Made by a program: the position numbers and the translations under genes
Virus record (IMG/VR): IMGVR_UViG_2671180511_000005
Reading direction: 5' to 3' (one strand)
Source: a virus
Taxonomy: Duplodnaviria; Heunggongvirae; Uroviricota; Caudoviricetes
Length of the DNA stretch: 8,937 bases
Notes under the pieces: generated by a model
Database searches by the model: none
What the model was told of the DNA's origin: nothing
What the model saw: only the letters and a program-made list of their open reading frames with translations
In this document: one piece after another, positions 1 to 8,937 of the stretch
Layout: each line of letters starts with the position of its first letter
How positions within the stretch are numbered: position 1 is the first letter of the stretch

Positions 1-7
1 ATTACCA

Positions 8-12
8 CCTCC
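8..12 (-). promoter_or_regulatory. Shine-Dalgarno (GGAGG) for the downstream gene, presumably V (major tail protein), whose start lies beyond the window edge
   Basis: Minus-strand sense of 1-15 is TAA-GGAGG-TGGTAAT: the stop of U is followed at once by GGAGG and 7 nt of spacer before the window ends. In lambda, V follows U. Confidence 0.4.
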
Positions 13-414
13 TTAATTCGTGTACGTGATCTGGTACGTGATTTCCGCCATCGCCCAGGTGGCCATCTCATTATCACGTTGATAGTTAAAACCGAGTGGG
101 ATCATGGTGTCGATGAGTCCGGAAAGCACCGGAATATCCTTCATGGCCGGAAATATGGTGTTCTCCATCCACGTATCCAGCTCAGAATCCGGCGCCTGTG
201 CACGGACGAAAACGGCAATATGCAGAACAGCCTGCCAGTCGTCCTCATCCGTCATTTTTCCGGTGTACTGCGCATCACTCAGCCACACCGCCACGGCGGG
301 CAGTTCCTGCGCATCAATAAATGCCGGAAGCCCGTCAAAAAACGTGGCGCTGTCTCCACACTGTTCCCGAAGGCGTGCCAGCACGCTCTGACGGATTTGT
401 GTGTGTCGGTTCAT
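13..414 (-). CDS. U: tail terminator protein gpU (lambda U-like)
   Basis: 133-aa ORF. Segments ATFFDG, FPAVAV, YTG, DSELD.WME and a C-terminal ITYQITY match lambda gpU as I recall it. The ATG at 412-414 overlaps the Z stop (ATGA at 411-414), implying translational coupling. Confidence 0.85.
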   Translation of the reverse strand: MNRHTQIRQSVLARLREQCGDSATFFDGLPAFIDAQELPAVAVWLSDAQYTGKMTDEDDWQAVLHIAVFVRAQAPDSELDTWMENTIFPAMKDIPVLSGLIDTMIPLGFNYQRDNEMATWAMAEITYQITYTN

Positions 415-998
415 TTACTCAGATGTAACCTCAGTTGTTGTTTCAGGGCATACCCCAGCTGTTTCGGCATTTCCGCAGCAATGATGCGGTCGCGGGCATC
501 TTCAAATGCCTGTGTCAGCGGTCCGGACATCGGGATTTTCACCACATCAATGGGGTAACGATTTTTGCCGTCAATACGCCGCATCACATGCCAGCGACCA
601 TTCGCCAGTTGCTGAATAAACGCATCCCGGAAAAGGTATTTCCCCACTTTCAGTACGCTGCCACGATGACGTGAGTTGCTGCCATGCCGGGAGCGGGCCA
701 GTCTGACCTGTGCGGTACCCAGCTTAATGGCGGGCAGGTTACCCCGGTTAACACGCATGCGGGCATACATTTTTCCTGAGGGGCTGGCTTTAAGCAGCCT
801 GACACGCTCCCTGACCGTTTTCAGGGGAATACCTTTCACCTGGTTATCCCCGGCAACGGTATTCTGCGCAACCTGCCGTGTGGCGACAGAAACAATCTTT
901 GCCGCCACACGGTTTACCGCCCATGCGCTGGTCTGTGGCACCATGCGGGTATCGAGGCTGTTCAGATTGCGGATGGCATTCTCAAGTCCCTTCATCAT
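411..998 (-). CDS. Z: tail completion protein gpZ (lambda Z-like)
   Basis: 195-aa ORF. N-terminal KGLE...NL, central FIQQL.NGRWHVM.R..GKNRYPIDVVKIPM and C-terminal LGYAL..QLR match lambda gpZ. Tandem ATG ATG at 993-998; start could be either. Confidence 0.85.
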   Translation of the reverse strand: MMKGLENAIRNLNSLDTRMVPQTSAWAVNRVAAKIVSVATRQVAQNTVAGDNQVKGIPLKTVRERVRLLKASPSGKMYARMRVNRGNLPAIKLGTAQVRLARSRHGSNSRHRGSVLKVGKYLFRDAFIQQLANGRWHVMRRIDGKNRYPIDVVKIPMSGPLTQAFEDARDRIIAAEMPKQLGYALKQQLRLHLSK

Positions 999-1359
999 AT
1001 CGCCTCATTCTGGCATTATTCTGTGGGGCAGGACTGCCCCGCCTTAACCGGATATAACAGCATCCCCCGTCATCCGGAGTAATACGATCCACAAAGAAAG
1101 AATCATCCCCGATAGTTAACGTATCCTGACGGCGTAACTGCGATATATCTGCCGTTTTCACAAACAGGCACGGTGAGGAATCCTCAAGCCGGATCCCCCC
1201 GGCAACAAAAGAAATACTTTCGGGATCATCAAAAACCCCTGTCAGGTGTGTCCCCTCAAGTTCTCCGGACGTAATGACGGCGCTGATCCCCATATCACGG
1301 AGAATGACTTCATTGACACCGGCAAGCGCAGCATCAAACAGATTATCGAAACCGTCCAC
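982..1359 (-). CDS. FII: head-tail joining / head completion protein gpFII (lambda FII-like)
   Basis: 125-aa ORF: FDNLFDAA, GVFDDPE.IS, RQLRR.DTLTIG and VDR..PDDGG match lambda FII. Start is GTG at 1357-1359, preceded by AGGAG immediately after the FI stop (TAA at 1371-1373). Confidence 0.85.
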   Translation of the reverse strand: MDGFDNLFDAALAGVNEVILRDMGISAVITSGELEGTHLTGVFDDPESISFVAGGIRLEDSSPCLFVKTADISQLRRQDTLTIGDDSFFVDRITPDDGGCCYIRLRRGSPAPQNNARMRRYDEGT

Positions 1360-1370
1360 GACATCTCCTG

Positions 1371-1757
1371 TTACTGCCTTTTTGCCAGACCACCTGCCGC
1401 CATGCTGGCAGCCACCTCAGCAGAAACACGAAACGACGTTCCCGGTGAAACAAATATCACTGAACCATTACATTTTGTATGCAGTGTCGCCAGTGCCACC
1501 ACCGTAACCTGCCCCGTTTCGTCTCCGGTAACAATGCCTGGCTGTTCAGGAACTGACTCGCCTTTATGCGCGGTCGGATCATCTTTCGATGGTGAGTACG
1601 TATCCGGCTCTGCGACCTCCCCCGCATCTCCAAGCTCTTCCTCCAGTTCCGCCACTCGCTGCGCAATATCTGCCGCACTACCGGAGACATCCGGTTCACG
1701 CCCCAGCCTCTCAGCCAGCTCACAAAGACGTTTCAGGTTTTCTTCTTTCGTAGCCAT
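1371..1757 (-). CDS. FI: DNA packaging protein gpFI (lambda FI-like)
   Basis: Reading frame 1371-1790. I place the start at ATG 1755-1757 (MATKEENLKRL...) because AGGAG lies about 7 nt upstream and it follows the E-FI hairpin. RVAEL.EEL, an acidic Pro-rich linker, VTVVAL..LHT and PGT.FRVSA.VAA match lambda FI. Confidence 0.8.
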   Translation of the reverse strand: MATKEENLKRLCELAERLGREPDVSGSAADIAQRVAELEEELGDAGEVAEPDTYSPSKDDPTAHKGESVPEQPGIVTGDETGQVTVVALATLHTKCNGSVIFVSPGTSFRVSAEVAASMAAGGLAKRQ

Positions 1758-1776
1758 ACCCGCTCCTGATTGAATG

Positions 1777-1800
1777 AAAAACGGGAGCATTTAGCTCCCG
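1777..1800 (-). terminator. terminator-like stem-loop between E and FI (7-bp GC-rich stem, 5-nt loop, then a U5 tract on the minus-strand transcript)
   Basis: Plus strand 1782-1788 cgggagc, loop 1789-1793, 1794-1800 gctcccg, with A5 at 1777-1781. The minus transcript therefore reads CGGGAGC-UAAAU-GCUCCCG-UUUUU, 15 nt after the E stop. Confidence 0.35.
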
Positions 1801-1808
1801 CTCACGGA

Positions 1809-2837
1809 TTATTTCACCTGCACCACCACAAACTCATCCGGATCCGGCAGCACCATCAGCGGCGCGGACTGCGTCATGGTGAATTCACGCGCCGGATCAC
1901 CCACGGTCAGCCAGTGTTTCGGATAACGGGAAGACGCCACCACGCCTTCAGACAATGCCTGCGCATCCTGAATGGCACCGTAGCAACGAATACCCTCTGC
2001 GGCCGTATTTCCCAGTACCAGTGTGCCGTCCGGCAGATAACGTTTTTCGGTACCGTCCTCTGCCACATAGGACGTTTTTGCCACCACGATTGCCAGATCA
2101 CCATAATACCCTTTGAAGGACACCACCGCCCCCAGGTCTTTCACTGCCGTTTCCAGCTGTGAATTTGAGCCACGACGGGTATCCAGTTTTTCGCGGAACA
2201 GCTTAAAGCCATTCAGCAGACGCCAGACCTTACCATCCATAATGGCAATATTGATGGTGCCGGAAGCAAAATCACAGTACGCATCCAGATCATGCGTCGG
2301 ATCAAAGGTATCGCGGTCCTGAGCGCTCCACTCCGTCCCTCCTGCCTGCGTAATGTTATTTCCCACCGACCGGCCAAAATCGACCTCAACAGTTTCAAAC
2401 TGCTCTCCTTCCATGGTGTATTTGCCATACAGCACGGCATTCACCGCCTGCATCTCTTCCACCTGGACAATGGCGTGCTCTTCCTGTTTGAGGTTATCGG
2501 TGATGATACGCAGGCGACGGTAAGCCGGGCCGTTCAGCTGGGCCGGATCTTCACCGGGAAGACGCTCCACCGCCTGCTGGTAATTAAATTCGTGTTTCGG
2601 CTTAACGTAGCCCGGGCGCAGTACACGAGTTTCACCGCCACGGTGACGCAACACCTTTCCTTCAACAACCGGGGAGACATAGGCCGCCACCGGCGTTTTT
2701 CCGGTAATTTTGTCCAGCATTACCTCTTCGGTATGGAAATTCACCGTACGGCGGAAAAACAGCTCCAGAAACAGCGCACGAAATTTAACTTTTTGTTCGG
2801 TATAACCGAGTAACTGGCGGGTCGTAAACAATCCCAT
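1809..2837 (-). CDS. E: major capsid protein gpE (HK97-fold, lambda E-like)
   Basis: 342-aa ORF with long matches to lambda gpE: PGYVKPKHE, AIVQVEEMQAV.AVL.GKYTM.GE.F, NNITQ.GGTEWS, KLDTRRGSNS.LETAVKDLG, GDPAREFTM.QSAPLM and PDEFV.VQ. ATG at 2835-2837 with AAGGA upstream. Confidence 0.9.
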   Translation of the reverse strand: MGLFTTRQLLGYTEQKVKFRALFLELFFRRTVNFHTEEVMLDKITGKTPVAAYVSPVVEGKVLRHRGGETRVLRPGYVKPKHEFNYQQAVERLPGEDPAQLNGPAYRRLRIITDNLKQEEHAIVQVEEMQAVNAVLYGKYTMEGEQFETVEVDFGRSVGNNITQAGGTEWSAQDRDTFDPTHDLDAYCDFASGTINIAIMDGKVWRLLNGFKLFREKLDTRRGSNSQLETAVKDLGAVVSFKGYYGDLAIVVAKTSYVAEDGTEKRYLPDGTLVLGNTAAEGIRCYGAIQDAQALSEGVVASSRYPKHWLTVGDPAREFTMTQSAPLMVLPDPDEFVVVQVK

Positions 2838-2894
2838 AAATCAGTTCCTTTCATTCAGAAATCAGTCAGGCTACCGCAGTGACCTGATAAAATG

Positions 2895-3242
2895 TTACGG
2901 CAGCGCTGCGTGACTCAGGGCACTGCCGGCAAAGGCATTCGCCTTTTTGTGTGTATCCACTCTCTCAGGCCAGTGGATGGCCTCCGTCGCAAAGGTCCCC
3001 GACTTGTAATACGTCAGCACCGTCTCTGTACCTTCAAGCGGCAGTACCAGTATGCCAACCACATGGCCTGCCTTCTGTCCGTCCCAGACCACCAGTTTCC
3101 CGGTATCCTCATCCAGCATCAGGGGCGTCAGAGCCGGTGTTGCCGAGGAAATCCCGCTGCAGCCTGTGGCGGTATGGGCCGGATCATTACCGGCAAAAAT
3201 ACGTACTTCCGCACGCTGTTCAGTGATGGTTTTCGTTACCAT
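2895..3242 (-). CDS. D: head decoration protein gpD (lambda D-like)
   Basis: 115-aa ORF: DPAHTAT, TPLMLD...KLV.WDG, VGIL, YKSGTF and AFAG.A.S match lambda gpD. ATG at 3240-3242 with a GAGG-type SD in the 36-nt spacer after the C stop. Confidence 0.88.
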   Translation of the reverse strand: MVTKTITEQRAEVRIFAGNDPAHTATGCSGISSATPALTPLMLDEDTGKLVVWDGQKAGHVVGILVLPLEGTETVLTYYKSGTFATEAIHWPERVDTHKKANAFAGSALSHAALP

Positions 3243-3278
3243 ATTGTAAAAACCTCATATTGATGGTCAGCACTGACT

Positions 3279-3941
3279 TCATGGCATGGCCATGAGCATT
3301 TTCACGTCCGCATCACCGTCTGCTGACGTCTGTGGCACGCCACCCTGTACCGCTGCCGGTGAATGGTTCGCCATGNNNNNNNNNNNNNNNNNNNNNNNNN
3401 NNNNNNNNNNNNNNNNNNNNNNNNNNNNNNNNNNNNNNNNNNNNNNNNNNNNNNNNNNNNNNNNNNNNNNNNNNNNNNNNNNNNNNNNNNNNNNNNNNNN
3501 NNNNNNNNNNNNNNNNNNNNNNNNNNNNNNNNNNNNNNNNNNNNNNNNTTCAGCCTGCGCCTCTGCCCCTTTTGCCTCATCCAGGGCCATAATCTGATCA
3601 CGAAGTGAGGGTCCGGCATTCGCCTGCGGTGAAGCAGCCAGAATCGGACGGGCTTTTTCCACCGTCATCTCCGGCATCGCCGCCAGCGTTGCCGCCAGTT
3701 GTTCACGTCCTTTCGCCTCTTCACATGCCATAATGCGATCGGCTTCACTCTGCGCAGATACACCAGATTGTTGCGGTGCCGCCACGGCCAGAATCGCCCG
3801 GGCCTGCTCAACGCTCATACCCTGTTGCCCTGCCAGCATCGTGGCCAGTTGTTCACGTCCTTTCGCTTCCTGACACGTCAGGATCCCCATCACTCGCTGG
3901 TTCTCCTGCGCGGCAGCCTCCGTTGCAGTTAATTGCGGCAT
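3279..3941 (-). CDS. nu3: scaffolding protein Nu3, in-frame internal start within C
   Basis: Internal ATG at 3939-3941 (MPQLTATEAA...) is preceded by AGGAGG with a 4-nt spacer and is in the C frame (4844-3941 = 903 nt = 301 codons). It corresponds to where nu3 starts inside C in lambda. Contains the RIMG/EEA.GRE scaffold motif, repeated. Confidence 0.55.
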   Translation of the reverse strand: MPQLTATEAAAQENQRVMGILTCQEAKGREQLATMLAGQQGMSVEQARAILAVAAPQQSGVSAQSEADRIMACEEAKGREQLAATLAAMPEMTVEKARPILAASPQANAGPSLRDQIMALDEAKGAEAQAEXXXXXXXXXXXXXXXXXXXXXXXXXXXXXXXXXXXXXXXXXXXXXXXXXXXXXXXXXXMANHSPAAVQGGVPQTSADGDADVKMLMAMP

Positions 3942-4844
3942 AGTGCCTCCTGTATCGTGTGTGTTCAGCGTCGCAGCCATCACGCTGATGGCGTCCGACG
4001 CATTGATTAATTCATCCGCCAGTTCGGCCTCAATACCGGACTGACCTTCAAAAACGGCGGCCTCTGTTCCCATAACCGCATCCACAGATAAACCGGTATA
4101 CATCGCCACTTTTTCAGCAAACATCCGGCGCGCCGCATCAATGCGCTGCTGCATGTCCTGGCGAACCTTTGCTGGCAGGGATTCAAACTGATTGCCATCC
4201 ACCTTGTGCGATCCGGCGTAAATCAGCGTGATATCCACACCGGCCTGTGCCAGATGACCGGCATAGCTGACATGGCCCATCATCACCCCAATGGAGCCGA
4301 TACGGGATGTCTGGGTAACCAGCCGTCGGGAGCAGGCCGATGCCAGTAACATGGCGGCTGAACAGGCCGTGTCATTGCACAGTGCCCAGACAGGCTTCAG
4401 CTGCCGGAGACGGTAAATCATGTCAGCGCAGTCAAACGCGCCGGTGGCCTGCCCGCCAGAACTGTCAATGTCCAGCAGTACGCCCCGTACCTGAGTGTCC
4501 GCCATTGCCTGCTGAAGACAGGCGACAATGCCGTCATAGCCAGTCATTCCGGAAAATGGCCGCATGCCACCCAGCCGGTGTACCAGCGTGCCGGTCACCG
4601 GCAGTACAGCAATACCGTTCACCACCCGGTAAACACGGGCAGGTCGTTTGCCTCCGGCCATGTACTCGTCCGTTTCAGCCAGCATCCCGGGAGCGTCAAG
4701 CTGTACCTGCTGTTGCGGTACCGAAAGGCTTGCTGCGCCCATCTCACGCCCGAGCGCGCAAAAGAAAACCCGCGCATAGGCGGGCTCCAGAAGCAGCGGC
4801 TCATTGAATGCCGCAGCGATAATATGTGAAAGATTACGTCTCAC
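3279..4844 (-). CDS. C: capsid assembly (prohead) protease gpC, containing the nested scaffold nu3 in the same frame; interrupted by an N-gap at 3376-3548
   Basis: N-terminus AFNEPLLLEPAYARVFFCAL, then GIAVLPV.GTLV, SGMTGY.GI, GAFDCAD, KPVWAL.ND..CSA..LLASA.SRRLVTQT.R.GSIGVMM, ITLIY.GSHKVDGN and FA.KV..YTGLSV all match lambda gpC. Start is GTG at 4842-4844, with GAGGAG about 10 nt upstream and an in-frame TAG further up. Protein length is unknown because of the gap. Confidence 0.88.
   Translation of the reverse strand: MRRNLSHIIAAAFNEPLLLEPAYARVFFCALGREMGAASLSVPQQQVQLDAPGMLAETDEYMAGGKRPARVYRVVNGIAVLPVTGTLVHRLGGMRPFSGMTGYDGIVACLQQAMADTQVRGVLLDIDSSGGQATGAFDCADMIYRLRQLKPVWALCNDTACSAAMLLASACSRRLVTQTSRIGSIGVMMGHVSYAGHLAQAGVDITLIYAGSHKVDGNQFESLPAKVRQDMQQRIDAARRMFAEKVAMYTGLSVDAVMGTEAAVFEGQSGIEAELADELINASDAISVMAATLNTHDTGGTMPQLTATEAAAQENQRVMGILTCQEAKGREQLATMLAGQQGMSVEQARAILAVAAPQQSGVSAQSEADRIMACEEAKGREQLAATLAAMPEMTVEKARPILAASPQANAGPSLRDQIMALDEAKGAEAQAEXXXXXXXXXXXXXXXXXXXXXXXXXXXXXXXXXXXXXXXXXXXXXXXXXXXXXXXXXXMANHSPAAVQGGVPQTSADGDADVKMLMAMP
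3376..3548. other. assembly gap (173 N) inside the C/nu3 coding region
   Basis: Run of N directly visible, flanked on the high-coordinate side by tandem repeat copies. Confidence 1.
3549..3910 (-). repeat. tandem ~150-bp (47-50 aa) repeats within the nu3 scaffold coding region, at least 2 full and 1 partial copy, continuing into the N-gap
   Basis: Exact 22-nt match ccagttgttcacgtcctttcgc at 3695-3716 and 3845-3866 (150 bp apart); gccagaatcg at about 3634-3643 and 3784-3793; gccataat at 3586-3593 and 3727-3734. Protein repeats: RVMGILTCQEAKGREQLATMLA.../ DRIMACEEAKGREQLAATLA.../ DQIMALDEAKGAEAQAE... Confidence 0.8.
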
Positions 4845-6427
4845 GTGATGTTGTCTCCTCTTCCGGCCTGCGACTCTCCGCTATCTGCTGCTGATACGCC
4901 TGGGCTATCCACACCGGACGTGAGAGTCCGGCTTTTTCGCGCTCTGCGGATTCCCTGACCTGCTGGCGGAAAATGTCCTGATAATCTTCGCCCATCAGTG
5001 CCAGTTCTTTCTCATACGTGCTCAGTCCGGCCTCAATGCGCATCACCGATTCCTGGACCTCCTTGAGCCCGTCAATGGCCATTCTTCCGGAGCTAATCCA
5101 CTCTGCCCGTGACCAGGCTGAACGCGCCTGGTAAAAATCAAAACGCGCCCGTGGCGGACGAATAATCCCCCGAAGAAGCGCCTCTTCCAGCCAGCAGGAA
5201 AACATCTGCGTGGCCAGCCGGGCCGCAATAAATTTTCGCCGCCCCATAAAATAGCGCCACGACTCATTGGCGGAGGCGCGGGCACTTGAGTAACTGACCT
5301 TCGAGTAATCACGGGACAACTGTTCGTAGGAAACGCCAAGACCGGCTGCAATATACCGCAGCAGCGCCTGTTCAAGCGCCGAAAATCCATTGTCTGAATC
5401 CTGCGCTGTCTGCAGGTTCAGCGCATCGCCAGGAAAAAAGGTGCGGAATTTTAACACCGCCCAGCGTCACGTTATTCGTGTCATACCAGCGGGTGAACTT
5501 CTCCAGAATATTAATAAGCGGATTATCCTGCTGACCTTGCGGTGCCCCCGCGATATATTCAAATGCCTTTTCGGTATCAAGTTCACTTTCGATTGTGGCT
5601 GCATACATCGCCTTCACAATGGCCGACTGAAGCTGCGTGGCCTGCAGGGAGTCCAGCATCTTCATCCGCTCCATTACGCTGTAAAACTGATTAGCCCCAC
5701 GGGTCTGCCCGTCCTCCACCGGCTCAAAAATATGCAGCATGGCCGGACGCCCGGTGGGAAGCTCACGCGGGATCCGCTCCCAGCGTCCGGCACCAGAGAA
5801 CGGAAAATCATCCTCACAGATATGGTACGCAATCGCCCGCCCATACCGATCGACCTCAACCCCGGCCCGCAGAAAGTGGTTCCCCATACCGTGTCCTGGC
5901 GTGTCCACCCGTTTCGGACTCACGGCTTTAAAACGCGTACGGAATAACTGCGTGGTTTCCGTATCCCAGACCGGCTGCACAAAGATTTCGCCGTTAAAGG
6001 CATGCACGCCCACCCCTTCACGGATAAATTCCGTAAACGTGCGTTTCCCTTCCACGTCGATCTCGCCAAACATTCCTTCTGCGTATTCCGACCAGGCTGC
6101 TTCCACCTCCCCGACAAAACTTTTTGCCGTGGTCTCCCGCATCCCCAGCCAACGCCAGTTCAGACGGTAGCTGATAAGAAACATGTGCCCGACGATATGA
6201 TCCTTATGCAGGGCCACCGCATTAGCCGCGATACCGTTATTGCGCACCAGATCATCTGCCCGGGCATTCCCCAGACGCAATGCAGGCAACAGGGCCGCAT
6301 CGGCACTCTGCGCCGGTGGTAACCACTCTGCCATTTGCCCGCCAAATCCTGCGCCGCCTCCGTTGTAGCTGAGACTCTCACGAAGCGGAACGCCGTTCAC
6401 ATCAATCAGGACAGGCGTTCGTTTCAT
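4834..6427 (-). CDS. B: portal protein gpB (lambda B-like), interrupted by a +1 frameshift in an A6 (sense T6) homopolymer at 5434-5439; either a pseudogene or a sequencing error
   Basis: Two ORFs (5372-6427 and 4834-5457) together match lambda gpB end to end: YNGGG.GFGGQ, LLP..R.GNARADDLVRNNG.AANA, IPRELP.GR, FEPVEDGQTRGAN.FYSVME.MKMLD.LQ.TQLQSAIVKAMYAATIESELDT in the first; PGD.LNLQTAQD.DNG, LLRYIAAGLGVSYEQLSR, SANESW.YFMGRRKF and SGRMAIDGLKEVQE in the second. Removing one base from the run restores ...PHLFPGDALNLQ... (lambda has ...PHLMPGDSLNLQ...). ATGA overlap with W at 6424-6427. Confidence 0.85.
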
Positions 6428-6627
6428 AACCTCACTCCCAGCGGTCGGCGGCGTCGGGTCGTACCCAGAACCGACTCCGCATCGTTGATCGCACGGTTAA
6501 GCTCATTCAGGGACGCTGCCGTATATTCGATCCTGCGACCGTCTTTCTGTACCGACACAACCCGTTTACCGGTTAATAAATCAAGGCGCGCCTGACGCAG
6601 CGCCTGCAGTTCAGCGACTGTAACCAT
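6424..6627 (-). CDS. W: head-tail joining / head completion protein gpW (lambda W-like)
   Basis: 67-aa ORF: E.L.A.R.A...L.TGKRV..VQKDGRR.E.T..S and a C-terminal RRRR match lambda gpW. ATG at 6625-6627 preceded by GGAGGAG and by the TGA of A (TGAATG). Confidence 0.85.
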   Translation of the reverse strand: MVTVAELQALRQARLDLLTGKRVVSVQKDGRRIEYTAASLNELNRAINDAESVLGTTRRRRPLGVRL

Positions 6628-8601
6628 TCACTCCTCCGGACAGCTTCGCTGCCAGTTCTTCAAGGGTCGGTTGTGCAGTTGCATCCTTGCGGGATGCAAC
6701 TGCACAGCCAGATCAAGNNNNNNNNNNNNNNNNNNNNNNNNNNNNNNNNNNNNNNNNNNNNNNNNNNNNNNNNNNNNNNNNNNNNNNNNNNNNNNNNNNN
6801 NNNNNNNNNNNNNNNGGCATACACCAGGCAGTCCAGCGCTTCGTTACGCCGCTTTTTGTTATCCCACAACAGACGCATCTTTCCTTTTTCCCACTTTTCC
6901 ACCAGTTCCTCCGCCACCAGTTGTTGTGCCTCTGTCTGCGAAAAAATCTCCGGATTATCAGGAAAGCGGATGGCATACGATGTGGCCTCATTCACAGGGG
7001 TGGGATCGGCCTTCATTCGGGCATAGAGAATTTCTTTTGCGGTATCCGTCCCCACCTCACACAGATACACACCCCGCTGATTGCGGGTTTTCGGCATGGT
7101 GATCACCGGCTTGCCATAGACAGAGGCACCTTTTACCGGCAGTACCCGGAAAATACCGTGTTTTTTTGACCTCTGATACACGATTTCGCCATCGATCCCC
7201 CCGATATCCCAGCAGACACGGGAAATGGTCATTTCGGTACCGTCTGCATGGCGGTATTTTTTATTGATCGCCGCATCCACACGTAACAGCGTCTCTTCCT
7301 CATCAGGACGTCCCATGATGATGATTTTATCCACCAGAAAGGCTTCCTCTCCCGGAGCCCACCCCCAGACATACATCTCAAAACGGTTTCGCTGCGAGTC
7401 AATGCCCGCCGTCAGATAAACCACCCGGACAGGCACCGTTGCCGTGTAAGGCACAACCTTATCCATCAGTACCTGGTGATCGAGTTTTTCGCCCACGGCC
7501 TCTTCCCAGGTCTCGCCCAGCGTGGTGTTCACAAAAGTTTTCACGCCGTTGGGATCTTTCAGTGCATCCAGCCAGTCACAGACTATCTGTACCCTGGTGG
7601 TGAACGGACTGTACGCCGTCCATATATGGAAAGTGATGGAGCGCGGCGGCGGAATTTCATTACCCGAAGCACTGAAAAACGTCAGACCGTCACACGTCCA
7701 CATCCCGGTATTGTCACAAATCCAGCGCCCCCCGGTCTGATCAAGTTCAGACTGACGGATCACGCAGCCATTATGTTCACACAGGTAATACACCGTTTCC
7801 GGTTTACCCTTCTCCCATTTCAGGCCAAACGACGTCGCATCATCGCCAAACTTCAGATACTGCTCCTCCCCGCAATGAGGGCAAGGGACATAAAACCGCA
7901 TGAAATGCGCAGATTCATTCGCAGCTTTTTCAATCTGACAGGAGCCTTTAATTTTTGGCGTTGAACCGCGTATGGATTTTGGCCATACCGAACCTTCAAT
8001 ACGTTTATCGCCAAGCAGTGTTGGCGAACCTTCTTTTTCCACATCCGGTTCAAACGAGGAGAGTTCGTCATAGCAGACCACATCGACAGATTTTTCACGG
8101 TAGTTTTTGGCAGCAGCACCACCCAAACACCAGAACCCCACACCAGAGGAAAAACGCTTCAGTGTGAGCGTATTATCCCGGTGTTTCCGGCCCAGCCAGG
8201 GAGAAAGTTTTTTCAGGCAAGGAACATCACGAATTGTTGCTTCCACGTGAGACTTCATAAAATCTTCAGCAGCTGAGTCCGTCGGCTGAAAAAGAAGAGT
8301 GTTGCGGGATTTGTGCTCAATAAAATACCCGATCACACCAAGCACCATTTTTGTATAACCAACACGGGCAGATTTAATCAGGTTAACTGTACGAATCTCG
8401 TCATTGCCCATGCAGTTCATGATGGCGACCTGAAACTGCAGCGTTTTCCATTCCCCCTCACCGTATGACGATTCTTTAGGCAGGTAATAATTTTGATCGG
8501 CCCATTCTACAGCCGTCACCGGCAATACCCTGACCAGTGGCTGCAGTGCGATAGTGACTGCCACCATCATATTACTCAGTTGTTGTTCTGATATATTCAT
8601 C
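6628..8601 (-). CDS. A: terminase large subunit gpA (lambda A-like), interrupted by an N-gap at 6718-6815
   Basis: The supplied ORF frame (stop at 6660) matches lambda gpA from MNIS... onward: AVEWAD.NYYLPKES, KSARVGY.K, EHK.RNTL, KNYREKSVDV, GSPT.LGDKRIEGSVWPKSIRGSTPK, CPHCGEEQYLKFGD, FHIWTAYSPFT, FVNTTLGETWE, YLTAGIDSQ, WGW.PGEE, SKKHG.FRV.P.KGASVYGKP, GTDTAKE and RRNEALDC.VYA. I place the start at ATG 8599-8601 (MNISEQQ), 19 codons inside the ORF-finder start. After the gap the lambda-like C-terminus (LDLAVQLH...SCPEE-stop) is in a different frame, that of W, ending TGA 6628-6630, so the N-run is not a base-for-base placeholder. Confidence 0.88.
6672..6706. repeat. perfect 15-bp inverted repeat with a 5-nt loop, inside the 3' end of A and 11 bp from the N-gap
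   Basis: tgtgcagttgcatcc (6672-6686), ttgcg loop, ggatgcaactgcaca (6692-6706); the arms are exact reverse complements (checked base by base). Confidence 0.9.
6718..6815. other. assembly gap (98 N) inside the A coding region
   Basis: Run of N directly visible; the reading frame of A differs on the two sides. Confidence 1.
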
Positions 8602-8895
8602 GAGTAAATCCGGTAATTTATCCCCCGCACGCGCGCACTGATTCGCTCCCTTAGCAATAAGGATTTTCAGATGATCAATATGACGCGGCGTTAAATCCGG
8701 GAACTGTCGTTGCATGGACAAAGGAATGGAGTCAAGCGTACTGGATAAAGCCATCGCCAGCTTACTAAGGGCAAAAATACAAAATCCGGTATCGATAAGA
8801 TTTCCTTTTGACACCTGATTTTTTAACTGCTGTGCGACAGCCTGTTCTGCGGTCAGTTCCCATCTGGCAATGAGTAGTTTGAGGTGTACTGGCAA
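8572..8895 (-). CDS. nu1: terminase small subunit gpNu1, C-terminal (gpA-interacting) portion only; N-terminus interrupted or truncated
   Basis: 107-aa ORF: AEQAVAQQLKN, GFCIFALSKLA...S.LD..PLS.QR.FP.L..RH.D.LK and LLDEYI match the C-terminal half of lambda Nu1. Its stop (8572-8574) overlaps the start of A by 30 nt, as in lambda. The only start in frame is TTG at 8893-8895, and an in-frame TAG at 8905-8907 lies just upstream, so the lambda-like N-terminal DNA-binding domain is not encoded in this frame. Confidence 0.6.
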   Translation of the reverse strand: MPVHLKLLIARWELTAEQAVAQQLKNQVSKGNLIDTGFCIFALSKLAMALSSTLDSIPLSMQRQFPDLTPRHIDHLKILIAKGANQCARAGDKLPDLLDEYIRTTTE

Positions 8896-8937
8896 TAGCG
8901 GACACTACCATTTGTTCTTTTTTTAAGCAGCCATCTG

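Follow-up and report, generated by a model that had tools for sequence, protein, structure and literature searches.

Phage lambda encodes an S49 head protease, C, together with a nested in-frame scaffolding protein, Nu3. C is 439 aa in length; Nu3 (201 aa) starts inside the protease domain and carries one unique linker of roughly 45 aa. The partners reported for lambda Nu3 are E, C, B and Nu3 itself (PMC3224144). The corresponding genes of phage 21 are gene 5 and gene 6. In the complete phage 21 genome (OL657228.1), the long product is annotated as 'capsid protease/scaffolding protein' and the nested product as 'scaffolding protein'. The record M81255.1 ('Bacteriophage 21 head gene operon') marks three repeat_regions within gene 6, the Tri1 box, the Tri box and the Tri3 box, each of which is labelled 'function unknown; putative'; they correspond to gp5 residues 324-358, 371-407 and 418-455, respectively. 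We take this record to be that of Smith & Feiss 1993 (Gene 126:1).

The window, that is, the whole stretch of 8937 nt analysed here, covers the block of head genes of a lambdoid prophage of the phage 21 type, carried on the minus strand. It contains genes for the terminase large subunit (6660-8657), a W-like protein (6424-6627), the portal protein (4834-6427, assigned from the ORF list and synteny), the head maturation protease and scaffold (3279-4844), a D/shp-like decoration protein (2895-3242) and an E-like major capsid protein (1809-2837), all on the minus strand. The protease/scaffold gene is thus flanked by the portal gene on one side and by the decoration and major capsid genes on the other, in an order collinear with that of phage 21 and of E. 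coli prophages. It was assigned from the ORF list, its translation, Pfam and identity to phage 21 gp5. Although it is interrupted by a run of N, its minus-strand reading frame stays open across the run. In Pfam, residues 147-292 of the product match Peptidase_S49 (PF01343) with an E-value of 3.6e-33. The product is 92-94% identical to phage 21 gp5, and the DNA is ∼92% identical to that of phage 21 and related phages. Judged from these similarities, the gene at 3279-4844 is a homologue of phage 21 gene 5 and of lambda C, the S49 head protease.

Compared to the phage 21 gene 5/gene 6 region, the locus has the same gene order, the same 501-aa architecture in its closed relatives, the same nested start with its ribosome-binding site, and three repeat units at the same positions; it differs by a few substitutions, by the assembly gap and by a 1-nt insertion in the prophage portal gene. 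The single explanation that we find highly probable for the locus as a whole is the following: it is a phage-21-type head-gene block with an old triplicated module in its protease/scaffold gene, the gap hides the ordinary 113 nt found in closed relatives, and the modules would act as handles in capsid assembly.

The nested in-frame scaffold gene (3279-3941, minus strand) was placed by the position of gene 6 and of the scaffolding protein CDS in M81255.1 and OL657228.1. Its ATG is located at 3941-3939; position 3941 is also the upper coordinate of the feature described in a sequence-only reading of this DNA. The start Met is kept in relatives. One Shine-Dalgarno sequence, AGGAGG, can be read at 3946-3951 on the minus strand, 4 nt upstream of the nested ATG, and phage 21 has an annotated ribosome-binding site at the equivalent place in both M81255.1 and OL657228.1. 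With its putative internal start, the gene at 3279-3941 is, on this comparison, homologous to gene 6 of phage 21 and to nu3 of lambda. In closed form the nested scaffold is 200 aa in length, and nearly all of it consists of the three units and the tail.

The repeat unit is ∼45 aa in length. The window shows two copies in full and, of a third copy, the first 19 residues, all encoded on the minus strand. Unit 1 (ENQRVMGILTCQEAKGREQLATMLAGQQGMSVEQARAILAVAAPQQ; 3768-3905, aa 314-359) corresponds to the Tri1 box and unit 2 (EADRIMACEEAKGREQLAATLAAMPEMTVEKARPILAASPQAN; 3618-3746, aa 367-409) to the Tri box; both were identified by translation, alignment and a unit HMM. Unit 3 corresponds to the Tri3 box; its N-terminal 19 residues (LRDQIMALDEAKGAEAQAE; 3549-3605) were identified by translation and alignment, and the unit is completed in the closed genomes CP178302.1 and CP182556.1. 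The C-terminal tail (MANHSPAAVQGGVPQTSADGDADVKMLMAMP, followed by the stop codon; 3279-3375, minus strand) is non-repeated and aligns with the tails of relatives. The closed form of the protease/scaffold protein is 501 aa and contains exactly three units (aa 314-359, 367-409 and 414-456).

Smith-Waterman alignment of units 1 and 2 gave a z-score of 18.8, and that of unit 2 with the visible part of unit 3 gave 7.1; between unit 1 and the lambda unit the z-score was 24.4. For each of the three pairs, 0 of 2000 shuffles reached the observed score. The unit HMM found three copies in phage 21 gp5 (314-358, 367-407 and 414-454), which coincide with the Tri boxes, and one in lambda C (aa 357-400). 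The sequence-only reading had proposed at least three tandem copies in the Nu3-like scaffold domain and one in lambda; translation, Smith-Waterman alignment and the unit HMM support three copies here, and the count for lambda was right.

Like lambda C/Nu3, the locus has one S49 protease, one nested in-frame scaffold of ∼200 aa and a similar tail, and the single lambda unit is most like unit 1. Different from lambda, it has three units instead of one, and its protease is 501 aa instead of 439 aa. Since the nested start site lies elsewhere, the scaffold is 200 aa here and 201 aa in lambda, despite the triplication. Relative to lambda, therefore, the triplication lengthens the protease, not the scaffold.

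At the DNA level, the units are much less alike. Their identity is only 53-64%, which is why Tandem Repeats Finder reported no array in the repeat region. A repeat search identified one 94-nt pair (3637-3730 and 3787-3880) with 73% identity and a spacing of 150 nt, and one 32-nt pair (3568-3599 and 3709-3740) with 75% identity and a spacing of 141 nt. The longest exact run shared by units 1 and 2 is GCCAGTTGTTCACGTCCTTTCGC, which is located at 3694-3716 in unit 2, where it encodes part of EAKGREQLA, and at 3844-3866 in unit 1. This run is 23 nt in length, one more than the 22 nt given by the sequence-only reading, whose spacing of 150 nt was correct.

Such an exact core could also be regarded as a regulatory DNA element, for instance a CII-binding site (TTGYN6TTGY), instead of a by-product of the protein repeat. 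Two matches to this pattern are annotated within the gene in OL657228.1, and in the window the pattern occurs at 3689-3702, where it overlaps the core of unit 2, and at 3923-3936 (+ strand). Two matches are nevertheless what chance provides: 1.77 are expected in the window, and 102 of 200 shuffles reach two. Moreover, the core copy in unit 1 (3844-3866) has no match, the match at 3923-3936 lies outside the units, and the conservation across distant phages is at the protein level. Because it is no more frequent in the window than chance predicts, we discarded the CII pattern as a reason for the exact core, and we give a regulatory role of the core next to no chance of being correct.

The triplication itself is already known from the phage 21 GenBank record, and it is ordinary, E. 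coli prophages commonly carrying it: 1865 of 5426 complete E. coli genomes (∼34%) have a full-length copy of the three-unit gene. Since the Tri boxes stand in GenBank and about one third of the complete E. coli genomes carry the gene, the triplication has little weight as a discovery.

The run of 173 N extends from 3376 to 3548. The sequence-only reading placed its beginning after the third copy; as the unit boundaries indicate, the run instead cuts through that copy. To find closed relatives, we performed an exact-match scan with one genome per species, which identified two complete chromosomes with the right flank, those of E. coli ECMA0423 (CP178302.1) and Shigella flexneri SFBU1023 (CP182556.1). 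CP178302.1 has 1 mismatch to the window in 4761 comparable nt. CP182556.1 has 1 mismatch in 3731 nt up to a second gap and is identical over 3549-6717. Position 3161, in the decoration-protein gene, is the only substitution relative to both closed relatives; it is A in the window and T in CP178302.1 and CP182556.1.

In place of the 173 N, CP178302.1 and CP182556.1 both carry the same 113 nt. They complete unit 3 (KLAACPGMTVENARAVLAAASG) and add 16 non-repeated codons (RAEPVSASTTAMFEHF), which lead into the visible tail (MANHSPAAV). Among 1875 matching E. coli records, 1815 cover both flanks fully. In an even sample of 60 of the 1875, the 951-nt query is matched by a span of 891 nt in 58 records, which corresponds to the same 113 nt. 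Since the closed relatives and 58 of the 60 sampled records hold 113 nt, the N run overstates the length of the gap, as far as these genomes allow it to be read, by about 60 nt. Most probably, the gap stands for the usual 113 nt, in which copy 3 is completed and the tail begins, and not for extra copies. The true copy number had been described as undecided, with non-repetitive sequence in the gap named as the outcome that would speak against further copies; the near-identical closed genomes have exactly three copies, and at the gap they show only the rest of copy 3 and the unique tail.

The sequence-only reading attributed the gap to collapsed repeats. If near-identical tandem copies had been collapsed by the assembler, the true gene would have more than three of them; the gap does fall within the repeat array, and 104 of 5426 complete E. 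coli genomes carry a relative with four copies. However, that variant is a different allele, whose protein is 47% identical (BLASTP over the scaffold query), and both near-identical closed genomes have exactly three copies. Collapse also requires similarity over the length of a read or k-mer, and the units do not provide it: they are 53-64% identical, the longest exact run is 23 nt between units 1 and 2, and the longest exact DNA runs of unit 3 with unit 1 or unit 2 are 8 nt. The missing 113 nt have no more than 12 exact bases in common with anything else in the window. Given these short matches, repeat collapse is not a credible cause of the gap. In addition, 173 nt would not be enough to complete unit 3, encode the conserved tail and add one further unit of 141-150 nt. 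The second N run (6718-6815, 98 N) is located in the terminase large-subunit gene, where CP182556.1 has 36 non-repeated nt; gaps in this assembly are therefore not tied to repeats. Taken together, these observations make additional collapsed copies extremely unlikely. Up to five copies of the protease/scaffold gene occur in E. coli genomes, and ambiguity between paralogous lambdoid prophages would be a more likely cause of the gap.

If the length of the N run were instead exact, the source genome would have a private in-frame insertion of 60 nt (20 aa) in unit 3 or in the tail. The difference between 173 and 113 is a multiple of 3, so the frame would be kept. The second N run, however, overshoots as well, and its excess of 62 nt is no multiple of 3; that both runs are ∼60 nt too long indicates a systematic error in gap sizing. 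A longer span was seen in 0 of the 60 sampled records, every relative examined was shorter by 60 nt, and the flanks are otherwise identical to those of CP178302.1 and CP182556.1. We therefore regard a private insertion as very unlikely, and the gap is taken below to hold the ordinary 113 nt.

To place the triplication in time, we built a neighbour-joining tree of the units. Every unit 1 clusters with the single unit of lambda, and units 2 and 3 cluster by position in a comparison of E. coli and Salmonella proteins with only 45-60% identity. Because of this positional clustering, the triplication is, by the tree, old and not a recent expansion; the word 'expansion' in the sequence-only reading was misleading, as the three copies are position-specific and already recorded in GenBank.

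The wider family contains forms with 1, 2, 3 and 4 copies, as well as in-frame deletion forms. With one exception, the divergent full-length representatives (unit-bearing, at least 400 aa) have a single copy, as do stand-alone proteins of ∼134 aa. Two-copy or in-frame deletion forms are P0021, P0019 and P0015, and one 482-aa allele in the complete genome NZ_CP146687.1 (L008 1480-2928) has a 19-aa in-frame deletion in unit 2. The four-copy allele (P0024 / L006), which is at full length in the 104 E. coli genomes mentioned above, resembles the locus in that the same S49 protease is followed by a unit array and a tail and that D-like and E-like genes adjoin it; it differs in having four units, among which units 2-4 are most alike. 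At megablast level, no record in the phage collection matched this allele. That the array varies in number within the family is thus in line with the variation proposed by the sequence-only reading, but the gap in the window does not show such variation.

The same data could be taken to mean that the array is a young, unstable expansion and an active recombination hotspot in this lineage. The identical 23-nt core in units 1 and 2 would fit such a history, as would the in-register or in-frame deletion variants (P0021, P0019, P0015 and the 482-aa allele of NZ_CP146687.1) and the clustering of units 2-4 in the four-copy allele. Units 1, 2 and 3 cluster by position, however, across proteins only 45-60% identical, and the variants are a small minority, with both flanks covered in 1815 of the 1875 E. 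coli records and the same span in 58 of the 60 sampled. We consider a young expansion improbable and retain the old triplication.

A further possibility concerns what the copy number does. The number of modules (1 in lambda, 2, ∼2.5, 3 in phage 21, or 4 in another E. coli prophage type) may represent a tunable valency with which scaffold and protease bind the capsid shell, and it would be reset time and again by unequal recombination while the internal start is shifted to keep the scaffold at ∼200 aa; a private 20-aa insertion in the gap would be a minor variant of it. We put this forward only tentatively, as a reading that we do not expect to be the correct one.

As for the module itself, no Pfam model covers the unit. 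One helix-hairpin-helix match (PF00633) was obtained, with unit 3 of phage 21 gp5 only; at E=0.097 and 13 bits against a cut-off of 24 it is below the gathering threshold and was rejected. Two single-copy profiles matched in three stretches each, phrog_8940 (capsid assembly protein, 201 positions; E=1.6e-30, profile 113-176) and phrog_8399 (head scaffolding protein; E=9.6e-35). With an alignment of 27 units as input, AlphaFold2 predicted a single unit as three helices (4-20, 28-35 and 42-51), with a pLDDT of 90.1 and a pTM of 0.74. Residues that are invariant or nearly so are concentrated in the A-x-G-R-E turn that joins helices 1 and 2. When the whole 200-aa scaffold was modelled, the units were confident and the linkers weak, giving a beads-on-a-string layout with a pTM of 0.26; owing to this low value, the whole-scaffold model was left out of the fold search. 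A PDB sequence search returned nothing at E<=10, and no PDB relative was found by fold either. In a library of viral models, further phage S49 prohead proteases, including one of a cyanophage, end in the same module, with TM values of 0.81-0.85. The module is therefore a high-confidence predicted independent three-helix unit, with no solved relative, that occurs in S49 prohead proteases of distant phages. The likeness of one unit to tandem three-helix-bundle binding modules (protein A / GA / Ebh type) is a generic one of fold, and the beads-on-a-string layout is shared with them.

These results suggest how the triplicated module might be used. According to the models, each module would fold alone into one small three-helix domain, with flexible linkers between the domains. 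The module is the part common to the protease and the scaffold, and this makes it a natural candidate for a handle: through the shared C-terminus, the modules would take both proteins into the growing shell. The analogy is based on the fact that other scaffolds have C-terminal coat-binding helices. P22 gp8, for example, is a scaffolding protein with one C-terminal helix-turn-helix coat-binding module and no fused protease. Its likeness to the present system is a functional analogy only, that of one small helical C-terminal module tethering the scaffold to the coat protein; the PDB sequence and fold searches showed no sequence or fold similarity between the unit and the P22-type coat-binding helix-turn-helix.

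By the same analogy, the handles may bind the major capsid protein, each other, or both. Three handles would allow multivalent binding in a 200-aa scaffold. The 201-aa Nu3 of lambda would instead combine one handle with the linker and part of the protease domain. After assembly, we propose, the protease would remove the modules. With 1-4 copies of the module in the family, the system offers a defined and testable case for relating scaffold valency to lambda-type prohead assembly.

In the portal gene of the window, one extra nucleotide in an A run at ∼5434 breaks the reading frame into two ORFs, 5372-6427 and 4834-5457; the site reads GGAAAAAAGG in the window and GG-GAAAAGG in phage 21. The same insertion is present in the complete Shigella flexneri genome CP182556.1. 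Since it recurs there, we regard the frameshift as probably genuine and the prophage as probably defective. Given the split portal gene, the scaffold may not be in use in this prophage.

Two minor observations were made on the remainder of the block and its relatives. The terminase region at 6816-8937 is 99.9% identical to CP182556.1 apart from two small indels; one block of 86 mismatches after 7875, which appeared in a naive column comparison, is an offset artefact of these indels and was discarded. The closest annotated complete E. coli RefSeq relative, NZ_CP119441.1 (E. coli O121), is another decayed copy of this prophage type: it has IS1A in its head-tail joining gene and a truncated portal gene, with these features at 709-1856 and 5286-6068 of the locus.

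What the first reader, a model, noticed from the sequence alone, without database searches (positions are those of the whole stretch)
5428..5446. Portal gene B is split by a single-base frameshift in an A6/T6 homopolymer
The portal protein is essential for procapsid assembly and DNA packaging. Here its lambda-like sequence continues across two reading frames, with the switch exactly at a six-base homopolymer (plus-strand A6 at 5434-5439). Deleting one base restores a continuous ...GGVKIPHLFPGDALNLQ... product colinear with lambda gpB. If the base is real, this element cannot make a full portal and is a defective prophage unless rescued; if not, it is a homopolymer error in a draft assembly that also carries N-gaps. 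The direction is +1 with no known slippery or stimulatory context, so I do not favour programmed frameshifting.
Basis: partly seen in the sequence, partly recalled or inferred. Interest (0 to 1): 0.6.

Follow-up and report, generated by a model that had tools for sequence, protein, structure and literature searches.

The report
Frameshifted portal gene, Shigella cryptic prophage
The one-base frameshift that splits the phage portal gene is real, not a sequencing error. It is an inherited, already-annotated pseudogene in a decaying lambda-like prophage found across Shigella flexneri, so it is ordinary.

Summary
The plus strand has A6 at 5434-5439 (T6 on the coding minus strand). This splits a lambda-family portal gene into a 351-codon ORF (5372-6427) and a 207-codon ORF (4834-5457). 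Pfam PF05136 is cut exactly there, at profile positions 2-288 and 288-354. Deleting one base gives a 530-aa protein colinear with lambda gpB (E=4e-213).

The extra base is not an assembly artefact:
- The exact 351-aa truncated product is on at least 1000 contigs (2587 collection blocks). These include independent finished S. flexneri genomes (2a 301, 2457T and others).
- T6 is present in 12 of 12 Shigella-type chromosomal loci inspected.
- The nearest E. coli relatives (one other nucleotide difference in 1593) have T5 and an intact gene. Phage 21 has T4.
- None of 5426 complete E. coli genomes carries the A6 version.

The window is 100% identical to S. flexneri CP012735.1.

The prophage is dead in other ways too. 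IS600 truncates the small terminase gene. The cos region is deleted. A template-switch mutation replaces the portal-binding C-terminus of the large terminase.

Programmed frameshifting and transcriptional slippage are not supported.

One loose end: an in-frame "repaired" S. flexneri allele exists on 19 contigs. These are either revertants or long-read homopolymer under-calls.

Low interest; already known.

The parts
5434..5439 (-). Frameshift site: T6 on the coding strand (A6 on +). Context is CAC CTT TTT TCC TGG. The ancestral state was T5 (CAC CTT TTT CCT GGC = H L F P G).
   Evidence: E. coli CFSAN029787 and FDAARGOS_943 have T5 and phage 21 has T4. All 12 Shigella-type chromosomal loci inspected have T6.
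5372..6427 (-). Portal pseudogene, 5' fragment: 331 native residues plus 20 out-of-frame residues and a stop. It corresponds to the lambda gpB N-terminal wing, first stem helix and most of the clip.
   Evidence: (PF05136 positions 2-288). Domain limits are from PMC10721106. The exact product is found on at least 1000 contigs.
4834..5433 (-). Portal pseudogene, 3' part in the +1 frame (native residues 332-530 plus stop). It encodes the second stem helix, the tunnel-loop part of the wing, and the crown. It carries a lineage-specific G445S change (window 5094) at a Gly that is conserved in lambda gpB.
   Evidence: PF05136 positions 288-354; 5094 A/G polymorphism among S. flexneri.
6424..6627 (-). 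gpW-like head-tail joining gene (67 aa), intact, immediately upstream of the portal gene.
   Evidence: (PF02831, 5.3e-22).
6628..8600 (-). Large terminase (gpA-like) gene, interrupted in the window by the N gap at 6718-6815. Its last 30 codons are replaced by 24 out-of-frame codons because of TGGCG->AGTT at 6698-6702.
   Evidence: Coordinates were transferred from the identical locus L005.
6669..6709 (.). Inverted repeat with 18-nt arms and a 5-nt loop, created by the 6698-6702 change. This is the signature of a quasi-palindrome template switch. It is absent from S. flexneri lineages with an intact gpA 3' end.
   Evidence: arms 6669-6686 and 6692-6709, 94% complementary; none in L004..
8572..8879 (-). 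3' remnant of the small terminase (Nu1-like) gene. The N-terminal part of the gene, which in lambda Nu1 is the DNA-binding domain, is missing.
   Evidence: PF07471, only profile positions 85-163 of 164. (homology to E. coli ends at window 8880)..
8880..8937 (.). Terminal 58 bases of an IS600 (IS3 family) copy inserted in Nu1. This is the window's right edge.
   Evidence: matches other IS copies in the loci. (annotated 'IS3-like element IS600 family transposase', 99% identity).
3279..4844 (-). Head protease/scaffold gene (gpC/Nu3-like, S49 peptidase), downstream of and overlapping the portal stop. It is intact apart from the N gap at 3376-3548.

Best explanation
The window is a short scaffold of a Shigella flexneri draft genome. 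It covers the head-gene block (Nu1'-A-W-B-C-D-E-FI-FII-Z-U) of a cryptic lambdoid prophage with phage-21-type head genes.

One extra T was inserted into a T5 run in the portal gene, most likely by replication slippage. This happened in an ancestor of the S. flexneri lineages sampled here and has been inherited clonally.

Translation now leaves the portal frame after residue F331, which is lambda gpB residue 334, near the end of the clip domain. It stops 20 codons later. The product lacks the second stem helix, the tunnel-loop half of the wing, and the crown, so it cannot form a working dodecameric portal.

The gene is a true pseudogene, and one of several independent lesions in a prophage that can no longer package DNA.

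Shown here: the sequence, its distribution and the other lesions. Inferred: the slippage mechanism, the loss of function and the order of events.
For: 1. The exact 351-aa truncated product occurs on at least 1000 contigs, in 2587 blocks of the collection. Sources name it in S. flexneri 2a str. 301 (AAN42336.1), and it lies on AE014073.1 (2457T by my own knowledge), plus further accessions (ABF04804.1, ADA73063.1).
2. T6 was read directly in 10 of 10 fetched S. flexneri chromosomal loci, and in both hits of the species-representative genome scan. Both T6 contigs in IMG/VR carry the same lineage markers.
3. The window is 100% identical over all 8666 non-N bases to L003 (WACK01000005.1) and L005 (CP012735.1).
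4. T6 is shared by two S. flexneri sub-lineages that differ at other sites: 5094 A/G, the gpA 3' end, and a 22-SNP patch in U. It therefore predates their split.
5. The closest E. coli genes have T5 and an intact 530-aa portal. They differ from the repaired window gene by one other nucleotide in 1593. None of 5426 complete E. coli genomes has the A6 72-mer. The 17 phage records that cover the whole query, and every listed E. coli genome, span 1593 nt rather than 1594.
6. The tract length runs T4 (phage 21), T5 (E. coli CFSAN029787), T6 (S. flexneri).
7. The only other change in the gene, G445S, lies downstream of the frameshift at a Gly conserved in lambda. This fits relaxed constraint.
8. Independent lesions are present: IS600 in Nu1, a cos/Nu1-5' deletion, and a frameshifted gpA C-terminus.
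9. The literature states that S. flexneri prophages are generally cryptic (PMC5596473).
Against: An in-frame 'repaired' portal carrying the lineage-specific S445 exists under an S. flexneri name (WP_134799197.1 / QBQ21922.1) on 19 contigs, one of them 4.66 Mb. So T6 is not universal in the deposited data. These contigs could be true T6->T5 revertants or homopolymer under-calls in long-read assemblies. I could not fetch them.

No raw reads for this particular assembly were available.

Loss of function of the truncated protein is inferred from the lambda structure, not tested.
Confidence: 0.93

Rival explanations
1. Homopolymer sequencing or assembly error peculiar to this N-gapped draft; the real genome has T5 and an intact portal gene.
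For: The assembly is a draft whose scaffold gaps have wrong estimated sizes: 173 N against a true 113 bp, and 98 N against 36 bp. A few S. flexneri records do encode the in-frame protein.
Against: Identical T6 occurs in at least 1000 contigs and in 12 of 12 Shigella-type chromosomes inspected. These include the genomes from 2002-2003, which by my own knowledge were Sanger-finished. Every other non-N base of the window matches finished genomes exactly.
Confidence: 0.02
2. Recoding: a full-length portal is still made, either by +1 ribosomal frameshifting on CUU UUU U or by RNA-polymerase slippage that deletes one U in the T6 run.
For: tRNA-Leu (CUU to UUU) or tRNA-Phe (UUU to UUU) could re-pair in the +1 frame and would give exactly the ancestral H-L-F-P-G sequence (sequence). 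S. flexneri does use transcriptional slippage for mxiE (PMC1088944). The 94 nt downstream fold slightly better than shuffles (z=-1.94).
Against: The site is derived, not conserved. All relatives outside S. flexneri are in frame. There is no A-site stop or rare codon (the next codon is UCC), and no Shine-Dalgarno-like stimulator 3 nt upstream (AUUCCGCAC). Efficient slippage and selection against it are seen at runs of about nine A/T, not six. The fold score is weak (9 of 200 shuffles do as well), and the same downstream sequence is present in the in-frame relatives. Even a restored portal could not rescue a prophage with Nu1 disrupted and cos deleted.
Confidence: 0.02
3. Exaptation: the 331-residue N-terminal portal fragment is kept because it does something for the host, for example poisoning portal-ring assembly of superinfecting lambdoid phages.
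For: The 5' ORF is unchanged at protein level in all loci retrieved. The one SNP seen in it (window 5693, in L006) is synonymous, while the 3' part carries a non-synonymous change.
Against: The loci were retrieved by exact match to that protein, so its invariance is circular. Divergence among S. flexneri is far too low (0-3 SNPs in the gene) for any test of selection. Clonal inheritance explains the retention. No expression data exist.
Confidence: 0.03

Closest known systems
Phage 21 / lambda portal protein (lambda gpB; phage 21 portal UMO75419.1; Pfam PF05136; PDB 8k38)
   Same: 93.5% nt identity to the phage 21 portal gene. Colinear with lambda gpB over residues 5-527 (E=4e-213). Same gene order A-W-B-C-D-E.
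   Different: The reading frame is broken after residue 331 by one extra T, so no full-length product is encoded.
Intact orthologue in E. coli prophages (WP_046880246.1 in strain CFSAN029787)
   Same: Differs from the repaired window gene by a single nucleotide in 1593. Flanking head genes are about 96-99% identical.
   Different: Has T5 and an intact 530-aa ORF. Nu1 is complete, the region upstream of Nu1 is contiguous, and there is no IS600.
Split 'head-tail preconnector gp5' ORFs annotated in S. flexneri 2a 301 and 2457T (AAN42336.1 + AAN42337.2; AAP16213.1 + AAP16214.1)
   Same: Identical protein fragments (351 aa and 207 aa) and, for 2457T, identical DNA across 3549-8937.
   Different: Nothing at the site itself. 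2457T differs from the window only in a 22-SNP patch in gene U (window 61-298).
Programmed +1 frameshift (prfB) and transcriptional slippage (S. flexneri mxiE, T. thermophilus dnaX)
   Same: A homopolymeric U/T tract lies at the frame junction. CUU-U is also the prfB shift codon context (own knowledge; for mxiE and dnaX).
   Different: The run is only 6 long, against about 9. There is no stop codon or SD stimulator. The site is not conserved, because the ancestral state is in frame.

Membership tests
Lambda-family phage portal gene (PF05136), as a pseudogene | Significant match to the PF05136 profile | tested here: met
   Fragment 1 scores 228.7 bits and fragment 2 scores 80.4 bits, against a cutoff of 32.9. 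The matches abut at profile position 288.
Lambda-family phage portal gene (PF05136), as a pseudogene | Colinearity with an experimentally solved lambda-family portal | tested here: met
   The repaired protein aligns with 8k38 lambda gpB at E=4.4e-213, residues 5-527 against 7-530.
Lambda-family phage portal gene (PF05136), as a pseudogene | Head-gene synteny (terminase - W - portal - protease/scaffold - D - E) | tested here: met
Lambda-family phage portal gene (PF05136), as a pseudogene | Uninterrupted reading frame (needed for a functional member) | tested here: not met
   The frame is broken at 5434-5439. It is therefore filed as a pseudogene.
Sequencing/assembly homopolymer artefact | The indel is private to one assembly and absent from independent high-quality genomes of the same lineage | tested here: not met
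   At least 1000 contigs, including finished chromosomes, carry it.
Sequencing/assembly homopolymer artefact | Read pile-up disagrees with the consensus | not testable with these tools
   No reads were available.
Programmed +1 ribosomal frameshift (prfB type) | Shift site and two-frame organisation conserved among homologues | tested here: not met
   All phage and E. coli homologues are single-frame, with T5 or T4.
Programmed +1 ribosomal frameshift (prfB type) | Slow A-site codon (stop or rare) plus an upstream SD-like stimulator | tested here: not met
   The A-site codon is UCC and the upstream sequence is AAAAUUCCGCAC. The criteria are from established knowledge of prfB.
Transcriptional slippage site (mxiE / dnaX type) | A/T run of about 9, conserved in length among homologues | tested here: not met
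   The run is 6, and its length differs among homologues (4, 5, 6). The threshold is from PMC1088944.
Phase-variable (contingency) homopolymer locus | Tract length polymorphic within the population, switching the gene on and off | tested here: inconclusive
   T6 is on at least 1000 contigs. A T5 allele with the lineage-specific S445 is on 19 contigs, and these could be revertants or sequencing errors. The contigs could not be fetched.
Cryptic (defective) lambdoid prophage | Multiple independent inactivating lesions in essential genes or sites | tested here: met
   Portal frameshift; IS600 in Nu1; cos/Nu1-5' deleted in the window's lineage; gpA C-terminus frameshifted.
Cryptic (defective) lambdoid prophage | Failure to produce particles on induction | not testable with these tools
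   This needs an experiment.

The most novel reading that the evidence does not exclude
The truncated N-terminal portal fragment (wing, first stem helix and most of the clip; 331 native residues) is expressed. It acts as a dominant-negative subunit that poisons portal-ring assembly of incoming phage-21 or lambda-type phages, so a decayed prophage gene would serve as a defence. A weaker variant: the T6/T5 tract toggles by slippage, as hinted by the 19 in-frame S. flexneri contigs.
Probability: 0.03. Interest if true: 0.5.

Novelty: already known. Interest (0 to 1): 0.08.

Why it matters
It matters little beyond annotation hygiene. The site shows that a homopolymer frameshift in an N-gapped draft is not automatically an error: comparison with independent genomes of the same lineage settles the question without reads.

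Biologically it is one more example of pseudogene and IS-driven decay of prophages in Shigella flexneri. This locus has been deposited as two split ORFs since the first S. flexneri genomes.

The T6 allele, the IS600 junction in Nu1 and the gpA template-switch mutation could serve as lineage markers.

Tried and rejected
1. Assembly artefact. Rejected after exact-protein and DNA look-ups.
2. Programmed +1 frameshifting or transcriptional slippage. Rejected on lack of conservation, run length and missing stimulators. The downstream RNA fold is only weakly better than shuffles (z=-1.94).
3. Fetching the 19 S. flexneri contigs that encode the in-frame S445 portal. An IMG/VR scan found only T5+G (E. 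coli type) and T6+A haplotypes, with no T5+A.
4. Reading the original genome papers for strains 301 and 2457T (PMC137130, PMC153260). Neither is held.
5. Looking for a named description of this prophage or its cargo (ipaH) in the literature. Only general statements were found that S. flexneri prophages are cryptic. A link to a chromosomal ipaH gene is recalled from memory only and was not tested.
6. No structure prediction or large protein searches were run, because a solved homologue at E=4e-213 made them unnecessary.

Full report
**The observation.**
The plus strand carries A6 at 5434-5439. On the minus strand a 351-codon ORF (5372-6427) and a 207-codon ORF (4834-5457) overlap around this run. 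Both match Pfam PF05136, the lambda-family portal. The first covers profile positions 2-288 and the second covers 288-354, so a single domain is cut exactly at the homopolymer. Deleting one base gives a 1593-nt gene for a 530-aa protein reading ...GGVKIPHLFPGDALNLQ.... That protein aligns from end to end with the solved lambda portal gpB (8k38, E=4.4e-213). The frame change needed is +1.

**Is the extra base real?**
Four lines of evidence say yes.
- The nearest relatives in 5426 complete E. coli genomes (strains CFSAN029787, FDAARGOS_943 and three others) have A5 at the site and an annotated intact portal gene. They are otherwise nearly identical: CFSAN029787 differs from the repaired gene by one nucleotide.
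- No complete E. coli genome carries the A6 version of a 72-nt probe.
- An exact-sequence look-up of the truncated 351-aa product found it on at least 1000 contigs, in 2587 blocks of the collection. Sources name it in Shigella flexneri, including 2a str. 301 (AAN42336.1). It also lies on AE014073.1, and further accessions include ABF04804.1 and ADA73063.1. From my own knowledge, AE014073 is strain 2457T, and 301 and 2457T were Sanger-finished in 2002-2003.
- I read T6 directly in the DNA of all ten chromosomal loci returned. It is also in both hits of a scan of species-representative genomes: S. flexneri SFBU1023, and CP178302.1, which is the same record as one of those ten loci (L008). Two IMG/VR prophage contigs carry it as well.

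The window is 100% identical over all 8666 non-N bases to WACK01000005.1 and CP012735.1. It is therefore a S. flexneri scaffold. The frameshift is an inherited feature of that lineage, not an error of this draft.

**History of the site.**
Phage 21 reads CAC CTT TTC CCT (T4). The E. coli CFSAN029787-type allele reads CAC CTT TTT CCT (T5). S. flexneri reads CAC CTT TTT TCC (T6). A synonymous C-to-T change lengthened the run, and a one-base insertion then broke the frame. Replication slippage is the likely mechanism, but that is inference.

T6 is shared by two S. flexneri sub-lineages that differ elsewhere in the window: at 5094 A/G, at the gpA 3' end, and in a 22-SNP patch in gene U. The insertion therefore predates their split.

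The only other difference between the repaired window gene and the CFSAN029787 gene is G445S (window 5094). It lies downstream of the frameshift, at a Gly conserved in lambda gpB, and occurs in only one sub-lineage. This fits relaxed constraint on a dead reading frame.

**Consequence for the protein.**
The last native residue, F331, aligns with lambda gpB residue 334. The published gpB domain limits are wing 24-249 and 368-452, stem 250-279 and 343-367, clip 280-342, and crown 453-511 (PMC10721106). The break therefore falls near the end of the clip. The product loses the second stem helix, the wing segment that carries the tunnel loop (Gln379 contacts DNA), and the crown. A working dodecameric channel is not expected from this fragment. 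This is inferred, not tested.

**The prophage is defective in other ways.**
- Homology to E. coli stops at window 8880. The last 58 bases are the end of an IS600 copy.
- The remaining Nu1 ORF matches only positions 85-163 of the 164-position Pfam profile. The N-terminal part of the small terminase is missing; in lambda this is the DNA-binding domain (own knowledge).
- In the window's lineage, the Nu1 5' part and about 2.5 kb upstream of it, where cos lies in lambdoid phages, are deleted. In the other lineage they are separated from the rest of Nu1 by about 3.8 kb of IS elements.
- In the window's lineage, TGGCG became AGTT at 6698-6702. This replaces the last 30 residues of the large terminase with 24 out-of-frame residues. 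From established lambda work (own knowledge), this region is the portal-binding end of gpA.
- The same change turns an imperfect palindrome into an 18-nt inverted repeat, which is the signature of a template-switch mutation.

The other head genes in the window (W, C, D, E, FI, FII, Z, U) have the same lengths as in intact relatives. General literature describes S. flexneri prophages as cryptic through gene loss (PMC5596473).

**Rivals.**
- *Recoding.* tRNA re-pairing on CUU UUU U would regenerate the ancestral peptide. However, the site is derived rather than conserved and the next codon is an ordinary UCC. There is no SD-like element at the right distance, and a run of six is well below the roughly nine-base runs at which slippage is efficient and selected against (PMC1088944). 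The downstream RNA folds only marginally better than shuffles (z=-1.94), and the same sequence is present in the in-frame relatives.
- *Exaptation of the N-terminal fragment.* This cannot be tested with so little divergence. It has no positive support.

**Open point.**
The in-frame "repaired" protein that also carries the lineage-specific S445 exists in the collection under an S. flexneri name (WP_134799197.1 / QBQ21922.1). It is on 19 contigs, one of them 4.66 Mb. Given the haplotypes seen, this is either a T6-to-T5 reversion or a homopolymer under-call in some assemblies. I could not fetch those contigs, and the IMG/VR scan held no such haplotype. This does not affect the verdict for the window.

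**Verdict.**
This is a real, lineage-fixed frameshift pseudogene of the portal gene in a known cryptic lambdoid prophage of S. flexneri. It has been deposited as two split ORFs since the first S. flexneri genomes. It is ordinary and already known.

Noticed in passing
window 6669-6709 (change at 6698-6702): Three substitutions and a 1-bp deletion (TGGCG->AGTT) near the 3' end of the large terminase gene turn an imperfect palindrome into an inverted repeat with 18-nt arms and a 5-nt loop. This is a textbook quasi-palindrome template-switch mutation. It frameshifts the last 30 codons of gpA. It is present in 5 of the 10 S. flexneri loci, including AE014073.1 (2457T by my own knowledge).
   Followed up: yes
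window 8880-8937 and 8572-8879: The window ends 58 bases into an IS600 copy inserted in the small terminase gene Nu1. Only the C-terminal half of Nu1 remains. In this lineage cos and the Nu1 5' end are deleted. In another S. flexneri lineage they survive about 3.8 kb away, behind a pile of IS elements.
   Followed up: yes
window 3376-3548 and 6718-6815: The two N runs (173 and 98 N) stand for only 113 and 36 real bases in identical finished genomes. They are scaffolding gaps with over-estimated sizes, each too long by about 60 bases. Reading frames across them in the window (genes C and A) are therefore meaningless. The GC dips in the composition profile there are caused by the N runs.
   Followed up: partly
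window 61-298 (gene U): There are 22 SNPs packed into about 240 bp between the window and AE014073.1 (2457T by my own knowledge), which is otherwise identical over the rest of the window. This looks like a gene-conversion or recombination patch, probably from a paralogous lambdoid prophage in the same genome.
   Followed up: no
window 5094: G->A (G445S in the repaired portal) at a glycine conserved in lambda gpB. It lies downstream of the frameshift and occurs in only one S. flexneri sub-lineage, which fits drift in a dead frame.
   Followed up: yes
protein WP_134799197.1 / QBQ21922.1 (not in the window): An in-frame 530-aa portal identical to the window's gene with one T removed, S445 included, is deposited as S. 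flexneri on 19 contigs. These are either true homopolymer revertants or long-read under-calls.
   Followed up: partly
window 1195-1200; L002 2236-2588: The window's C6 run in the FII-like head-tail joining gene is C5 in E. coli FDAARGOS_943, where RefSeq flags the gene as 'frameshifted' next to an ISEc60 insertion. This is a second homopolymer frameshift in this prophage family, in the relative rather than in the window.
   Followed up: partly
L008 / L014 (CP178302.1): This record is titled 'Escherichia coli strain ECMA0423' (4.44 Mb). It carries the Shigella-type locus (T6, IS600 in Nu1) plus two further single-base indels that split gpA into 201-aa and 397-aa ORFs. It is probably a Shigella-like genome under an E. 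coli name, with either extra decay or long-read indel errors.
   Followed up: no
contig-length distribution: In 2146 of 2587 collection blocks, the longest contig carrying the truncated portal is 5-10 kb, similar to this 8.9-kb window. Short-read assemblies of S. flexneri evidently break at the same repeats, IS600 on one side and prophage paralogy in gene U on the other.
   Followed up: no

Follow-up and report, generated by a model that had tools for sequence, protein, structure and literature searches.

The window, by which we mean the whole stretch of 8,937 nucleotides that was analysed (from IMG/VR record IMGVR_UViG_2671180511_000005), is very probably the head-gene end of a lambda-like Shigella flexneri prophage that has become defective and in which the small terminase gene nu1 was cut by the insertion sequence IS600 and the DNA upstream of it was later deleted. 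The features that bear on this reading are given in Table 1. After the terminase genes, the gene order is W, portal, S49 protease, D, E, FI, FII, Z and U, as in lambda. The evidence comes from the nu1 remnant itself, from the IS600 end abutting it at the edge of the window, and from the same locus in 12 chromosomes.

Table 1. Features of the window, from the window edge inward.
Feature	Position	Strand	Evidence
Right (IRR) end of IS600, IS3 family; continues past the window edge	8880..8937	-	Identity to annotated IS600 copies
Second in-frame stop, TAA, the IS600 orfB transposase stop	8923..8925	-	Annotated IS600 copies
In-frame TAG	8905..8907	-	In IS600 non-coding terminal sequence
TTG opening the mechanical 107-aa open reading frame	8893..8895	-	Within the IS600 terminal inverted repeat
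AAC, right-hand copy of the 3-bp target-site duplication from the original IS600 insertion	8877..8879	-	Ancestral-type loci
nu1 (small terminase) 3′ remnant, codons 68-169 and stop codon (8574-8572)	8572..8879	-	Identity to the intact gene and profile matches
terL (gpA-like large terminase)	6628..8600	-	Pfam GpA_ATPase, GpA_nuclease
Portal gene, disrupted by a +1 frameshift in the T run at 5434-5439 (T6 in place of T5)	4834..6427	-	Comparison with intact relative

The nu1 remnant and the IS600 end

The full-length reference for the remnant is a lambda-type small terminase of 169 codons, the intact 510-bp gene of E. coli FDAARGOS_943, and its 3′ 309 bp are found in the window at 100% identity. 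The 107-aa open reading frame that contains the remnant (8572..8895, minus strand) matches Pfam PF07471 (Phage_Nu1) with E = 5.9e-19, confined to profile positions 85-163/164, and the remnant matches the PHROG profile phrog_57 at positions 87-189 with E = 1.1e-37. When aligned via the intact homologue, which equals the window at every base from nu1 codon 68 on, the C-terminal region is 45% identical to lambda Nu1 residues 86-180. Hence by PF07471, phrog_57 and the lambda alignment alike, a C-terminal oligomerisation and TerL-binding region homologous to that of Nu1 is present. These matches are far above chance, and they show that of the small terminase the window has the C-terminal ~60% alone. 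The N-terminal winged-helix domain that recognises cosB is absent; homology stops at codon 68 with IS600 upstream, and the domain is also missing from the far flank in the chromosomes identical to the window. The remnant lies directly upstream of the gpA-type large terminase gene and overlaps it, the terL ATG at 8600 giving a 29-nt overlap with the end of nu1.

At the window end, the minus strand reads ...CAG ATG GCT GCT TAA AAA AAG AAC AAA TGG TAG TGT CCG CTA TTG CCA GTA CAC CTC AAA CTA CTC.... The break is at codon 68 of 169, where the intact gene has ...GAT TAT GAA GAG AAA CTA CTC... and the window has ...CAC CTC AAA CTA CTC...; the first A of codon 68 (AAA) is the IS600 terminal base, 8880. 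The first five codons of the 107-aa frame (L/M-P-V-H-L) are encoded by IS600. A preliminary description made from the window alone had proposed an N-terminally truncated small terminase with an in-frame TAG, and both are seen on the minus strand, the truncation also being evident in the Pfam positions. It was right as well that only the C-terminal half is Nu1-like, with the correction that the homology ends short of the TTG, at 8879/8880. Its failure to find a Nu1 N-terminal domain in the other frames of the last bases is borne out, as there is no nu1 similarity upstream of 8880. Comparison with lambda would not have revealed this domain in any case, since even in the intact relative the N-domain is too diverged from that of lambda. 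Overlooked at that stage were the second in-frame stop and the fact that the last 58 bases are an IS600 end, which is the actual cause of the truncation. That the TAA falls in the frame of the remnant is a coincidence. A programmed -1 frameshift out of the second frame (open over 8936-8856) was considered and rejected; that frame is IS600 sequence.

The identity of the element was established from database matches and from its ends. The last 938 bases of the window were compared by megablast to phage and E. coli genome collections. Intact small and large terminase subunit genes align only from query base 58 on, which is window position 8880, with identities up to 99.9% (E. coli FDAARGOS_943). 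The first ~58 bases of the query have another kind of match, present in up to 43 copies per genome and on plasmids too. A query of 60 bases covering window 8878-8937, 58 of them from IS600, is identical at 60 of 60 positions to annotated IS600 copies in 2,769 E. coli genomes, the matching elements being annotated as "IS3-like element IS600 family transposase". In one annotated copy (L002), the transposase CDS, with its programmed frameshift, ends at 1846, equivalent to window position 8923; this copy also gives the orientation, with the IS600 transposase and nu1 on the same strand. The C-terminus of IS600 orfB in L004 is ...KYHQMAA*. Of the IS600 transposase, the window itself holds only the orfB stop. 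From the outermost base of the element, the plus strand reads TGAGGTGTACTGG..., that is, a TGAGGTG terminus. The terminal inverted repeat ends in TG...CA, and the sequence is nearly identical to reference IS600. Three loci identical to the window (L009, L011 and L014) have a complete 1,264-bp IS600 at the same position, with 99.4-99.5% identity to the reference, and in these the transposase is called either as orfA (100 aa) plus orfB (272 aa) or as one fused product of 385 aa; in IS600 the two frames are joined by a programmed frameshift.

Public assemblies call the nu1 remnant as a gene of 107 aa or 94 aa, and in many of them it stands as a miscalled 107-aa Nu1. The 107-aa "Phage_Nu1" frame of public S. 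flexneri assemblies is an IS-truncated pseudogene, and its start codon is IS600 sequence.

The same locus in other chromosomes

The exact 43-nt IS600-nu1 junction is present in Shigella flexneri SFBU1023 and in "E. coli" ECMA0423, and ten further chromosomes with 10 kb of flank were found by way of the exact gpW protein (encoded at 6424-6627). The comparison set consists of 12 Shigella-type chromosome loci (L003, L004 and L008-L017). L015 is CP000266.1, the chromosome of S. flexneri 5b 8401 (PMC1550401). The junction is identical in all 12, and the loci are of four types.

In type A (L015 and L017), a full Rz gene is followed by an extra inverted IS600 (duplication GTC) and by small genes. Next come 652 bp of cos-proximal DNA and the first 201 bp of nu1, then IS600 with AAC on either side and the 3′ part of nu1. 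Nested in the IS600 within nu1 is an IS629 (duplication CAC), and in both loci those 201 bp are 100% identical to the intact gene. The junctions in L015 are ...GAGAAAC followed by TGAGGTAG... and ...CACCTCA followed by AACTACTC.... Judged by its sequence arrangement, type A represents the simple IS600 insertion with its 3-bp target duplication, the ancestral state. Type B (L009, L011, L012, L014 and L016) has Rz nt 1-401, one G, the intact 1,264-bp IS600, AAC and the 3′ 309 bp of nu1; the G is a single extra base where Rz gives way to the left end of IS600. Type C (L003, L004 and L008) is like B with an added IS629-like element nested at another position of IS600 (duplication CAA). Type D (L010 and L013) has a deletion of its own: what lay between the inverted IS600 pair of an A-like ancestor is gone, cos and the 5′ part of nu1 included.

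The target-site duplication differs between these types in an informative way. The flanks of IS600 are AAC and AAC in L015 and L017; in the window-type loci they are GGG and AAC, without duplication, GGG being the left flank in L009. The other IS insertions in these loci have 3-bp duplications as well (GTC, CAC and CAA), so the absence of one in the window type is meaningful. We take it as evidence for a secondary deletion and not as evidence against the identity of IS600. In type B, the left end of IS600 adjoins the lysis gene Rz, which is cut at nt 401 of 468. The Rz-side flank is colinear with types A and D as far as Rz nt 401 and is 99.8-99.97% identical to them, so the event was a local deletion inside one prophage and did not rearrange the chromosome. 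On the type A sequence the deleted interval spans 3,218 bp, or 1,951 bp when the extra inverted IS600 is discounted as a later arrival; against FDAARGOS_943 its length comes to about 2,990 bp. The missing DNA amounts to at least 1.95 kb and includes the 5′ part of nu1 and the cosB-like repeats described in the next section.

Outside its N runs, the window shows neither a substitution nor an indel against L009, L011, L012 and L014; against types A and D it shows 35-41 substitutions, and it therefore belongs to type B. Since the window reads only 58 bp of IS600, the arrangement of its far flank is taken from its identity to the other chromosomes. It is at this point that one might suppose a simple IS600 insertion and nothing more, with the 5′ half of nu1 and cos lying just past the element in the window's own genome. 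Such an arrangement does exist in L015 and L017, and the window's own far flank is out of view. However, the window differs from L015 and L017 by 41 substitutions and 7 indels, including a 1-bp deletion in terL near 6701, while four deletion-type chromosomes match it at every base, and we consider an undeleted far flank very improbable. Insertion followed by deletion is the reading we carry forward. In the window-identical chromosomes, the sequence further to the right is IS600 and then the lysis gene Rz. Of what the preliminary description had envisaged there, insertion sequence and lysis genes are thus found, but a Nu1 N-terminal domain and cosB-like repeats are not.

The lost DNA upstream of the remnant

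What the deletion removed can be read from intact relatives. The intact orthologue of FDAARGOS_943, WP_074132335.1 (169-aa terminase small subunit), is 99.9% identical in nucleotide sequence over the nu1 3′ part and terL, and the Nu1 genes of Escherichia phages PhiR12_1 to PhiR12_5 are 86.8% identical over the same interval. Both carry the full nu1, and FDAARGOS_943 also carries a repeat-bearing upstream region. There, AACCGGACAT occurs three times in the region 80-175 bp upstream of nu1, the first copy inverted, with 47 bp of A/T-rich DNA between the first and second copies. The lambda-like tripartite cosB consists of three R sequences that bind TerS and an IHF site (PMC4669245), and the AACCGGACAT repeats with their A/T-rich spacer resemble it. 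In the intact relative, the first copy is opposite to the second and third; in lambda, R2 is opposite to R3 and R1 (PMC4669245). By this analogy, we infer that the repeats are a putative cosB. A search of the intact relative for the lambda cosN 12-mer, GGGCGGCGACCT, gave no match at ≤1 mismatch and matches at chance level at 3 mismatches. Two exact AACCGGACAT copies are retained in the type A loci; there are none in the window or in any B, C or D locus, so the window and the deletion-type loci lack the putative TerS-binding repeats, and with them the cos site, that would precede nu1.

The lost N-terminal part of the protein comprises 67 residues (MATQTEVARHLSLTDRQLRRLQKLPGAPV...). Residues 1-63 of these match phrog_57, "terminase small subunit", at positions 12-86 with E = 2.6e-11. 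Residues 1-66 of lambda Nu1, the wHTH domain, match phrog_57 at positions 11-75, and MerR/HTH families as well. Since both fall on the same region of the profile, the lost piece is the DNA-recognition domain by homology; the role of the wHTH domain in binding cosB is described in PMC4669245. More general searches were uninformative. The Nu1 N-terminal region in Pfam is not matched even by the N-domain of the intact relative, the lost 67 residues had no usable Pfam match at lenient thresholds either, and searching the PDB with the sequence of the intact small terminase returned hits at chance level only. Isolated phages PhiR12_1 to PhiR12_5 have the same N-domain, at 94% identity, within their annotated Nu1, which indicates that the full-length form is a working phage gene. 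An N15/Monarch specificity type, as discussed in PMC4669245, was considered for the lost N-domain and rejected; N15 was not among the phages that tblastn returned, so the domain belongs to a different group.

The relationship to lambda Nu1 (PF07471, PHROG 57) can be put as follows. The C-terminal region is homologous, and the position and order of the genes are lambda-like. Unlike lambda Nu1, the window remnant has neither the N-terminal DNA-binding domain nor an upstream cos, and the N-domain of its intact relatives is a diverged specificity type that is shared with PhiR12 and more distantly with Aeromonas and Pseudomonas phages.

Proposed history and decay of the packaging module

The order of events would be as follows. 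IS600 is proposed to have transposed into nu1 at codon 68/69, producing the 3-bp AAC duplication, and the simple-insertion state survives in CP000266.1 and L017. In the lineage of the window, a later deletion would have run from the left end of IS600, joining it to Rz, with Rz nt 402 through to the insertion point removed. This would have cost the prophage 67 bp at the 3′ end of Rz, the small genes that follow it, the cos region and its terminase-binding repeats, and codons 1-67 of nu1, which encode the DNA-binding domain. What is left of nu1 is a pseudogene fragment for the oligomerisation and TerL-binding part. That the insertion came first and the deletion second is suggested by the IS600-nu1 junction, because it is common to all of the arrangements. 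The deletion may have arisen by recombination of two IS600 copies in direct orientation or, alternatively, as a loss of DNA next to the IS end. Twelve IS600 copies were compared by their SNPs to see whether the window-type copy is a recombinant of two elements, and the pattern is homoplasic.

Without cos and the DNA-recognition domain, the prophage would be unable to cut or package its own DNA, and we infer a loss of function. The preliminary description had raised the same possibility, a degraded prophage that has lost its cos-binding domain and cannot recognise its own cos, and the evidence agrees with it. It had also entertained replacement of the domain in a mosaic; no different N-domain is fused upstream.

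Other packaging genes of the prophage are damaged as well. In terL, the 1-bp deletion near 6701 replaces the last ~30 residues and is found in types B and C only. TerL is 636 aa in the identical locus L009 and 642 aa in the intact and A-type genes, with differing C-termini. In lambda, gpA binds the prohead through its C-terminal ~30 residues. The N run at 6718-6815 interrupts terL in the window and corrupts its translation there, and an exact-protein look-up with the window's terL had no match. The first open reading frame of the portal gene is 351 aa as compared to 530 aa in the intact gene, with the protein truncated after about residue 331. At the portal T run, there is no indel relative to the window in any of the Shigella-type loci covering the position (L003 and L008-L017). 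The frameshifts in portal and at the 3′ end of terL argue that the packaging module is no longer used and is decaying neutrally.

A different outlook on the fragment would be that it is expressed as a small terminase deficient in DNA binding, which, by sequestering TerL or by co-assembling with the small subunits of lambda-like phages that enter the cell, hinders their packaging. If true, a read-through fragment would be a dominant-negative decoy against superinfecting lambda-like phages, an accidental defence retained in S. flexneri. The region homologous to the self-assembly and gpA-binding part of lambda Nu1 is retained, the frame is open and called as a gene in public assemblies, and read-through transcription is conceivable from the intact IS600 transposase gene upstream on the same strand. 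However, the fragment has no promoter-like site (no sigma-70-like match was found in 8500-8937), its TTG start lacks a Shine-Dalgarno sequence, and the adjacent terL and portal genes are frameshifted, as neutral decay predicts. Its 100% conservation over 309 bp is uninformative at a background divergence of about 0.5%. We regard such a function as very unlikely. The evidence refutes the idea that a frameshift, sequencing error or contig-edge artefact interrupts an otherwise intact small terminase gene, as the preliminary description had allowed: the feature does lie at the window edge, with an A7 homopolymer at 8918-8924, but the sequence upstream of 8880 is 100% IS600 with no nu1 similarity in any frame, no single indel near 8895-8910 restores the full gene, and the junction recurs across 12 independent assemblies.

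Insertion of IS600 followed by deletion, the reading we favour, places the window among familiar events in Shigella. Five insertion sequences, IS600 among them, are expanded in every Shigella species, where IS insertions add to the loss of genes, and at least 199 pseudogenes are reported for each Shigella reference genome (Hawkey et al. 2020, PMC7373316). A phage gene truncated by an IS in a cryptic prophage of S. flexneri is expected, a matter of routine decay, and the significance beyond annotation is small. For annotation, the prophage is to be scored as non-inducible and non-packageable. As compared to other IS600 insertions in Shigella, the element is identical, the ancestral insertion has the expected 3-bp duplication, and nothing of substance is different, except that the window-type copy would have lost its target duplication through the flanking deletion. 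Taken as a set, the simple insertion, the two independent deletions and the nested IS629-like elements offer an example of stepwise IS-driven prophage decay, and the set could be used as a lineage marker in S. flexneri. The nested elements of the sister strains sit at two different positions within IS600.

Probable packaging site and small terminase families

Upstream of the intact small terminase gene (nu1) in the comparison prophage of E. coli FDAARGOS_943, the sequence AACCGGACAT occurs in three exact copies, of which the first is inverted and is separated from the second by a 47-bp A/T-rich spacer. This array probably represents the cosB of a packaging-specificity group that differs from those of lambda, 21 and N15. 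The lambda cosN 12-mer was searched in the intact relative, and a cosN was not found for this phage type.

Three PHROG families cover the small terminase: phrog_57 spans the entire protein, phrog_7289 (91 positions) matches residues 2-90 in the N-terminal part and carries the label "unknown function", and phrog_1790 (114 positions) matches residues 56-169 in the C-terminal part. The latter two may have been seeded from split gene fragments like those found at these loci.

Features and their coordinates in the window and in related loci
Feature	Sequence	Coordinates	Strand	Details
AACCGGACAT repeats, three exact	L005 (E. coli FDAARGOS_943)	11958-12054		upstream of intact nu1
Portal gene	window	4834-6427	minus	frameshift T5 to T6 at 5434-5439
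N run	window	6718-6815		98 bases
N run	window	3376-3548		173 bases
IS629-like element within nu1-borne IS600	L015 (CP000266.1)	5416-6725		at IS600 nt 181-184, duplication CAC
IS629-like element within nu1-borne IS600	L004	1934-3225		at IS600 nt 372-377, duplication CAA
Deletion junction	L010 and L013	4361-6725		inverted IS600 copy (nt 183-1264) joined to IS629 nested in nu1 IS600

Secondary rearrangements at the nu1-borne IS600

The IS629-like elements lie at two different positions of the IS600 in different strains, each a secondary insertion that arose independently. In L004 the element measures 1,292 bp, and its orfB is fragmented. In the Shigella-type loci L010 and L013, cos and the 5' part of nu1 have been lost a second time, independently, by a deletion apparently joined at a short CCT microhomology.

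Large terminase and portal genes

At the 3' end of the large terminase gene (terL), three substitutions and a 1-bp deletion are clustered at about 6698-6701 of the window. They alter the last ~30 residues of the protein (636 aa versus 642 aa), and the change is confined to the arrangement types in which cos has also been lost through the Rz-side deletion. Compared with the window, three Shigella-type loci (L003, L004 and L008) carry two opposite 1-bp indels in terL, at window positions 8002 and 7875, 127 bp apart, which represent either more decay or homopolymer assembly error.

The portal frameshift breaks the gene into ORFs of 351 aa and 207 aa. Every fetched Shigella-type locus covering the position has the state of the window, and the frameshift is absent in E. 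coli FDAARGOS_943. L008 also shows 24 clustered substitutions within the portal gene, around window 5648-5723.

N runs and the comparison prophage

In chromosomes identical to the window elsewhere, the two N runs correspond to 36 and 113 bases of real sequence, respectively. The run lengths therefore alter the reading frame, and ORF calls spanning them are artefactual. A 665-aa ORF (6660..8657) was rejected as terL, the real end of which is at 6628.

The "intact" FDAARGOS_943 prophage is itself damaged elsewhere (L006 7731-9352; L005 8414-8947). A frameshift is annotated in its head-tail joining gene, which is directly followed by a gene for an ISEc60 transposase. The lysozyme is interrupted by a stop within its sequence, and the replication genes are disrupted by IS elements. 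Relative to this prophage, the S49 peptidase gene of the window has a pair of 1-bp indels, separated by 8 bases (3761-3769), that compensate each other; they shift the frame locally over three codons and leave the gene open.
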